The translations under genes were made by a program, and so were the position numbers. Below, in pieces: positions 1-60,490 of a DNA stretch of 60,490 bases. The DNA is taken from positions 1 through 60,490 of the IMG/VR virus record IMGVR_UViG_3300035181_000419. One strand, written 5' to 3'. Source of the stretch: a virus (lineage: Duplodnaviria; Caudoviricetes). A model generated the notes under the pieces. It saw only the letters and a program-made list of their open reading frames with translations, was not told the DNA's origin and ran no database searches. Every line of letters begins with the position of its first letter. Position 1 is the first letter of the stretch.

Positions 1-213
1 CTTTCCACTGTGGAGGCAAATCAGAATGTCTACAGGGGAACTCCGGACGAAGTCATCCGACCGGCTGCACGCATGGCTAGGGCGTTTGCCGAAGCCAACG
101 ATTTGAACGAACACGAGACTGCCATCCTGGTTCGCGTCGCTACGTGGCGCACCCTGGCCGATCTTGAGGCAATTAGGGTCCACATAGCCCAACTGAGGCT
201 TTTGGCTCCATAA
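1..213 (+). CDS. 3' part of DUF3310 gene (variant copy of the end of 60055..60456)
   Basis: Same translation as the C-terminus of the 60055 ORF except three residues (L/M, R/S, L/T). Confidence 0.8.
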   Translation, partial: LSTVEANQNVYRGTPDEVIRPAARMARAFAEANDLNEHETAILVRVATWRTLADLEAIRVHIAQLRLLAP

Positions 214-247
214 ACCAGCCGTTCTGCGGCCTCGAAGTAAACTTTAA
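1..247. repeat. Terminal direct repeat copy 1 (circular overlap with 60244-60490)
   Basis: First 126 bp identical to 60244-60369; 11 mismatches over the 247 bp. Confidence 0.95.
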
Positions 248-288
248 GCCCCACGGGTAGGCCCATTTAGGCCTACTTCGTGGGGCTT
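246..288. terminator. Hairpin between convergent early and late arms, likely bidirectional terminator
   Basis: AAGCCCCACGGGTAGGCC...GGCCTACTTCGTGGGGCTT inverted repeat. Confidence 0.7.
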
Positions 289-304
289 CTTGTGCAGTTA
301 GAGC

Positions 305-610
305 CTACCTGTTCTGGCAGACCACGGCAAAGGTTCGCTCTGTTACGCGGCCCCCCACTGTCGTAATCTGGCATGTGACAAAGTATGTTACGCCCGCTGT
401 TCCGCCAGAGAGCCAAGTCGTTGCATCCGCGACTCCTTTGGAGTTTGCGCCAAGCGTCAGTCCGGCTGGAGTAGCAGACCACACCACAGAAGCAATGGCG
501 TCCGCAACAGATGCCAGGTATAGACTCCAGTCAACCGTGTAGTCCAAATTATCGGAGGGATCTTTTGTGATGCTGGGCATAGAACCATTCCAGGTTCCGG
601 TGAAGCTCAT
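305..610 (-). CDS. Phage fibre-tail adaptor-like virion protein
   Basis: KDPxDxLDYxxDW motif, beta-rich 101 aa, follows fibre genes. Confidence 0.65.
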   Translation of the reverse strand: MSFTGTWNGSMPSITKDPSDNLDYTVDWSLYLASVADAIASVVWSATPAGLTLGANSKGVADATTWLSGGTAGVTYFVTCQITTVGGRVTERTFAVVCQNR

Positions 611-2886
611 GACAGCCTCCTATTTTCATATGGGACATAGACGCGCCTAATTTCAGAATCAACGAATGTGACCCTGATATCAGCTGGCACCATGATACCA
701 CGGTTCTCCGCCTCTACGGTAACTGTTCTTGTTGGATCATGAACACCAGTCGTGTAGAACCAGTCCGCAGCACCTTCTCCGGTCGCGCCGCCTTGGGCTA
801 CGGGTGATAGTGCAATCTGATTAAGTGCAGCGCCGCCCCCATAAGCTCCGCCAGCTACTGAAGGAGCCAGCGCCTTTGAGAACGACGCTGCTCCGTTCCC
901 GACAGCGCCCCCGCTTAGGGGAGGGGACATGAGCCTGCCGAAGATCGCTGATCCAGACGCAGTGGCTCCGCCCGACGTTGTCGGGGCCAGCGACATAGAA
1001 TAGACTACCGAGCCCGCCCCGCCTGCTCCGCCTGTGCCTACGAACGAGTCATTTCGCGCTGAGCTCTGCGAGACCGTTGCGGTGCCAGAGCCTACGCCGC
1101 CTCCTGAGACCGTGGGGGCCAGGGCCAGCGTAGCAGGGGCAAGACCACTGCCCAGACCGCCGCCAGAGGCACTCGGGGATAGCGCAAGGTTGGCCTGGGC
1201 GCCACCACCTGCCAGCGCCCCGCCAAGGCTCCCAGGGGCCATACTTATGGAAGCAACGCCGGATCCTGAGCCGTTGCCGCCGCCCACTCCAGAGAATACA
1301 TCATTAAGAGCTGCGGTCTGCGCCACCACTGCCGAGCCAGAGCCCAGGCCGCCGCCGCTGATAATGGAAAAGAGTGCTATGGCCGCTGTTGCCAGACCTG
1401 CGCCAAGCGCCCCGCCCTGCCCAACTCGCCCTTCGTCCTTTAGAGCAGCGCCCGAGCCCGATGCGCCTCCGCCAGACCTCACCCCCGACCCGTTCCAGAC
1501 ATAGGTGCCGCTCGCCGTCTGCCCGAGGGTGACCACGCCCACGTCGGTGTAACTGTAGTCTGTGACGCTGGCGGCTGCTGCGGTGGTCGGTATGAAGGCC
1601 CCGCGGGATGTGCCAATCTCAAGCTGCGGGCGACTGAACTGAATAGTTCCAGTGACGTTCGAAGAGCACCCGAGACCCAGGCGGACCAGAATGGTCCCGG
1701 CGGTCCCCGCAATACTCACTAGGGCTAGAAGGACGCCGGTGCCACAGGCCCCAGTTCCATCTGTTGCTCCTGAATATGCGGGACAAGGTGGGAATGAGAT
1801 AGTGGCGCCCGCTGGCAGCGCCGCTGCGGTCAGCACATTTACAGCTGAAACCGTTCCACTGATGCTCTCCACCAAGACCGACAGGCAATACGTGGTGTTT
1901 GCGCTCAGTGTTCCAGTGACTTGATAGATCCAGGGTCGCGCCCCGTTGGCGGTCTGATAGTAGGCCGTAGCCCCATCAGCGCCACCATAAATGGAGGTGG
2001 CAGGCGAAGATGTCCCTGTGCCAACTCCCTGCGACCAACCAGTGGGGGCGGAACCTCCACCCGGCATGGTGGAGTCTATGATGCTGTTCGTGCGGAGGCT
2101 AGGGCTGAGTGTGGTATTGCTCCCAAAGAGCGTCTGGACCATGCTGGTGACATTGGCGGAAGATACTACATTCACGCCGCCAATCTGCAACTGGCCGCTC
2201 GTTCCGGTGGGGTAGAACGGTTCATTCGTGGCTGTGGTAGTTCCACCAAGAGCACTGATAACCAACGAGATGTTACTCAGACCAGCGCCAGAACCAATTG
2301 CTCCGCCAGATCCAGTGAACGCGTCATTTATAGCGACTGTAGTCACTACTATGGCAGCGCCGCCACCTGATGCTCCACCAAGAGCACTGATAACCAACGA
2401 GATGTTACCCAGCCCAGCGCCAGAACCAACTGCTCCGCCAGATCCAGTGAACGCGTCATTTATAGCGACTGTAGTCACTACTATGGCAGCGCCGCCACCT
2501 GATGCTCCACCGAGAGCACTGCCAACCAATGAGATACTACCCAGCCCGGTGCCGCCACCTAATGCTCCACCGAGAGCACTGCCGACCAATGAGATACTAC
2601 CCAGCCCAGCACCAGAGCCGACCGCTCCGCCGAGAGCACTGCCAACCAATGAGATATTACCCAGCCCAGCGCCAGAACCAACCGCTCCGCCAGATCCAGT
2701 GAACGAATCATTTCTAGCGACTGCAGTTACCACCGTAGCCGCGCCACCACCTGAGGCCCCGCCAATACCCGTGAAACTATCGGCAATACTGGTAGAGACA
2801 GGCGCCCAGAACTCCGACCCGGTCACGGCCCCCAGGACGCCTTCGTCCCGGAGGTTCTGGGCCGTGGCGCGGGTAGTCCAGAGCAT
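607..2886 (-). CDS. Gly/Ala/Ser-rich repeat fibre protein with internal carbohydrate-binding-like domain
   Basis: GGAxGSGA repeats flanking a ~190-aa beta domain (RTNSII...QLEIG...FIPTT). Confidence 0.65.
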   Translation of the reverse strand: MLWTTRATAQNLRDEGVLGAVTGSEFWAPVSTSIADSFTGIGGASGGGAATVVTAVARNDSFTGSGGAVGSGAGLGNISLVGSALGGAVGSGAGLGSISLVGSALGGALGGGTGLGSISLVGSALGGASGGGAAIVVTTVAINDAFTGSGGAVGSGAGLGNISLVISALGGASGGGAAIVVTTVAINDAFTGSGGAIGSGAGLSNISLVISALGGTTTATNEPFYPTGTSGQLQIGGVNVVSSANVTSMVQTLFGSNTTLSPSLRTNSIIDSTMPGGGSAPTGWSQGVGTGTSSPATSIYGGADGATAYYQTANGARPWIYQVTGTLSANTTYCLSVLVESISGTVSAVNVLTAAALPAGATISFPPCPAYSGATDGTGACGTGVLLALVSIAGTAGTILVRLGLGCSSNVTGTIQFSRPQLEIGTSRGAFIPTTAAAASVTDYSYTDVGVVTLGQTASGTYVWNGSGVRSGGGASGSGAALKDEGRVGQGGALGAGLATAAIALFSIISGGGLGSGSAVVAQTAALNDVFSGVGGGNGSGSGVASISMAPGSLGGALAGGGAQANLALSPSASGGGLGSGLAPATLALAPTVSGGGVGSGTATVSQSSARNDSFVGTGGAGGAGSVVYSMSLAPTTSGGATASGSAIFGRLMSPPLSGGAVGNGAASFSKALAPSVAGGAYGGGAALNQIALSPVAQGGATGEGAADWFYTTGVHDPTRTVTVEAENRGIMVPADIRVTFVDSEIRRVYVPYENRRLS
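2243..2745. repeat. Coding tandem repeats, 132-bp and 60-bp periods
   Basis: Near-identical units start at 2243, 2375, 2507 (132 bp) and 2507, 2567, 2627 (60 bp). Confidence 0.85.
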
Positions 2887-2888
2887 GG

Positions 2889-3722
2889 CTACTTAGCTCC
2901 GATGGCGAAGGAGCCGAGGGTGATACCAGTGCTGGACGTGGTCGTCCAATACATCGCATTGATACAGGCGTTGGCACCGACTTTAGGCATTTGGAGCGCG
3001 GCGAAGTCTCTGATATCCGCGTAATTCGCGGTGAGGCTCGCGAACGACGCAAGCCGCTTGACCGCCGTGACGCCGAAACTGCCAGCGGTGCCCGTGCTGG
3101 CGCTGAGGGTCACGGAATCAACCGTCTTGATCCACTTGCCCACGGTTCCAGCGGGCGGCTGGATCGGGAGCATCCGGTATGCGGGCAGGGAGGCCGCAAC
3201 GGTGACGGACACGGACCCGGTGGAGGCATCGTTGTAGGTCACGGCGCAGGTGGCCGTGACACCGGTGGAACCCAAGGCGGAGTAACATTCCAGATACCAC
3301 TCCACATCGGAGTAGTCCGAAGAGCAACGGCCATCGCTTACGGGCGAGGTCATCACCGCGCCGGTGGACTGTGCCGTGGTCACGGTCCCGCTGAGACCGC
3401 CCATGTGGCCAAGGCGGTCGATCAGCCACTTCCCCTGACCGGCGTTGGCCTGGGCGATGGAGCCCCACAGCAGGCGGCAGGTTGCGGTTCCGGGGTTGAC
3501 GTAATTCGGGTTGTAAGCCCCTAGCGTGGTGTTGGTCGGGTTCGCCCACGCTCCTGGAGTCGCACCCGCCGCAGGCGCCCCGCCCTCCTGCCACCCGGAA
3601 TACCAGTTGGAGGCCACGGCGGTGAGGCTGGTCTTGTAGAGGTTGAACCGCCCACCCGCGCCGCCCCCGCCGCTGGCGGCAAGGGCGGAGACTACATCTG
3701 AGGTAGTCGCAAAATCCGTCAT
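2889..3722 (-). CDS. Putative virion structural/fibre-associated protein
   Basis: 277 aa, beta-rich in T/S/G/A, coupled to neighbours in fibre module. Confidence 0.6.
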   Translation of the reverse strand: MTDFATTSDVVSALAASGGGGAGGRFNLYKTSLTAVASNWYSGWQEGGAPAAGATPGAWANPTNTTLGAYNPNYVNPGTATCRLLWGSIAQANAGQGKWLIDRLGHMGGLSGTVTTAQSTGAVMTSPVSDGRCSSDYSDVEWYLECYSALGSTGVTATCAVTYNDASTGSVSVTVAASLPAYRMLPIQPPAGTVGKWIKTVDSVTLSASTGTAGSFGVTAVKRLASFASLTANYADIRDFAALQMPKVGANACINAMYWTTTSSTGITLGSFAIGAK

Positions 3723-3883
3723 GGCGCGGCCTCCAGATACATCGGCGCGAAGGCAGACTCTACGCCCTCAAGATAGATTACCGTCTGTCCATCATCGGCG
3801 GTGCCGACAGTGGACACGATGTAGACGCCGGGGAAGGCGTCCGCAAAGGGTGGAAGAATAATGACATGGTCGCCGGGATTCAT
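3719..3883 (-). CDS. Small hypothetical protein (54 aa)
   Basis: ATG at 3883 with AGGGAG RBS; stop overlaps next start. Confidence 0.6.
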   Translation of the reverse strand: MNPGDHVIILPPFADAFPGVYIVSTVGTADDGQTVIYLEGVESAFAPMYLEAAP

Positions 3884-3964
3884 GCTTCTCTCCCTAAAGG
3901 AGCCGCCCCCTACCATGCCTGTTGCGTCAGTCAGGTCAGGGGGCGGCCTAGATGTTAGTCACAT

Positions 3965-4381
3965 TTAGTCGTTGGACACAGAGGCGTAGGTGATCTTTGG
4001 AGTGATAGTCAAAGAGTCACCATTGGCAAAGGTCTGTCCCGAGCCTGCATAGAGACGCTCGGCCCAGTAGAGGGTCCCTGACGAGGCCCCCACTAGGAAA
4101 TACCCGACCACTGTGATCGCACCTGTCCAAGAGAAGACCTGGGCAGTTCCGTAAGTGCTGACGGTAGGAGACCCGGCAACGGACGCATTCCACCCAGCTC
4201 TCGTCAATGCCTTGGCGGCGTAGCCTGACCCAGTGCATTCTGTGAACGAACCAGCGGTGCTAGAGTTGATAGCATCGTAGTTATTCGAGTAGAGCTTTAG
4301 GGTAAGGGCCTCAGGACTTGCGTTCTTGAGAGCATTGTCCATCATTGCGGCTTCGCCGACGTTCGGAATAACAAGGGTCAT
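3965..4381 (-). CDS. Phage fibre/virion protein (LxLY...FTE..G.GY family)
   Basis: LKLYSNN...FTECTGSGYAA...VVGYF...GDSLTITP motifs; GGAG RBS; TATAAT upstream (~4420). Confidence 0.65.
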   Translation of the reverse strand: MTLVIPNVGEAAMMDNALKNASPEALTLKLYSNNYDAINSSTAGSFTECTGSGYAAKALTRAGWNASVAGSPTVSTYGTAQVFSWTGAITVVGYFLVGASSGTLYWAERLYAGSGQTFANGDSLTITPKITYASVSND

Positions 4382-4450
4382 GACTGCTCCTAAGTGTGGG
4401 CCGCACAGACCCTCCCACCATTATAGGCGGCGGGGGGAGTCCGGCTAGGT

Positions 4451-5011
4451 TTATTTAATTGGAGTGCTGTAGTGGATCATTTCATCCTTCCTACCAGAAC
4501 TCGCAGTGGTCCCGAAGAAGAACGCGAAGGCTACTCCGAGCAGCGCGTCCATGGTCCCGAGCACCCGCATGATGATCGGGCTCATATCAGTGGGAAGACT
4601 TCTCCCGTGGAAGGCCATGTATAAAAGAAATCCGTTCATCGTCGTCCACACTGCGAGCGCAAAGTAGGCTAGATAATTCGGGGTCATGTCCCCGGTCTGG
4701 ATCTTCATATTCCGCGCGGAGTCCCTGTCCTTCACCGCCAGTTCCTCCAGATCCCTCACTGAGTTGATATCCAGCTCGGCCATCTGTTTCGCAAATTCCT
4801 GTTCCGCAAGTTTGAGGGCAACGATCTGCTCGCCAGTCAGCGTCCCACTCGCGATAGCCGCCTTGATGTCCTCTGGCTTCGCGTCCTTGATACCAAGGGC
4901 ATTCCCGATTATCACACCCGCCGCAGCCCCGAATGGTCCGCCCACGGCGGCTCCGAGCATTGGCGCGAATTTTCCGACGAAGGGCTTGATAGTATCCCAT
5001 ACATTCGCCAT
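4451..5011 (-). CDS. Holin-like membrane protein (3TM holin type)
   Basis: GGPFGAAAG N-terminus, DRDSAR motif, two TM helices, FFFG..SS ending; next to endolysin candidate. Confidence 0.7.
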   Translation of the reverse strand: MANVWDTIKPFVGKFAPMLGAAVGGPFGAAAGVIIGNALGIKDAKPEDIKAAIASGTLTGEQIVALKLAEQEFAKQMAELDINSVRDLEELAVKDRDSARNMKIQTGDMTPNYLAYFALAVWTTMNGFLLYMAFHGRSLPTDMSPIIMRVLGTMDALLGVAFAFFFGTTASSGRKDEMIHYSTPIK

Positions 5012-5023
5012 CCTAGCTCCTTA

Positions 5024-5515
5024 TTAGGCTTGTTCTGCGTTGGTTGCGGGCGGCTGGGGGGCAACGGCGGGCGCCGCATTGGCGATGCTAAGGATGACCT
5101 TCTGGCCCTTGGCAATGGCCTCATGGATACGCGCGAACAGTAGCGGCAGCATTGTGGAACCACCATGGATCCTGGTAGTTGAGTCTACAGTTGAGCCCAC
5201 AAGAATACAGCCGGTTGTGTCCTCGGCATCATTCCCGCTATGGATGCGAATACCTGTGAACCCTTTCACATCCTTAACCAAGATCATGTCTTTCTGGAAC
5301 TTCGGACTAAATGTGATTTCCAGCTCGTAGGTTCCTTCAGGGATAGCGGTTTCGCCATACACCTTGGCGCCTTCGTTGACTGGGGTAGCCGGGTCATCTA
5401 CCCGGGCCTCATCTTCCAGTGTGAAGCAGAAGTGAGCGCCATCAACGCGCAGTTCTCCGAGCGTGGTCTTATCTCTCGTAGGACATCGTTGTAGAAACAG
5501 TTCAAGGGCATCCAT
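5024..5515 (-). CDS. DUF5675-family protein, putative endolysin (L,D-peptidase-like)
   Basis: FTLED, TAIPEGTY, IRIHSGN...TTGCILVG motifs; RBS AGGAG before ATG 5515. Confidence 0.75.
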   Translation of the reverse strand: MDALELFLQRCPTRDKTTLGELRVDGAHFCFTLEDEARVDDPATPVNEGAKVYGETAIPEGTYELEITFSPKFQKDMILVKDVKGFTGIRIHSGNDAEDTTGCILVGSTVDSTTRIHGGSTMLPLLFARIHEAIAKGQKVILSIANAAPAVAPQPPATNAEQA

Positions 5516-5541
5516 AATCTTTCTCCTATGAAGGGCCAGCG

Positions 5542-6054
5542 TCATTGCTGGGTAGATCTTGGATCTCCATGTGTTACCGGACAGTCCTTGCGGGGGCAGG
5601 CTGTGAGGTCATCCAGCCTCGCTGCATTCTTGGTGATGCGCCCATGGATGATTTCTACGCTTTCTTTGTGGTCTGACTTTGAAACATAGTGCTCAGACAT
5701 CCACACGCGCTGCTCAGTCATTGACAAAGCAAGCTGTGATATCGCTTTATTCAGCGCCTCCAAAGCCGCTGTGCTGCGATCAGCCATGGTGCGGAGTTCA
5801 ACTGTAAAGTTCGCAGTAACATGCCGGATATCGTCTGTGATCTTATCTTCAAACCGGCTTAGATCCTCCGCAAGTTTATCCTTCTTAGTAAGTTCCCTAA
5901 CAAAAAACCAGACTACAATAGAAAGAAGACCGACAATGATAAAGCCGATGACAGACAGAACAATCTGATCGGATAAGATACGACTAGTGTCAGAACCAAG
6001 CGTTGAGCCAACCTTGTCTGCACGAATAAGCTCAGTAACAGGCTGATAGAGCAT
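5542..6054 (-). CDS. Single-TM coiled-coil protein (holin/antiholin-like)
   Basis: IVLSVIGFIIVGLLSIVVWFFV helix then coiled coil; first gene of lysis cassette; GGGAG RBS. Confidence 0.55.
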   Translation of the reverse strand: MLYQPVTELIRADKVGSTLGSDTSRILSDQIVLSVIGFIIVGLLSIVVWFFVRELTKKDKLAEDLSRFEDKITDDIRHVTANFTVELRTMADRSTAALEALNKAISQLALSMTEQRVWMSEHYVSKSDHKESVEIIHGRITKNAARLDDLTACPRKDCPVTHGDPRSTQQ

Positions 6055-6122
6055 GAAGACTCCCATAAACACGTATGAGCTATTGTAACGCAAACCAGGG
6101 GTGCCGCAAGATTCGGATTAAC

Positions 6123-6551
6123 TTAATGCGCCGGGCCGCGATCCTGAGCCACCAGGGACCCGATCAACCCTTGGGGCGTCCACCCTTGTGCCTCGTGGTC
6201 CAGGCCAAGAAGCAGGGCCGCGAACTCGGCGCACTCCCAGCCTGCATGATCCCCTTGCTTCCCCAGGCCTGCCCGGATCGCGTCCTTGACGGAGTAGTGG
6301 TCACCGAGGTGCTGGAGGGCCATGGGCACGTCCACGGTTCGACCAGTGGGGAAGACGGTAGGGCCGTCCTCCATACGGTTGCGGAGGGCGTGGCAGGACA
6401 CACCGCCGATGGCTCGGGCCTCCAGGACCAACGGCTCGCCCTCTACCACCCAGATCACTCCGCAGTGGTCCCACGCGCTGCGGGTCCACACACGGACCAG
6501 CCATGAGAAAGGTCCCCGCCCTCGGAACATGACGAGATCTCCGGTCTGCAT
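6123..6551 (-). CDS. Permuted papain-like NlpC/P60 (YaeF/YiiX-like) protein
   Basis: GDLVMF..., WDHCGV (His) preceding ECAEFA (Cys). Confidence 0.75.
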   Translation of the reverse strand: MQTGDLVMFRGRGPFSWLVRVWTRSAWDHCGVIWVVEGEPLVLEARAIGGVSCHALRNRMEDGPTVFPTGRTVDVPMALQHLGDHYSVKDAIRAGLGKQGDHAGWECAEFAALLLGLDHEAQGWTPQGLIGSLVAQDRGPAH

Positions 6552-7013
6552 CTAGGCCCCCATAATCACGGACTTGTCCGTCGCCACGATCCAGGCCCGC
6601 TGGCTCTCCCAAGTGGTGTCGGGGGTCAGCCCGGCCTTGGCGAGATTGGCGCGGTAGAGCGCCGCGTAGTTCTCGGCGGGCACGATGAGGGCCTGGAGCC
6701 CCGTGGCCGCGATCCCCGCCGTCGTCCATGCGGCGATGGCATCAGCCTCGGCACAGGTCGGGTTCGCCTTGATGTAGTCCACACTCGCAGACTTCGCGGC
6801 GAACCGCTCCTGCCGCAGAAGCTGGTCCACACTGGAGAACTCTCCAATGGAGTCGAGTCCCTGGAGTGACGCCACGACCGGTGCCTTCTCCGCATAATTG
6901 GCCGCTTGGAGCTTGGCGATGGAAGCGGCGCACTGGTCAACCAAAGACTTGGCCTGGGTGAGTGCAGCCTCCTTTCCGTTGAGAAGGGCGAGGGTTTGAA
7001 GGGCGTCGGCCAT
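6552..7013 (-). CDS. Hypothetical protein (possible fibre chaperone)
   Basis: 153 aa, GGAG RBS, directly after fibre gene. Confidence 0.6.
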   Translation of the reverse strand: MADALQTLALLNGKEAALTQAKSLVDQCAASIAKLQAANYAEKAPVVASLQGLDSIGEFSSVDQLLRQERFAAKSASVDYIKANPTCAEADAIAAWTTAGIAATGLQALIVPAENYAALYRANLAKAGLTPDTTWESQRAWIVATDKSVIMGA

Positions 7014-7022
7014 GGGTGGCTC

Positions 7023-10000
7023 CTAAGATAGGATTTTGACGTTGTGAGACACCACGCCCAGCGTGGTGTAAGTGTGGACGCGGTTGATGGTGATCTTTAC
7101 GACAGGCCCGTAAACGTCGGCCCGTGCGGACTCTACAACTAGGCCGTTCGTTAGAACATCGCCGTGGACCAAGTGCTGTAGTTCTTGCCAGCGACCATCG
7201 CTGAGCAGGAATTGGTGATTAGCGGCGAACCTACCCGAGCGCCCATTGGAGAGCACAAGCAGCCATCGGTGGTTTGTGCTCATGGATGTGTGTGTGACTT
7301 CCTCCACACATTCGCATCCAGCGGCTTCGTCCCAGGCCACAACACGGTCGCCAATGCGGATAGCACCCGCAGGCTTCTCGGTGCCATCGGCCATGAGCAA
7401 AGGCACGTCAGGCGCAGGGCAGTTACCGCCGCCGCCCGTTCCGCCGCCCGTTCCGCCGCCCGCGGCACCCGTGATACCTGACGGCCAAGACGTGCCGTTG
7501 TCCGTGAGCGCGGTGCCAGCAGTCCAACCGGACGCCGAGTAGAAGCAGTGGGTGTCGCTCGATCCCGACGCGCCGTAGAGCGTGACCTTGCACGCCGGGA
7601 CTCCTGACAGAAGCGCCTCAGCGATAACCTGTGTGGCATAGGACGCGTTCCCAGCATCCGAATCACTCGTCGGGTTGTAGTAAATGCGGTCCCCAAGCGG
7701 GCAGTAGTAGACGCCATGTGTGGTCAGCGCGGCCGTTGTGCCCGCGGCAGACTGGCTGAACAACTCGATCTTGGCATAGGAGAGTCCATCCAGATTGTCC
7801 GTGTATGAACTCGGCGCCAGCTTGAGATCCAGGCGACCTGTGTAGGGGCTAGCCGTCTGGTAGAGCGTTGGAGTCACTGTGAGCCGCGAGATGTTGGGGC
7901 GTCCGCCATTGGTGCCAGGGTCGTTACTGCCCCGATAGAAGCACCGGAAGGACGTGCCGGTCTGCCCATTGTCGCCGATGGCGCTCATGGCACGGGCAGT
8001 GAGTCCAGACAACTGGTAGCCCATGAGGTTGACACCATAACCAAGCTCTACTTGCGCGGTGAATGTTGCGCCGCCAAGCAAGGTCGAAGTAAACCCTCCT
8101 GCGCTGATCCTGAATCCGATGGGTGGCGTGGTGGCCGTGCCCGGCGTGTATCCGCTCGCGTCCGAGCCGCTCCGCATGTCCAGCGAGTAGAGCAGCGGCA
8201 CCCGCGCCACCAGGGCCTGGAGCGTGCCGTCCACGATCATTGAGGCGTCGGCCATGCGGCGAGCATAGAGGTTGTCAAGGCGGCACCCAGGAGCGGACGA
8301 GTCACAATAGAACTCAATAAACGCTGCCTGGGGGGGAATCGTTACCGTAAATGAAACTTTCTGGTAGGTTGTATTTGTGAATGAAACACCAACCCAGTTC
8401 GCATAGCTCCAGTCTGCATTGGATATTCTGGAATAAAAAGCCCCGGTTCCAGAATCTACGCAAGCCATAGCCTCTGCGTAGAATTGATCTCCAGGATTGC
8501 AGGGGATACGGGCAGTATAGAACCCTGGTCCGCGCCGGTAGGTGCCGGAGTAAGGCCGATCCGAAGAGAGCCCAGCAGCCTCATAACTCCCTGCCGGAGG
8601 GTTAGGCATCTCGCTATTGCCGTTCGGGATCAGGTTGTCGAAGTTTGCGACCGACAACTGGTTCGCAAACAACTGCCCGAATAGCCCCGTTGTCGCCACC
8701 AGCACATCGGTCCACGCCGTACCTGCCGCGTTGACCTGCACCGTGCGGGCGTCCGTGGTGATCGCATAGTAACCAGCGGGATAGCTCGCGTTCGGGAGCG
8801 CGGGCTTCGACGCGTAGGCCCACGCGACTTGATGCGGCTGTGAAGCGAGTTGAGCGGCGTTTGCCTTGTTCGTGGCATCCGTCGCCGCCGTGCTGATAGC
8901 ATTCTGCGCCGTGCCCACCGCGATGGCATTCCGCAGATCGGCGGCTGCATTCTTCACGGCGGTCCACTTCGGGTTCCAGAGGGCCACGCGATTACCGGTG
9001 CCGAGCGATGTGGTTCCGCCTAGGGAGTTCCAGGCCGTGGGGCTGGTGAGCGTGGACAGGTAGGACATCAGCGCGGAATAGGCCGTGTCATAGGTGGAGT
9101 GGTTCGCGCCGTAGGCGTTGGCCTTCGCCACGAGGTCCGCGTTCTCACCCGTGACCGCGTTGTAGTCGATGATGATCTGCGGCTTCTCACCCGTGGTCAG
9201 GGTGTCGGGATCGTTGATCGTGTTGACGCCGGACTGGGCATTGGTTGCCAATCCACGAAGCACCGCTCCCTGCGCTGGCATGGGACTGAGTGTGGCGATC
9301 CCATTGGTGACGGTGTAATCGGTGACAGTGACTGCGGCTGTGGTGGTGGGAATGCGGGAGGTCGCAAGGGTGCCAGCCTCAACCTGAGTCATCCCAGCAT
9401 AGATATACGACGCACCGTCGCCGGTGTAAGCCTGCACAGATGTTCCGTCGGAGGTTCCGATACCCGCGTTTATTGTGGTGGAGGACGCCGTCACTGTTTT
9501 GGTACAGAGCCACCAGCCACTACCAAGTGAAGTCATGGTTGGACTGCCAGATCCAGAGGCTACGCCATTGATTAAATCGTAGAACGCACTGGTGGTGTCA
9601 GTCGTGCTCCAGACCCATGCCTGAGCCCATGTTCTGGTCCCCGCTTTCGCCAAGAATGAAAGCGTGTATTGTGAGCCACTGACGATACCGCCCACAGATT
9701 GCCATACCTTGTGTCCCCCACCGCCGTTTGTGCCGGTCCCCTCAACGATTTTGTTTCCGGTGTTACCGCCATCGGGCATCGTAATCTGGTTTGCGGTCGC
9801 GGTGCAGCCGTCTTGGGACCATGTGGCAGTGAAATTATTCGATTGACGGACCATATTCGTCCGCGCAGTCGCGTAGAGCGTCTGCGTGCCCTGCCAGTCC
9901 GTCTTAGTCACGGTAGGGCCAACATAGAGAAACTGACTGGTGGTGCCGTCGCCTACCGCCACGGGAATCAGTGCGGTGTTTCCAGTGGACTGTGCTGCGT

Positions 10001-10424
10001 CCACTGCGGCCTTCGTTCCAAGCACAACGGTATCAGGATCTAGTTGGACTGTTCCGTCAAGAGATCGCCAACTTGACTCATTGCCGCTGTGATACACAGC
10101 CTGCACGGAGGCTTTGATATTGGCAATCGTAGTTGCAGTAGTGATACTTTTCACATAGCGATAATTCGTCAGTGTATTCGCTACAATCGCTCCCGGATCT
10201 ATTTCAATAGGGGCAGTGATGTAGGATGAAACATCATTTGGGTCCGTGCCAGTATAGACTACTATCCTGAATATCCTCAGCGCAGCGGGGTAGGGCTCTG
10301 TGTGAGTCCAATTGAAATCCAGCCATTTGGGGCTGAGAAGTGTTGGACTTCCGCCCGCGCCAGGACCACCACTGGGGCCAACACCGCCGCCGGCATCATT
10401 ATCTGTTGGGTATGAGATAAGCAT
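7023..10424 (-). CDS. Tail fibre / receptor-binding protein with C-terminal Hint (intein-like) domain
   Basis: FN3-like N-terminus, CBM-like domains, coiled coil, Gly linker then CPAPDVPLLMADG...SHN. Confidence 0.8.
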   Translation of the reverse strand: MLISYPTDNDAGGGVGPSGGPGAGGSPTLLSPKWLDFNWTHTEPYPAALRIFRIVVYTGTDPNDVSSYITAPIEIDPGAIVANTLTNYRYVKSITTATTIANIKASVQAVYHSGNESSWRSLDGTVQLDPDTVVLGTKAAVDAAQSTGNTALIPVAVGDGTTSQFLYVGPTVTKTDWQGTQTLYATARTNMVRQSNNFTATWSQDGCTATANQITMPDGGNTGNKIVEGTGTNGGGGHKVWQSVGGIVSGSQYTLSFLAKAGTRTWAQAWVWSTTDTTSAFYDLINGVASGSGSPTMTSLGSGWWLCTKTVTASSTTINAGIGTSDGTSVQAYTGDGASYIYAGMTQVEAGTLATSRIPTTTAAVTVTDYTVTNGIATLSPMPAQGAVLRGLATNAQSGVNTINDPDTLTTGEKPQIIIDYNAVTGENADLVAKANAYGANHSTYDTAYSALMSYLSTLTSPTAWNSLGGTTSLGTGNRVALWNPKWTAVKNAAADLRNAIAVGTAQNAISTAATDATNKANAAQLASQPHQVAWAYASKPALPNASYPAGYYAITTDARTVQVNAAGTAWTDVLVATTGLFGQLFANQLSVANFDNLIPNGNSEMPNPPAGSYEAAGLSSDRPYSGTYRRGPGFYTARIPCNPGDQFYAEAMACVDSGTGAFYSRISNADWSYANWVGVSFTNTTYQKVSFTVTIPPQAAFIEFYCDSSAPGCRLDNLYARRMADASMIVDGTLQALVARVPLLYSLDMRSGSDASGYTPGTATTPPIGFRISAGGFTSTLLGGATFTAQVELGYGVNLMGYQLSGLTARAMSAIGDNGQTGTSFRCFYRGSNDPGTNGGRPNISRLTVTPTLYQTASPYTGRLDLKLAPSSYTDNLDGLSYAKIELFSQSAAGTTAALTTHGVYYCPLGDRIYYNPTSDSDAGNASYATQVIAEALLSGVPACKVTLYGASGSSDTHCFYSASGWTAGTALTDNGTSWPSGITGAAGGGTGGGTGGGGNCPAPDVPLLMADGTEKPAGAIRIGDRVVAWDEAAGCECVEEVTHTSMSTNHRWLLVLSNGRSGRFAANHQFLLSDGRWQELQHLVHGDVLTNGLVVESARADVYGPVVKITINRVHTYTTLGVVSHNVKILS

Positions 10425-10432
10425 GGACGCCC

Positions 10433-12745
10433 CTAAATCGGCTTGCTAGTTGTGACCGCAAGGGTGAGACTACCCGGCGTCGTGGCAGGAATGGTTAGAG
10501 AAGCCGGTGTTCCATTTGGATCAGCAATGGTCAACGACACCTCAGTGACGAAAGTGTTTGTGATACCAGCGAAGAAAGCCTGCACACGAACTCTATAGTC
10601 ACCGGGAAGAACTTCGTCGGCTGATGCGGATGAGCCCGACACCTGCATCTGAACAAATGGCCTGTAGTCGCGAGAGTAGGCGCACTCATACCCCACCGCC
10701 ATCGTATTATTCGGCCAAGATACATCCAACTGAATTGCCACACGAGAATTGAGAATCTTAACATACGAACTAGTCGTTACAGGGAAAGGGGCCGCTGCGG
10801 TCCGCTGCGTCAGTCCCCCTGACGCTGAGATACGAAGCCCGCTCTCGTAACTATACTTGGACGGATCATGCAGAAGTGCCGTGACCTCGTAATCTACCGG
10901 GCCTGATTCCTTAATGCTAAGAACTCGATACAGAGCCATATTCGTGGATAGTTGCAGAATCCACATCGTTTCTGGAATATCAGAAAATGGGGCGGATACA
11001 GTCAACGAATTCGTTGCTCCGGTGCCGTTGGTGACGGTTCTTGCTTCTACGGCACCACTCGGCAGCGTGCATTTGAGTGTATAGGTTCCAGCTACCAGTG
11101 TGATTGTGTCGTCCAAAAGCACGGTTGACGCAGTGGTCCCGGGCAGCACACGTCCGCCCATGCGCGTTTTCCCCGCTCTGAACGGATCGACTATCTGTAT
11201 GATATCCCCAGGTCGGCAGGCCGCGCCCTCCATGCCTGCTTTGAATGTCACCACTTCTGTTTCAAGAAGTTCTGTAGCCAAGGTCCATAAACCGAGCCTT
11301 CTGGCCTGCCCCTGGCTGGTGCAACCAAATGCAGTCACCTGCGTTGGCTGGTAGCCATACCGGGCAATCCCAGCATCATCTTGGACGTATTCAACAGACT
11401 GCTGGTAGCCCATCGCTGGGTTAGTCCACGATACCAGCGCCGCAGTGTGGCGAGCTTTCTTCGCGGTGCCTGAATAAGAGAATGCGCCGTCGTGGACATT
11501 GGCTGAATTGAAAATCATCACAGGAGACGCGTCTACATCAGCCACAGGGGTGACTAATCCGCCTGCGAAATAAGCCATGCCCCGAAAAATTGAAGCCATT
11601 GTCATTAGAACTTTGAGCGCATCCTCTTGTGCTTGGATAAATAGGTTGCACGAGAATCTTGGCTCCCACCCACCATTTCCATCCGGAACAAGCGTTTCGT
11701 CACACAACTTTGAAATGTAGTATAGAGCCCACTTATCTAAAGAAGAAGCGTCTAAGTATGAGCCGGCTCCGTAGCGCGTGTTGGTCGCGATGTCGTAGAA
11801 AATCCACGCAGGATTACAGGTCCACGCCTCCGCCTCTTTGAACAGCCCATCCCACACACCCGTATAGATACCAGGAGTCCAGATACCTGTTGACTCATCA
11901 ATGAACGCGGGGGTGTAGTTAGAAGGAATCTTCACCAATCGGAGATAGTATTCTGCTGAAAGCCGCGGAACGCTGCGGAATTGCTTCGCATCTACTTTCA
12001 GTGCCATCATTGCGGTGTTGGGATACCGAAGCAAGGCATCTGTGATCTCTGTCAGTGACTTCCAATTAGTCAGATTCTGGGTGTAAGAATCAGGTGGATC
12101 TGCCGTGACACGAACTACTCTGATCTGCCACGCCCCCGTTCCGACATTGGGCAGGTTGATTCTGTACGACTTGACATACTCGTCACCAAACTTATCCCGA
12201 ACGATGCCGTCCTTATCAAGCGGAACCTTAGTGAAGACACTGCCATTGTAGCCAGATCTGTATATCCAGATTTCAATCTGGCAGTATGAGCCAGTCTCGT
12301 TCCCAGTTGTCTTGTCTATTACTTTCAGTGTAGGAATTGAAATTGATACGCGAACAGCAGAAATATTCGGGGTGATCATCGTTCGCGTCTGTGGTGCAGC
12401 ATGTGTCACAGCGCAGGGCAGATTCAATTCGGAAGTTCTAACGGCCTCCACGTCCGGGAAGTCTGGAATCATAGCTTGGTCGTTGTAGCCTGCGGTGAGC
12501 GCCAAGGCCACACCCTTGAAATTCATTCCGGAAGGTCCTTGAACGGGACTGTCATCTAAATAAACAGATTTAAGCCCATTGACCAAACCTCCGATCGGGC
12601 CCTCGCACACTGCGACAAGCATCCTGGCCATCTCAACATTGGCGTCTGTTGCAAGACTTACGCCGCTGCCGACACCTCCACCAGTGCCGCCACCGCCGCC
12701 GCCGCCGCCGCCGCCATCCACAGACCAAGAAATCATTGCAGACAT
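10433..12745 (-). CDS. Tail tip / central fibre protein J (lambda gpJ-like)
   Basis: EGPIGGLVNG, LRYPNTA, WTCNPAWIFYD, EPRFSCN, FGCTSQGQARRLG motifs. Confidence 0.92.
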   Translation of the reverse strand: MSAMISWSVDGGGGGGGGGGTGGGVGSGVSLATDANVEMARMLVAVCEGPIGGLVNGLKSVYLDDSPVQGPSGMNFKGVALALTAGYNDQAMIPDFPDVEAVRTSELNLPCAVTHAAPQTRTMITPNISAVRVSISIPTLKVIDKTTGNETGSYCQIEIWIYRSGYNGSVFTKVPLDKDGIVRDKFGDEYVKSYRINLPNVGTGAWQIRVVRVTADPPDSYTQNLTNWKSLTEITDALLRYPNTAMMALKVDAKQFRSVPRLSAEYYLRLVKIPSNYTPAFIDESTGIWTPGIYTGVWDGLFKEAEAWTCNPAWIFYDIATNTRYGAGSYLDASSLDKWALYYISKLCDETLVPDGNGGWEPRFSCNLFIQAQEDALKVLMTMASIFRGMAYFAGGLVTPVADVDASPVMIFNSANVHDGAFSYSGTAKKARHTAALVSWTNPAMGYQQSVEYVQDDAGIARYGYQPTQVTAFGCTSQGQARRLGLWTLATELLETEVVTFKAGMEGAACRPGDIIQIVDPFRAGKTRMGGRVLPGTTASTVLLDDTITLVAGTYTLKCTLPSGAVEARTVTNGTGATNSLTVSAPFSDIPETMWILQLSTNMALYRVLSIKESGPVDYEVTALLHDPSKYSYESGLRISASGGLTQRTAAAPFPVTTSSYVKILNSRVAIQLDVSWPNNTMAVGYECAYSRDYRPFVQMQVSGSSASADEVLPGDYRVRVQAFFAGITNTFVTEVSLTIADPNGTPASLTIPATTPGSLTLAVTTSKPI

Positions 12746-12754
12746 CTGATGCTC

Positions 12755-13462
12755 CTAGACGATGGCGGCGGGTGCGAGAGCCCACATCCAAGGCGCAGTT
12801 CTTCCATCGCCATTACGAGTGCCAATTTCATCAGCTGCCAGCCCACCCAAGCCATTCGGAGTCCACGACTCGCTGCAGATACCTAGTGATACGAGGGCTC
12901 CGCCAACACGAAGTTTTCCGTAGCCCAGCCCGATAGGATTTCCCTGCCCGATTGTTAGATGTGGGGATGAAAAGGCAAAGGTCGGCTTATCCGCTGGGCC
13001 TTTGTCGTTGCTTCCTGCGTCAACGCTTTGGTTTCCCGCTAAGATCTGGGCCACACCCCCGAGAGCCATCGCCATTCCCATATTGATAGCCATAGCAGAA
13101 AGCCAGTTGTTCGCCGCCGCCTGATACCAGTAAGCTCCTGACCCACCTGTGAAGTAGACAAGAGCTATAAGCGCGACGCCCATAAGGATCTGTCCGAAAA
13201 TATTCTTTGCGCCTACGACACATGGAACAATCCGGATAGTCTCTCCACCGTGGGGCAGGAAAAGTTGCTCTTCTCCAAGAGATTCTGCCCCGATGCGAAT
13301 TCTGTATCCGTATTCATAATTGATCATTGCTTCTTTAAAGCCTTCAAGCTGGCAACTTAGAGCTCTAATTGCTTCCTGTGGGGAGCTCACAGCCAAGCGA
13401 AAACTTGCGCCGAACTTTGCGCGAAGGTGGCCATACAGTCTGATCTCAGTGGTTTCAGTCAT
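12755..13462 (-). CDS. Tail assembly protein I (lambda gpI-like)
   Basis: IRLYGHL..KFG, EAIRAL, QGNPIGLGYG; start ATG 13462. Confidence 0.9.
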   Translation of the reverse strand: MTETTEIRLYGHLRAKFGASFRLAVSSPQEAIRALSCQLEGFKEAMINYEYGYRIRIGAESLGEEQLFLPHGGETIRIVPCVVGAKNIFGQILMGVALIALVYFTGGSGAYWYQAAANNWLSAMAINMGMAMALGGVAQILAGNQSVDAGSNDKGPADKPTFAFSSPHLTIGQGNPIGLGYGKLRVGGALVSLGICSESWTPNGLGGLAADEIGTRNGDGRTAPWMWALAPAAIV

Positions 13463-14147
13463 GACGCACCGCCATCCTGGTCCTTCCCTGCCAGTGTCCA
13501 TCATACTCGTCAATGCGAGAAAGACGGTTTGGCAGGTGATGAAGTATCCTACCATGCCCAACATAGATAGCGCAATGGCTAATAGTTGGAGCCGCAACTT
13601 CCATGAGAAGCCCATCGCCCTCCCGCAGATCTTTGATGGGGATTTCGTAATAACCCGCCGCAAGAAGATTATCTAGATGAGGAGTTTCGCCGCGTTCCCA
13701 GAACTTATCACTGCGCAGAAAGTCTGGCAGTTCATGACCACTGGAAAGTGCATACCACTCTCGCGCAATTGACCAACAATCGTCCACGCCAAACACGAAT
13801 TGCCGCCCCTCAATAGGCCGCCCAACTGGATCTATGCGGCTCCACGATTGGTTTGCATCAGTGACTACCCACCACGGCACACCTGTCGCATTGCAACTTT
13901 TCACATCAGTGACGCCGGGGCTGACGTCACCACCGACATGGCTATGGATATACCCAATCAGTCTACCATCGTCCTGCGCGGCCACCAAACTATCAGGGCA
14001 CAGATCAAGTTCATCTTCTACAGTTGAAAGATTCTTACATCTACGATACTCTGCGACGCCTTTGATATCAATGACGACGCCGACAGATTCCATGGGGGAC
14101 ATCTCCAGGGCGTGGATGTGAGCTTTTGATAGAAGTTCTGGTGTCAT
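13455..14147 (-). CDS. Tail assembly protein K (JAB + NlpC/P60)
   Basis: HSH JAB motif; DCWS...HCAIY...ILHH; start ATG 14147. Confidence 0.9.
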   Translation of the reverse strand: MTPELLSKAHIHALEMSPMESVGVVIDIKGVAEYRRCKNLSTVEDELDLCPDSLVAAQDDGRLIGYIHSHVGGDVSPGVTDVKSCNATGVPWWVVTDANQSWSRIDPVGRPIEGRQFVFGVDDCWSIAREWYALSSGHELPDFLRSDKFWERGETPHLDNLLAAGYYEIPIKDLREGDGLLMEVAAPTISHCAIYVGHGRILHHLPNRLSRIDEYDGHWQGRTRMAVRHD

Positions 14148-14836
14148 CTCACTAACCCAGCGCCTGGAAATCCACCATAAGGAAGCGGCGTAGTCGGTCC
14201 GAAGTGCTGTAGACACCCGCCGTCGCCAGTTGCGTCGTTCAGAGTTTTATTACAAGTGGCCAGAGCTCCAGCATACCCGCACTCATATCCTTTGTAAACC
14301 CAGGGACAGATAGTTGCCTGGATAACCCTGCGCGGAAGTTTGAGACCCTGCGCGTCCATCTTGCTGGCAAGCTCAAATGAGATGAAATCCTTTGTTTCAA
14401 GGGCCTTGCGTTCTATGACGAATACGTCGTCAGGCAAGTAGGCATTAGGATTAGGGCTTGAACCTGTGGGGAGGAACTTGGCGAGCGTCCTCTTTCTTAT
14501 GAGCGTCGCCCCTACCAAATCGTCGTAGTCTCGGATCATTAGCCCAATCAGGCCGTCAACAGCCGCAACTGTGATCTTTGGTCTGGGCAAGGTGCCCTTT
14601 CCGGTTATTTCAAATCCCTCTGCCTTGATCGGGAATGCCTGATAGGTGTTGTTCTGCCAGACGATGTTGGCCCACACATCGTTCGTTCCGGCGTGGAAAT
14701 AAGTCAGACCCCCGCCGATGCTAGGATCACTAGCGTCGAGAACGAATAGTTCAATAATAGCGCCGGGATCAAGACTCGCTATTTCCCGGCGCGGCGTGGG
14801 GTCAACATACCCTGGATCTAAGCGAGAAAGAGTCAC
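14144..14836 (-). CDS. Minor tail protein L (lambda gpL-like)
   Basis: IELFVLD, LPRPKITV, C-terminal Cys cluster, YGGFPGA. Confidence 0.92.
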   Translation of the reverse strand: MTLSRLDPGYVDPTPRREIASLDPGAIIELFVLDASDPSIGGGLTYFHAGTNDVWANIVWQNNTYQAFPIKAEGFEITGKGTLPRPKITVAAVDGLIGLMIRDYDDLVGATLIRKRTLAKFLPTGSSPNPNAYLPDDVFVIERKALETKDFISFELASKMDAQGLKLPRRVIQATICPWVYKGYECGYAGALATCNKTLNDATGDGGCLQHFGPTTPLPYGGFPGAGLVR

Positions 14837-15165
14837 ATCGGCACCTGCTCAAATACACCAGAGATGGACACCTGATTGAAACTATTCTCTGTGCGCTTCC
14901 AGTTGTCGCAAATGAACTTGTGCGAAGTTCCGTTCGGGGGAGTCCAGTCGAATGGAGTGGTCCCATACTGCGCTTCAAGAAAGGCTTCGATGGCGTCGGC
15001 CTCTGCGGTGGTCCGGTTATTGAACGAAACTGACCACTTGGCGAGGCTCGTGTTCAGTCCATCTCGAGCACGCTGGGCGTAGCCATCGCCGAACTGCGCT
15101 TTTATGACCCGCAACTTTTTGTCATCAGAAGCTCCAGATGATGGTAGCCAAGTGAAAGTAGCCAT
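14833..15165 (-). CDS. Minor tail protein M (distal tail)
   Basis: FTWLP, QFGDGYAQR, FDWTPP. Confidence 0.92.
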   Translation of the reverse strand: MATFTWLPSSGASDDKKLRVIKAQFGDGYAQRARDGLNTSLAKWSVSFNNRTTAEADAIEAFLEAQYGTTPFDWTPPNGTSHKFICDNWKRTENSFNQVSISGVFEQVPM

Positions 15166-15168
15166 GAA

Positions 15169-18100
15169 TCACCGTCCATTCACAAAGTCGTAGATTATAC
15201 CGTTGGGGCGCTGTTCGTCCATGATTACTTCTCGCATCTTAGCCGCAAGACTGCGGGCCACTGCGATACTCTGGTCATTAGATCCACTTTCCTGGGTTTG
15301 GGTGCTACCGTTGGCGGCCACAGTAACGCTCAGGTAAACGTCCCCAGTGCCTCTGGGCTGCGCCGCTTTGGCTTGGCTGGTGGGCGTGCCCGCCACGCTA
15401 AAGGCCGCAGAAGCGCCATTATTTTGAGCCAAGCCCCCCAATTTGCCCGTGAACCCGCCCGCTCCAGAAGTATTGAGTCCAGATCCGACATTTGAGTAAT
15501 TCCCTGTTCCTGGGGCCGCAGGGGCACTGCCACTGAAATACGATGCGAAGGTGGACCAGAACCCTGCCCCGCCACCCTTGGTAAGCGAGGTCAGTGAAGC
15601 GGCCAGTGCGTCCATGATCGGCTTCATGATCATTGCCTTTATGATTGCCACTTCCATGTCACGAACCATACTGGCGAACATCTTGTGCCAGTTTGTGGAA
15701 GTGCCATTGAAGAAGTCTGCCAGTAAGGTAGACGTCTGATCGGTGTAACCTTTGACAACCTGCCCCATGGCAGCCCACGCTGAGCCGCTCGTTTCTTTGA
15801 GCTTAATGAGCTGGCGTTCGTAGGTTGTCAGAGACATGGTAGATTTTCTGGCAATTAGCTGCTCTAAATCGCGCGCATACTTTTCTTCAGGTCGCTCGTT
15901 TCCAGATATGAAGCCGCCAGACTTAGCATCCTCCAGTCCAAATTTGAGCTTAGCGTAGTCACCCGGCCCCAATGCGCCTTCATCGCGTAGTTTGTTCAAC
16001 TTTGTAAGAGATATTTCATAAACCGTAGCCGCATCGTTAAGATTCTTGTAGTTCTGAACAAAAGCCTTCATGTAGTTATTAGTGGCCTCAAGTTTCTCGG
16101 CATCGGTAAGTTTGCTCCGATCAGTTAGCATTGAATTTTGGGCTTCTAACTGGGCAGCGAATAATTCCCGCGCGGACTTTGCAGCATCATTATTGGCTTT
16201 AGTCAGCTCCTCAGTGCTTAAAAGAATATCATCAAATATCTTTCGGTCATTAGCCCCCTCCAGAGACCTAATGAGGGCCAATTCTGTTTTGCGCGCCTCC
16301 GCTATAAGCGTCCTCATCTTATCGGCGGCCAGCTTCGGCGCCTCATCGCCCTTCTTACCATGATCCGCATTCATGGCCCGCCATCCGGCGATTTCCTTTT
16401 CAGTATCCAGGCGAACCTTGTTCACTGCGAGTTCAAGAGAGCTCATAGAGGAGCCCTTGGCGATAGCGTCTTGGATCTTTTCTTCCATAGCCGCCATCTG
16501 TTTCTTGAAGTATAGCAGACGCTCAGCGTTAGCAGTCTGAATTTCTTCCGCTTTTTGCCTGGCTTTGGCCTTCCTTATCTCTTCATCTTCGTGCTCTTTT
16601 TGTTCTTTGAGATGCTTCGCGGCCTCTGCCCTTGCTTTGGCAAGCTCGTCTGCCGCTATACGCGCCGCTTTCTGGGCCGCCCCTAGCGTATCATTATCTA
16701 CACCATCAAAGTGCGTGATACCATACCATATATCCTTTAGCGCAAGTTTCAAGGTTCCAGCTTGGGCCTTTGTTTCTTCCATTTTAGCGTTGGCAGCGTT
16801 GAGATCGTCAATTAACTTCCTAATTTGAGGAATGTTATCTATATCTATTTCTTCTTTCTTCTTTTTCCGCTGATTTTTATTACGAATTCTATCAAGTTCT
16901 GCCCACTGAGCCGCCTCTTCCTTCCACTTAGCGATCAATTTGTCTGCTGAGGCGGCGTCCTCCTCAGCATCCGCAACAGAAGTATCCCGGTATTTCATTA
17001 CAGCGGCAGTCAGCGCAGTGATAGCAATAAATATTAGACCTATCGGGCCGCCAACCGCCGTTATCGCTTCGTTAGCCATGATAGCTGCCTGCCCAACTAG
17101 GGTCTCTGCTTCCGCCAACCTAATCTCCGCGGCCGTCAGAACAGCGTCCGATTCAGCTACCCGCAGATTAGCGAGGGCCCGCCGATTGATCAATTCATTG
17201 GTCAAAAACCGACCCTTCTGAGCCGCAACCTCAGCCTCGACTGCAGCCTGATCAGCGAGCGCGGCTACTTTCGCAGACGCCGCATACTGAATCTGGGACA
17301 TAGTCATCGCTCTGAATGAATCGATTCCCCCAGACGCCCACTTGTGGAAAGCTGCGCTGGCTGCCTGGAACCACTGGACTACTTTGAACGCAGCGAAACC
17401 AGCGGCCAACATTTCTAGAGAATCTTTCATTTCTACAAGTGTGCCTATGAAAGTCTCTACGTAGCCAATGGCGGTCTTAACATCTTCCGCCAAGTTATTC
17501 GCAAAAGTAGCCTGCCCACCAGAATCTTGCCATGCCTTCATTGCCTCAGATGCGTCCTTGAATGCACTCACCAGTGCAAAGACAACTTCCGTCGTAGCAG
17601 CGTTGAAAGTTTCCCCGATCTTTACCTGAAGATTTTCAGTGTAGCGGACCATTGACAACATCTGCTTGCCAGCGGTAGTCATCGCCGCTTCGTACACACC
17701 GAAGCGCTTCGCGCCTTCGCTAAGCACGGCATCCATACGAATTTCTGCCAGTGTCTTAGCATCTATACTTTCAACTGCTACATGATTAGCGCGGGCGTAT
17801 TCATTGATGGCCGATTTGAAATTCACCATAATGCCCATATGGCGAATGATACGAGACTCTCCAGTTGAAATACCCTGGACCAGCTTAGCAAAGGCCTCCG
17901 AGCTATTAATTCCCGCTAATGTCGCTCCATCCTGTGCCACGCGGCCCAGCTCGGCAGCTTTAGACAGATCTACCTGTGCAGCCGCCATGAGCTGAAGACC
18001 TTGACGAGCTCTCAAAGCGCTGATTCCTGTCTTCTCCATGTCTTCCTGGAAACCCTGCATCTCGCTTCTAGTGAGTCCGGCATTATTGGCCATGACCCCC

Positions 18101-18330
18101 ATAGTCGCCCCGAGCATCTCGTAGCGAGCGCCCAGCATAGCAACATCTTTTACCGCGTCAATAACGACAGCGGTTGAGATGGCCCCGGCTAGGTGACCAT
18201 ACACCTCGGCTAGAATCCCCGCTGAATCAGCAGCCTTATCACTAGCATTTTTCAACGATAGTAAAGCAGCCTCTCCCTGACTAACTTGGCGGCCATCAAC
18301 TTCTAAGATGAGGGTTGCGACATCAGCCAT
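15169..18330 (-). CDS. Tail tape measure protein
   Basis: 1053 aa helical Ala-rich, position before M, EQRPNG C-terminus. Confidence 0.92.
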   Translation of the reverse strand: MADVATLILEVDGRQVSQGEAALLSLKNASDKAADSAGILAEVYGHLAGAISTAVVIDAVKDVAMLGARYEMLGATMGVMANNAGLTRSEMQGFQEDMEKTGISALRARQGLQLMAAAQVDLSKAAELGRVAQDGATLAGINSSEAFAKLVQGISTGESRIIRHMGIMVNFKSAINEYARANHVAVESIDAKTLAEIRMDAVLSEGAKRFGVYEAAMTTAGKQMLSMVRYTENLQVKIGETFNAATTEVVFALVSAFKDASEAMKAWQDSGGQATFANNLAEDVKTAIGYVETFIGTLVEMKDSLEMLAAGFAAFKVVQWFQAASAAFHKWASGGIDSFRAMTMSQIQYAASAKVAALADQAAVEAEVAAQKGRFLTNELINRRALANLRVAESDAVLTAAEIRLAEAETLVGQAAIMANEAITAVGGPIGLIFIAITALTAAVMKYRDTSVADAEEDAASADKLIAKWKEEAAQWAELDRIRNKNQRKKKKEEIDIDNIPQIRKLIDDLNAANAKMEETKAQAGTLKLALKDIWYGITHFDGVDNDTLGAAQKAARIAADELAKARAEAAKHLKEQKEHEDEEIRKAKARQKAEEIQTANAERLLYFKKQMAAMEEKIQDAIAKGSSMSSLELAVNKVRLDTEKEIAGWRAMNADHGKKGDEAPKLAADKMRTLIAEARKTELALIRSLEGANDRKIFDDILLSTEELTKANNDAAKSARELFAAQLEAQNSMLTDRSKLTDAEKLEATNNYMKAFVQNYKNLNDAATVYEISLTKLNKLRDEGALGPGDYAKLKFGLEDAKSGGFISGNERPEEKYARDLEQLIARKSTMSLTTYERQLIKLKETSGSAWAAMGQVVKGYTDQTSTLLADFFNGTSTNWHKMFASMVRDMEVAIIKAMIMKPIMDALAASLTSLTKGGGAGFWSTFASYFSGSAPAAPGTGNYSNVGSGLNTSGAGGFTGKLGGLAQNNGASAAFSVAGTPTSQAKAAQPRGTGDVYLSVTVAANGSTQTQESGSNDQSIAVARSLAAKMREVIMDEQRPNGIIYDFVNGR

Positions 18331-18676
18331 TTTTCATAGTCCTTAGAAATATTAGGTCTAGACCACGAATGCAGGCGAATTCAAAGGCCCCCAGCCTTAT
18401 TCCTCGTAACTGCGACCAAGCCAGGATTTCTGTGCAGGAAAGCGGGTTGGCGCTCATTCCGTTGTTTTGACGCCCGAGACTGATTTCACAAAACCAGTTC
18501 CAAATTTCCGCGCACTGATACGGCATTGGAGGCGGAAGAAACTCACTGACATCTACGCCCTGATCCCGCAGAAACTTGACATGATCTCGCAGCGTGCCAC
18601 CTGTTTTCTGCGGGGCATCAAGAGCGAATGATTTCTCAGCGAATTCGTCTAACTTCAGCCTCAGTCCTTGAAAAAA
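18323..18676 (-). CDS. Tail assembly chaperone T segment (reached by -1 frameshift)
   Basis: Frame open from slippery site to 18323: FQGLRLKLDEF...IWNWF...LDLIFL. Confidence 0.75.
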   Translation of the reverse strand, partial: FFQGLRLKLDEFAEKSFALDAPQKTGGTLRDHVKFLRDQGVDVSEFLPPPMPYQCAEIWNWFCEISLGRQNNGMSANPLSCTEILAWSQLRGIRLGAFEFACIRGLDLIFLRTMKNG

Positions 18677-19068
18677 AGTTTGCGGCTCCCAGTGGCCTTG
18701 TTGACCTGATCACGGATCGTGGGAACCTTGGAATAGATCATTCGCGCGTTCTCTGGGGAGAACTCCAGTTCCTCACCCTTCCAGGCCATGTTCTTCCACC
18801 CAGTGGTGCAGACGACCAGCAGATCCAGGAAACTTTCCCGGTTCTGCTGGGCGTCAAACTCTGGAATGACCATCTCCCCATCCACCTTCGTCATTTCCTT
18901 GAAACGGAGCGCCTGCTGCTTATCCAAGCAAGCCTGGGCAGCGGTGGAGTCCGTGCCAACCACGAAGATGGAGACATCTGTGGGCTCCCCAGTTACGGGG
19001 TGCTTGATGACGACTTCAGCCGGAATGTTGGCTTTATCGGAGGTGTAGTTGAAAAGGTCCAGAGGCAT
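18661..19068 (-). CDS. Tail assembly chaperone G
   Basis: HPVTGE, TTGWKN, between tail tube and tape measure. Confidence 0.85.
   Translation of the reverse strand: MPLDLFNYTSDKANIPAEVVIKHPVTGEPTDVSIFVVGTDSTAAQACLDKQQALRFKEMTKVDGEMVIPEFDAQQNRESFLDLLVVCTTGWKNMAWKGEELEFSPENARMIYSKVPTIRDQVNKATGSRKLFFKD
18670..18676 (-). other. Programmed -1 frameshift slippery site T TTT TTC
   Basis: AAA CTT TTT TTC AAG GAC TGA; -1 frame joins downstream chaperone ORF. Confidence 0.8.
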
Positions 19069-19097
19069 GGTATTCTCCTAAGAGGGTTGAGGTGAAA

Positions 19098-20309
19098 TTA
19101 AGTGCGCGAAATGCCGATGTTAGTGGACTGAAGGGAGATGTCTCCGGCACCCGAGCCGGGCGCGGCGGCAGTCTGAGCGACCATCGTGGAGCCCACAGGA
19201 ACAATGACGGTCAACACAGTAGCCGTCACTGCTGACACGACCCAGTCCCCGTTGTTTCCAGGGGTCGTGGCATTCTTGAGCGTAATGATATCGCCGACGT
19301 TGAACCCTTCAGTGATGAAACTAGTGAACGAACCTCCGACAGCCTTTGTGAGCGTAGCCGTGAGAGCCGTCGTGGTAGGGGACGCAGCGCTGATTGCGAG
19401 TGTGGTTCCAGCGGCAGAGGAAATGGCGTTGTCGTGCAGCGCCGTGAATGGCAGTGTCATGATGGTCGCGCCATCCTTAGGAGGTGCAATTTCTGCGCCC
19501 GTGTATTTAATGCGCGGCAGATTGATGGTGAACGCGCCGCCCACTGGGTCAACCAGCGTCATGTTGAGCGAACTCTCGGTTTCGTTCAGAAACTTATTCA
19601 GAAGAACCAAGTCCTTGAACAGAGCCGTGATGGTGCCAGTGACAGAGGAGCGGCCATTGAAAGTGGCGGGGGAGGTGTTGGCGCCGATCACGCCCACCTG
19701 ACCGATGCCGTTGTCCAGATTGATGTCACATCCGGTGACGTAGGCAATGGGGGTGCCACCCTCGGTGATCGTTCCACCCGCATAGCTCACCGGACTAGAA
19801 GTCCCAGCAGCGATAGTGCTGTTGACGGCCTGAACAGTGCCCGCAGTGGCATCCTGTCCGAGGATATCAAATGAGACGCCCACCATGGCGCCGGGTTTGA
19901 TGGTGAGCTTCATCTTCGAGATGCTGCACCCGAAGAACAGCCGATACTGAGCAGCGGTAAGATCAGGGAACGCCTGCTCCAAAACATATGATCGGAGCGT
20001 GGTGCCAGAACGCAGGTTCTTGTTAGACCAAGTTCCCTGGAGAGCGCCCTGAAGGAAATCATCCCAGTCCCCCAGCATGAGGTCGCCCTCGATGGATCCC
20101 TCCACCTTACGCATTCCGTGCCGAACATCGCTAATCCCGCGGTCTGCCCGAACTTCGTCAGTGGTATAGGTGTCCTTCTTGAGGCCCATGTTAGACGGCT
20201 TCGCGCGAAGCGTCTTCATTGGAATGGTGGGAGAAAGACCCTTGTCTCCGTAGACAGTTTCAAGAGCCTGCCTCCAGGTTACGGTAGAGCCAGAAGAATA
20301 AGTTGCCAC
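19098..20309 (-). CDS. Major tail tube protein with C-terminal accessory domain
   Basis: DEVRADR, LPRIKY, tube-like core plus ~100-aa C-terminal extension; GTG start with GGAGG RBS. Confidence 0.85.
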   Translation of the reverse strand: MATYSSGSTVTWRQALETVYGDKGLSPTIPMKTLRAKPSNMGLKKDTYTTDEVRADRGISDVRHGMRKVEGSIEGDLMLGDWDDFLQGALQGTWSNKNLRSGTTLRSYVLEQAFPDLTAAQYRLFFGCSISKMKLTIKPGAMVGVSFDILGQDATAGTVQAVNSTIAAGTSSPVSYAGGTITEGGTPIAYVTGCDINLDNGIGQVGVIGANTSPATFNGRSSVTGTITALFKDLVLLNKFLNETESSLNMTLVDPVGGAFTINLPRIKYTGAEIAPPKDGATIMTLPFTALHDNAISSAAGTTLAISAASPTTTALTATLTKAVGGSFTSFITEGFNVGDIITLKNATTPGNNGDWVVSAVTATVLTVIVPVGSTMVAQTAAAPGSGAGDISLQSTNIGISRT

Positions 20310-20318
20310 GGTTCCCTC

Positions 20319-20732
20319 CTAGAAGTTGTGGTATGCGTTGTAGTGGACGGAGACTGGCAGGATCCACCAATCTGTGTCTTGATCAGCGGCTTTAGTGCCG
20401 AGGGTAGACTTGTAAAATACCACATCGCCGCCGCCAGCGGGGAGGGAAGTGCCAGGTTTTAGCGCCTTGGCGATTGTCTCAGCCAATTCAGTCGCGGCAC
20501 CGCCGCCTGAACCCGCTGGGAAGTGAATCAGGATACGCATGATACCTTCGGTGTCCATCACACCCGAAAGTCCGATGGTAAGAGGGGCCGTATCAACCGG
20601 AATATGAAGAATTTCAATGAATGGGTTGGGAGGCGCAGAAGAAAATGCGACGTTCTCTGGGTAAACAGGGCACCCAAGATTAAGGGACTGAACTTTCTGT
20701 TCAAGTGCGGAATAGATGGAGTTCCAGTTCAT
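20319..20732 (-). CDS. Tail terminator protein (DUF4128-like)
   Basis: YPENVAF, P.G.G, WWILPVSVHY; synteny. Confidence 0.75.
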   Translation of the reverse strand: MNWNSIYSALEQKVQSLNLGCPVYPENVAFSSAPPNPFIEILHIPVDTAPLTIGLSGVMDTEGIMRILIHFPAGSGGGAATELAETIAKALKPGTSLPAGGGDVVFYKSTLGTKAADQDTDWWILPVSVHYNAYHNF

Positions 20733-21124
20733 TTCACGCCCCGAATTCTTCGGCGAGTTCTGGAAATCACAGCCGCTGTGATGCCATATTTATTTTCAAT
20801 TATTTGGATGTAGGGCACCCCGTTGCACAGAAAGATTCTGTCTCCCATTTTGATCTTGGGAATCTTAATAGCGGGGGGATCTGTCTTGGATTTGCGTGGC
20901 GGGCGAATCGGGCCCATTGCGAGGCCTTCGTTGGGCTCTCCAATTGACACAGCCCATGACCCGCGTGCCCAACCAGAATCTACATGACCGCTGGTAGTGA
21001 ACGCATCGTGGACTTCTTCCATCATTATTTCTACGATCTCAGTTAGCTGCTCCGCTAGTTGGGCAGCTCGCTTCTTGGTGAATTTCTCCACCGAAGACCG
21101 AAATGATAGGTTCTTTCCGTTCAC
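20729..21124 (-). CDS. Neck/tail completion protein (HK97 gp10-like)
   Basis: VDSGWARGSW, NGVPYIQIIE. Confidence 0.75.
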   Translation of the reverse strand: MNGKNLSFRSSVEKFTKKRAAQLAEQLTEIVEIMMEEVHDAFTTSGHVDSGWARGSWAVSIGEPNEGLAMGPIRPPRKSKTDPPAIKIPKIKMGDRIFLCNGVPYIQIIENKYGITAAVISRTRRRIRGVK

Positions 21125-21474
21125 TTAGACACCAAAACTTCGTAGAGTACGATCTTTGACTTAACCCAGATGGCCTTCTGGGAGAATGCGGTGTAGGTGA
21201 TGCCATCAACTGTCACGTAGTCCCCATCATAAACCGGGGAAGTGGTTAGCACGCGAAGACTTCCTGACCTGTTAAGCTCGCCTTTTCTGAACTGCTCCGC
21301 CCTAAGTTGCGATGTTTCGCTCCCGAATCCATCGAGGATGCCATAAATCGTAACCTCTGGCTGAACCGCATTGACAACAGTTCTTGTGATTGGATCATAG
21401 ACCCCACTAGAGCCCGACATCTTTTTCCACAAGAGTTTCTTGCCATTGCGTTTGATGACAGGCGCCAGATTCAT
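21121..21474 (-). CDS. Head closure (stopper) protein
   Basis: YDPIT motif, synteny after adaptor. Confidence 0.65.
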   Translation of the reverse strand: MNLAPVIKRNGKKLLWKKMSGSSGVYDPITRTVVNAVQPEVTIYGILDGFGSETSQLRAEQFRKGELNRSGSLRVLTTSPVYDGDYVTVDGITYTAFSQKAIWVKSKIVLYEVLVSK

Positions 21475-21965
21475 ACACGACCGACCTTGCCCATACCGTT
21501 CGGATACCCGGTTAAGTAGGGCCGAATCATTTCCGTGACAGAATCAGGAAGAAGTTTTCTCTGGTAGTAATCAGGATCTTTGACCGGACCGACCTTGCCA
21601 TTAACGGACACCAGCCCGCCTTCGTCAAGAGAACGGTCTTCCCCGAGCAAGGCCATAGCCAGCTCTGCTGTCGCTTCCTTTAAGAATTGCGGAATGATAT
21701 CGTAGGGAACATACCTACGATCGCGATCCGTAAGTCCACTTCGTGGAAATCGCAGTGACTGCGACAGGGTCCACTTGAACCCCGCCCAGGGCTGCTGATC
21801 AAGAATTCTGGTCGCCCACATGAGGGCGGTCTCTTTCGCAGCATTGGTCGCAGAAGTCCAATTATCATTGAAGCCCCGCGTCAGGAAATAGTCCTCAGCG
21901 TCGCTTACCGAACAGTAAGAGTTCGCAGTGGAAGTTCCCACAGTTGCATCAATGACAACGGCCAT
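21471..21965 (-). CDS. Head-tail adaptor (DnaT-like family)
   Basis: ANSYCSVSDAEDYF, QSLRFPR, IPQFLKEATAELA. Confidence 0.8.
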   Translation of the reverse strand: MAVVIDATVGTSTANSYCSVSDAEDYFLTRGFNDNWTSATNAAKETALMWATRILDQQPWAGFKWTLSQSLRFPRSGLTDRDRRYVPYDIIPQFLKEATAELAMALLGEDRSLDEGGLVSVNGKVGPVKDPDYYQRKLLPDSVTEMIRPYLTGYPNGMGKVGRV

Positions 21966-21972
21966 GCGTCAC

Positions 21973-22152
21973 CTACTTCTTCGAGGGCTTGGCCTCGGGA
22001 GCCTCGGGAGCCTTGAACGGATCTACCTCAACGAAGATTTCATGCGTGCCTTCCACGAAGTCTTCTTTATTGATAAGCATGAAGCCTTCGGCGAAGGGCG
22101 CCACTACTTTGACAGTGTCTTTCGGCATGGGGCCGGGGGTGAGCTCAGGCAT
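21973..22152 (-). CDS. Small protein after capsid gene (59 aa, not in ORF track)
   Basis: MPELTPGPMPKDTVKV...INKEDF...PSKK, AGGAG RBS. Confidence 0.6.
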   Translation of the reverse strand: MPELTPGPMPKDTVKVVAPFAEGFMLINKEDFVEGTHEIFVEVDPFKAPEAPEAKPSKK

Positions 22153-22177
22153 CTTGGTTCTCCTAGAAAGGTTATTT

Positions 22178-22216
22178 GAAAACAGCCGCCCAACGGCATG
22201 AACCGTCAGGCGGCTG
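22178..22216 (-). terminator. Rho-independent terminator after major capsid gene
   Basis: CAGCCGCC...GGCGGCTG followed by TTTT on minus strand. Confidence 0.65.
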
Positions 22217-22234
22217 GGTTACTCCGCCCGGTTA

Positions 22235-23392
22235 TTAACCGAACAGGCGCGCGCCGAGCTCTTCACGCACAATGTCCACACCCCAGAGCAGGTCGAAGGC
22301 CCACCGAACGCGGTGGAACTCTTCCCGAACCTGGAGACGCAGGGTCAGACCACTGACAGGATCAGCAACCTGCATAGAGTTGGGATTGGGCTCCGCTCCG
22401 GCGACGTGCTCCAGGGTGCGAGAAGCGAACCCAAAACAGTCAGCATGGAACGCGAGGTTCACTCGGTGGCTGGCCTTCACGGTGATGGCTTCGGAGCCGC
22501 TCAGGGCCATAGCGAGCGGCTGATTGATCGTGAGGCTGACATCAGTAGCAGCGGCGGCCTGAGTCGCAGCAGCGGCCAAAGAATAGGTCCTCGGATGGCC
22601 AGCGATGGCGATGACATCACCCGCAACCAAGGCGCAAGCGCCGGTGGAGGCTGCGGTCGTTGCCAGGAAGGTCTTGGTCCCAGCCGCCACAGGAGTGGAA
22701 GCCTTGGCAGCGAGCCCAGTGGTGATGGTTCCAGCGGTGTGCTGAGGAACCTGCTGGTCCTCAAACCAGTTGAAGCCATACTTGCGGCCAATTTCGCCTT
22801 CGCGCATGACATTGGGGTCGCTACTGTTGAGCGCATAGGCGAAGGCACCGAGCTTGAGGGCATTGCCCATGGCCACGGTGTCAAGAACGAGCCGGCGGTC
22901 GCCGATGGGGGCCTTCCAGGTCGTCAGCAGTTCCTTCAGATCCACTGCGTTATCAACAGCGGTCGCGAAGGGAGCAGTGCCAGGGGTGCCGGTGCTGAGG
23001 CCGAGTTTCTTATACTTGCTGAAGATCGTGCTGTTCACATACTCAGCAAGTGCCACGACAGCGGCATTGGCCTGACGAGCGGGGTAGCCCGCAGCGGCCT
23101 GAGCCATTTCCTGCTCGGTCAGCGTGAAAGGAGCCTCACGCCAGTAGTCGAGGGAAATCTGCGCGACGGTAGGAGTGGAATTCCCGCTATCCGGAGCGTA
23201 GGGGCCAGGAACGACGTCGTTGGTCGCATTGGCGGAAGGGATGGGAATGGTCACCACCTGACCCTTTTCCATCGCGTTGGTGGAGAAGCTGTTGTTCACC
23301 ATGCTGGGCATGACGCAGTTGCCCCGGAGAACATTCAGCCCCTGTGCAAAGATCACAGGGATGATTGCGGAAATATTGTTGGACAGGGCCAT
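22235..23392 (-). CDS. Major capsid protein (P22 coat-like, with insertion domain)
   Basis: KGQVVTIPIP, GEIGRKYGFNWFEDQ, NLAFH, FDLLWG; GGAGG RBS. Confidence 0.9.
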   Translation of the reverse strand: MALSNNISAIIPVIFAQGLNVLRGNCVMPSMVNNSFSTNAMEKGQVVTIPIPSANATNDVVPGPYAPDSGNSTPTVAQISLDYWREAPFTLTEQEMAQAAAGYPARQANAAVVALAEYVNSTIFSKYKKLGLSTGTPGTAPFATAVDNAVDLKELLTTWKAPIGDRRLVLDTVAMGNALKLGAFAYALNSSDPNVMREGEIGRKYGFNWFEDQQVPQHTAGTITTGLAAKASTPVAAGTKTFLATTAASTGACALVAGDVIAIAGHPRTYSLAAAATQAAAATDVSLTINQPLAMALSGSEAITVKASHRVNLAFHADCFGFASRTLEHVAGAEPNPNSMQVADPVSGLTLRLQVREEFHRVRWAFDLLWGVDIVREELGARLFG

Positions 23393-23498
23393 GCCTGTGC
23401 CTCCTATGAAGTGAAGATGGTTTTATGCTTGATCCCGTGTATGGCTCCACCATACTGTTTCGGGCGAGCAACCACCGGAAGCTCCGCAACTGAAATGA

Positions 23499-23527
23499 AG
23501 TATAAGCCCGTTCCTGGCCCCGCGCAA
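23499..23527 (-). promoter_or_regulatory. Sigma70-like promoter for capsid gene
   Basis: TTGCGC-N17-TATACT. Confidence 0.7.
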
Positions 23528-23539
23528 GTATTTGTGCAA

Positions 23540-23569
23540 AATAAAAGAGCCTCCGAAGAGGCCCTTTTC
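23540..23569 (-). terminator. Terminator after scaffold gene
   Basis: AAAAGGGCCTC-TTCG-GAGGCTCTTTTATTTT. Confidence 0.75.
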
Positions 23570-23598
23570 CACTCGAATCCTTTTTAGGGGATACGACT

Positions 23599-24348
23599 CT
23601 AAACTACCTTGATCTGGCCCTTTGCGATGGCGTCCAAGTTATTCAGGATACCCATTTGATCGCTTCGGCTGATGGTGCCGGGGGCGGCAGCGCCTTTGTT
23701 CTGCTGACCTCCGGTGGCGCCGCCGCCCTTCGACTCATTGAACAGGTGCCCAGCGACGGCAGGAAGGTTTGACATCCACTCATCAATTCCAAGCGGATCT
23801 ACTCCTGTCTTTCCATACTTGATGTTGTCGCCTTCCATGGCAACGGCCACACCGTCACGAACCTGGAAAGTGGCACGGGCTCGGAATAGGACATCCTCCA
23901 TAGCCGACGGCTTGACGCCATGTTTCGCGGCCGCAGTCTGAACTGCGTTATCAATAACCAGTTTGTTGAGCTGGGTTTCCAAGGATGTGACTTTGGCCCG
24001 CTCATTGCCAAGTTCTCCCTGAAGGCTCTCACGCAGAGCCTTGGTCCTCAGCTCGGTGAGCTCATCAACCTTGCCAGCGGCAATAAGCTGACCCTCCAAG
24101 ATCTGCTGTTCATGAGTAAGCATCACCTTATACTTCTCAGGATCAACATCCTTGAACTTGGCAAGACCATCCTTCGTGCCTCGGAGTTCCTCTCGAACAT
24201 TGATCAGCGAACTCTTGAGGCCGCGCACGCCGGGGTGGTCTTCTACATTGACGTCAAGGGCGAAGGTTCCATCCCCGACGGGCTTGTATTCTCCCTGAAG
24301 GGCCTCCGGCACTTCTGAAAGTGACTTGATTACTGCGGGCAAAGCCAT
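23599..24348 (-). CDS. Capsid scaffolding protein
   Basis: Coiled coil, GLKSSL, HLF...GGGA tail; upstream of capsid. Confidence 0.85.
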   Translation of the reverse strand: MALPAVIKSLSEVPEALQGEYKPVGDGTFALDVNVEDHPGVRGLKSSLINVREELRGTKDGLAKFKDVDPEKYKVMLTHEQQILEGQLIAAGKVDELTELRTKALRESLQGELGNERAKVTSLETQLNKLVIDNAVQTAAAKHGVKPSAMEDVLFRARATFQVRDGVAVAMEGDNIKYGKTGVDPLGIDEWMSNLPAVAGHLFNESKGGGATGGQQNKGAAAPGTISRSDQMGILNNLDAIAKGQIKVV

Positions 24349-24463
24349 GTGAAACTCCTTGTCAGCACCGCTGACGTTTAATCGTTAGACCCGCTAACGA
24401 TGGTTGGGTGATGCTCGGGGAAGGCTCCCGATACGATCCAGAAGAAGATGCGCGTGTAGGTCA

Positions 24464-24724
24464 TCATGATTGAAACTCTTTCCAGGCAACCGCTGGTTCA
24501 AGTGTAAAGGTGAACCAGAACTGAATGCAAACTCTTTTTTCTAAGACTGCATCGCCATTTACGACTTTATAGGTTCCATCTGGGTTCCTAGCGTAGACCC
24601 AATACTCACCAGTGTCCGTATTCAACCTGACGACATCGTCTAGTTGCTTTCCGGTCTCATCATGGGTAAGTATTCCACGACCATCAACGGCCATCGCAAC
24701 GACACTACCCGCCTCGATGATCAT
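24464..24724 (-). CDS. Hypothetical protein (86 aa)
   Basis: ORF between portal and scaffold with AGGGG RBS. Confidence 0.6.
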   Translation of the reverse strand: MIIEAGSVVAMAVDGRGILTHDETGKQLDDVVRLNTDTGEYWVYARNPDGTYKVVNGDAVLEKRVCIQFWFTFTLEPAVAWKEFQS

Positions 24725-24733
24725 ATTGGACCC

Positions 24734-26272
24734 CTATTGTTCGGTATTCGTGGCCCTAGAAGGCGCCTTGCCTGCCCCGGTGCCGCTACCACCTGCCCCA
24801 TTGGCGCCCCCTGCGTCTGGCGCGCCGTCCTGGCTCCCAGTAGTGGGGGTGGCGGGCTGGGCGGCGGCCATCTTGGCAGCCGTGGCGGCGTCTTTGACGA
24901 CTTTTTCCTCATCCAGGACTTTTTGGAACTCATCGAAGGTGATATTCGGCTTGACAATGCCGCCGCGCTGAAGATTCCAGAACAAATCCTCATTTCGCAT
25001 GGAACCTGCCTGCCAAGCGGCCACGATCGCAGTGATTTCTTGCGCAGAAAGCGTGGCATCAATGAAATCGCGGTTCAAAGTGACTTCGATGTCGCCTTCA
25101 GCGGGGGTCACGCCTTCCCAATTCATGATATACGTGAGAGCTCGCTCAAATCCCTCTTCGATTCGGCCCACAATAGCCGAAAGTAGAGAAGTTTCGCCAC
25201 TTTGCTGAATGCGGGCCGCTTCTGCGGTCTCGACTCCGCGGCCACGCTGCGAACGCTGAAGCAACTGGGCGCCTAGCGCCGCCATCTGCTTCGTGCGATC
25301 TTCCAGTGCATCCTTGATTGCCACGAGTCCCTGACCATTAAACTCAAGATAAAACGCTTTAGAGTCGGCATTCCGCAGATTAATCGCCCCTTCTGACCCG
25401 AGATAGTAAGCCTTGCTGTCATCTACGCCGGTGAAAACAGGGGTGGGGAGCGCTGTGAAGTGCAGGCCGTGTCGATAATCGGCATCCAGCTGATAGTGAT
25501 TGATATTGACGTTCACTAGATCCAAAAGCGGGGGCTTTGAGCAACTGATTGAATCCTCGTCAGCCGAAATCATCACGAATGGAATGTGATCGATTGGAAT
25601 TCCGCGCATCGTGGGGGCCACGGTCTGCCCAGGGGTCCATTCTTCTGCGCCAGCGGTGATACCCGTTGTCTTTCGCCACAGGGTCACCGTATAGATGCCC
25701 GTTTCCATGGACAATTCTCTGATTTGTTTGACTTCAACAAGATCATACTTGTCTTTGTCGGGGGCCAGGACGGTTTCTTCCAGGATCACGGCCACGAACT
25801 TTCCATCAGACACCACCCAGTTCAGAATATTCTCTGGGTAATAGAGCTTGATGAACGCCGTTTCTCCTTCAGCCGCATCCTCGCTAAGTTTATCCACCAG
25901 TAGGCCGCACCGACCAGTGGTCAGCAATTCCTTAGTGAGTGCATGGGTGAACTGAATAGCGTTCTGCCCCGAATCTGTGATGTCTTCCATGCGATCCCGC
26001 AAAATATCAGGAACGATGAACGACGGATCTTTGCGCAGGATGGCCCCAACATATCCATTAAGCGTTCGATCGGTGGCCCCAAACCACAAGGCCCGCCCCT
26101 TGTAAGCCTCGTATGCCTGGATGCCTGTATTCGGCTCTAGGTGCCCACTGAGTCGGGGGAGGTAACTGTCGCCCTTGGCTTTGATGACATCCTGGCCTTC
26201 GACGGCGTCTCGGCACCGAGTCCACTGAGGCAGGGTCCGCTTATACTCGGGATGCTGAGAGTTGATGGGCAC
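24734..26272 (-). CDS. Portal protein (DUF4055 type)
   Basis: YLPRL, GRCGLLVD, KPPLLDLVNVNINHYQLDADY, ETAEAAR. Confidence 0.92.
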   Translation of the reverse strand: MPINSQHPEYKRTLPQWTRCRDAVEGQDVIKAKGDSYLPRLSGHLEPNTGIQAYEAYKGRALWFGATDRTLNGYVGAILRKDPSFIVPDILRDRMEDITDSGQNAIQFTHALTKELLTTGRCGLLVDKLSEDAAEGETAFIKLYYPENILNWVVSDGKFVAVILEETVLAPDKDKYDLVEVKQIRELSMETGIYTVTLWRKTTGITAGAEEWTPGQTVAPTMRGIPIDHIPFVMISADEDSISCSKPPLLDLVNVNINHYQLDADYRHGLHFTALPTPVFTGVDDSKAYYLGSEGAINLRNADSKAFYLEFNGQGLVAIKDALEDRTKQMAALGAQLLQRSQRGRGVETAEAARIQQSGETSLLSAIVGRIEEGFERALTYIMNWEGVTPAEGDIEVTLNRDFIDATLSAQEITAIVAAWQAGSMRNEDLFWNLQRGGIVKPNITFDEFQKVLDEEKVVKDAATAAKMAAAQPATPTTGSQDGAPDAGGANGAGGSGTGAGKAPSRATNTEQ

Positions 26273-26282
26273 GGTTCCTCCG

Positions 26283-26561
26283 TTACTTTTTCTTCTTGGG
26301 GTAGGCTCGGAACTGGATTTTCTTCACCGGAAACGACTTGCCAGCCTTCTTGCATTTCCTAATGAAGACCCTGTCCAAGTAGTTCGGCTTGCCGAAGGTC
26401 ACCACCATTTCTTCCCGGGATTTCCGACCAGAAGGCTTGTTACGCCAGGTTGCCTTGACCGTCGTATTTTCGTCAACGATCTTGATGGCCGTCTTCATCC
26501 CTGAGCCGATCAAGGCGTCGCACACGACAGCAAACCACTTCGCTTCGATAGCCTTCTTCAT
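26283..26561 (-). CDS. Basic hypothetical protein
   Basis: 92 aa Lys-rich, GGAG RBS, between TerL and portal. Confidence 0.7.
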   Translation of the reverse strand: MKKAIEAKWFAVVCDALIGSGMKTAIKIVDENTTVKATWRNKPSGRKSREEMVVTFGKPNYLDRVFIRKCKKAGKSFPVKKIQFRAYPKKKK

Positions 26562-26572
26562 GAAAGGACTCC

Positions 26573-27916
26573 TCAGCCGTAGTAAGTCTTAGTGACAGAA
26601 AGACTCTGCCCGCCAATAAAACGATAGACAATGTAGTATCCAAGTCCATCCGATAAGTGGGTCAGTTTCGCGTCCTGATGCTTATCAATCTCGCCACTGC
26701 CACCTTCAAGCAGCCGCACACCGTCCAAATCGCGCGATGTCATGGGGGCTCGGCTCGGGTCACAATAGAGATGCCTCTCTCCTACGACATTCAGAATGCG
26801 GCTGTTCATGCAGTTCACCCTCGCGCGCTCAGTGGGATTCGCACGAGGCACAAAATACATGAATCGTTCTCCAAAGTGCGGTTTAAGCACCGACCTGACC
26901 AGATCCCAATCAGAACCCTGGGTCGCCGACGTCTTTCTGTTCCCTCCGGTGGCGTCGCCATACACATGAACTTCACCCTGGTGCTCGCCCCACACTTCAA
27001 TGAGTTTCCGGCATACGGCCACGGTATTAGAATTCTGAGGTATGTAAACCTCGCCGATAACCTTAGTTCCGACGAGCCCGTTCGGGAGGATCCCCTCCTG
27101 GGCAACGACCGCAACGCCCGGATCCACATTGAAATCAAAGCAGAACGCGATCGGAGCCTTTGGATCGTAATCCAGTCTAGCTTTGTTCGCGTCGGTATAG
27201 TTGTAGTAGGCCCTTCCAACGAAGTTGACAAAGGATCCCTCGTATTCCTGTTGGAAGGTAAGCTCGTCCATGTCACGCTTAGCCGACTCAATCGTCTTCG
27301 CGTCTAAGACCTCAGAACTCTTCCAGTGGTAGTAACCCCACTCGCTCGCATCTCCGAACTCAATCATCTGTGCTTTGGCATACTCGGCGATGTCGTAGTA
27401 GTGATTTCTTCCTTCAGGCACGCCGATCAGATCACACCAGCCCTGCCGGTCAGCCAGTGCAGGCCGGACGTTCGCGTTCCAGGCCGACGCCTTCATGTTG
27501 CCGTATTCATCAAGGATCCCGCCGTCCCAGGGCGATCCTTCAATGCGCTCGGGCTTGTCCATGCCCACGACCATGATGGTCGAATTCATAATGGTGGTGA
27601 TGGAAAGCTCTGTTTCTGAGATCCCACGGGGGGCGACCAGCCGCTTCGGCACCAAGAGCTTCAGATCATTCCAATAGATGCGCTTGGCCTGATCCCGAGT
27701 GGGCGCCCCGCAGAAGTATCGTGGATCCGGAAAGTTGCTCGCTCCAGGCATCCCGGGTGGCATGAGCGCCCGCAGCACGAGTTTCCGCTTTGCGTTCTCT
27801 GTCTTCCCCGATCGTCGCCCCGCAGGCACCACATTGAACCTGTGGGGGGAGTTCGCATACTCCATCTGTGGCTTGATCTCGCGCAGTGGAGTCCAACGAG
27901 CGGGGAGGCTGAGCAT
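26573..27916 (-). CDS. terL: Terminase large subunit
   Basis: Walker A GRRSGKT, Walker B ILDEY, RNase H-like DFNVDP and HLSDGLGY. Confidence 0.95.
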   Translation of the reverse strand: MLSLPARWTPLREIKPQMEYANSPHRFNVVPAGRRSGKTENAKRKLVLRALMPPGMPGASNFPDPRYFCGAPTRDQAKRIYWNDLKLLVPKRLVAPRGISETELSITTIMNSTIMVVGMDKPERIEGSPWDGGILDEYGNMKASAWNANVRPALADRQGWCDLIGVPEGRNHYYDIAEYAKAQMIEFGDASEWGYYHWKSSEVLDAKTIESAKRDMDELTFQQEYEGSFVNFVGRAYYNYTDANKARLDYDPKAPIAFCFDFNVDPGVAVVAQEGILPNGLVGTKVIGEVYIPQNSNTVAVCRKLIEVWGEHQGEVHVYGDATGGNRKTSATQGSDWDLVRSVLKPHFGERFMYFVPRANPTERARVNCMNSRILNVVGERHLYCDPSRAPMTSRDLDGVRLLEGGSGEIDKHQDAKLTHLSDGLGYYIVYRFIGGQSLSVTKTYYG

Positions 27917-27930
27917 CGGCAGCCTACCCG

Positions 27931-28476
27931 CTACTCGCCGCCGGGCGCCGCGCCCTCGGCATCTGCTTCTTCCTGAAGCCTCCGCTTCACGAGGTAGGCA
28001 TTGTAGTCAGTCTCCTTACCAGACTGTTTCATCGCCTGATACAGGAAGTCTCGAACCGCGGTCGCTCCATCGTTGTCGCCCTTGGGGGCCTGATCCATAC
28101 CGAGGAACTTGGACCGTCGGTCAGAAATCTTCAGGAGGATGTCAGCGGACTTACTATCCTTGGCCGTGGCCCAATGAATCTTATGGAGCGCGTCCAGGCG
28201 GCTGAGCTCCAGGACCATCACTTCATCAAGCGTCTCCTGAAGCTCCTTGTGCAGAAGCTCCAGGCCCGTCTTCACAAGTTCCCTAGCCATGACGGTGCCA
28301 ATTCCCATGATAGCACCGATTTCCATGTAGTCATGGCCGTCCCGACGGAGCTGCATGGCTTTGAGCACTCGGAGCGAAACTCCCAGGGAGGCTTCGTCCA
28401 CGAACTCAAACACGTCCACATCTGGCGCATCGGGGGGAATTTGCAGGGGCTCCGGTTCTTTCCTAGTCTTCGCCAT
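27931..28476 (-). CDS. terS: Terminase small subunit
   Basis: HTH (G.DY.EIG..MGI), LELSRLDAL, DRRSKFLGMD; upstream of TerL. Confidence 0.8.
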   Translation of the reverse strand: MAKTRKEPEPLQIPPDAPDVDVFEFVDEASLGVSLRVLKAMQLRRDGHDYMEIGAIMGIGTVMARELVKTGLELLHKELQETLDEVMVLELSRLDALHKIHWATAKDSKSADILLKISDRRSKFLGMDQAPKGDNDGATAVRDFLYQAMKQSGKETDYNAYLVKRRLQEEADAEGAAPGGE

Positions 28477-28602
28477 GCTTGGATCCTCTGTAGTCCAGTG
28501 CCAAGTGTAGGGCTGATTGGTTGCGCGAGCAAGCCTTTATGTTCGATCCTCAGTATTTTGCGATTCCATTTGTGAGAGATATCATGAACTGGGATCTCTG
28601 TG

Positions 28603-28682
28603 GGAATAGAAACTGGGCTTCTCCGTGGTTCTATGTAGGAATAGAAACTGGGATTCTCCGATCTCTGGGATTCTCCGATCTC
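28603..28682. repeat. Short GA/TC-rich direct repeats
   Basis: GGAATAGAAACTGGG x2; CTGGGATTCTCCGATCT x2. Confidence 0.8.
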
Positions 28683-28801
28683 TGGTGCGGCGTGAACATT
28701 CCGAACACCAGCATAGATGCACCCCGAGGTGTGCGGAGTATTAGCTCCTCAGTGCTGCGAGACCAGGAGCGCGGAGCCGCCATAATGGCACTGAATGGGC
28801 A

Positions 28802-28895
28802 TATGCTTATATACCTATATACCCGTATGCTTATACACCCACCTTACACATATAATTATATGCACATATGCTTATACACCTACTATGCACATATA
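28802..28895. repeat. AT-rich short repeats
   Basis: TATGCTTATA(T/C)ACC x3; TATGCACATAT x2. Confidence 0.8.
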
Positions 28896-28939
28896 GCTAT
28901 ATAACTACATGCACAGTAAGGCATACTGTAGCCTAAAGC

Positions 28940-28965
28940 AATGCCCAGCGCATAGGCTGGGCATT
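28940..28965 (-). terminator. Hairpin after island gene
   Basis: AATGCCCAGC-N6-GCTGGGCATT. Confidence 0.6.
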
Positions 28966-28983
28966 GGTTGCCTTGCGGCTGTG

Positions 28984-29484
28984 CTAGGCAGGCACGCTAA
29001 GGGTGATTACCTGCTTTTGCCACGCGCACCTAACGTCACCCGCGTTAATGCTAAACCACGCGCCCGTGGCCGGGTGCTGGGCCGCAAGGCCCCGCACCTT
29101 GCACTGGCCGCTGGCCTGGGCCTTGGCCTGCGCGGGCAGGGTGCAGGCCAGCACGGCGCCCACGGTGCAAGGCTGGCCGTTGCTGGCAAGCTGGCCCATG
29201 GCCTGCAAAATGGCGTTGTGCCCGGCGCTGCGCACGCTACCGTTGGCAGGCACGGGCACGGGGCCAGTGGCCACCAGCAAGCCATGCGTGGGCATGGCGC
29301 CCCCGCAGAGCTGGTGCATGAGGGTGGCCTGGGCCTGCCTGCTACTGGCACCCTGCAACGGCGTGCTGGGCGTGGCGGGCACCGGCACGGCGGGCACGGC
29401 GGGCGCCTTAACGGCGGGCGTGGTGGTGGCGGTGGTGGTAGCCTTGGCGGCCTTGGCGGTGGTGGTGGTGGGCTTGGTAGCCAT
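28984..29484 (-). CDS. 166-aa island protein (0 Glu, 1 Asp): T/A/K/P tail plus putative DNA-binding domain paralogous to 41417 and 56100
   Basis: ATG 29484 with AAAGGGG RBS, own promoter and hairpin; TV...D....ITL pattern. Confidence 0.75.
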   Translation of the reverse strand: MATKPTTTTAKAAKATTTATTTPAVKAPAVPAVPVPATPSTPLQGASSRQAQATLMHQLCGGAMPTHGLLVATGPVPVPANGSVRSAGHNAILQAMGQLASNGQPCTVGAVLACTLPAQAKAQASGQCKVRGLAAQHPATGAWFSINAGDVRCAWQKQVITLSVPA

Positions 29485-29531
29485 TGTGTACCCCTTTGGG
29501 TATGGGCCGGGCGGCATTGCCGGGCTTGCAT

Positions 29532-29561
29532 AGTATAAGCATTGCCCATGCCAAAGTGCAA
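29532..29561 (-). promoter_or_regulatory. Promoter of island gene
   Basis: TTGCAC-N18-TATACT. Confidence 0.65.
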
Positions 29562-29724
29562 GGTGCTGTGTTTGCAGCACTTAGCTATATTACCGCCGTG
29601 GCATAGTGCCGCATTGCGGCATAGCATAAAGGCCCGTTTGCCGCTAAGTGTAGCAATAGCATAACTTAACCTGGTGCCGCGTTGGGGCTATGCTATGCCG
29701 CATTGCGGCACCCGCCCACACGGC

Positions 29725-29853
29725 TCGCCCGTAGCAGCTTTCGTGCCAATTCGCCCTTAGCATCTTTCGTGCCAATTCGCCCTAAGCAGCTTTCGTGCCA
29801 ATTCGCCCTAAGCAGCTTTCGTGCCAATTCGCCCTTAGCAGCTTTCGTGCCAA
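29725..29853. repeat. 26-bp tandem repeat, ~5 copies
   Basis: AGCAGCTTTCGTGCCAATTCGCCCT(T/A) at 29733, 29759, 29785, 29811, partial 29837. Confidence 0.95.
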
Positions 29854-30028
29854 AGCCATTCTTTTCGTTTTCGGTTTCTTTATTCTTTTCTTTTCGTAGT
29901 CTATGCCTCAGGCGCGGAGTCGCGCGGAGTCGCGCAGAGTCCCGCTCGAGCGCCCGCGTGTGAGCTCAACCCGTGAGCTCCTCGGCTCCTCGAGCGAGCG
30001 CCCGCGTGTGAACTCCGCGATCTGTGAT

Positions 30029-30108
30029 CCTGAGTCGCGCAGAGTCAGCCAAAAGATGCTCAAATAAGGAGTCCCCTAAGGGACTCCTCGCGTGCTCGCG
30101 TGTGAACT
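30029..30108. repeat. 80-bp dispersed repeat with terminator hairpin (copy 2 at 30412-30491)
   Basis: CCTGAGTCGCGCAGAGTCAGCCAAAAGATGCTCAAA...GGAG(T/C)CCCCTAAGGGACTCC...GCGTGTGAACT. Confidence 0.9.
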
Positions 30109-30308
30109 CAGTTCCAATTCCCGTAGGCACGTCGCTCAGCTTGCTCTATCGCGCGCTGCCACATCTGGTCTATGAAGTCGCGTAATCGCTGATGCCCTGA
30201 TCGCTTGGCGCGGATTTTCCTTGATTCTCCGGCACACAGCCGCTTGCAGAGGATGTTTCCTGTGTAGGGGTGGCGGGGGAGGCGGCGAGTGTGGGTGGGG
30301 GTGGCCAC
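30108..30308 (-). CDS. Small basic hypothetical protein (66 aa)
   Basis: GTG with AAAGGAG RBS between repeated promoter and terminator. Confidence 0.65.
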   Translation of the reverse strand: MATPTHTRRLPRHPYTGNILCKRLCAGESRKIRAKRSGHQRLRDFIDQMWQRAIEQAERRAYGNWN

Positions 30309-30354
30309 TGTAGGCTCCTTTGGGTTGTGACAGGCACCCTTGCCTGGTATGTAT

Positions 30355-30430
30355 AGTATAGGGCCTATGCAGCTCAAATGCGCCTCAAAGTTTAATCAAA
30401 GATTTTCGAGCCCTGAGTCGCGCAGAGTCA
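30355..30430 (-). promoter_or_regulatory. Repeated phage promoter (58-bp copy at 30901-30958; related at 31920-31966)
   Basis: CTTTGATTAAACTTTGA-N24-TATACT. Confidence 0.75.
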
Positions 30431-30490
30431 GCCAAAAGATGCTCAAACAAGGAGCCCCCTAAGGGACTCCATGCGCGCTCGCGTGTGAAC

Positions 30491-30697
30491 TTAGTTTTTC
30501 GGATAAACCTTGATGCCGTCAACGTAGACAGCTTCAACATCGTGCTCGAATCCCGGTCCGGGGTTATTCACCAGACTATGAATCACATCCAGCTCCCTAG
30601 GATCCAAGAACGCGGACCACGCGGGGAGACCGTTGGCGAAGAAAGGGCTGGGAGTCTCGGGAACTCCGGGCTTACGAGTGATTTGGACGTGTGCCAT
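30491..30697 (-). CDS. Hypothetical protein (68 aa)
   Basis: MAHVQITRK..., AAGGTG RBS, ends at repeated terminator. Confidence 0.6.
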   Translation of the reverse strand: MAHVQITRKPGVPETPSPFFANGLPAWSAFLDPRELDVIHSLVNNPGPGFEHDVEAVYVDGIKVYPKN

Positions 30698-30698
30698 G

Positions 30699-30836
30699 TC
30701 AGCCCACCTTGACCAGACGCCGCGCGATGCGGGGGGAGTTGCCGCAGGCGATGAGCCCGCAGAAGAGATACGAGCAAGCCAGTGCCCAGACGGCGACGGG
30801 CCGGGCAACGCGGACAGTGCAGTGGAACTTGGACAT
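30699..30836 (-). CDS. Small hydrophobic protein (45 aa)
   Basis: MSKFHCTV..., GGGGG RBS downstream of repeated promoter. Confidence 0.5.
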   Translation of the reverse strand: MSKFHCTVRVARPVAVWALACSYLFCGLIACGNSPRIARRLVKVG

Positions 30837-31070
30837 TGTGGACCCCCAGGGGCTGGATGGCGGCACCGTTGCCGCTGGTATAAGTATATAGCCCGCGCCA
30901 CTCAAATGCACCTCAAAGTTTAATCAAAGATTTTCGAGCCCCGAGTCGCGCAGAGTCAAGGTAAATATTCTCAAAACAAGGAACCCTTGAAGTCTCCTTG
31001 CGTAGATCTCGGTGCCGAGCCCCCTAGATGCCTGAGATGAAAATGTCTCGGGGGAGTTCGGTGGATTGGC

Positions 31071-31289
31071 TCATGGCTGCCTCGGGATAATGCTGACCAG
31101 GGTGCCACCGTCCACGAGGGTGCCTTTCTCGATCAGGTGTTTGGGGATCATGAGGACAGGGGTGAGCAGTATCTTACCCTCCTCGATGACCTCCATGGCC
31201 AGGATGTCACCCGGTTGAACTCCGGTCTCTGGAGGCAGCGTGATGCGCTTGCGTGAGTCCGTGGTGAGCTGGAACTTCCTAGGCTTCAT
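31071..31289 (-). CDS. AbrB/MazE/SpoVT-type DNA-binding protein
   Basis: TDSRKRITLP...GVQPGD.....EEGKILLTP; GAGGAG RBS. Confidence 0.8.
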   Translation of the reverse strand: MKPRKFQLTTDSRKRITLPPETGVQPGDILAMEVIEEGKILLTPVLMIPKHLIEKGTLVDGGTLVSIIPRQP

Positions 31290-31458
31290 GGGATCTCCTC
31301 ATGTGAATGATACATCGAGTGAGGTGGTCGTAAAACCAGGCCCCTCTGCGCCTCGAAGTGGGGCCCTGACCGCTACCACCTAGGCATGGGGGCTCGAGGA
31401 GCGTAGAGCGTGGCCCAGAGCTGTCTGGGCCACGTTCTGGGTGCGGTGGCGGGGCTGG

Positions 31459-31779
31459 TTAGGGCTGCTCCGGCGTCGAATCCGGCTCCGGTTCCGTCTC
31501 CGGGGCCTCGTTGTTCTCAGGCTCGGGGCGGATGGGCACGTAGCGGATGGGCTCGAGCGGCGCACAGGAGATGTGGTTGATCTTGCATTCTTCAATCCAT
31601 GCCCCAGCCCACGAGTAACAATACTCCAGCTCCTGTTTCTTGAGAGATTCTCCCACGAGTCTCACGGCCTCGCCCAGAGCCTGGGCATTCGTTTCTCCAG
31701 CGGTGTGGACGTCAAGCTCCAGTTCAAACTTGACACGCACTCGGGTCTTGATCTTCTCATTCCACTCGGAAGGTTTCAT
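31459..31779 (-). CDS. Hypothetical protein with acidic Pro/Glu tail
   Basis: ATG overlaps upstream stop (ATGA). Confidence 0.6.
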   Translation of the reverse strand: MKPSEWNEKIKTRVRVKFELELDVHTAGETNAQALGEAVRLVGESLKKQELEYCYSWAGAWIEECKINHISCAPLEPIRYVPIRPEPENNEAPETEPEPDSTPEQP

Positions 31780-31883
31780 CGGGACAGCTCCGCTGCGAGG
31801 GCCAGCGTGAAAGCGCTGGCGAGGGTTGCGAGGATGATGCCTGAGAGCCAGGCTTTGAGAACGCGAGTTTGTGCCCTTGGCAT
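31776..31883 (-). CDS. 35-aa membrane peptide (not in track)
   Basis: MPRAQTRVLKAWLSGIILATLASAFTLALAAELSR; GGAGG RBS after promoter. Confidence 0.55.
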   Translation of the reverse strand: MPRAQTRVLKAWLSGIILATLASAFTLALAAELSR

Positions 31884-32025
31884 GATAGCCTCCGTGTGCA
31901 GGGTGGCCCTGCACCTATAAGTATAGTGCTCGGTGCCTCAATTGCAAGCTCAAAGTTTAATCAAAGTTTGGCTCGTCACTAAGAGTCGCGTGGAGTCAGA
32001 TTGAATGAATATTCTAGCGGAGATT

Positions 32026-32148
32026 GTCGGTAAAGAGCGGAGTTCGTGGACTCGTGGATCTCCGCGTGTGAACTCAAGTCGCGTCTGTAAAGAGCGGAAT
32101 TCTTTGAGTCTCGGATCTCCGCGTGTGAACTCCAGTCGCGTCGGTAAA
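32026..32148. repeat. 57-bp tandem repeat, ~2.1 copies
   Basis: GTAAAGAGCGGA...GGATCTCCGCGTGTGAACTC.AGTCGCG. Confidence 0.85.
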
Positions 32149-32534
32149 TTAAGGACTGGGATCTCTGTATTATAGCGAAAATGAGCGAAAATGGATTGAG
32201 GGATGAACGTGGAAACTCGGATCTTTGGCCCGATTTATGGAGTAGAAAACACAGATTTTGTGTGGCTCGGCTCTTTGTGCTCAGATCGCTCATCGTTCAG
32301 AGAACATAGTCAACTCGGAAGGATTCCGAATTTTGCATAACTCGGAATCGAGAATCACACCGCCTTTTGGGGGGAGGATTATGGCGGCGCCGGAGATCGG
32401 AGAAGCGAAGAATCTTGGCGAAGATCTGGGCGCTTAACAGAATCTTATCGGGGAATCTTATCGGTGGATCTTATCAATTACTCATTATGGGCAGGCATAC
32501 TCCGTGCCAAAAGGCATCAGAGATCCAAGTTTCC

Positions 32535-32655
32535 AAAAAGTTTATTTTAAGTGTAACCATCTATATATACCTAGAATAAAATAAATAAATATAATAAGTA
32601 AATAAATAGGAAAGTATAGAGTTATAGTTGTGTATTTTGTTTTACAGTATATAAG
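32535..32655. other. AT-rich tract at strand switch, candidate replication origin
   Basis: ATAAAATAAATAAATATAATAAGTAAATAAAT in an otherwise GC-rich genome. Confidence 0.45.
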
Positions 32656-32893
32656 ACCGGCACGCGCAAAAGCCCTTTTTTCGTTATTCAACCTATTGCA
32701 AACAGGGCACATGAGTTTTACGTTTCAAAAGCATTTCCAGCCCCCCACCCGAGAAGCCCAAAATCTGGCCCAATTATGGAGCAAAATGCTCGGTGCCAAA
32801 CTATTACATAAGGTGCCTCGGGGAGTCCCAGAGCCACCTTATATAATAAGCCCCCGCAGACCCAAAAACCGCGCTATTCCGTAAAACAAGCCG

Positions 32894-32922
32894 TTGCGCA
32901 TGAGGAAAACACACCCTATACT
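32894..32922 (+). promoter_or_regulatory. Promoter for early arm
   Basis: TTGCGC-N17-TATACT. Confidence 0.75.
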
Positions 32923-32953
32923 TAGCTAGGCACGGTGGCCTAGGGAGAAACAC

Positions 32954-33457
32954 ATGGAAGAAGAGGAATATATTCCCAAGCGAAAGTCGTCACTTACGGA
33001 GGAACAGCGCTTCGACGATAAGTTGGTGAAGTCCCCCAACTCCGACTGCTGGCTGTGGCAGGGAACGCGGGGCCGAGGCGGGCAGTGCCTTTTCACCCTC
33101 AGTAGCGGCAAGCTGGTTCAGGCTGGACGCTATGCCTGGGAGCGAGCGCATGGCCCCCTTGAGGCGGGCGTCCGCGTTTCGAGGACCTGTTTGAATAGGA
33201 ACTGCATGAACCCGGCGCATCTGTATGTTTACGCCCCCGAAGGCTACAAGCCCAAAGTCGGAGCGCCCGAGCGCGAAATGAAGCCGAACATGCGGATGGT
33301 TGAGAAAAAGATCATGGAGCTTCATGCCGAGCTTACAGCCCAGGGCATGGAGGGCGCGGCCATTGCCGCGAGGCTGAAACGTCGGAAAGTAGAATTGTGC
33401 AAGGAGTTTGGGCTGATCGAAGGCACTAAGTTCCTGAAGAAGGGTGCCAAGGAATGA
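32954..33457 (+). CDS. HNH/His-Cys-box-like protein, degenerate active site
   Basis: DCWLWQG...VSRTCLNRNCMNPAHL. Confidence 0.75.
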   Translation: MEEEEYIPKRKSSLTEEQRFDDKLVKSPNSDCWLWQGTRGRGGQCLFTLSSGKLVQAGRYAWERAHGPLEAGVRVSRTCLNRNCMNPAHLYVYAPEGYKPKVGAPEREMKPNMRMVEKKIMELHAELTAQGMEGAAIAARLKRRKVELCKEFGLIEGTKFLKKGAKE

Positions 33458-33729
33458 GCCGGCCCCCGAGGGTTCTCACGCAGGAACTTCTTGACACCCT
33501 GGTCGAGAAACAGCCGAACGGATGCTGGCTGTGGCTCGGAGCGGTCAGGAATGGGAAGCCTGTGTGGTGGACCCAGACGGCGGCCCGCGAGGTGGCGCTG
33601 ATGCAAAACGGAAGCGCCCCGTGTTTTCACCTTTCTACATCGTGCGGGAACGCGCTCTGCGTGGCGCCCGAGCACATCGTCAACCGTAGAACAAAGGAGC
33701 ATGTATGCCAGCCAATCAGGCTTACCTAG
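33454..33729 (+). CDS. HNH-like protein, degenerate
   Basis: GCWLWLG...LSTSCGNALCVAPEHI. Confidence 0.65.
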   Translation: MSRPPRVLTQELLDTLVEKQPNGCWLWLGAVRNGKPVWWTQTAAREVALMQNGSAPCFHLSTSCGNALCVAPEHIVNRRTKEHVCQPIRLT

Positions 33730-33911
33730 GGGACGCACTGTATGTCGCAGTGGTGCATGGCGCGGCGCTGGAGCTGCGTGCCAACGACTTAGAGGATCCG
33801 TCAGACGTGGTGTATCTGGAGCACGAGACCTACGAGGCTCTGATCCGGTTCGCTGACCAGCTTGGGTGGCCGCGACCGGCGTTGCCGAGCGCGGACCATA
33901 AGGAGCACTGA
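33705..33911 (+). CDS. Phage hypothetical protein
   Basis: YLGDALYV...VYLE..TYEAL; AAGGAG RBS. Confidence 0.7.
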   Translation: MPANQAYLGDALYVAVVHGAALELRANDLEDPSDVVYLEHETYEALIRFADQLGWPRPALPSADHKEH

Positions 33912-34096
33912 TGACCCCTGTCTGTTCTTTCTGTGGAACCGAGGCCCCAGAAGCAGAGCTGCTGCTCCAGTGTGGTCAGAACCCCCGCGTATTCATTTGT
34001 TCCTGGTGCGTGGAGTCCGCCCTGCCGGCCATCGCCGCCTATCGCCGGAGCCATGGCTGGAAGCGCGTCCCGCCCCCGCCCCGCAGCAACACCTGA
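33911..34096 (+). CDS. Stand-alone ClpX-type C4 zinc-finger protein
   Basis: CSFCG...LL......FICSWCV. Confidence 0.8.
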
Positions 34097-34141
34097 AGTT
34101 TCATCGCAACAGGGCGGCAGCCCGACAGGAGGATTAGCCAA

Positions 34142-34888
34142 ATGGATGTGAAATCCGTTACATGCGAGGCCCTTAGGGACATGCTGGCCGACCCCCGGAG
34201 GTGGTCCACCGACGATGACGGCCCCAAGGTGAGTCTCGCCGGAGTTAACCTCTCCAGGATGAATCTCGCAGGAGTGGACCTCAGCAGGGCGGACCTCTCT
34301 GGTGCGGATCTCGCTGGAGCGAACCTCTCCAGGGCGAACCTCTCAGGAGCTAACCTCGTGAGGGCGGACCTTTGCGGGGCGGACCTTTGCGGGTCTAACT
34401 TCTCCAAGGCGAACCTCCTTGGGGCTAACCTCTTTGGGGTGGACCTCTATGGGGCGAACCTCTGCGGGGCGGACCTCTCGGAGGCTAACCTCATCAGGAC
34501 CGACTTCACCAGGGCTGACCTCTCCGATGCGGATCTCTACGGAGCGGATATATCGTGGGCGGACTTCTACAAGACGAACATCACCAGGACGGCCTTCTAC
34601 GGGTCTAAATACTGCGGTATGACGTTTGCGGCGGTCGTCGTCATGGTTGGCCTCTACCGGTATCAGTGCTGGGCTGTCGTCACCACCGACGGCACCCCGT
34701 TCGTTCGCATGGGGTGCCTCTGGCATTCCGTGGCCGAATGGGACGCCATCGGCATCCGCAACAGCAACACCACTGAGTTCCCCGATGACGGCAGCGACAT
34801 CTCCGAGGAACGCGCGGAGGCCTTTGAGCTTATGCGGGCCAAGGCGCTCCGTATGGCTGAGGCACACAGGAAGCTGGGTGGGCTGTAG
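34142..34888 (+). CDS. Pentapeptide-repeat protein with C-terminal domain
   Basis: A(D/N)LxG repeats; C-terminal VRMGC....EW. Confidence 0.9.
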
Positions 34889-34910
34889 GGTCAGCGTGGG
34901 GGTTAGGCGC

Positions 34911-35096
34911 GTGGGACAAACCTGGGATGAAACCGTGAAGCGAGAAGCCGAGCTGCAAGACAGGGTGAGCAAGCTGGAGAAGTTCATCTGCCACAGCGGA
35001 GGGTTGGTCAACGAGTGGGCCAAGACGTGCCCGTTCGGAACAAAGATGACGGACCACATCAAGGGCGAGCTCTACGAATGGCTGAAACGTAATTGA
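34911..35096 (+). CDS. Cassette-like hypothetical protein (61 aa)
   Basis: Begins after GTTAGGC (34902), stops just before GCCTAAC (35099). Confidence 0.5.
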   Translation: MGQTWDETVKREAELQDRVSKLEKFICHSGGLVNEWAKTCPFGTKMTDHIKGELYEWLKRN

Positions 35097-35098
35097 GA

Positions 35099-35156
35099 GC
35101 CTAACTTTCTAGCTAGCCGGAGCTGTCAGGCGCGCGGGTTGAGCGAGCAGTTAGGG
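35099..35156 (+). mobile_element. attC-like (59-be-like) integron recombination site
   Basis: GCCTAAC-TTTCT-AGCTAGCCG...CGGGTTGAGC-GAGCA-GTTAGGG, 58 bp, imperfect palindrome. Confidence 0.6.
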
Positions 35157-35176
35157 AGATGAACGGAGGAACCAAC

Positions 35177-35332
35177 ATGCAGGAAGTCTACGAAATGACC
35201 TACTGCCCAGTCTGTCGGAAGCCTTGGGTTCCGTTCCCGGGCCCGTATGGGCTGACGATCTACAGGCCCGACTGCTACCACCAGATCATTGCCACCGATC
35301 ACACCGAACCGACCGAGAAGCGAGAGCCCTAA
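35177..35332 (+). CDS. 51-aa CxxC protein in cassette (not in track)
   Basis: MQEVYEMTYCPVCRKPW...; GGAGG RBS; stop TAA inside CCCTAAC. Confidence 0.65.
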   Translation: MQEVYEMTYCPVCRKPWVPFPGPYGLTIYRPDCYHQIIATDHTEPTEKREP

Positions 35333-35356
35333 CTTTGATTTGGCCGAACAGATAGC
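35328..35356 (+). repeat. 29-bp gene-end repeat (copy at 35623-35651)
   Basis: CCTAACTTTGATTTGG(C/G)CGAACAGATAGC, 28/29 identical. Confidence 0.9.
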
Positions 35357-35380
35357 ACGAAAAACGTAACAGGAGAAATC

Positions 35381-35650
35381 ATGAAATTCCGAAAGAAGCC
35401 AGTTGTGATTGACGCGGAACTCTATGACGGGACCGCCGCAAGCGTGGAACGAGTGATGGAAATGGGAGGAACACGGGGAATTAACAACAGCCCGGAAGGG
35501 CTTTACATCGTGACCCTCGAAGGGACGATGAGAGCGGACAAGGGCGACTGGATTATCAAGGGCGTGAAAGGGGAGTTGTATCCCTGCAAGCCTGACATTT
35601 TTCGAGGCAACATACGAAGACGCCTAACTTTGATTTGGGCGAACAGATAG
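35381..35650 (+). CDS. Phage protein of the KKPVVI(E/D)A...YPCKPDIF family; apparent +1 frameshift near 3' end
   Basis: Family motifs; removing one T at 35598-35602 gives PDIFEATYEDA-stop in GCCTAAC. Confidence 0.75.
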   Translation: MKFRKKPVVIDAELYDGTAASVERVMEMGGTRGINNSPEGLYIVTLEGTMRADKGDWIIKGVKGELYPCKPDIFRGNIRRRLTLIWANR

Positions 35651-35685
35651 CCCACCTACCGAGACACGAACCAGAAGGAGCAGTC

Positions 35686-36138
35686 ATGAAAGCCCGCTGT
35701 TGCCCCCGATGCTTGACCATCATTGGAGATCCGGAAGACGGGACCAGCCACACCTGCTCGCCGACCAAAGCGTGGAGGGAAATGGAAACAGAGATCGCAG
35801 AACTGAAGGCTAGGCTCGCTGCCATCCTCGGAGCAGAGATCCAGGCATCCCAGCGCCAAGAGTCTGGAGAACAGTTGAGTCACGACGAACAGCTTTTGAG
35901 GCTGGCGCGTCTCGGTCTCTGGTGTCTCAACGCATCCTACAGTGATCCCATAGGCGACGTAGATGGTGGAGATATCCAGGATAAGGCCCTTGATCTGGGG
36001 ATTCTTACCACTCACGAGGTATCTGAGCCCTGCGGTGAGCACTGTGCCTGTGCAGAGTATGGGTTCCCGGCTACCTGTCTCAGAGAGGCGGACTGGCTGG
36101 CCCCGTTTGAAACCCAGCTCGGAATGCGGCGGGCATAG
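35686..36138 (+). CDS. Cys-rich hypothetical protein
   Basis: AAGGAG RBS; CPRC; DVDGGDIQD...PCGEHCAC. Confidence 0.7.
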   Translation: MKARCCPRCLTIIGDPEDGTSHTCSPTKAWREMETEIAELKARLAAILGAEIQASQRQESGEQLSHDEQLLRLARLGLWCLNASYSDPIGDVDGGDIQDKALDLGILTTHEVSEPCGEHCACAEYGFPATCLREADWLAPFETQLGMRRA

Positions 36139-36145
36139 CCCGCAA

Positions 36146-36192
36146 GTTTGACCTAACTTTGACCGGCAAGCGCCTTAGCCGAGCCCTATACT
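36146..36192 (+). promoter_or_regulatory. Direct-repeat-type phage promoter
   Basis: GTTTGACCTAACTTTGA-N24-TATACT. Confidence 0.75.
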
Positions 36193-36249
36193 ATGGCATG
36201 GCAACCGGGCCAGCCCTCGCCCCTAACCGGCCCCACGGAGGAAATCGGA

Positions 36250-36876
36250 ATGAAGCCCTATACACGCAAAGAAATCGAGGCCTTCCAGGCTGACCCCAAA
36301 GGGTGGCTCAGGAAGAATGGCGGCTACAGGGCAGATCTTTCCGAGGTAGACCTCCATGACGCAGACCTCTCAGGTGTGGACCTCACCAGTGCAGACCTCA
36401 CCAACGCGAACCTCAGAGGGACGAACCTCTATGGGGCAAACCTCCGCGGGGTGGACCTCCGCGAGGCGGATCTAGCCGGGTCGGACCTCACCAGGGCCAA
36501 CCTCCATGGAGCGAACCTCTATGGTGCGAACCTATCTATGGTAAACCTCTCCGGATCAAACCTATCCGGGTCAAACCTATCAGGGGCTGACCTAGCCGTG
36601 TCGGATCTCTACGGCGCGGACCTTTATGGTGCAGACCTTACCGGGGCTGACCTTACCGGAGCAGGCCTCGCCGGAGCTGGCCTAACCGGGGCGGATCTCA
36701 CTGAGGCGGACCTAACCGGGGCAGACCTCACCAGGGCTGACCTCACCAGGGCGAATCTCCACGGAACGAACCTCTATGGAGCGAACCTCTATGGAGCGAA
36801 CCTCACAGGAGCGGACCTAACCGGGGCCAACCTCTATGGGGCGAACCTCCCTATGACAGAGCTCACCAGGCTCTAA
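36250..36876 (+). CDS. Pentapeptide-repeat protein
   Basis: ~35 A(D/N)LxG repeats; GGAGG RBS. Confidence 0.9.
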   Translation: MKPYTRKEIEAFQADPKGWLRKNGGYRADLSEVDLHDADLSGVDLTSADLTNANLRGTNLYGANLRGVDLREADLAGSDLTRANLHGANLYGANLSMVNLSGSNLSGSNLSGADLAVSDLYGADLYGADLTGADLTGAGLAGAGLTGADLTEADLTGADLTRADLTRANLHGTNLYGANLYGANLTGADLTGANLYGANLPMTELTRL

Positions 36877-36960
36877 GTTAGAAGGACGACGCATACAATC
36901 TACACTGTGGTGAAGCAACGGGGCCAGCCCATCACACCTAACCGGCCCCCCGGAGGAATC

Positions 36961-37146
36961 ATGGAATTGAGAGAAGTAATCCTACGCGAGATCCTGGTGC
37001 GGCAGGAGAACTACGCCGCCACTGTCCTGAAGGCGGCATCAGAGCACAATGCGTCGCTCCGGCAGTTGCTGGAAAAAGTCATGTCAGGCAGCGTCGCTGC
37101 TGACCAAGCGTCCCAGGCCAAGGAAAGTGGGGCTGGCAATGACTGA
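36961..37146 (+). CDS. Hypothetical protein
   Basis: GGAGG RBS; leader shared with 36250 gene. Confidence 0.65.
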   Translation: MELREVILREILVRQENYAATVLKAASEHNASLRQLLEKVMSGSVAADQASQAKESGAGND

Positions 37147-37423
37147 GCCCCTGCGTTCGCCCTGCGCCGACGACTGTGTTCATCCGGACCATGCAAAGGA
37201 CACCCCACGTACGGAGAGCGCAGATCTCAGCACCATCACTTACCTGGCCCAGTGCATCACTCGCCTTGAGAATGTCCTCTACGACTACAGGGCCATCTGC
37301 ATTAATCCTCAAGGGTCAGCCTACGCGGGACTCAGCAGCCTGCAAAAAGAATACGTCACACTTCTCAAGATGGGCGTGGAAATTTACGAGGCGAACAGCC
37401 AGAGGCCCCCATGGTCACGATGA
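37139..37423 (+). CDS. Hypothetical protein
   Basis: Overlapping start/stop with neighbours. Confidence 0.6.
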   Translation: MTEPLRSPCADDCVHPDHAKDTPRTESADLSTITYLAQCITRLENVLYDYRAICINPQGSAYAGLSSLQKEYVTLLKMGVEIYEANSQRPPWSR

Positions 37424-37596
37424 CTAACGACGAACTCGCGAAGGCCCTGGTGTGGGCTGACCAGATGCTACGCGCTTCTGGAACTGCTGCTGTCTACCAC
37501 GCCCTCTACGCAGACCATCTGAGTGCGCTGCTGCAGGAGCAGCGCCGGAGAGCGCTGGCCCGGAGTTCTGATCTGGTGCCCCACACAATACAATGA
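37420..37596 (+). CDS. Hypothetical protein
   Basis: ATGA coupling. Confidence 0.55.
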   Translation: MTNDELAKALVWADQMLRASGTAAVYHALYADHLSALLQEQRRRALARSSDLVPHTIQ

Positions 37597-37633
37597 CAAA
37601 TAGGGCCTAGTCGGCTGTCTATTAGGAGGGCTC

Positions 37634-37834
37634 ATGAACAGCGTCACCAAGCTAGAAGTTATCAGGCGTCTTTGTCTTCTGGCCTCTGAAGTTGGAACAA
37701 TGGTTTACAACGACGAGAGTGACCACGACTGCTTCTGCTCTATTCACGACGAGCACGATGAATTCCGATTTGACGAAGAAGTGATCGCCTTCATTGAGAG
37801 CACGGTCAGGCAGGCAATAATTGAGCGGTATTGA
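37634..37834 (+). CDS. Small acidic hypothetical protein
   Basis: AGGAGG RBS; DCFC. Confidence 0.7.
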   Translation: MNSVTKLEVIRRLCLLASEVGTMVYNDESDHDCFCSIHDEHDEFRFDEEVIAFIESTVRQAIIERY

Positions 37835-37897
37835 AGTGGCGCGCGAGGCACAGAAGCCGCATACTATAGTGTGGCAAACGGCCATGGGAGGCGGGCA

Positions 37898-38299
37898 ATG
37901 TTCAGCATCTACGGCAAGACGTTCCCATACCGAGAACAGCTCAAGGCACTTGGTTGTCGCTGGAACCCGTCGCTAAGGTGCTGGGAAACGAATAACCCGG
38001 TGGTGGCGCTTAAGTGCGATGGCTGGCTTGGCGTGACGGTTATGGGCGAAGTGAGTAAGCCCACAGAGGATCTTCGCATCGAGTATCCTAGCCGAGGTGC
38101 CACCTACTATGACGAAGAATATGGGGTCTACAAGTATTCCAAGTATCCCAAGCGCGATGCGCGAGCGGGCCAGCAGAGACGCCAGTTTCTCGGATCATAC
38201 ATAACGCTTGACTTGGCGAAGGCCGCCCACCCCACAGCGGTCTTGGTGAGCACCTCTGGGTATTACGAGCCCTTTGCGGGCATCCTTGCTGGGGAGTAG
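37898..38299 (+). CDS. Hypothetical protein
   Basis: GKTFPYREQLKALGCRWNP motif; GGGAGG RBS. Confidence 0.7.
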   Translation: MFSIYGKTFPYREQLKALGCRWNPSLRCWETNNPVVALKCDGWLGVTVMGEVSKPTEDLRIEYPSRGATYYDEEYGVYKYSKYPKRDARAGQQRRQFLGSYITLDLAKAAHPTAVLVSTSGYYEPFAGILAGE

Positions 38300-38304
38300 C
38301 GCAT

Positions 38305-38532
38305 ATGAGCGATAAGTTCACGCTGTGGTTTCGAAAGAAGATTGTGGTGAATACAGACCCACAGCGGCGGTGCTATGATGGGTGCAACTTCAGCGAAGAA
38401 ACGGTGTTGACAGAGTGGGAAGAGATCTACTCTAGCAGCAGCAAAGATGATCTTGAAGACAGTGCAGTCCGGTTCAAACGCATCAATAAGAACTCCGAGT
38501 ATAAGGTTATTGAACAGGGGGCAAGGCCATGA
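38305..38532 (+). CDS. Hypothetical protein
   Basis: VNTDPQRRCYDG; GGAG RBS. Confidence 0.7.
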   Translation: MSDKFTLWFRKKIVVNTDPQRRCYDGCNFSEETVLTEWEEIYSSSSKDDLEDSAVRFKRINKNSEYKVIEQGARP

Positions 38533-38858
38533 CCGCACTTCACCGACTTACAGGTATTCGCGAGGACTACGCGGCAAGGCTCCGAGAGGCAAGGGCGTTC
38601 GCCCTTGCCACCGACATCGCTAGCGAGGCGACGGACGGAATGCTCAAGCCCTGGCTGCTTGAAGCCTTCGAGCAGGACGTCGCACTGATCGCCCCCTGCC
38701 AGGAGCATGCGTTCGCGATGGTGCTGTCGGAAGTAGGCCCCGAGGGGGTCTACTCGGAGAGCCTAGGGCGCAGCATCGCGCCAACCGACTTCAGGAAGCT
38801 ACCTCCTGAGTATGTAGCCATCATGGTGGAGCTGATGAACGAAAAGGAGATGGCGTGA
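38529..38858 (+). CDS. Hypothetical protein
   Basis: ATGA coupling. Confidence 0.65.
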   Translation: MTALHRLTGIREDYAARLREARAFALATDIASEATDGMLKPWLLEAFEQDVALIAPCQEHAFAMVLSEVGPEGVYSESLGRSIAPTDFRKLPPEYVAIMVELMNEKEMA

Positions 38859-39223
38859 TGCGGACAGCGAAGATAAAGAGGGCGCTGGCGATGCTTGAGA
38901 AACTTGGCATTGGACACGGCACGCCCGAGAACCCGGCAGAAGAGTTCTTCGTGGCTGTGGAGGCCCAGAATGAACTCATGTCTCTTGTGACCTGCGTGGC
39001 AGGTCTGCGGAGCGATAATCGCACACTTCGCGAGGCGCAGACAGAGGCCCACAAGCGGAGAACGGAGGAATTGCAGAAGAACATGGCTCGTGTCAAAGAT
39101 GTAGCCCAATACATCTATGATAAAGGGCACCACAAGGACTGCCCTAAGATCCAGGGCATCGATGATAATGATTGCGACTGCGGCTACGCCGAGGCCATGG
39201 GCAATCTGAAGGCACTGCTATGA
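38855..39223 (+). CDS. Coiled-coil protein with C-terminal HxxxC...CxC
   Basis: AAGGAG RBS; HHKDCP...CDCG. Confidence 0.65.
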   Translation: MMRTAKIKRALAMLEKLGIGHGTPENPAEEFFVAVEAQNELMSLVTCVAGLRSDNRTLREAQTEAHKRRTEELQKNMARVKDVAQYIYDKGHHKDCPKIQGIDDNDCDCGYAEAMGNLKALL

Positions 39224-39242
39224 CACCTGCCTACCGGGCACA

Positions 39243-39289
39243 CTTTGACTAAAGGTTGAGCCAGCCTCTGGCCCAACGAGCCTTATACT
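39243..39289 (+). promoter_or_regulatory. Direct-repeat-type phage promoter
   Basis: CTTTGACTAAAGGTTGA-N24-TATACT. Confidence 0.7.
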
Positions 39290-39325
39290 TATTGCACGGG
39301 CGCCCAGGCCCCACAAGGAGCAAGC

Positions 39326-39637
39326 ATGGCGAAAGACTTTTACCAAATGATCCTGGCCCATGGAGAGCTTGGCAGCACACCTGAAGCTCACCCAACCTTT
39401 GACATGGGCGTCATGGGGCTGAAAGAAGGCACCTATTTGGCCGAGGCGCTCACTACTGCAAGCGGGCACGCGGACACCTATATGTTTGAGGGAACCACCA
39501 TCAATGTCCTGCAGGCATGGGGCAATCCGGAGTATAGGTTCTGGGCACTGCCGCTTCACGACGAACAGTGCGTGGAAGCCTGCTACCAGTTTGCTGAGCG
39601 GTGGATGGAAGTTCCTGCCGACCAGGATCCCCGATGA
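39326..39637 (+). CDS. Hypothetical protein
   Basis: AAGGAG RBS after promoter. Confidence 0.7.
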   Translation: MAKDFYQMILAHGELGSTPEAHPTFDMGVMGLKEGTYLAEALTTASGHADTYMFEGTTINVLQAWGNPEYRFWALPLHDEQCVEACYQFAERWMEVPADQDPR

Positions 39638-39834
39638 GCCAGCACGACTTGAACCTTCTCATCAAGGATACCATTTCAGACGCGGTGGGGAATCTGCTCT
39701 ACTACCACCGCAAGGAAGACTCAGAACTTCCGGTGGGGTGCATTGACCAAGCCGTTCGCGACGGAGTAATCACCATTGATGAAATGGTTGAGGAATTCCG
39801 TTACGAACTGACCAAGGGCCTCAAGCATGGGTAG
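39634..39834 (+). CDS. Hypothetical protein
   Basis: LLYYHRKEDSELPVG.I motif; ATGA coupling. Confidence 0.7.
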   Translation: MSQHDLNLLIKDTISDAVGNLLYYHRKEDSELPVGCIDQAVRDGVITIDEMVEEFRYELTKGLKHG

Positions 39835-40210
39835 ACACCCCCGGCTGGCTCACAGCATAACGGAGATCCTAGAGGCGCAGAGCGAAGCGCATCGCAACGG
39901 GCATCTGTTGGTGTGGACGGACTTAGCCGGGCAGCGCAGCATCGGAGTGTGCGAGTGCGGGGCCAGCTTGCAGATAAACGGAGACAATGCGTTCCAGCCA
40001 GTCGTGGTAAGCGGCACTGACATACCGCACAGCGAGATTCAATTTCTGAATAAGGGGGAGATGGCTCGGGAGCGCCGCAGACTGCTAAGCGTCCCCCATC
40101 CCTCTATACCTGTCGCGCCGAAGCCGGGGCCTGGAGAAAGGCCGCCCATAACGGCTGACTTTGCAAGACAGCAGGCCGCATCAACGCAGTGGAGGAAGAA
40201 AAAGCGATGA
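39827..40210 (+). CDS. Hypothetical protein
   Basis: Coupled ORF, CECG. Confidence 0.55.
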   Translation: MGRHPRLAHSITEILEAQSEAHRNGHLLVWTDLAGQRSIGVCECGASLQINGDNAFQPVVVSGTDIPHSEIQFLNKGEMARERRRLLSVPHPSIPVAPKPGPGERPPITADFARQQAASTQWRKKKR

Positions 40211-40455
40211 TTGCCGTGTCAACCCCCGAGCAGTTGCTTATGGAAGCCAAGTTGCGCAGTGGGGCACCCGTGGCCCGCCTTACCCTGAAGCATGTCAGGC
40301 GCGTGCCGGATGGCCCCTGGTGGCCCCTCTACCAGCTTACCCTATACGGTGCCCTGCACCGCACGCTTAACGCGCAGGATGGCTTGTTTTTGGAAGTGTT
40401 GTTTGACCTTTACGCCCCGAAGGGCGCTATCATAAGGAGGTATAGATGGAGATGA
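40207..40455 (+). CDS. Hypothetical protein (GA/TC-poor)
   Basis: ATGA coupling; overlaps possible promoter. Confidence 0.5.
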   Translation: MIAVSTPEQLLMEAKLRSGAPVARLTLKHVRRVPDGPWWPLYQLTLYGALHRTLNAQDGLFLEVLFDLYAPKGAIIRRYRWR

Positions 40456-40811
40456 AGGAATTCATTCGCCTACTCGCCAAGGAAAGCCCTGGCAAGCAGA
40501 TTCTTGTCTGGGCGTGGGAATGGAAACTTGCCCACCCGATGGGCACGGTGAGCGAGTTCTTTCTGGCTCAGAGAGCCAAGGGGAAAGATGGCGAAGTGTG
40601 GGGTATCTGGACGGGCCCGACGACCAAGAATCTCTACTGGTGTTTCGTTAACATGCTGGACTACCGGGGGCGCAAGAAGGTGTGGAACGAGGATATGCAC
40701 TGTCGCGCCATCAATGCTTTGGCCCGCAAGTGCGGATACGGGGGCATGTATGGGATGACGCGAAATGCAGTTGCTGAGGCACTGGCGCGGGCTTACGAGG
40801 AGGAAGTGTGA
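40446..40811 (+). CDS. Hypothetical protein
   Basis: AAGGAGG RBS. Confidence 0.7.
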   Translation: MEMKEFIRLLAKESPGKQILVWAWEWKLAHPMGTVSEFFLAQRAKGKDGEVWGIWTGPTTKNLYWCFVNMLDYRGRKKVWNEDMHCRAINALARKCGYGGMYGMTRNAVAEALARAYEEEV

Positions 40812-40835
40812 TGGTGGTCATGATAGGGACAGAAT

Positions 40836-40985
40836 ATGATTGACTTCCTGAAGTTCTGCACTTCCGATTTTTGGAAGTTCTTCGCCGTAATCACCATCAT
40901 ATACACGGTAGGAAGTGTTGCAGTCAAACTCATCCAAGCCGCGCTGACAGGATTGGCGCTTATGATCTGGGGCCCTAAGAAATAA
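40836..40985 (+). CDS. 49-aa membrane microprotein (not in track)
   Basis: MIDFLKFCTSDFWKFFAVITIIYTVGSVAV... Confidence 0.55.
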   Translation: MIDFLKFCTSDFWKFFAVITIIYTVGSVAVKLIQAALTGLALMIWGPKK

Positions 40986-41028
40986 GTCAATCAGTGCTCA
41001 TAACCGATGTTCCGCTTCAGGTGGAGAT

Positions 41029-41133
41029 ATGACCACAATAGCAATCATCCTCGTAGTGTTTCTGGGGCTGGCCTACCTTCGGTATAGGCGCCAGGAGAAC
41101 CACCGAAAGAACTTCAAGGGCCTGCACAAATGA
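41029..41133 (+). CDS. 34-aa membrane microprotein (not in track)
   Basis: MTTIAIILVVFLGLAYLRYRR...; GGAG RBS. Confidence 0.55.
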   Translation: MTTIAIILVVFLGLAYLRYRRQENHRKNFKGLHK

Positions 41134-41282
41134 GTAAGTGGGAGCGAGCAGGGTGGTTCGTTTATGGAATGATACTGGCCGTCCTAGCAGTTAGGCAGAC
41201 GCAGGTGCCCGAGCGTGTCATTGTATCCGCCTTTTCAGTTGTGTTCATGACAATGGCGCGCACAGGCAGGCCAAAACATTGA
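41130..41282 (+). CDS. 50-aa membrane microprotein (not in track)
   Basis: MSKWERAGWFVYGMILAVLAV...; ATGA coupling. Confidence 0.5.
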   Translation: MSKWERAGWFVYGMILAVLAVRQTQVPERVIVSAFSVVFMTMARTGRPKH

Positions 41283-41287
41283 ATAAA

Positions 41288-41333
41288 GTTTGATGCAACT
41301 TTGACTTGCGCCCGCTTTGTTGAAGCATATGCT
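41288..41333 (+). promoter_or_regulatory. Direct-repeat-type phage promoter
   Basis: GTTTGATGCAACTTTGA-N23-TATGCT, also TTGCGC. Confidence 0.7.
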
Positions 41334-41416
41334 TGTGTATGTAGGGCACCGGCAGCGTCCCGCGGCCACCCCTTCTAACCAGTGGCTCACGCCACCCTGT
41401 TACAAAGGAGCCTATC

Positions 41417-41827
41417 ATGGCTGCTACTTCCACCAAGATCCCCGCTGGTTCGCGCCCCGCCCCGGCGCTCCCCGCCGCCCCCAAGGCGAAGGTCCAGCCC
41501 ATCAAGCAGGCCGACGTCCCCGAGGGCGTTGCCAAGGCTGTCCGCGGCCATCTCGCTGACCGCCCCACCTGTTCCGCTATCCGCAAGGAGATCGCGAACA
41601 GCGACATCATCACCAAGGCGGCCGACACCACGGCGCGGCAGGGGTCGCTGCGCTACAACATCATGAAGGCCATCCAGGCGTCCGCGACGGTGGCCGAGGC
41701 CATCTCCAAGGAGGTCCACGGCCCCGGCAAGCACGAGGCGCTGGACAAGCCCTACCGCATCAAGCGGGTGGATGTCGGGTTCGCGCGGGCCAACGGGCTC
41801 ATCACGCTGACCAAGGCGGACAAGTAG
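41417..41827 (+). CDS. Basic A/K/P-tailed putative DNA-binding protein (paralogue 2)
   Basis: ARQGSLRYNI...ATVAEAI...DVGFARANGLITL; AAAGGAG RBS; strong GC3 bias. Confidence 0.75.
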   Translation: MAATSTKIPAGSRPAPALPAAPKAKVQPIKQADVPEGVAKAVRGHLADRPTCSAIRKEIANSDIITKAADTTARQGSLRYNIMKAIQASATVAEAISKEVHGPGKHEALDKPYRIKRVDVGFARANGLITLTKADK

Positions 41828-41884
41828 TCAAACCTCCATGGGCCAGGGCTCACACCCTGGCCCATGGCCTATTCTGGAGCGATC

Positions 41885-42097
41885 ATGTATTCCGAAGTAA
41901 ACTACAAGTCCAAGAAGGCCATGAAAGAAGCCATCGCCGCAAATGGTGACGCGGGCGGTGTCTACAACCCGGGGCTCGGCGAAGAACCGCCCACGAACGG
42001 GGTGGTCGCGCTGGAAGGCCCCCACTACCCCCAGCCTCACACTTGGTATGCGCGGGTTCAGCTCAAGGACGGCCTCATCGTGAAGGTGCTGCAATGA
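41885..42097 (+). CDS. Phage hypothetical protein
   Basis: NYKSKKAMKEA...EGPHYPQPHTWYARV. Confidence 0.7.
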   Translation: MYSEVNYKSKKAMKEAIAANGDAGGVYNPGLGEEPPTNGVVALEGPHYPQPHTWYARVQLKDGLIVKVLQ

Positions 42098-42234
42098 TCA
42101 ACGGAAAGCACAGGAAGAAGGTGCAGGATAAGAAGTCCAAGGCCCTAGCTATCAAGAAAGATATGCGCGATAGGGCCAAGAAGACCGAAGTGGCACGCGC
42201 ACGAAAGAAGACAACGGAGGCGGCCCCGTGGTGA
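42094..42234 (+). CDS. Small Lys-rich protein
   Basis: ATGA coupling. Confidence 0.5.
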   Translation: MINGKHRKKVQDKKSKALAIKKDMRDRAKKTEVARARKKTTEAAPW

Positions 42235-42431
42235 TTTACGACGTTGAACGAAGCGATGACTCTATCAAGGTTTATGGGCGCTGTCCGTTCTGCGGGAAAA
42301 GCTGGGAAGTTTCCATGAGTATCACGGAATACACCAGATGGTGCTACAGCGAGGAGACTGTTCAAAAAATATTTCCTGATCGTTCTCCTGCTGAGCGCGA
42401 ACTTTTGATCAACGGCGTGTGCTGCGACTGA
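42228..42431 (+). CDS. Small zinc-binding protein
   Basis: CPFCG...SPAERELLINGVCCD. Confidence 0.7.
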   Translation: MVIYDVERSDDSIKVYGRCPFCGKSWEVSMSITEYTRWCYSEETVQKIFPDRSPAERELLINGVCCD

Positions 42432-42459
42432 CGCGACGTTCCTATAAGGGGAAAGTCCA

Positions 42460-42573
42460 ATGTGCATCGTAATCTTCATAATCGTAGGCTTCCTGATCTT
42501 CGTGCCTCCAGTTGGAGTACTCTTGTTACTGATGCTGGTGATCGCAGCGTGTGCCAAATTCCTTTTCAAGTGA
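42460..42573 (+). CDS. 37-aa membrane microprotein (not in track)
   Basis: MCIVIFIIVGFLIFVPPVGVLLLLMLVIAACAKFLFK; AAGGGG RBS. Confidence 0.55.
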   Translation: MCIVIFIIVGFLIFVPPVGVLLLLMLVIAACAKFLFK

Positions 42574-42806
42574 CACCGGCGCCGGTTTGGGGCGCCATGC
42601 CCCGCGTATGGCGCGGCATTCAACTGGGCCCCAGACCGCCTCAGGCGCGGCTCTGCGGTGTGGGGCGTAGGGGTGTGCTGTGGGGCCGCCCGGCCCGCCA
42701 CGGTGCCTCTATGGGCCTGTGTTAAGGACCAAAAGGTTGATTTGGCGCCGATATTATTGATGCCGTATGCTTTAGGTGGGCCAAGCGGCCCTAGAAGGGG
42801 ATAATC

Positions 42807-43034
42807 ATGGAAACGACTGGCACGCCAAGAGAACCGGAGTTCAATCAGGCCATCACCCAAACTTCAAGCGGCTTTGCCTCCAAGTGCTGCTACGATGACG
42901 CCGCTCCCCGCAAGGGGCCGAGTTTCCGGTATAACCCGGCCACTTACCGATACGAGCCACAGCTTGTTTCCTTCACAGACTTCGACAAGTCATTCCTTGC
43001 GCAGATTGGGTGGGATGCCTCGAGGGTCAAGTGA
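42807..43034 (+). CDS. Hypothetical protein
   Basis: AAGGGG RBS after TGGCGC-N17-TATGCT. Confidence 0.65.
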   Translation: METTGTPREPEFNQAITQTSSGFASKCCYDDAAPRKGPSFRYNPATYRYEPQLVSFTDFDKSFLAQIGWDASRVK

Positions 43035-43186
43035 TTATCTTCTGGATAATTCTTCTGTGCCTACTACTGGGGTTCAGATTGCCAGCTATCATGGTAATAC
43101 TTGGGCTGATAATGCTTGGCTCCTTGGTGAAATTTCTGGCCGCAGGGCTGCCCAGCATGAGTATCAGGGGCAGGGGCCGCAATTGA
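43031..43186 (+). CDS. 51-aa membrane microprotein (not in track)
   Basis: MIIFWIILLCLLLGFRLPAIMVILGLIMLGSLVKF... Confidence 0.5.
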   Translation: MIIFWIILLCLLLGFRLPAIMVILGLIMLGSLVKFLAAGLPSMSIRGRGRN

Positions 43187-43264
43187 GGCAAAATAGAATT
43201 GCGTTGGGTAATGGCGACATTTATGCTTGCATATGGGCACGGTGCCCACACAAGGAGACCGGCA

Positions 43265-43513
43265 ATGAGCCACGACTTGATCGCCCGCAACTCGAAGTCT
43301 AGAGTTCGCGGGCCTGTGTTCTTTGTCGGTATTGCCAAGCCCACGAACGGGCACGGTGGTTCTGATGAAGGTGCCAGGAACATCTATAGGATGGGCCGGG
43401 TCTATGGAACCATCCTTTACGCAGAGGAAGTGTTCTTCCTTCCGCTTACAACGAAACCCAGCATCACGCCATGCGACTGTGCAGATTGCAGGAACGCGGT
43501 GGCCCATGTCTGA
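43265..43513 (+). CDS. Hypothetical protein with C-terminal CxCxxC
   Basis: AAGGAG RBS after TTGCGT-N17-TATGCT. Confidence 0.65.
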   Translation: MSHDLIARNSKSRVRGPVFFVGIAKPTNGHGGSDEGARNIYRMGRVYGTILYAEEVFFLPLTTKPSITPCDCADCRNAVAHV

Positions 43514-43880
43514 GACATGTGTTCTTTACACGACTAAGGTGTGCCACGAGCGAGTCAAGGTCGGCAGTATCCTTTGTAGCACGATGCGTGGCGCACTCCT
43601 GAAAGTAATTGAGGTCCGCACTAATGGGGGCCTCCTGGCCGAGACCTACGGAGGATTCCTTCACGGGCGCATCTCCCCCGCAGTCAAACCACGCCGGACG
43701 GCACTGATCCAGCCTTATTCTGACAGTGCCAAGATCTACAATGTCCCGAGTGGTGATGGCAAGGTGCTCAGCGGAGAAATGTTCTGCTGCTACCGCCATG
43801 TCACCTTAGTTCCAGTGGCAGAAGTCACACGCACCTTCCTCGACGATGGTTCTGTCCTCATCAACAGCAGTATTCTATAG
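43506..43880 (+). CDS. Hypothetical protein
   Basis: Coupled ORF. Confidence 0.55.
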   Translation: MSETCVLYTTKVCHERVKVGSILCSTMRGALLKVIEVRTNGGLLAETYGGFLHGRISPAVKPRRTALIQPYSDSAKIYNVPSGDGKVLSGEMFCCYRHVTLVPVAEVTRTFLDDGSVLINSSIL

Positions 43881-43889
43881 GAGCCCAGT

Positions 43890-44078
43890 GTGCATATCCA
43901 CGAAAGCATCACCCCCGAACGAGTTGCAGAAATGGCTAAAAGAGACGACTGCGAAGGCATCTGCATCGCCTGTGGTGAGGATGCCTGCGGGGTTGAACCC
44001 GACGCGCGGAACTACGAGTGCGAGTGCTGCGGGGCGCACAAGGTGTTCGGTGCAGAAGAACTTCTTTTCATTGTTTGA
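43890..44078 (+). CDS. Small zinc-ribbon protein
   Basis: CIACG...VEPDARNYECECCG. Confidence 0.75.
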   Translation: MHIHESITPERVAEMAKRDDCEGICIACGEDACGVEPDARNYECECCGAHKVFGAEELLFIV

Positions 44079-44087
44079 GGGGCGTAA

Positions 44088-44285
44088 ATGGATAAGATCT
44101 TCCACATCCACGGGTGGGCGTCAGACGGAAAGCCGCTTATTCGGCATGGGACTGAGATCATGGGCGCGGCTCTCGGTAAGAAAGACCGAGCAACTCTGGC
44201 TTCGCTTAAAGTTGGGGAATCCTTCACCCCTTTGTTCACAACCCTGTCAGGTAAGATCGCCTACCGTGTGGAGCGTGTCCAGTGA
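44088..44285 (+). CDS. Hypothetical protein
   Basis: GAGGGG RBS. Confidence 0.6.
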   Translation: MDKIFHIHGWASDGKPLIRHGTEIMGAALGKKDRATLASLKVGESFTPLFTTLSGKIAYRVERVQ

Positions 44286-44911
44286 AGACTCCCTCTGTCC
44301 ATGAACAAATCAGAGCCTATGGGGGAGAGACACTGTCAAATGAACAGATCATTGATCTGTTGCTCCCAGGTATGGGGCCGGGGCATCTGGGCGCATGGCG
44401 CCTCAGCGAACTCATTAGCATGAGTGGACAGCAGCTTGTGGAAGAGTGCGAGCTAACGAAGCTCCAAGCATCGCGGATCGTAGCTCTTGGTGAATTCGTC
44501 CGCAGGTGTGGCGCCCCCTCAAAACACGCTTGCATCAATACTCCCCGGTTGGCCGGAGAATATCTACTTCCGAAAGCTAAGGGTTTGACAGAGGAGGTAT
44601 TCGGTGTCGTGTGCCTTAACTCCAGAGCGCGCGTTATATCTGATCGCATTGTCTCAAAGGGAACGTCTACGGGGACTCTCGTTGGACCACGCGAAGTTCT
44701 TAGAGAAGCGCTTCTTAGAGGGGCCGTGTCCGTGCTCGTGTGGCACAACCATCCGAGCGGCGATCCAAGCCCTAGCCGAGAAGACATATCTCTCACGCGA
44801 CGTCTCCGCGCAGGATGCGATGCTATCGGAGTTCCTCTTGCGGACCACATCATTGTGGGCGAAGACACCTACCACAGTTTCAGATCCTCGGAGGGCTGGG
44901 ATGTTAGATGA
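44282..44911 (+). CDS. radC: RadC-family JAB domain protein (full length)
   Basis: HNHPSGDPSPSRED...DHIIVG plus N-terminal helical part. Confidence 0.92.
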   Translation: MKTPSVHEQIRAYGGETLSNEQIIDLLLPGMGPGHLGAWRLSELISMSGQQLVEECELTKLQASRIVALGEFVRRCGAPSKHACINTPRLAGEYLLPKAKGLTEEVFGVVCLNSRARVISDRIVSKGTSTGTLVGPREVLREALLRGAVSVLVWHNHPSGDPSPSREDISLTRRLRAGCDAIGVPLADHIIVGEDTYHSFRSSEGWDVR

Positions 44912-45314
44912 ACGCTTCAAACTTAAATGCAAGCTCATGGCCACACTGAGGGCTGGAACATGGAAGCCTGATGGTCGTGAGAACGGCTATTTTGAGCTGG
45001 ATCTAATTAGGGCGCTTCAAGCAGCCACCGATATAATGAGTATGGCGGAGAAAACAGAGTCGAAAGCAGAAAAGAAACCAGAGCCCCAGCATCCAACCAT
45101 CAAAGAGAAGCTGCGTGGGGACACAATTCGTATCCAGCGCGTAGACCAATATGGCGTGCGTGGGACGTCTATTCCTGTGTGGGCGCGTGAGGCTATCCTG
45201 AAGGAAGGTATCGGCCTACTCGCGAATAATATCTGTATGCGTTTTCCAGCCAGTCTATATTCTCGCGTCGCCATAGAAGAGCAAGCATACCTGCTGAAGC
45301 AGCTTGGCCTGTAA
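44901..45314 (+). CDS. Hypothetical protein
   Basis: GGAGGG RBS before ATG 44901. Confidence 0.6.
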   Translation: MLDERFKLKCKLMATLRAGTWKPDGRENGYFELDLIRALQAATDIMSMAEKTESKAEKKPEPQHPTIKEKLRGDTIRIQRVDQYGVRGTSIPVWAREAILKEGIGLLANNICMRFPASLYSRVAIEEQAYLLKQLGL

Positions 45315-45428
45315 AGCGGGGCCGCAGAGCGCGTCAGGGTTGGGCCATGGCTGGGCGGCGTGCCCAACATGGCCCAAAGCCTTGAGCGGGCGCCTGAGCG
45401 CATCGGGGCGCGGTCCCATTTGCGGCCC

Positions 45429-45457
45429 TTGCGCTTTACCGTGGCAGGGCTTAACAT
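45429..45457 (+). promoter_or_regulatory. Promoter for primase-helicase
   Basis: TTGCGC-N17-TAACAT. Confidence 0.55.
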
Positions 45458-45493
45458 TACCTTCCGGCCATTTATGCAGCTATAGGGGTTAGC

Positions 45494-47539
45494 ATGAGTA
45501 ATAAGCTCCAAACCAGTGACGATGTCATGGTCGAAATGCTTGACAAAATTAGAAAATCAGGCCTAACTGAAAAGCACGCCGCTCGGCTTGGGTTCGACAC
45601 ATATACGGCCCAGGAGGCTCTAACCTCCAACCTGCCCTTTCCCAAGGCTGGGTTCAAGATCCCTTACTTTGACTTAGCTGGCAACGAAACAAAATTCTGG
45701 CGCTTCCGTTATCTTGAGTCTACCCTAAACGCTTGGGACAAAGCGACTGGTAGGAAGGAAATGCGCTACTGTCAGCCAAAAGGCTCGTTGAACGAGTTAT
45801 ACCTGCCCCCTCTAGTTAACTGGGCCAAGATAGCTGGAGATACAACGGTCGCAGTTATCATTACGGAGGGGGAATTGAAGGCAGCCTGCGCCTGCGCCGC
45901 TGGGTTCCCCACCATCGGGCTAGGAGGAGTCTGGTGCTTCAGGTCGTCTGCAAATCACATGCACCTGCTTCCGATGTTTGATGAATTCAAATGGGAGCAG
46001 CGAACAGTCTTCATCTGCTATGACTCCGACGCCGCTGTGAATACGAAAGTTATGGCCGCAGAGAACGCCCTGGCCCGCGAACTAACCCTGCTAGGAGCCG
46101 TGCCCTTCGTCGTTCGCCTGCCCCAAACATCCCCGCCTCTTAAAACGGGGCTTGATGATTATTTAGTTGAGGAAGGGGTGGAGGCACTGAAGGTCGCGCT
46201 GCAAGAAGGTGTGGAATGGCGGGCCGCTAAAGAACTATTCAAACTCAACGAAGAAGTGGTGTATGTCAGAGATCCTGGTGTCATCCTTCGGCTTGATAAC
46301 ATGCAGAAAATGACACCCATGAGTTTCACTAACCATGCCTACGCGAACCGCCGGTATTTTGAGGAAGTAATCGGCGCCAAAGGCGTGAAGCTAGTAGAAC
46401 GAAGCGCCCCAGCAGAATGGATGAAGTGGCCCCTTCGCGCAGAAGTTGCCCGCTGTGTCTACAAACCGGGTGAAGACCACTTCTACAAAGGGGCGATGAA
46501 TACATGGCCCGGATGGGGCTGCTACCCCGCTGAGGGATCTGTCCAGCCGTGGGAAGAGCTCATGGAATATATGTTCAATGTTGAAGACATCCCAGAACGC
46601 GCCAAAGATCGCAAGTGGTTTGAGCAATGGCTGGCATATCCACTTCAACATCCAGGAGAAAAGCTCTATACCGCCGCAGTTTTCTGGGGAACAAGGCATG
46701 GCACAGGCAAGTCACTGATCGGCTATTCCATGATCAAGATTTATGGGAAAAATGGAACTGAGATTGGCGACCGTGACCTTCATGCTTCGTTCAATGAGTG
46801 TATGGAAAATAAGCAGTTCATCATGGGAGAGGAGATAACGGGCGGGGATAAGCGGGCCGTGGCTGATCACATGAAGTCAATGATCACCCAAAAGCAGCTC
46901 AGATTGAATGTCAAATACATCCCAAGCTATACGATTGACGATTGCATCAATTATTACTTCACAAGTAACCACCCCGACGCATTCTTCCTAGAGGATACGG
47001 ATCGTCGGTTTTTTATTCACGAAATAAATGCGCCGCCGAAGCCGTTCAAGTTCTATTCCGACTACATGACTTGGCTGAACGGCAGCGGTGCCAACGCATT
47101 GTTTGACTATCTATTGAAGATCGACTGCTCAGACTTCAATCCGCAGGGCGCCGCCCCCATGACAGTGTCTAAGCAAGAAATGATTGATAATGGCAAGAGT
47201 GATATTGCCGCATGGGTCGCGCTACTTAAAGATCAGCCCGATTATGTGACGCGACTTGGCGGTGTGACCTTGAAACATCGTCTTTGGTCCGCCACAGAAC
47301 TTCATTCAATATACGATAAGGATGGGCGCGGCAAGACGACAGTGGGAGGCATGGCGCGAGAATTGGCGAGGGCGGGTATTGAGAAAGCTGCGGAAGGGGC
47401 GAATATTTTCACTGACCATGGTATGCAGAAACTGTGGATTATCAGGCCGATTCCCCACACGGTATCCCCCGCTGAGTTGTCTGAAATGTATCTCACAGAA
47501 CGGGGGATTGCGTGCAAGAAAACTACTACAAAGTTCTAG
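45494..47539 (+). CDS. Primase (TOPRIM/DUF3854-like)-helicase (SF3-like) fusion
   Basis: ITEGELKA, YDSD, GLDDYL; Walker A GTRHGTGKS; FTSN, DRRFF. Confidence 0.9.
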   Translation: MSNKLQTSDDVMVEMLDKIRKSGLTEKHAARLGFDTYTAQEALTSNLPFPKAGFKIPYFDLAGNETKFWRFRYLESTLNAWDKATGRKEMRYCQPKGSLNELYLPPLVNWAKIAGDTTVAVIITEGELKAACACAAGFPTIGLGGVWCFRSSANHMHLLPMFDEFKWEQRTVFICYDSDAAVNTKVMAAENALARELTLLGAVPFVVRLPQTSPPLKTGLDDYLVEEGVEALKVALQEGVEWRAAKELFKLNEEVVYVRDPGVILRLDNMQKMTPMSFTNHAYANRRYFEEVIGAKGVKLVERSAPAEWMKWPLRAEVARCVYKPGEDHFYKGAMNTWPGWGCYPAEGSVQPWEELMEYMFNVEDIPERAKDRKWFEQWLAYPLQHPGEKLYTAAVFWGTRHGTGKSLIGYSMIKIYGKNGTEIGDRDLHASFNECMENKQFIMGEEITGGDKRAVADHMKSMITQKQLRLNVKYIPSYTIDDCINYYFTSNHPDAFFLEDTDRRFFIHEINAPPKPFKFYSDYMTWLNGSGANALFDYLLKIDCSDFNPQGAAPMTVSKQEMIDNGKSDIAAWVALLKDQPDYVTRLGGVTLKHRLWSATELHSIYDKDGRGKTTVGGMARELARAGIEKAAEGANIFTDHGMQKLWIIRPIPHTVSPAELSEMYLTERGIACKKTTTKF

Positions 47540-47844
47540 GAGTTCCGCCATCCGCTGAAGTGTCAGAGATCAGAGAAGCCTACTGGAATATCGCCAAGGC
47601 AAACCACCCCGATCTAAATCCTAGTGGGGCAGATATCATGTCTGCTGCCACAGAAGCCTACGGCGTTCTATCTGATGATAAGAAACGCCTCCGCTATGAC
47701 AGGTTGCTGGACTTTACCATGACTAAGTGCCCTGAGTGCTCTGGTCGTGGAACGACTCTGCGAGTGACTGGCTTCAGTGCAGTGGGCGCTCGTATTGAGA
47801 AATGTAAAGCCTGCAACGGGGAAGGATATGGAAATAAAGGCTAA
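47512..47844 (+). CDS. Mini-DnaJ: J-domain plus CxxCxGxG zinc finger
   Basis: YYKVLGV, HPD, EAYGVLSD, CPECSGRG, CKACNGEG. Confidence 0.88.
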   Translation: MQENYYKVLGVPPSAEVSEIREAYWNIAKANHPDLNPSGADIMSAATEAYGVLSDDKKRLRYDRLLDFTMTKCPECSGRGTTLRVTGFSAVGARIEKCKACNGEGYGNKG

Positions 47845-48220
47845 GTTTCTTTCTAAGATAAGGATTAAAGGAGATTGCTGGCTGTGGGTCGGGGCACTGA
47901 CAGACGATGGCTATGGATTAGTTAGCATAGATGGAACAAGCAAGCGCGCTCACCGTGTTGTCTTCGAAGAACAGGTTAGAAAACTTTCCTCAAAGGAACT
48001 CCTGTCTGCGACTTGCAGTAACAGGAATTGTGTCAACCCCGATCATATGGAGATCATATCGCCAGAGACCCTTCGTCGCAGAAATCAAGCCGCGCACAAC
48101 GCAACTCTTTCTCAACTGTGCTCTAAAGGGCATGAGTTAGATGAGAACCGTAAGTGTCGGATATGCGCCAATGACTACATGCGCGACTACATGCGCCGAC
48201 GGCGCAAAGAAGCAAAATAG
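47828..48220 (+). CDS. HNH-like protein, degenerate active site, C-terminal zinc finger
   Basis: CWLWVG..GYG..AHRV..LSATCSNRNCVNPDHM; CSKGH...CRIC. Confidence 0.8.
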   Translation: MEIKAKFLSKIRIKGDCWLWVGALTDDGYGLVSIDGTSKRAHRVVFEEQVRKLSSKELLSATCSNRNCVNPDHMEIISPETLRRRNQAAHNATLSQLCSKGHELDENRKCRICANDYMRDYMRRRRKEAK

Positions 48221-48223
48221 AGT

Positions 48224-48252
48224 TGGCGCGGAAACCAAACGAGCAGTATAAT
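48224..48252 (+). promoter_or_regulatory. Promoter
   Basis: TGGCGC-N17-TATAAT. Confidence 0.65.
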
Positions 48253-48272
48253 ATATTAAGGGGCTGGGCACC

Positions 48273-48494
48273 ATGGACGAAGCAGTCAGAACCTCTCTGG
48301 TAGAAGTATCACTGGCTATCAACGTATGTGAAATGAAACTTGAGCACCTTTCTCGGTCAATGGTTGGGAGGTCCTACCATGAAAAAGAAATAGCCCAAGA
48401 ACTTCGGCAGTGCCGAGCGCGTATAGACGGGCTGGTTCAGCCGGTCACACAGACAAACACCCAAGTGACAGAAGCACAGTCAAAAAACTTGTAG
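48273..48494 (+). CDS. Hypothetical protein
   Basis: AAGGGG RBS after promoter. Confidence 0.6.
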   Translation: MDEAVRTSLVEVSLAINVCEMKLEHLSRSMVGRSYHEKEIAQELRQCRARIDGLVQPVTQTNTQVTEAQSKNL

Positions 48495-48504
48495 AGGATA
48501 AAGC

Positions 48505-49422
48505 ATGGCAATCAGGGGAATGAAGGCGGCCACCGCGCCCATGGATCTTCGCAAGATACGTCTTCCGAAGTATGGCAGCACTAAGATCAATGGTGTGCGC
48601 GGAATCGTTGTTGATGGTGTGTTGATGAGCTACAACATGAAGCCCATCGTAAACGACTTCACCCAGGCCATGTTCGGCAGGCCGGAATTAAATGGCTTCG
48701 ATGGAGAAATTGTGGTCGGGGCCCCAAACGACCACAATTCACTTCGCAACACAATGAGCGCCATCACTAGGCACCACGGGGAATGCGATGTTCATTTTCA
48801 TATCTTTGATAATTATCTGCTAGATGCTGACTACCGTAGCAGGTATGAAAATCTGCTGTGGCAGCGCGACACTGGAAAGTGGCGTGGCGTGTGCGACCGC
48901 CTTGTGGTCGTTGAACAGAAAATCATCGCAACACACGACGCTCTTGAAGCATTTGAAGAAGATGTCTTGAACCAGGGCTTCGAAGGAATCATGCTGCGCC
49001 GTATTGACGGGCGCTACAAGTTCGGGCGAAGCACCCCTGGCGAAGATGATCTGTGGAAAGTGAAGCGGTTCGTAGACGCAGAGGCTGTGATAATCGGGTT
49101 CGAGGAGGGAATGCACAATGCCAACGAACTTCAAGTGAACGAGCTGGGCAAGGCCAAACGGACTTCCCACAAAGAAAACAAAGTCCCAAAAGGCACGCTC
49201 GGGGGACTGCTGGTTATCGGAATAAACGGCCATTACAAGGGAGTTGAATACCGAGTCGGCATCGGATTCGATCAGCTAACCGCCCAAGAAATCTGGGACA
49301 ATCAGGTCACCTGGATGGGAAAGATCATCAAGGTGAAATACTTTCCAGTGGGAAACCTCAACAAACCGGCCCATACTTCCTTCGAAGGAGAGTTCTTGGG
49401 GGAGCGGCCCGAGGGAATGTGA
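48505..49422 (+). CDS. lig: ATP-dependent DNA ligase
   Basis: KINGVR (motif I), FDGEI, FHIFD, EGIMLR, KVK, OB-fold. Confidence 0.92.
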   Translation: MAIRGMKAATAPMDLRKIRLPKYGSTKINGVRGIVVDGVLMSYNMKPIVNDFTQAMFGRPELNGFDGEIVVGAPNDHNSLRNTMSAITRHHGECDVHFHIFDNYLLDADYRSRYENLLWQRDTGKWRGVCDRLVVVEQKIIATHDALEAFEEDVLNQGFEGIMLRRIDGRYKFGRSTPGEDDLWKVKRFVDAEAVIIGFEEGMHNANELQVNELGKAKRTSHKENKVPKGTLGGLLVIGINGHYKGVEYRVGIGFDQLTAQEIWDNQVTWMGKIIKVKYFPVGNLNKPAHTSFEGEFLGERPEGM

Positions 49423-49516
49423 GACGCAGCAACTTTGAGGGCATCTGGCCTTGCGCATGAGCGTAAGGAGCCCCTACACTTACCCATGGCCCAAACGGGC
49501 ATACTTGGAGGGCCTC

Positions 49517-49948
49517 ATGGCCAAAACGAAAACACTTGTTCCCGAGTTAGAAGTTCCTGAGCCAACCGAGTTCCAAGTTCCCGAAAGCCTCGCAGCTTGC
49601 GCCGACCTGCTTTACTCTATCCGTGAAATGCGGCTGGGTATTGAAAAGCAGGTTGATGAGCTGAAGCAGCGCGAGACACAGCTTCGGGACCACCTGATCA
49701 ACACGCTGCCCAAGGGCGAAGCTTCCGGGATCGCGGGGCGCATTGCGCGTGTCGCCATCGTCGTAAAGGAAGAGCCCCAGGTGCAGGACTGGGATGCCTT
49801 CTACGGATACATCAAAGAGCATGATGCCTTTGATCTGCTGCAGAGGCGTATGTCGGCCCCCGCAGTCAAGGCGCGTTGGCAGGAAGAAGAGACCGTGGCA
49901 GGGGTGGGCGTCTTCAACAACGTCACCATTTCTCTGCGGAAGGTGTAA
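49517..49948 (+). CDS. Coiled-coil replication-module protein
   Basis: VQDWDAFY.YI...LLQRR motif; GGAGG RBS; TTGCGC-N18-TACACT upstream. Confidence 0.75.
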   Translation: MAKTKTLVPELEVPEPTEFQVPESLAACADLLYSIREMRLGIEKQVDELKQRETQLRDHLINTLPKGEASGIAGRIARVAIVVKEEPQVQDWDAFYGYIKEHDAFDLLQRRMSAPAVKARWQEEETVAGVGVFNNVTISLRKV

Positions 49949-50007
49949 GAACATGATAGATCCCCGAAGTTTCGGTCGTGTTGACGGGGAATAGACCCCA
50001 CAATTCT

Positions 50008-50107
50008 GGGCTGATGGCGAAACGGCAAACGCGGTGTGATCACACTGGCTGCAAAGGGCATGACGTCTGCCCTAGCTTTGAAGGTTCAAATCCTTCTCAG
50101 CCCACCA
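50008..50107 (+). ncRNA. tRNA-like RNA lacking a canonical anticodon loop
   Basis: Acceptor GGGCTGA/TCAGCCC-A-CCA, D arm GCG-AAACGGCAAA-CGC, T arm GAAGG-TTCAAAT-CCTTC; anticodon arm is GTGTG-AT-CACAC. Confidence 0.8.
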
Positions 50108-50161
50108 TTTCAACACTGAGTGCAGGCAGTTCCCTGCACAGTTCACTAGTGGAGCAACACC

Positions 50162-50920
50162 ATGGCAAAGAAAGAAGTGGCCGCGCCTGTCGTAACACAG
50201 GTCAACACCTGGGATCAGCAGCTTGCTGATGCCGCAGCAGAAGTTTCCAGCATGGAGGCTGGAAACAGCAATTTCATCAGCACCCGCAACGGAATTCTGT
50301 CCTACAACGGAACTCCGATTCCCGGTAACAAGCTGAATGTCGTGGTGATCAACCACGCCATGGAGAACCACTATTACACCGAGCGCTTCGATCCGGACAG
50401 CCCTGCGAGCCCGGTATGCTTTGCGTTCGGAACGGACGAGGCTACCATGGCCCCGCACGAGCTTAGTTCGGAGCCGCAGGCCGAGAAGTGTGCAGTCTGC
50501 CCGCGAAATCAGTTCGGTTCTGCTGACACTGGTAAGGGGAAGGCGTGCAAGAATATCCGGCGACTTGGGGTAATCACCGAAGACGACCTGGAAGACGTCA
50601 AGGCCGCTGCCCTGGCTGTGATCAAGGTTCCCGTCACCAGCGTCAAGCCCTGGAAGGCATACGTCCAGAGTTTGAACAACACGCTGCGGCGCCCTCCGTT
50701 CTCCGTAGTGACGCAGATCGCGCCCGTGCCGCATCCGAAGCACCAGTTTGAGCTGACCTTCAAGCTGGATGCTCAGATCACCGACGGGGCCGACCTTCAG
50801 GCGATCTTGGACCGGCGCGACGCCGCCATGGAGGAACTGTGCCGCCCGTATGCGCCCCCCGTGGCGCAGGACGAGGCCGCAGAGCAGCCCCAGAAGCCTC
50901 AGGGAAAGCGCAAGTTTTAG
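50162..50920 (+). CDS. Putative single-stranded DNA-binding/annealing protein with Cys motif
   Basis: SPVCF, CAVCPRNQFGS..GKGKACKN; position upstream of PolA. Confidence 0.7.
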   Translation: MAKKEVAAPVVTQVNTWDQQLADAAAEVSSMEAGNSNFISTRNGILSYNGTPIPGNKLNVVVINHAMENHYYTERFDPDSPASPVCFAFGTDEATMAPHELSSEPQAEKCAVCPRNQFGSADTGKGKACKNIRRLGVITEDDLEDVKAAALAVIKVPVTSVKPWKAYVQSLNNTLRRPPFSVVTQIAPVPHPKHQFELTFKLDAQITDGADLQAILDRRDAAMEELCRPYAPPVAQDEAAEQPQKPQGKRKF

Positions 50921-50932
50921 GGGTGGCCGCTA

Positions 50933-50972
50933 CAGGCCCGCAGGGGTTCAGGCACCTCTGCGGGCCTGCTTT
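50933..50972 (+). terminator. Rho-independent terminator
   Basis: CAGGCCCGCAG...CTGCGGGCCTG-CTTT. Confidence 0.65.
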
Positions 50973-50987
50973 ATGGAGGGATAGTCG

Positions 50988-51230
50988 GTGATAAATCCAG
51001 ACCACCTCGTCGAGGACCGCCAAAGCATCCACAACTGGTTGATAGTCCTTAGGACATGGCGAACGCTCACAGCTTTCTTGAGTAAGACCACAGACGAGGA
51101 AGCCTGCTGGTCTCTTCTTAAGTTTGAGAAAGAACAGCAGAACCGGCCACTCTTCGTAAAGCGCATCTACGGCAAGGCCTCAATCCTACGGGCTCGCAAT
51201 GAGCGCGCCAAACTGAAAGGCACTAAGTGA
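50988..51230 (+). CDS. Hypothetical protein
   Basis: GGAGG RBS; coupled to PolA. Confidence 0.7.
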   Translation: MINPDHLVEDRQSIHNWLIVLRTWRTLTAFLSKTTDEEACWSLLKFEKEQQNRPLFVKRIYGKASILRARNERAKLKGTK

Positions 51231-53086
51231 ATATTCCTAGCCCATGGGTCCTTGACTTTGAGACTGAGGCCATTGGGGGCAGGCCCGACTATCCACCTGT
51301 TCCTGTGAGCTTCAGCATCCAGAGCCCAAGAGACGAAGCTCAACGGTTCTACGCATGGGGCCACCCCACGGAGAACAACTGCACCTATGATGAGGCTGTC
51401 GCTGTTCTGCATGAGTGCTGGAATAGCGGAGAGCCAATTCTGTTCCACAACATGAAGTTTGATATAGACGTCGCGCAGCATCATATGGGGTGCGGAGACA
51501 TTGAATGGCAGCGCGTTCACGACACTATGTTCCTTCTATTCCTGATGTATCCCCATGCTCGGTTTCTGTCGTTGAAGCCAAGCGCGGAGAAACTTCTGAA
51601 TATGCCCCCTGATGAACAGGAAGCTGTTCGTGATTGGCTAGTCGCTAACGGGGTGTGCAGCGACACGAAGGGGTGGGGAGCGTTCATCTCCAAGGCACCA
51701 GGATCCCTTGTTGGAACTTATGCCGAGGGCGACGTTATCAGGACCAAACTTCTTTTCGAGCTGCTCTACCCGCAGGTGGTGGAAGCTGGAATGCTTCCAG
51801 CCTATGATCGAGAACGTGAGCTCATGTTCGTTCTTCTACAGAATGAACGCGAGGGTGTCCGAGTTGATCTGGAACTTCTGAAGAAAGACCTGGACATTTA
51901 CGAAGCTGCTATGGAAAAAGCAGAGTCTTGGATCCGAGAGCGCTTGGGTGTTCCTGAACTGAACTTGGACGCTGCGGCGCAAGTAGCCAACGCCCTAGAC
52001 GCGAGTGGTGTAGTCACCCAGTGGCATCTCACGAAGACTGGCAAGCGGTCCACCGCCAAAGATAAGATGACCCCCGACATGTTCACAGACGAGCGGGTTA
52101 GTCAGGCGCTGGGCTATCGGAGCCGTCTCTCCACACTACTCGGCACCTTCATGCGAAATTGGCATGATGTTGCCGTGAGGTCAAACGGAATCATCTACAC
52201 TAACTGGAGTCAGGTTCGCCAGCCCGGTTCCGGAGACGGAAGCAAGGGGGCACGAACTGGCCGTATGTCAAGCAGCCCTCCGTTCATGAACATTGCCAAA
52301 GATCTGGAAGAAAAGAGTGACGGGTATGTCCACCCTGAGTTCTTGGATGTTCCAGAACTTCCAGCCATTCGCAAATACATTCTTCCTGACCATCCAGGCG
52401 ATCTCATTCTACACCGAGATTATAGCCAGCAGGAGCTACGAGTGCTGGCGCATATGGAAGATGGCGCCTTCATGGCCGCGTATATCGCGGACCCATCCAT
52501 GGATGTTCATGAATATGTCAGGCAAGAAATCAAGCGCCTGACGGGGGTTGAATACACCCGGTCGCAGGTGAAGCAGGTGAACTTTGGTATCATCTATGGC
52601 ATGGGCTATGGAGCTTTGGCCAAGAAACTTGACAGCACAGTAGATGTCGCCAAGGACATCAAAACCGCCCAGCGAAGGGTTCTTCCGGGGGTGGCGGCTT
52701 TGGAGCGATCAATTAAGAAAATCGGCGGTTCCGGGGGTTTCATCACTACCTGGGGCGGTCGGCGCTACTTCGTGGAGGAGCCCAAGATCGTAAAGGGCGC
52801 GGCAATGTCGTTTGAGTATAAGCTGCTCAACTACCTTATTCAAGGTAGCGCAGCGGATATCACAAAGCAGGCGCTGATCAACTACCACAAAATGAAAAAG
52901 CACGGCCGATTCCTTATCACGGTTCATGACGAAATCAACATCTCCGTGCCTAAAGAATACGCCGATGAGGAAATGGAGATTCTCAAGAAAGCCATGAATT
53001 CCGTGCCACTTGATGTTCCCCTGCTATCTGATGGTAAAATCGGACCTAACTGGGGAAATATGAAGAAGTTCGTGGACAAAGAATAG
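51227..53086 (+). CDS. polA: DNA polymerase family A with 3'-5' exonuclease
   Basis: DFETE, HNMKFD, TGRMSS, DYSQQELR, KQVNFGIIYG, VHDEI. Confidence 0.96.
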   Translation: MNIPSPWVLDFETEAIGGRPDYPPVPVSFSIQSPRDEAQRFYAWGHPTENNCTYDEAVAVLHECWNSGEPILFHNMKFDIDVAQHHMGCGDIEWQRVHDTMFLLFLMYPHARFLSLKPSAEKLLNMPPDEQEAVRDWLVANGVCSDTKGWGAFISKAPGSLVGTYAEGDVIRTKLLFELLYPQVVEAGMLPAYDRERELMFVLLQNEREGVRVDLELLKKDLDIYEAAMEKAESWIRERLGVPELNLDAAAQVANALDASGVVTQWHLTKTGKRSTAKDKMTPDMFTDERVSQALGYRSRLSTLLGTFMRNWHDVAVRSNGIIYTNWSQVRQPGSGDGSKGARTGRMSSSPPFMNIAKDLEEKSDGYVHPEFLDVPELPAIRKYILPDHPGDLILHRDYSQQELRVLAHMEDGAFMAAYIADPSMDVHEYVRQEIKRLTGVEYTRSQVKQVNFGIIYGMGYGALAKKLDSTVDVAKDIKTAQRRVLPGVAALERSIKKIGGSGGFITTWGGRRYFVEEPKIVKGAAMSFEYKLLNYLIQGSAADITKQALINYHKMKKHGRFLITVHDEINISVPKEYADEEMEILKKAMNSVPLDVPLLSDGKIGPNWGNMKKFVDKE

Positions 53087-53120
53087 GGTGTCCGGAAGTA
53101 AGTTCAATTGAAAAGGAGAA

Positions 53121-53795
53121 ATGATGGCCCGAGGAAAAGTAGAACAGATCACAGCATGGTCGTTCTCTCGCTACAAGGCATACGAGGCCTGCCCCTTCAA
53201 AGCAAAGCTGGCTTTCATAGATAAAATGAAAGAGCCGCCCAACCCGGCCATGGATCGTGGCATCAGAATTCATAGCTTGGCTGAGTCCTTCGTCAACGCC
53301 AAGGAAGGCACGCCCTGCCCCCCTGAGCTGGAACTCTTTGAGGAGGATTTCCTAGAGGCTCGTAAAATGCACCCGGAGGTTGAGTGCGAGTGGGCCTTCA
53401 CCAATATCTGGGAACCGACAAGCTGGTTCGGCAAAGATGCGTGGTGCCGGGTCAAGACCGATCTCACCTACACGAATGGTAACGAACTTATCGTCGTGGA
53501 CCATAAGACCGGAAAGCGCAACGAGGACCATAAGGAACAGCTTTCGCTATATGCCTTGGCAGGGTTCATCATTAACCCCGACGTTGATGTCGTTAGGGGC
53601 GCTCTTTGGTATCTGGATCAAGGAGCTCCGATCGTTGATCAAGTCTACGAACGGGGCCAGATGGGGGAACTGGCAGATGCGTGGGAAGAAAAGACACGAC
53701 CCATGCTGAACGACACGATCTTCGCCCCGAAGCCCGGTAATGCCTGCCGCTGGTGCCACTGGAAGAAGAGTAACGGCGGCCCCTGCAAGTTTTAG
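53121..53795 (+). CDS. PD-(D/E)XK exonuclease (Cas4/RecB-like)
   Basis: WSFS..CP, DHKTGK, QLSLY, CRWC...C. Confidence 0.88.
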   Translation: MMARGKVEQITAWSFSRYKAYEACPFKAKLAFIDKMKEPPNPAMDRGIRIHSLAESFVNAKEGTPCPPELELFEEDFLEARKMHPEVECEWAFTNIWEPTSWFGKDAWCRVKTDLTYTNGNELIVVDHKTGKRNEDHKEQLSLYALAGFIINPDVDVVRGALWYLDQGAPIVDQVYERGQMGELADAWEEKTRPMLNDTIFAPKPGNACRWCHWKKSNGGPCKF

Positions 53796-53804
53796 AGGTG
53801 GAAC

Positions 53805-54278
53805 ATGCTGCTACAAAAGATCAACGAAGCTCGCAGTTACCCGTGCTGCGAAGTGATGCAGCCCCCCGGCCACTACCGCGTTGATGTCGCAATCACGCCC
53901 AAGGTCAAGAACCTGCCCCAACCTGTGACAATGCACGTCTATAAGTGTCACAAGTGCTACCGTAAGATGCTGACAGACCATGACTTAAGTATCTTAGAAG
54001 TGAGTGGCGTCCAGAACCCGACAGTGGCGTGGGCTAGGAGCCACGGCATCAGAGCCACTAAGCTCCAAGGTCAGGGTAATCGCTCACTTCCTGACTACGA
54101 GTTTTGGATCAAAGGCGGAAAGCCCAAATTGATGGAGTTCAAGCGCCCCGGAGAACTTCCGACCGCGCTCCAGGAAGACACCATCGCGAAGTTTGCCGCT
54201 GACGGCTACGTGGTTGAGATACACGATGACAAGCACTCCGCCATCGCTTCCCTGCAAAGGTCACTAGATGCTCGTTGA
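53805..54278 (+). CDS. VRR-NUC nuclease with N-terminal Cys domain
   Basis: LPDY...MEFKRPG..PTALQ. Confidence 0.8.
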   Translation: MLLQKINEARSYPCCEVMQPPGHYRVDVAITPKVKNLPQPVTMHVYKCHKCYRKMLTDHDLSILEVSGVQNPTVAWARSHGIRATKLQGQGNRSLPDYEFWIKGGKPKLMEFKRPGELPTALQEDTIAKFAADGYVVEIHDDKHSAIASLQRSLDAR

Positions 54279-55743
54279 AACCGCCCGCCCCGCAGTTCCC
54301 TGGATTCCTCACAACTATCAGAAGAACGTGATGAAGTTCATGCTAGAGAACGCGTCGGCGGGGCTGTTGCTAGACCCCGGCCTTGGGAAGACTTCATGCA
54401 CCTTTGGGACGCTGAAGGTTCTCAAGGCAAAGAGCATGATGAAATCTGCTTTGGTCATCGCACCACTACGAGTCTGCTACGCAGTATGGCCCCGTGAGGC
54501 CGAAAAGTGGAAAGACTTTAATGACATGAAGGTGGTGGTGCTACATGGAAAAGACAAAGAAGCCAATCTCTCAGTTAAAGCAGACATCTATGTCATCAAT
54601 CCGGAAGGGCTGGAATGGCTATTCTCTAATCCACGCTTTAAGAAATTAGCCCCAGATATTTTGGTGATTGATGAGAGTAGCCGGTTCAAGAATACGCAGG
54701 CCAAGAGGTTCAAGGCGCTAAAACCTTGGCTGAAGACATTCCGAAGGCGCTACATTCTGACCGGAACACCTGCCCCCAATGGACTACTGGACCTATTTGG
54801 GCAGATCTATATCCTAGACCTGGGAAAGTCCTTTGGCCCCTACATCACAAAGTTCAAGAACGACTTCTTTTATCCTTCTGGGTTTGGGGGGTTCACTTGG
54901 CGTCCGAAGAATGATACAGCAGAGCGCATCAATGAACTGCTCAAGCCGCTGACCATTCGTCTTGAGGATAAGGACTACCTAGAAATTCCGCAGCTTGTGA
55001 CTAGCCCAGAAACCGACATTATCATTGATCTGCCAGATGATGCTCGGAAAATCTATCATGACCTTGAAAAGGAAATGATAGCCAAACTATCCGAGACCGA
55101 AGTTCTGACAGCGATGAGCGCGGCAACCGCAAGTATGAAGTGCAGGCAGCTCGCGAATGGTTGCGTCTACAGACAACTGGAATACGCGCCCGCTATGAAG
55201 GAGGATAGGTGGCACTATGTCCATGACGAAAAGATTAAGGCGCTTGAAGATTTTGTTAGTGAACTTAATGGGAAACCTCTGCTTGTCGCCTACGAGTTCG
55301 TTCATGACATGGAAAGGATTCGTAAGGCGTTTCCAACTGCGACGTTCGTTGCGGACATCAAGGCATCCAAATTCGCTGATGTTGAGCGTAGATGGAACGC
55401 GGGGGAAATTGAAATGCTGGTGGGGCACCCCGCCTCGATTGGTCACGGGCTCAATCTGCAGGAAAGCGGAAACCACATCCTCTTCTACGGCCCCACCTGG
55501 GATTTGGAGCTATACGACCAGTTCATTAAGCGCATCCTGCGACAAGGCAACAAAAGTTCCCACGTCTTCGTGTATCATATCCTAGCAAGAAATACCGTAG
55601 ATTTCGCTGTGATGCGAGCGCTTCGGGGGAAGGCCAAGGTTCAGAGCAGCCTACTCGAGTCGCTTAAGGACTACGCATCTGAGGTTGAGTTCAATCCAAC
55701 CGGAAGCGAAGCGGCACGTGCGATCATGAAGAATCTAATTTAG
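54268..55743 (+). CDS. SNF2-family helicase
   Basis: DPGLGKT, IDESS, LTGTP, GHGLNLQ, QFIKRILRQG. Confidence 0.93.
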   Translation: MLVETARPAVPWIPHNYQKNVMKFMLENASAGLLLDPGLGKTSCTFGTLKVLKAKSMMKSALVIAPLRVCYAVWPREAEKWKDFNDMKVVVLHGKDKEANLSVKADIYVINPEGLEWLFSNPRFKKLAPDILVIDESSRFKNTQAKRFKALKPWLKTFRRRYILTGTPAPNGLLDLFGQIYILDLGKSFGPYITKFKNDFFYPSGFGGFTWRPKNDTAERINELLKPLTIRLEDKDYLEIPQLVTSPETDIIIDLPDDARKIYHDLEKEMIAKLSETEVLTAMSAATASMKCRQLANGCVYRQLEYAPAMKEDRWHYVHDEKIKALEDFVSELNGKPLLVAYEFVHDMERIRKAFPTATFVADIKASKFADVERRWNAGEIEMLVGHPASIGHGLNLQESGNHILFYGPTWDLELYDQFIKRILRQGNKSSHVFVYHILARNTVDFAVMRALRGKAKVQSSLLESLKDYASEVEFNPTGSEAARAIMKNLI

Positions 55744-56099
55744 CATTTTGTTCCTCACCCCCTTGCGCTTGACCGATGGAAGTGCTACCCTTGGTTTGCG
55801 CTACTTTTCTGAATAGGTCCCAAGTGACTGAAACCTACCAGCTCCGCTGTGATCTACAACGCCACGTCGTGTTACTTGTCGGAACCAGTGGCGATCAATC
55901 CTTTTACATCGCCAAGGAGAAATCTAAGGTTGATGTTCTTAAGACTCGCCGTGCAGCATTTGACAAGGAATACTGCATGGAGATTACTGAGTATTCATTA
56001 GCGGACTTCGCTAACCGAACGCTCAAATTAAAAGAACTAGGGGTGCAAATCACCCCTCGGGCTGCGGCCCATCTCAACACCCTCTCAAAGGAGCCATTC

Positions 56100-56480
56100 A
56101 TGGCCAAGGTCCAGAAGATCCAGGAACCCGCGTCGGACGCCCAGGTCGATCCGGTCACCCCCGCCGCCAAGCCTGCCAAGGAGCCCAAGGCTCCCAAGGA
56201 GCCCAAGGCCCCCAAGCTCAACGAGGACGGCTCCATCATCGAGCCCACGCCGCGCAACCGCCGCGAGAAGATCGATGGCGACCGCAAGATCAAGGTGATT
56301 GGCGCGAACCCCGCGCGGCTCGGGACCACGCGCCATGCCATCGTGGAGTTCATTCTCGGAGCTCGGACCGTGGCGGAGGCTCTGGATAACAGCGTGGTTC
56401 GCAAGGATGGCACCGAATACAAGATCGGTATGCCCGACATCTACTTCGCTCTGGAAAACAATCTGATCGAGCTCATCTAG
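56100..56480 (+). CDS. K/P/E-tailed putative DNA-binding protein (paralogue 3); frame open upstream to GTG 55824
   Basis: AAAGGAG RBS; NPARLGTTRHAI...RTVAEAL...DIYFALENNLIEL. Confidence 0.75.
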   Translation: MAKVQKIQEPASDAQVDPVTPAAKPAKEPKAPKEPKAPKLNEDGSIIEPTPRNRREKIDGDRKIKVIGANPARLGTTRHAIVEFILGARTVAEALDNSVVRKDGTEYKIGMPDIYFALENNLIELI

Positions 56481-56496
56481 TCGTCGGTCGCCATAA

Positions 56497-56535
56497 TTCG
56501 CCCCGTCTGTGGTTTAGTCCATAGCCGGGGCGAAG
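56497..56535 (+). terminator. Hairpin after paralogue 3
   Basis: TTCGCCCCG...CGGGGCGAA. Confidence 0.55.
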
Positions 56536-56551
56536 TTCTCTGGAGTGTCAA

Positions 56552-57508
56552 ATGAAAACTGTGGTGTTCAGTTTCAATCCTCCTACACCCGACGGCTCGT
56601 TGGCAAACGCGCGAACTGCGACTTTTATTGCTGACACGCTCGATGTCCCACTTATTTGTGATAAGAATATCGCAGATGTTGAGGCTGATGTTCTCATTCT
56701 TGTGGCGGGTGTTTTCATGTATTGTCGTTGTCTGCCCGAAGTCGGCGCCGCTGTAGAAAAAGCCAAGCGCGTCGTCTGGGCACAGAATGACTACACCATC
56801 AAGCCCCCGCTTGCGGACGGCATTGCCGAAAGCCCGTTTAGAAAAGCATTCAGGAACCGTAGGTCTGCTGGTCTGCCCGATGTTGATTTCTGGACCACAA
56901 TGAAGAAGGCCTCAGAAAAGACGCCCTTCAGTGCGTGGGTGAACTGGAATCAGATGGCGTATGAAACCCCCATCAGTGACGAAGCTTTTGAGCTGAATCG
57001 TGAGCACGCCATTGAATCATTCATCTACTACGGGGCCGATAGGCTGGGGCGCCGAGACTACTTTGACTGGTATTTCAATGGACAGAAGGCGCCATTGACT
57101 ATCAGTTCCTTTAGTAAGTCAATGTCTCGCTACGAAGATGATGCCGATATCATTCCTGCATTCAAGCGAACTGAGTTCTTTGACCGATTGGGCCAGTATT
57201 CCGCCGGGCTATACCTGGAGGACAAACGCTCGCACGCCGAGTTCACCAGCCCTGCCACGCGGTTCTATGAGATGCTCCGCGTGGGGGTTGCCATGTTCTT
57301 TCAGCCCCAGGCGGTTCCCATGCTGGCGAAGGCTGGGTTCGATGTTGCGCCCTTTGTTGCCACGCCGGGGCAGCTACCAGACGCGCTCAGCAGGGCGCCA
57401 GAGGTGGCTCGCCAGCAACGGGCACTGTGGGGTGGTAGGCCCTACCTTCAGCACCTAAAGGAACAGCTTTTGCGAGAGCACGCACGCATCCAGGAGGGTG
57501 TCAAATGA
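56552..57508 (+). CDS. GT-B glycosyltransferase resembling T4 DNA beta-glucosyltransferase
   Basis: WAQND (cf. BGT YLFTD), FIYYGADRLGRR (cf. VIYGGSFRSGQR), LYLEDK...ATRFYEML (cf. LIIGDK...TLRVWETM); comparison from memory. Confidence 0.72.
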   Translation: MKTVVFSFNPPTPDGSLANARTATFIADTLDVPLICDKNIADVEADVLILVAGVFMYCRCLPEVGAAVEKAKRVVWAQNDYTIKPPLADGIAESPFRKAFRNRRSAGLPDVDFWTTMKKASEKTPFSAWVNWNQMAYETPISDEAFELNREHAIESFIYYGADRLGRRDYFDWYFNGQKAPLTISSFSKSMSRYEDDADIIPAFKRTEFFDRLGQYSAGLYLEDKRSHAEFTSPATRFYEMLRVGVAMFFQPQAVPMLAKAGFDVAPFVATPGQLPDALSRAPEVARQQRALWGGRPYLQHLKEQLLREHARIQEGVK

Positions 57509-58353
57509 GTAATCCTATGCGCGTAGACGACCTGTGCTATTGGATCAAAGAGCGCCATTCCATCTATACCAAGAAGCAGGCTGGGGAGCCAAAGCCTTGG
57601 ACCCAGGACCCAATCTTGCAAAGTTATCGGTTCTGCAATGTCTATCGAAATCTCGATACCGTGACAGAATGGATCCACGCAAACTGGATGAACCGCAGCG
57701 ATCCGAATATGTTCGTGGCTATGGCTATCGCACGGTTCGTGAACTGGCCAGACACCCTTGAAGAAATGGGGTTTCCGTTGCCGTGGGATCCCGAGCATTT
57801 TGTATCGGTCCTACATGATCGCCGGCGCAGGAACGAGAAGGTTTACAGTGGGGCCTACATCGTATCCACTAACGGCCACGCCATGGATAAGGCCGAGTAT
57901 CTCGCCAACTTCGTCATCCAGCCCATCTGGGACAACCGCATTGACGTTCGCCCAAAGAAGGGTGACACTCTTGAGTCCTTCTACCAGCGGCTTGTCAAGT
58001 TCGATGGGCTGGGCAGCTTCATGGCTGGGCAGGTGATAGCTGATCTGAAGTATGACAAGTTCAGCCCACTTTACGAAGCAAGCGATGAATTCAGTTGGGC
58101 GACCAGCGGGCCTGGGAGTCGGCGAGGCATGAACCGTGTCATCCAGCGGCCTCCTGCAGCGCCTATCACTGAGCGGGTGTGGAGGGAGAACCTGACCATC
58201 CTTCACCAAGCCGTTCAGGACAGGCTCGCCCCTTTGGGTATGCCGCCAATCTGCGCCCAGGACCTCCAGAACGCATTATGTGAGTTCGACAAATTCGAGC
58301 GCGTCCGGCTTGGGGAGGGCACCCCGCGCTCCGGATACCCTGGGAGGGGCTGA
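57505..58353 (+). CDS. aGPT-Pplase1-like (5-hmdU hypermodification-associated, glycosylase-like helical) protein
   Basis: ERHSI...PKPWTQDPILQSYRFCNVYRNLD, GLGSFMAGQVIADL, GPGSRRG, QNALCEFDK. Confidence 0.85.
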   Translation: MSNPMRVDDLCYWIKERHSIYTKKQAGEPKPWTQDPILQSYRFCNVYRNLDTVTEWIHANWMNRSDPNMFVAMAIARFVNWPDTLEEMGFPLPWDPEHFVSVLHDRRRRNEKVYSGAYIVSTNGHAMDKAEYLANFVIQPIWDNRIDVRPKKGDTLESFYQRLVKFDGLGSFMAGQVIADLKYDKFSPLYEASDEFSWATSGPGSRRGMNRVIQRPPAAPITERVWRENLTILHQAVQDRLAPLGMPPICAQDLQNALCEFDKFERVRLGEGTPRSGYPGRG

Positions 58354-59345
58354 TGGAATTCCGTGCAAGAAACCTCACGCAGGTGATGGCCGCGTGCCTT
58401 CCTAAACTTGTGGAGGGAACCGCAGAGTCCTCGCGTAACGGGCCGGTGATCTTAATTGACGAACCGGTGATCCTCACTTACGAGAAACCTTGCGAGCGAG
58501 TGCTGTTCTCACCCACACGCGACGCTAACCCATTCTTTCATCTAATGGAAGCTCTATGGATGCTGGCGGGGCGCGACGACGTTGAGTTTCCCACCAGGTT
58601 CAATTCAAAGTTCAGCCAGTTCTCAGATAATGGTGTGACCTTCAATGGAGCCTACGGTTTCAGATGGCGCAAGTATTTTGACACAGATCAGATTGAACTG
58701 GCTGTCAAAGAACTAACGGAGAACCCAGGTTCAAGGCGCGTAGTAATCGGGATGTGGGATCCGATGTGCGATCTTGGATCCACGAGCAAAGACATCCCGT
58801 GCAACACGCACATCTATCTGAGCATCCGGGAGAACTCTGGTCTGCTGGATATGACAGTGTGCAACCGAAGCAACGATGCAATCTGGGGGGCCTTTGGCGC
58901 GAACGCTGTTCACATGAGTATTCTTCAAGAATACCTGGCGGCATCAATTGGCGTGGGCGTTGGGCGCTACCGACAGGTGACAAACAATCTCCACTTCTAC
59001 TCGGATACCTTCAGCGTGGAGAAACTATCACGCATTGCGGATGAGTGTGCATCAGACACGGCGTATTCACTAGGACGTGTCAGTCCTTATCCGCTGATCT
59101 CCATTTCCCCAGGCTGCTGGATGACTGAGCTCCGCGAGTTCCTGGCGAAGCCATCAATGAAGCCTGAGAACTACCACGATGGCTTTTTCGCCGAAGTGGC
59201 GGCCCCCATGTTCGCCGCTTGGGGGGAACGGAAGGCTAATGGGGACACGCATAAAATGAACCAGCTCATAGAAAGCATCGCCGCTTATGACTGGCGCGTG
59301 GCCTGCCGAGAATGGGTTGTCCGTAGGAGTAAGAAAGATGTATAA
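58353..59345 (+). CDS. Thymidylate-synthase homologue, probable dUMP hydroxymethylase
   Basis: RDANPFFH, SRRVV, KDIPCN, RSNDAIWGAFGAN (Asn = dUMP-type), NNLHFY. Confidence 0.85.
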   Translation: MEFRARNLTQVMAACLPKLVEGTAESSRNGPVILIDEPVILTYEKPCERVLFSPTRDANPFFHLMEALWMLAGRDDVEFPTRFNSKFSQFSDNGVTFNGAYGFRWRKYFDTDQIELAVKELTENPGSRRVVIGMWDPMCDLGSTSKDIPCNTHIYLSIRENSGLLDMTVCNRSNDAIWGAFGANAVHMSILQEYLAASIGVGVGRYRQVTNNLHFYSDTFSVEKLSRIADECASDTAYSLGRVSPYPLISISPGCWMTELREFLAKPSMKPENYHDGFFAEVAAPMFAAWGERKANGDTHKMNQLIESIAAYDWRVACREWVVRRSKKDV

Positions 59346-59841
59346 CAGACTGAGGTTCCTTTATGGGGGGCTGGCTACCAAGCGGTTCCACACCCTTCGG
59401 ACTATCCAAGAGAATACCGTCGGCCACCACTCTTGCGGTGTGGCCCTGCTAGTGGCTGAGTTGTCGGAATCAACTCCGCGGGCGGAACTTCTACTCGCGT
59501 GCCTGCGGCACGACCTCGCAGAACACAAGGCTGGCGACTCTCCCGCGCCTGCCAAGCGAGAGGGCGGCTTCGGTGAACTTCTGAATAGTTACGAGGCCAA
59601 ACTCCTAGAAGAGCAGTGGGGGAAGGCGGGCCTGACCAGTGAGGAATTCCGTCTGTTCAAGATCGCTGATTGCTTGGATGGCATCATGTTCTGCATCAGT
59701 GAACGCACCATGGGAAATCGTCATCTTGACGGGGCCTACAAGAATTTCCGTGACTACATCGCGGAACTGCATCCGACCCCTCATGAGAGTTACATCATCG
59801 GGGTCGTATGCGCCCCTTGGAGGGAACTTGTCAATGGATAA
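59338..59841 (+). CDS. HD-domain 5'-deoxynucleotidase (YfbR-like)
   Basis: RFHT...TVGHHS, HDLAE..GD.PAPAK, KIADCLD. Confidence 0.85.
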   Translation: MYNRLRFLYGGLATKRFHTLRTIQENTVGHHSCGVALLVAELSESTPRAELLLACLRHDLAEHKAGDSPAPAKREGGFGELLNSYEAKLLEEQWGKAGLTSEEFRLFKIADCLDGIMFCISERTMGNRHLDGAYKNFRDYIAELHPTPHESYIIGVVCAPWRELVNG

Positions 59842-60058
59842 TGAACCCACAAGAACGGTGTCATTAGCAGAGGCGTTTCCGCTAGAACAACAGCGCATCC
59901 GCGAAATGATAGAAATCTACGGAGAATGTGGCCCTGGCGGTAGACGTATGCAAATCGTCCTGAACGACATCCTGTCCCGTTCAATGCAGGCGGCTGCGAA
60001 TCAAGACGTCGTGGCCATGCTGAAATCCTACTATGAAATGAAGGAGGAACAACTGTGA
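59834..60058 (+). CDS. Hypothetical protein
   Basis: SLAEAFPLEQQRIRE...DVVAML; coupled. Confidence 0.7.
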   Translation: MDNEPTRTVSLAEAFPLEQQRIREMIEIYGECGPGGRRMQIVLNDILSRSMQAAANQDVVAMLKSYYEMKEEQL

Positions 60059-60456
60059 GCAGTCCTAACGAAAGGCAGGTCGGGGGCGGCCACTACAAAT
60101 CTGAGTTTCAGCACTGGGATTTTGTGCTGGGGGTCCTAGGTGGTCGCTATCTTGAAGGATGTCTTACCAAGTATGCGAGCCGTTGGCGAAAGAAAAACGG
60201 CCTGCAAGATCTTGACAAGGCGGAGCATTATCTTGACAAACTTCTTTCCACTGTGGAGGCAAATCAGAATGTCTACAGGGGAACTCCGGACGAAGTCATC
60301 CGACCGGCTGCACGCATGGCTAGGGCGTTTGCCGAAGCCAACGATTTGAACGAACACGAGACTGCCATCATGGTTCGCGTCGCTACGTGGAGCACCACAG
60401 CCGATCTTGAGGCAATTAGGGTCCATATCGCACAGTTGAGGCTTTTGGCTCCATAA
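60055..60456 (+). CDS. DUF3310 (SaV-like) protein
   Basis: QVGGGHYK, QHWD, KYASRWRKKNGLQDLDKAEHY. Confidence 0.88.
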   Translation: MSSPNERQVGGGHYKSEFQHWDFVLGVLGGRYLEGCLTKYASRWRKKNGLQDLDKAEHYLDKLLSTVEANQNVYRGTPDEVIRPAARMARAFAEANDLNEHETAIMVRVATWSTTADLEAIRVHIAQLRLLAP

Positions 60457-60490
60457 ACCAGCCGTTCTGCGGCCTAGAAGTAAACTTTAA
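60244..60490. repeat. Terminal direct repeat copy 2
   Basis: Matches 1-247. Confidence 0.95.

What the first reader, a model, noticed from the sequence alone, without database searches (positions are those of the whole stretch)
56552..60456. Thymine-hypermodification operon pairing a dUMP-type hydroxymethylase with a T4-BGT-like glycosyltransferase: predicted base-J-like phage DNA
Seen: overlapping genes GT-B transferase, aGPT-Pplase1-like, TS homologue, HD nucleotidase, small ORF, DUF3310. The TS homologue has Asn in RSND..WG..GAN (dUMP-specifying; T4 dCMP hydroxymethylase has Asp). The transferase keeps BGT-like motifs including a candidate catalytic Asp80. Established: M6/YuA/ViI-type phages make 5-hmdU and hypermodify it via a P-loop kinase plus amino-acid:DNA transferase, while T4 BGT glucosylates hmC. 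I recognised no such kinase, amino-acid transferase, PLP or radical-SAM gene here. Inference: direct glycosylation of hmU (glucosyl-hmU is kinetoplastid base J) or a further-decorated sugar, probably in TC context.
Basis: partly seen in the sequence, partly recalled or inferred. Interest (0 to 1): 0.88.

Follow-up and report, generated by a model that had tools for sequence, protein, structure and literature searches.

The report
Kinase-free sugar-on-thymine phage DNA operon
An uncultured 60-kb phage carries a tightly coupled six-gene operon that most likely replaces thymine with hydroxymethyluracil and then attaches a sugar to it, a DNA chemistry known from trypanosomes (base J) that I found no report of in any phage.

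Summary
Six translationally coupled genes (56552-60456, +) encode:
- a 318-aa protein of no Pfam or PHROG family, whose confident model is closest to T4 beta-glucosyltransferase (Z 21 against 17 for the next fold);
- a clade-1 aGPT-Pplase with an invariant Cys-Glu pair;
- a thymidylate-synthase homologue with the uracil-type Asn (46% identical to the phage M6 enzyme);
- an HD/YfbR nucleotidase;
- a 74-aa ORF;
- a DUF3310 protein.

The window is a complete phage genome. It has no detectable 5-hmdU DNA kinase, clade-2 amino-acid:DNA transferase, PLP enzyme, radical SAM enzyme or TET/JBP dioxygenase.

The transferase belongs to an uncatalogued family seen here only in phage and metagenome records (635 representative clusters). 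It nearly always sits beside Pplase1 and an Asn-type synthase homologue.

Of 39 related loci, 19 also carry the kinase and 14 a radical SAM/SPASM enzyme. Plain glycosyl-hmU (base-J-like) is therefore the leading product, not a secured one. Pplase1's role is open.

The TC context rests only on a striking GA/TC-free 932-nt island elsewhere in the genome.

This scan has noted the same module type on other DNA (60 notes, at least 57 genomes). Cultured phages with related modules (IME392, EP_H11, PhiJL001) make it testable.

The parts
56552..57508 (+). 318-aa GT-B glycosyltransferase of an uncatalogued phage family, structurally closest to T4 beta-glucosyltransferase. Family-invariant D80, R164, R167, D224, R237 and E240.
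   Evidence: No Pfam, PHROG or NCBIfam hit. AF2 pLDDT 93.9. Foldseek top hits are T4 BGT. VIA Z 21.1 against 17.4 for the next fold. Invariant residues. Mapping onto BGT D100/R191/R195/D258/R269/E272. ESM Atlas lists PF09198 clusters among the nearest.
57505..58353 (+). 282-aa clade-1 aGPT-Pplase (Pfam HMUDK_hel), homologue of M6 gp55. Invariant Cys259-Glu260. Biochemical role unknown.
   Evidence: PF18723 E 2.2e-44. 35% identity to M6 gp55. Invariant columns. AF2 pLDDT 91.4. Best structural match is PaMx11 gp46 (8z2m), Z 10.3, tied with HhH glycosylases.
58353..59345 (+). 330-aa thymidylate-synthase-family enzyme, predicted dUMP hydroxymethylase. Catalytic Cys150; uracil-type Asn184.
   Evidence: PF00303 E 2.4e-18. 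phrog_5131 E 5.5e-112. 45.6% identity to M6 gp58. Asn184 aligns with the Asp of MilA. Below all ThyA equivalog cut-offs.
59338..59841 (+). HD-domain YfbR-like 5'-deoxynucleotidase, homologue of M6 gp59. The longest ORF starts at 59287; the likely start is ATG 59338, behind an AGGAG.
   Evidence: PF12917 E 3.2e-9, PF01966 E 9.1e-5. tblastn to M6 gp59 E 1.7e-8. Junction sequence.
59834..60058 (+). 74-aa ORF of unknown function, translationally coupled on both sides.
   Evidence: ORF list, junctions. No family hit.
60055..60456 (+). 133-aa DUF3310 protein, homologue of M6 gp61. It shares the DUF3310 domain with the T7 gp1.7 nucleotide kinase.
   Evidence: PF11753 E 4.4e-7. phrog_5839 E 1e-29 and phrog_236 'nucleotide kinase' E 1.7e-12. 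42% identity to M6 gp61. T7 gp1.7 carries PF11753 at residues 122-184, E 4.5e-23.

Best explanation
The operon is a thymidine-hypermodification module that works without the usual DNA kinase.

Before replication (inferred by homology):
- The TS homologue makes 5-hydroxymethyl-dUMP from dUMP.
- The HD nucleotidase removes a competing deoxynucleotide, probably dTMP.
- The DUF3310 protein, or host kinases, carry hm-dUMP towards the triphosphate.
- The phage family-A polymerase then puts 5-hmdU in place of T.

After replication (inferred from fold and conserved residues):
- The BGT-like GT-B enzyme flips out 5-hmdU in DNA.
- With Asp80 as base, it transfers a sugar from an NDP-sugar onto the 5-CH2OH group.
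- The product is a glycosyl-hmU, a base-J-like base. The sugar and the sequence context are unknown.

Pplase1 acts on the same 5-substituted uracils by Cys259 attack at C6. Its role is open. It may convert hmU that is left unglycosylated (for example to thymine), or it may rework part of it.

Shown computationally: gene content, coupling, fold, conserved residues, synteny and co-occurrence. Every enzymatic step is inferred.
For: Transferase fold and residues:
- BGT is the closest solved structure by a margin of about 3.5 Z units, over 288-295 of 318 residues.
- Family-invariant D80, R164, R237 and E240 align with BGT D100, R191, R269 and E272 in two MAFFT runs. hhalign independently aligns the R164 and R237-E240 stretch with BGT 179-286.
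- ESM Atlas places PF09198 (T4 glucosyltransferase) clusters among the nearest by features (0.96) and by structure (TM 0.78).

TS homologue:
- Asn184 lies at the position of the cytosine-specifying Asp of MilA.
- 45.6% identity to M6 gp58.
- All 26 full-length TS homologues beside this GT family carry G-[AS]-N there.

Genomic association:
- Of 39 IMG/VR loci, Pplase1 is present in 31, TS in 29 and HD in 25.
- The GT-Pplase1-(P-loop)-TS-HD order recurs in E. coli phage IME392, whose GT is only 24% identical.
- One 634-aa protein fuses the GT to a Pplase1-like domain.
- Cultured phage PhiJL001 pairs Pplase1, TS, HD and DUF3310 with an unrelated 'glucosyl transferase' and no kinase.

Absences in this complete genome: no kinase, AADT, PLP, rSAM or Tet_JBP gene.

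Precedent: T4 BGT itself can glucosylate 5hmU in DNA (PMC4111573; only the start of the abstract seen, in the listing).
Against: - No activity was measured, and neither the sugar donor nor the acceptor is known.
- The GT does not match the BGT Pfam model PF09198 even at E 10. hhalign to BGT is weak (E 0.037, probability 1.4%).
- 19 of 39 related loci have a 5-HMUDK-like kinase, 14 have a radical SAM/SPASM enzyme and 11 have a methyltransferase close to the GT. In relatives the acceptor may therefore be a processed base rather than hmU.
- IME392 and EP_H11 belong to the SP-15/YerA41 polymerase group, where measured modifications are sugars on a linker, not on hmU itself.
- Pplase1's invariant Cys-Glu pair argues that it does chemistry of its own, which this model leaves unexplained.
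- Hydroxymethylase and methylase activity of the TS homologue cannot be told apart from sequence here.
Confidence: 0.45

Rival explanations
1. Linker first, sugar second. Pplase1 uses Cys-Glu chemistry to replace the hydroxyl of 5-hmdU with a hydroxyl-bearing host metabolite. The GT then glycosylates that appended group. The result is a small version of the SP-15/YerA41/Carin-5 type of sugar-on-linker thymidine.
For: - Pplase1 has the invariant Cys259-Glu260 pair. Lee et al. 2021 found this pair essential in clade-2 transferases (passages).
- The same GT family occurs in IME392 and EP_H11. The Delarue group places these phages with phages whose T carries linker-phosphate-sugar chains, and notes that they have Pplase1 but no detectable kinase (passages).
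- GT and Pplase1 are adjacent and translationally coupled, and are fused in P0122.
Against: - There is no kinase to activate hmU in this genome. All characterised group transfers start from 5-PmdU.
- The window has no sugar-nucleotide, deacetylase or second-GT genes of the kind seen in IME392 or Carin-5.
- The fused Pplase1-like domain of P0122 matches only the N-terminal part of the Pplase1 profile well. Reading its printed sequence by eye, I saw no Cys-Glu motif; no alignment of that region was made.
Confidence: 0.2
2. Sugar as leaving group. In this kinase-free clade the GT takes over the activating role of the 5-hmdU DNA kinase. Glycosyl-hmU is then a transient intermediate. Pplase1 resolves it through the exocyclic methylene, into thymine or another small adduct.
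For: - In the window the GT sits immediately upstream of the M6 gp55 homologue, where M6 has the gp51-gp54 block that includes the kinase.
- The window's nine nearest loci (L004-L012) all lack the kinase.
- How 5-hmdU is converted to thymidine in these phages is stated to be unknown (Lee 2018, passage).
- Pplase1 is the conserved enzyme without an assigned role.
Against: - 19 of 39 loci have both the kinase and the GT, so the GT is not simply a substitute for the kinase.
- A glycoside is a poor leaving group compared with phosphate (general chemistry, my own knowledge).
- No reductant-binding domain is evident in Pplase1.
Confidence: 0.12
3. The transferase does not act on DNA. It glycosylates a protein, a lipid, a nucleotide or a host envelope component, and its position in the operon is incidental.
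For: - GT-B enzymes with Z 15-17 to the model act on many acceptors, such as SenB, PimA, Gtf3 and BshA.
Against: - The closest fold is the DNA enzyme BGT, with T4 AGT also high in the list.
- The family appeared only in viral and metagenome records: 0 loci in 185,579 species genomes, and its nearest ESM Atlas clusters are 95-100% viral.
- It is embedded in nucleotide and replication genes with Asn-type TS and Pplase1, and fused to a Pplase1-like domain.
Confidence: 0.05
4. T4-like pathway. The TS homologue is a dCMP hydroxymethylase and the GT glucosylates hydroxymethylcytosine.
For: - The best solved sequence match of the TS homologue is a CMP hydroxymethylase, MilA, E 2.4e-21.
- Weak partial GT matches occur in T4-like Cronobacter and Citrobacter phages.
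Against: - Asn184, not Asp, lies at the specificity position, as in all 26 associated homologues.
- 45.6% identity to the M6 enzyme, whose phage builds its hypermodified T from 5-hmdU.
- Pplase1, HD and DUF3310 are shared with hmU phages.
- No dCTPase was recognised in the 29 window ORFs scanned.
Confidence: 0.02

Closest known systems
T4 beta-glucosyltransferase (BGT; Pfam PF09198; PDB 1BGT, 1C3J, 1J39, 1NZD)
   Same: - Same GT-B fold; it is the best structural match (Z 20.4-21.1, 288-295 residues aligned).
- Asp80, Arg164, Arg237 and Glu240 align with BGT Asp100, Arg191, Arg269 and Glu272.
- Both genes lie next to a TS-family hydroxymethylase gene.
   Different: - 9-13% sequence identity.
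- No match to PF09198 even at E 10.
- Paired with an Asn-type (dUMP) rather than an Asp-type (dCMP) hydroxymethylase, and with Pplase1, which the T4 region I looked at does not show.
Thymidine hypermodification clusters of phages M6/YuA, PaMx11, ViI, PhiW-14, SP10 and SH-Ab 15599 (Lee 2018, Lee 2021, Li 2026)
   Same: - Homologous TS (46%), Pplase1 (35%), HD and DUF3310 genes, in the same order as M6 gp55, gp58, gp59 and gp61.
- The same logic: 5-hmdU is incorporated first and modified after replication.
   Different: - No 5-HMUDK (PF18748), no clade-2 Pplase/AADT, no PLP, rSAM or FAD enzyme.
- A BGT-like GT lies immediately upstream of Pplase1, where M6 has the gp51-gp54 block.
Base J pathway of kinetoplastids (JBP1/2 thymidine hydroxylases plus the JGT glucosyltransferase)
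   Same: The predicted end product class is a glycosyl-hydroxymethyluracil in DNA.
   Different: - hmU would be made before replication by a TS homologue. No Tet_JBP domain is present in the genome.
- The transferase is GT-B/BGT-like, whereas Pyle et al. relate JGT to the GT-A phage enzymes (passage).
- It would work like the J pathway without being a member of it.
SP-15 / YerA41 / Carin-5 group, with E. coli phages vB_EcoM_IME392 and EP_H11
   Same: - IME392 and EP_H11 carry a full-length homologue of this GT (24% identity; profile E 1e-38), followed by Pplase1, a P-loop protein, TS and HD.
- The literature notes Pplase1 without a detectable 5-HMUDK in these phages.
   Different: - They are 111-116 kb phages (IME392 carries vB_EcoM, the myovirus code, in its name) with UDG-fused polymerases.
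- IME392 has extra genes beside the GT: a PIG-L deacetylase, a BCCT transporter and a methyltransferase.
- The modifications measured in that group are sugar chains on a phosphorylated linker.
Alphaproteobacteria phage PhiJL001 (Keylargovirus, Mesyanzhinovviridae)
   Same: Cultured phage with Pplase1 (profile E 2.8e-90), TS (3.6e-125), HD and DUF3310 in the same order, plus a 'glucosyl transferase' and no kinase hit.
   Different: - Its glycosyltransferase does not match the profile of this GT family at E 0.01.
- Its DNA chemistry was not found in the papers I could search.

Membership tests
T4 beta-glucosyltransferase family (Pfam PF09198, T4-Gluco-transf) | Significant match to the family's sequence profile | tested here: not met
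   No Pfam family at E 0.01. No PF09198 match in the whole genome at E 10. hhalign to the T4 BGT sequence gives E 0.037, probability 1.4%.
T4 beta-glucosyltransferase family (Pfam PF09198, T4-Gluco-transf) | GT-B fold with BGT as the nearest structure | tested here: met
   AF2 pLDDT 93.9. Foldseek ranks 1-6 are BGT entries, E 5.4e-9 to 4.8e-7. VIA Z 20.4-21.1, against 17.4 for the next fold.
T4 beta-glucosyltransferase family (Pfam PF09198, T4-Gluco-transf) | Catalytic Asp100 and the UDP-contacting Arg191/Arg195/Arg269/Glu272 (the roles of these residues are recalled from the BGT structural literature) | tested here: met
   Invariant D80, R164, R167, R237 and E240 fall on these BGT residues in MAFFT alignments. 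R167 aligns with R195 only in the L-INS-i run. These are alignments at about 12% identity, so this is residue-level inference.
T4 beta-glucosyltransferase family (Pfam PF09198, T4-Gluco-transf) | Transfer of glucose from UDP-glucose to 5-hydroxymethylcytosine in DNA | not testable with these tools
   Needs an enzyme assay.
aGPT-Pplase clade 1 (Pfam PF18723, HMUDK_hel) | Profile match above the curated cut-off | tested here: met
   152.4 bits against a cut-off of 25. 151.7 bits in the genome search. 35% identity to M6 gp55.
aGPT-Pplase clade 1 (Pfam PF18723, HMUDK_hel) | Conserved Cys with a neighbouring Glu (shown to be essential in clade 2 by Lee 2021) | tested here: met
   C259 and E260 are invariant in 19 sequences. 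Their catalytic role in clade 1 is untested.
Kinase-dependent thymidine hypermodification pathway (5-HMUDK plus clade-2 Pplase/AADT) | 5-hmdU DNA kinase (PF18748) | tested here: not met
   - No PF18748 match in the complete genome at E 1.
- No tblastn or phmmer hit with M6 gp54.
- No hit with a profile of 10 kinase homologues from related loci.
- The only Walker A motif in a long ORF is in the large terminase.
Kinase-dependent thymidine hypermodification pathway (5-HMUDK plus clade-2 Pplase/AADT) | Clade-2 aGPT-Pplase (amino-acid or diamine:DNA transferase) | tested here: not met
   M6 gp51 finds nothing in the window by tblastn at E 0.01. The best phmmer E is 0.26.
Kinase-dependent thymidine hypermodification pathway (5-HMUDK plus clade-2 Pplase/AADT) | TS-family dUMP hydroxymethylase supplying 5-hmdU | tested here: met
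   45.6% identity to M6 gp58. Cys150 and Asn184 are present. Below the ThyA equivalog cut-offs. The activity itself is inferred.
Base J pathway (JBP/TET hydroxylase plus JGT) | Tet_JBP dioxygenase that makes hmU from T in DNA | tested here: not met
   No PF12851 match in the genome at E 1.
Base J pathway (JBP/TET hydroxylase plus JGT) | JGT-type (GT-A-like) glucosyltransferase | tested here: inconclusive
   The model is GT-B. Pyle et al. relate JGT to the GT-A phage enzymes. No JGT sequence or structure was compared directly.

The most novel reading that the evidence does not exclude
Packaged DNA of this phage carries a stable glycosyl-5-hydroxymethyluracil, that is base J or a close analogue. 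It would be made by a pre-replicative TS-type route plus a BGT-like transferase, without any DNA kinase or dioxygenase, and placed at T in TC context. The 932-nt GA/TC-free island would then be a deliberately unmodified stretch. Pplase1 would be the long-sought enzyme that turns the remaining 5-hmdU into thymine.
Probability: 0.25. Interest if true: 0.85.

Novelty: new variant of a known kind. Interest (0 to 1): 0.7.

Why it matters
- Every thymidine hypermodification pathway reconstituted in the papers I read starts with a 5-hmdU DNA kinase and a clade-2 Pplase. This genome has neither. It pairs the uncharacterised clade-1 Pplase with a DNA-type glycosyltransferase of a family that no library names.
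- If the product is glycosyl-hmU, base J chemistry would exist outside eukaryotes and would arise by an unrelated route.
- The minimal gene set (GT, Pplase1, TS, HD, DUF3310) is a clean system for assigning a function to Pplase1. It also bears on the open question of how these phages turn 5-hmdU back into thymine.
- The family is large (635 representative clusters).
- It is tied to cultured phages, so the prediction can be tested directly.
- New DNA glycosyltransferases are also useful reagents for mapping 5hmU.

Tried and rejected
- **Sequence searches of the GT against solved structures:** a profile of 27 sequences gave 3 hits, best E 0.22, none meaningful.
- **hhalign in global mode against BGT:** it returned a nonsense 6-residue alignment and was discarded.
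- **Pplase1 against PDB sequences:** 0 hits at E 10. Foldseek gave no match at E 0.001. The VIA Z of 10.3 to PaMx11 gp46 is tied with DUF2419 (10.0) and OGG (9.9). For a helical protein this is only a shared HhH-glycosylase-like fold.
- **Complex prediction of GT with Pplase1 (alignments A1 and A3):** 'no answer', score 0.00 against a mark of 0.32. This gives no information either way.
- **The look-up of encoding contigs:** I used the search for related loci instead, as the tool's message advised.
- **Iyer et al. 2013 (PMC3763556):** not held. What I say of it comes from citations in Lee 2018 and Lee 2021, or from recall.
- **Kropinski 2018:** no passage on Pplase or a kinase.
- **DNA-level search of the operon against phages:** only short TS matches, at most 5% coverage, in 22 records.
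- **Genome-contig scan:** 5 pattern matches, 0 confirmed.
- **Promoter and terminator scan of 53000-60490:** 3 and 6 sites, no more than in shuffles.
- **Dinucleotide-free islands elsewhere:** I looked in the first 49.2 kb of M6 and in six related loci, asking whether such islands are a general mark of T-hypermodifying phages. None was found. The link between the island and the modification therefore stays speculative.
- **Bordetella phage MW2:** it turned out to be an ordinary M6-type cluster.
- **Sequencing runs:** 4 metagenome runs (sediment, microbial mat), all kept as contigs, and no RNA holder listed. Read laying was not used, because contigs cannot show base modifications.
- **Literature:** I found no report of a sugar directly on 5-hmdU in phage DNA, or of a function for clade-1 Pplase, in searches. 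Subscription papers and supplementary files were not visible. The supplements of Lee 2021 and Pyle 2023/2024, which list contigs and gene families, could bear on whether this family was already catalogued.
- **Census caveats:** 39 of 39 loci were counted, but many are cut by contig ends, so absences in single loci are weak. One of the 14 radical SAM hits is weak (L026, E 2.5e-6).

Full report
**What is there.**
The window is a whole IMG/VR virus record of 60,490 bases, rated 100% complete by CheckV. Structural genes lie on the minus strand, and early and replication genes on the plus strand. The plus-strand genes include a primase-helicase, a ligase, a family-A polymerase, a PD-(D/E)XK nuclease and an SNF2 helicase.

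Its nearest GenBank relatives are uncultured spring-water phages (TerL 55% identical). More distant are siphoviruses (vB_..S-type names) of Stenotrophomonas and Pseudomonas, and a Pseudoxanthomonas phage.

At 56552-60456 six plus-strand genes follow one another, with start and stop codons overlapping by 1 to 8 nt. Each start sits behind a purine-rich ribosome-binding site. They form one translationally coupled operon.

**The transferase.**
- The 318-aa product of 56552-57508 matches no Pfam, PHROG or NCBIfam model.
- It has 37 relatives in the 90%-cluster database. None carries a Pfam domain or an informative name.
- It has 635 relatives among the 50%-identity representatives at E 0.001, of which 321 are at 1e-30.
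- With an alignment of 27 members, AlphaFold2 gives pLDDT 93.9 and pTM 0.90.
- Foldseek's six best PDB matches are all T4 beta-glucosyltransferase (E 5.4e-9 to 4.8e-7), followed by T4 alpha-glucosyltransferase and other GT-B enzymes.
- VIA-align gives Z 20.4-21.1 (288-295 residues, rmsd 3.5-3.7) for four BGT entries, against 17.4 for the next protein, SenB.
- ESM Atlas independently lists clusters carrying PF09198 (T4-Gluco-transf) among the nearest, by features (0.96) and by structure (TM 0.78).
- The family-invariant residues D80, R164, D224, R237 and E240 fall on BGT D100, R191, D258, R269 and E272 in two MAFFT runs. R167 falls on R195 in one of them.
- hhalign aligns the R164 and R237-E240 stretch with BGT 179-286, but weakly (E 0.037).
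- That D100 is the catalytic base and that these Arg/Glu residues hold UDP is recalled from the BGT structural papers. The only trace in my calls is the PDB title 'BGT-D100A mutant'.
- By Pfam's criterion the protein is not a BGT family member: there is no PF09198 match even at E 10. It is a separate family with the BGT fold and active-site layout.

**The synthase homologue.**
- The 330-aa product of 58353-59345 is 45.6% identical to M6 gp58.
- It matches phrog_5131 at 5.5e-112.
- It stays far below every NCBIfam cut-off for true thymidylate synthases (best 82.9 bits against 174.55).
- Its best solved relative is the CMP hydroxymethylase MilA (E 2.4e-21). In that HMMER alignment, Asn184 of RSNDAIWGAFGAN lies opposite MilA's Asp.
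- MAFFT against T4 gp42 is one residue out of register there, because of an indel.
- All 26 full-length synthase homologues next to this transferase family carry G-[AS]-N at this place.
- That Asn specifies uracil and Asp specifies cytosine in this superfamily is recalled knowledge.
- A dUMP hydroxymethylase is thus the reasonable reading. Methylase against hydroxymethylase activity cannot be decided from sequence.

**Pplase1.**
- The 282-aa product of 57505-58353 is a clear clade-1 aGPT-Pplase: PF18723 at 152 bits, and 35% identical to M6 gp55.
- Lee et al. 2021 (passages read) showed that the clade-2 paralogue is the amino-acid:DNA transferase. It works through an essential Cys and a neighbouring Glu.
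- The same paper showed that gp55 was not needed to make the M6 intermediate. No function is given for clade 1.
- In 19 clade-1 sequences from this window and related loci, Cys259 and Glu260 are invariant.
- The model (pLDDT 91.4) has PaMx11 gp46 as its top structural match. That match is only tied with HhH glycosylases and DUF2419.
- I infer an active enzyme that attacks C6 of a 5-substituted uracil in DNA. What it does is open.

**The rest of the operon.**
- The HD protein is YfbR-like.
- The DUF3310 protein is 42% identical to M6 gp61. It shares its domain with the C-terminal part of the T7 gp1.7 nucleotide kinase.
- Their roles in pool control and in phosphorylating hm-dUMP are inferences.

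**What is missing.**
- Of 17 M6 proteins, only gp55, gp58, gp59, gp61 and the polymerase find a partner in the window.
- The kinase gp54, the transferase gp51, and the PLP and radical SAM enzymes do not.
- A profile of ten kinase homologues from related loci finds nothing.
- PF18748 finds nothing at E 1.
- The only Walker A motif in a long ORF is in the large terminase.
- No Tet_JBP domain is present.

**Relatives and context.** In 39 IMG/VR loci that encode the transferase family, profile searches gave these counts:

| Gene | Loci (of 39) |
|---|---|
| Pplase1 | 31 |
| Synthase homologue | 29 |
| HD | 25 |
| DUF3310 | 16 |
| M6-gp54-like kinase, all with Walker A | 19 |
| Radical SAM/SPASM enzyme, usually directly after the transferase | 14 (13 strong) |
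| SAM methyltransferase | 11 |

- Many loci are cut by contig ends, so absences in single loci are weak.
- tblastn with the M6 clade-2 transferase (gp51) and PLP enzyme (gp52) found nothing in any locus.
- The nine loci closest to the window (L004-L012) all lack the kinase.
- One 634-aa representative fuses the transferase to a Pplase1-like domain (PF18723, 35 bits). That domain matches only the N-terminal part of the Pplase1 profile well. By eye, I saw no Cys-Glu motif in its printed sequence.
- No relative was found in 185,579 species genomes.

**Cultured phages with related modules.**
- E. coli phages IME392 and EP_H11 have a full-length homologue (24% identical; profile E 1e-38), followed by Pplase1, a P-loop protein, the synthase homologue and HD. 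In IME392 a PIG-L deacetylase and a BCCT transporter lie beside it.
- Papers from the Delarue group (passages) place these phages with SP-15, YerA41 and Carin-5, whose thymidines carry sugars on a phosphorylated linker. They note Pplase1 without a detectable kinase.
- PhiJL001 and the Microbacterium phage Carostasia pair Pplase1 with glycosyltransferases that do not match this family's profile.
- The partnership of Pplase1 with a sugar transferase therefore recurs with different transferases.

**Reading.**
- *Best supported:* 5-hmdU replaces T during replication, and this transferase then puts a sugar on the hydroxymethyl group in DNA, with Pplase1 acting on the same bases. I give direct glycosylation 0.45.
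- *Rival, linker first (0.2):* Pplase1 first installs a hydroxyl-bearing group, which is then glycosylated.
- *Rival, leaving group (0.12):* the sugar is a leaving group that stands in for phosphate.
- *Against the best reading:* the kinase and radical SAM variants among relatives, and the linker-type chemistry of the IME392 group.
- *For it:* the window's minimal gene set, and the known ability of T4 BGT to glucosylate 5hmU (PMC4111573; only the start of the abstract seen, in the listing).
- A T4-like hmC route (0.02) and a non-DNA acceptor (0.05) are unlikely.

**TC context.**
The finding's guess rests on something outside its coordinates.
- 28794-29725 holds 4 GA/TC dinucleotides where 122 are expected. 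It contains free runs of 212, 272 and 405 nt.
- The longest free run elsewhere is 58 nt, and GA/TC is not depleted genome-wide (observed/expected 1.06).
- Within the island, T is followed by G 165 times, by A 122 times, by T 69 times and by C 4 times (both strands counted).
- The island is real and striking. Nothing links it to this operon, and the first 49.2 kb of M6 show no such island.

**Novelty.**
- I found no paper reporting a sugar directly on 5-hmdU in phage DNA, or a function for clade-1 Pplase. Supplements and subscription papers were not visible.
- Pyle et al. (passages) report that GT-B-like phage transferases often sit near thymidylate-synthase homologues. The broad association is therefore in print. 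The Asn-type, Pplase1-linked, kinase-free version is not, as far as I could see.
- This scan has already noted the same module type on other DNA (60 notes in at least 57 genomes). Those notes are unchecked leads that agree with my reading.

Noticed in passing
window 28794-29725: A 932-nt island with 4 GA/TC dinucleotides where about 122 are expected. It has free runs of 212, 272 and 405 nt, against a maximum of 58 nt elsewhere. GA/TC is not depleted genome-wide (O/E 1.06). The island covers a minus-strand ORF (28984-29580, with a Thr/Ala/Pro-rich N-terminal part and very few Asp or Glu) just upstream of the ORF next to the large terminase (27931-28476, probably terS; not scanned). No such island occurs in the first 49.2 kb of phage M6.
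   Followed up: partly
window 34142-34888 and 36193-36876: Two pentapeptide-repeat proteins (PF00805, E 2.4e-52 and 6.6e-61) among the early genes. They are possible DNA mimics.
   Followed up: no
L012, L015, L016, L018-L024, L028, L036, L041 (IMG/VR loci): In relatives, a radical SAM/SPASM enzyme lies directly beside the transferase. It is often accompanied by an M6-gp54-like 5-hmdU DNA kinase and a SAM methyltransferase. This implies more elaborate, uncharacterised thymidine modifications built around the same transferase family.
   Followed up: partly
protein P0122 (634 aa, metagenome representative): A natural fusion of the transferase (residues 13-318) with a Pplase1-like domain (PF18723, 35 bits, residues 347-599). 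That domain matches only the N-terminal part of the Pplase1 profile well. By eye, I saw no Cys-Glu motif in its printed sequence.
   Followed up: partly
L002 (E. coli phage vB_EcoM_IME392) 3078-12616: The transferase homologue sits in a block of methyltransferase-like gene, unknown gene, BCCT transporter, PIG-L GlcNAc deacetylase, unknown 344-aa gene, GT, Pplase1, AAA_28 P-loop protein, TS and HD. The deacetylase hints at an amino-sugar on the DNA.
   Followed up: partly
L049 (phage PhiJL001) 5995-10837: A cultured marine phage with Pplase1, a 'glucosyl transferase' of another family, TS, HD and DUF3310 in the same order, and no kinase hit. It is a ready test case for kinase-free Pplase1-plus-GT modules.
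   Followed up: partly
window 56039-56387: A 349-nt run without TA inside the 234-aa gene just upstream of the operon. TA is depleted genome-wide (O/E 0.71), so this is less remarkable than the GA/TC island.
   Followed up: no
window 56502-56533: An inverted repeat, GCCCCG...CGGGGC, in the 71-nt gap before the transferase gene, with no T-run after it. It is a possible RNA hairpin or protein site. The terminator scan did not list it.
   Followed up: no
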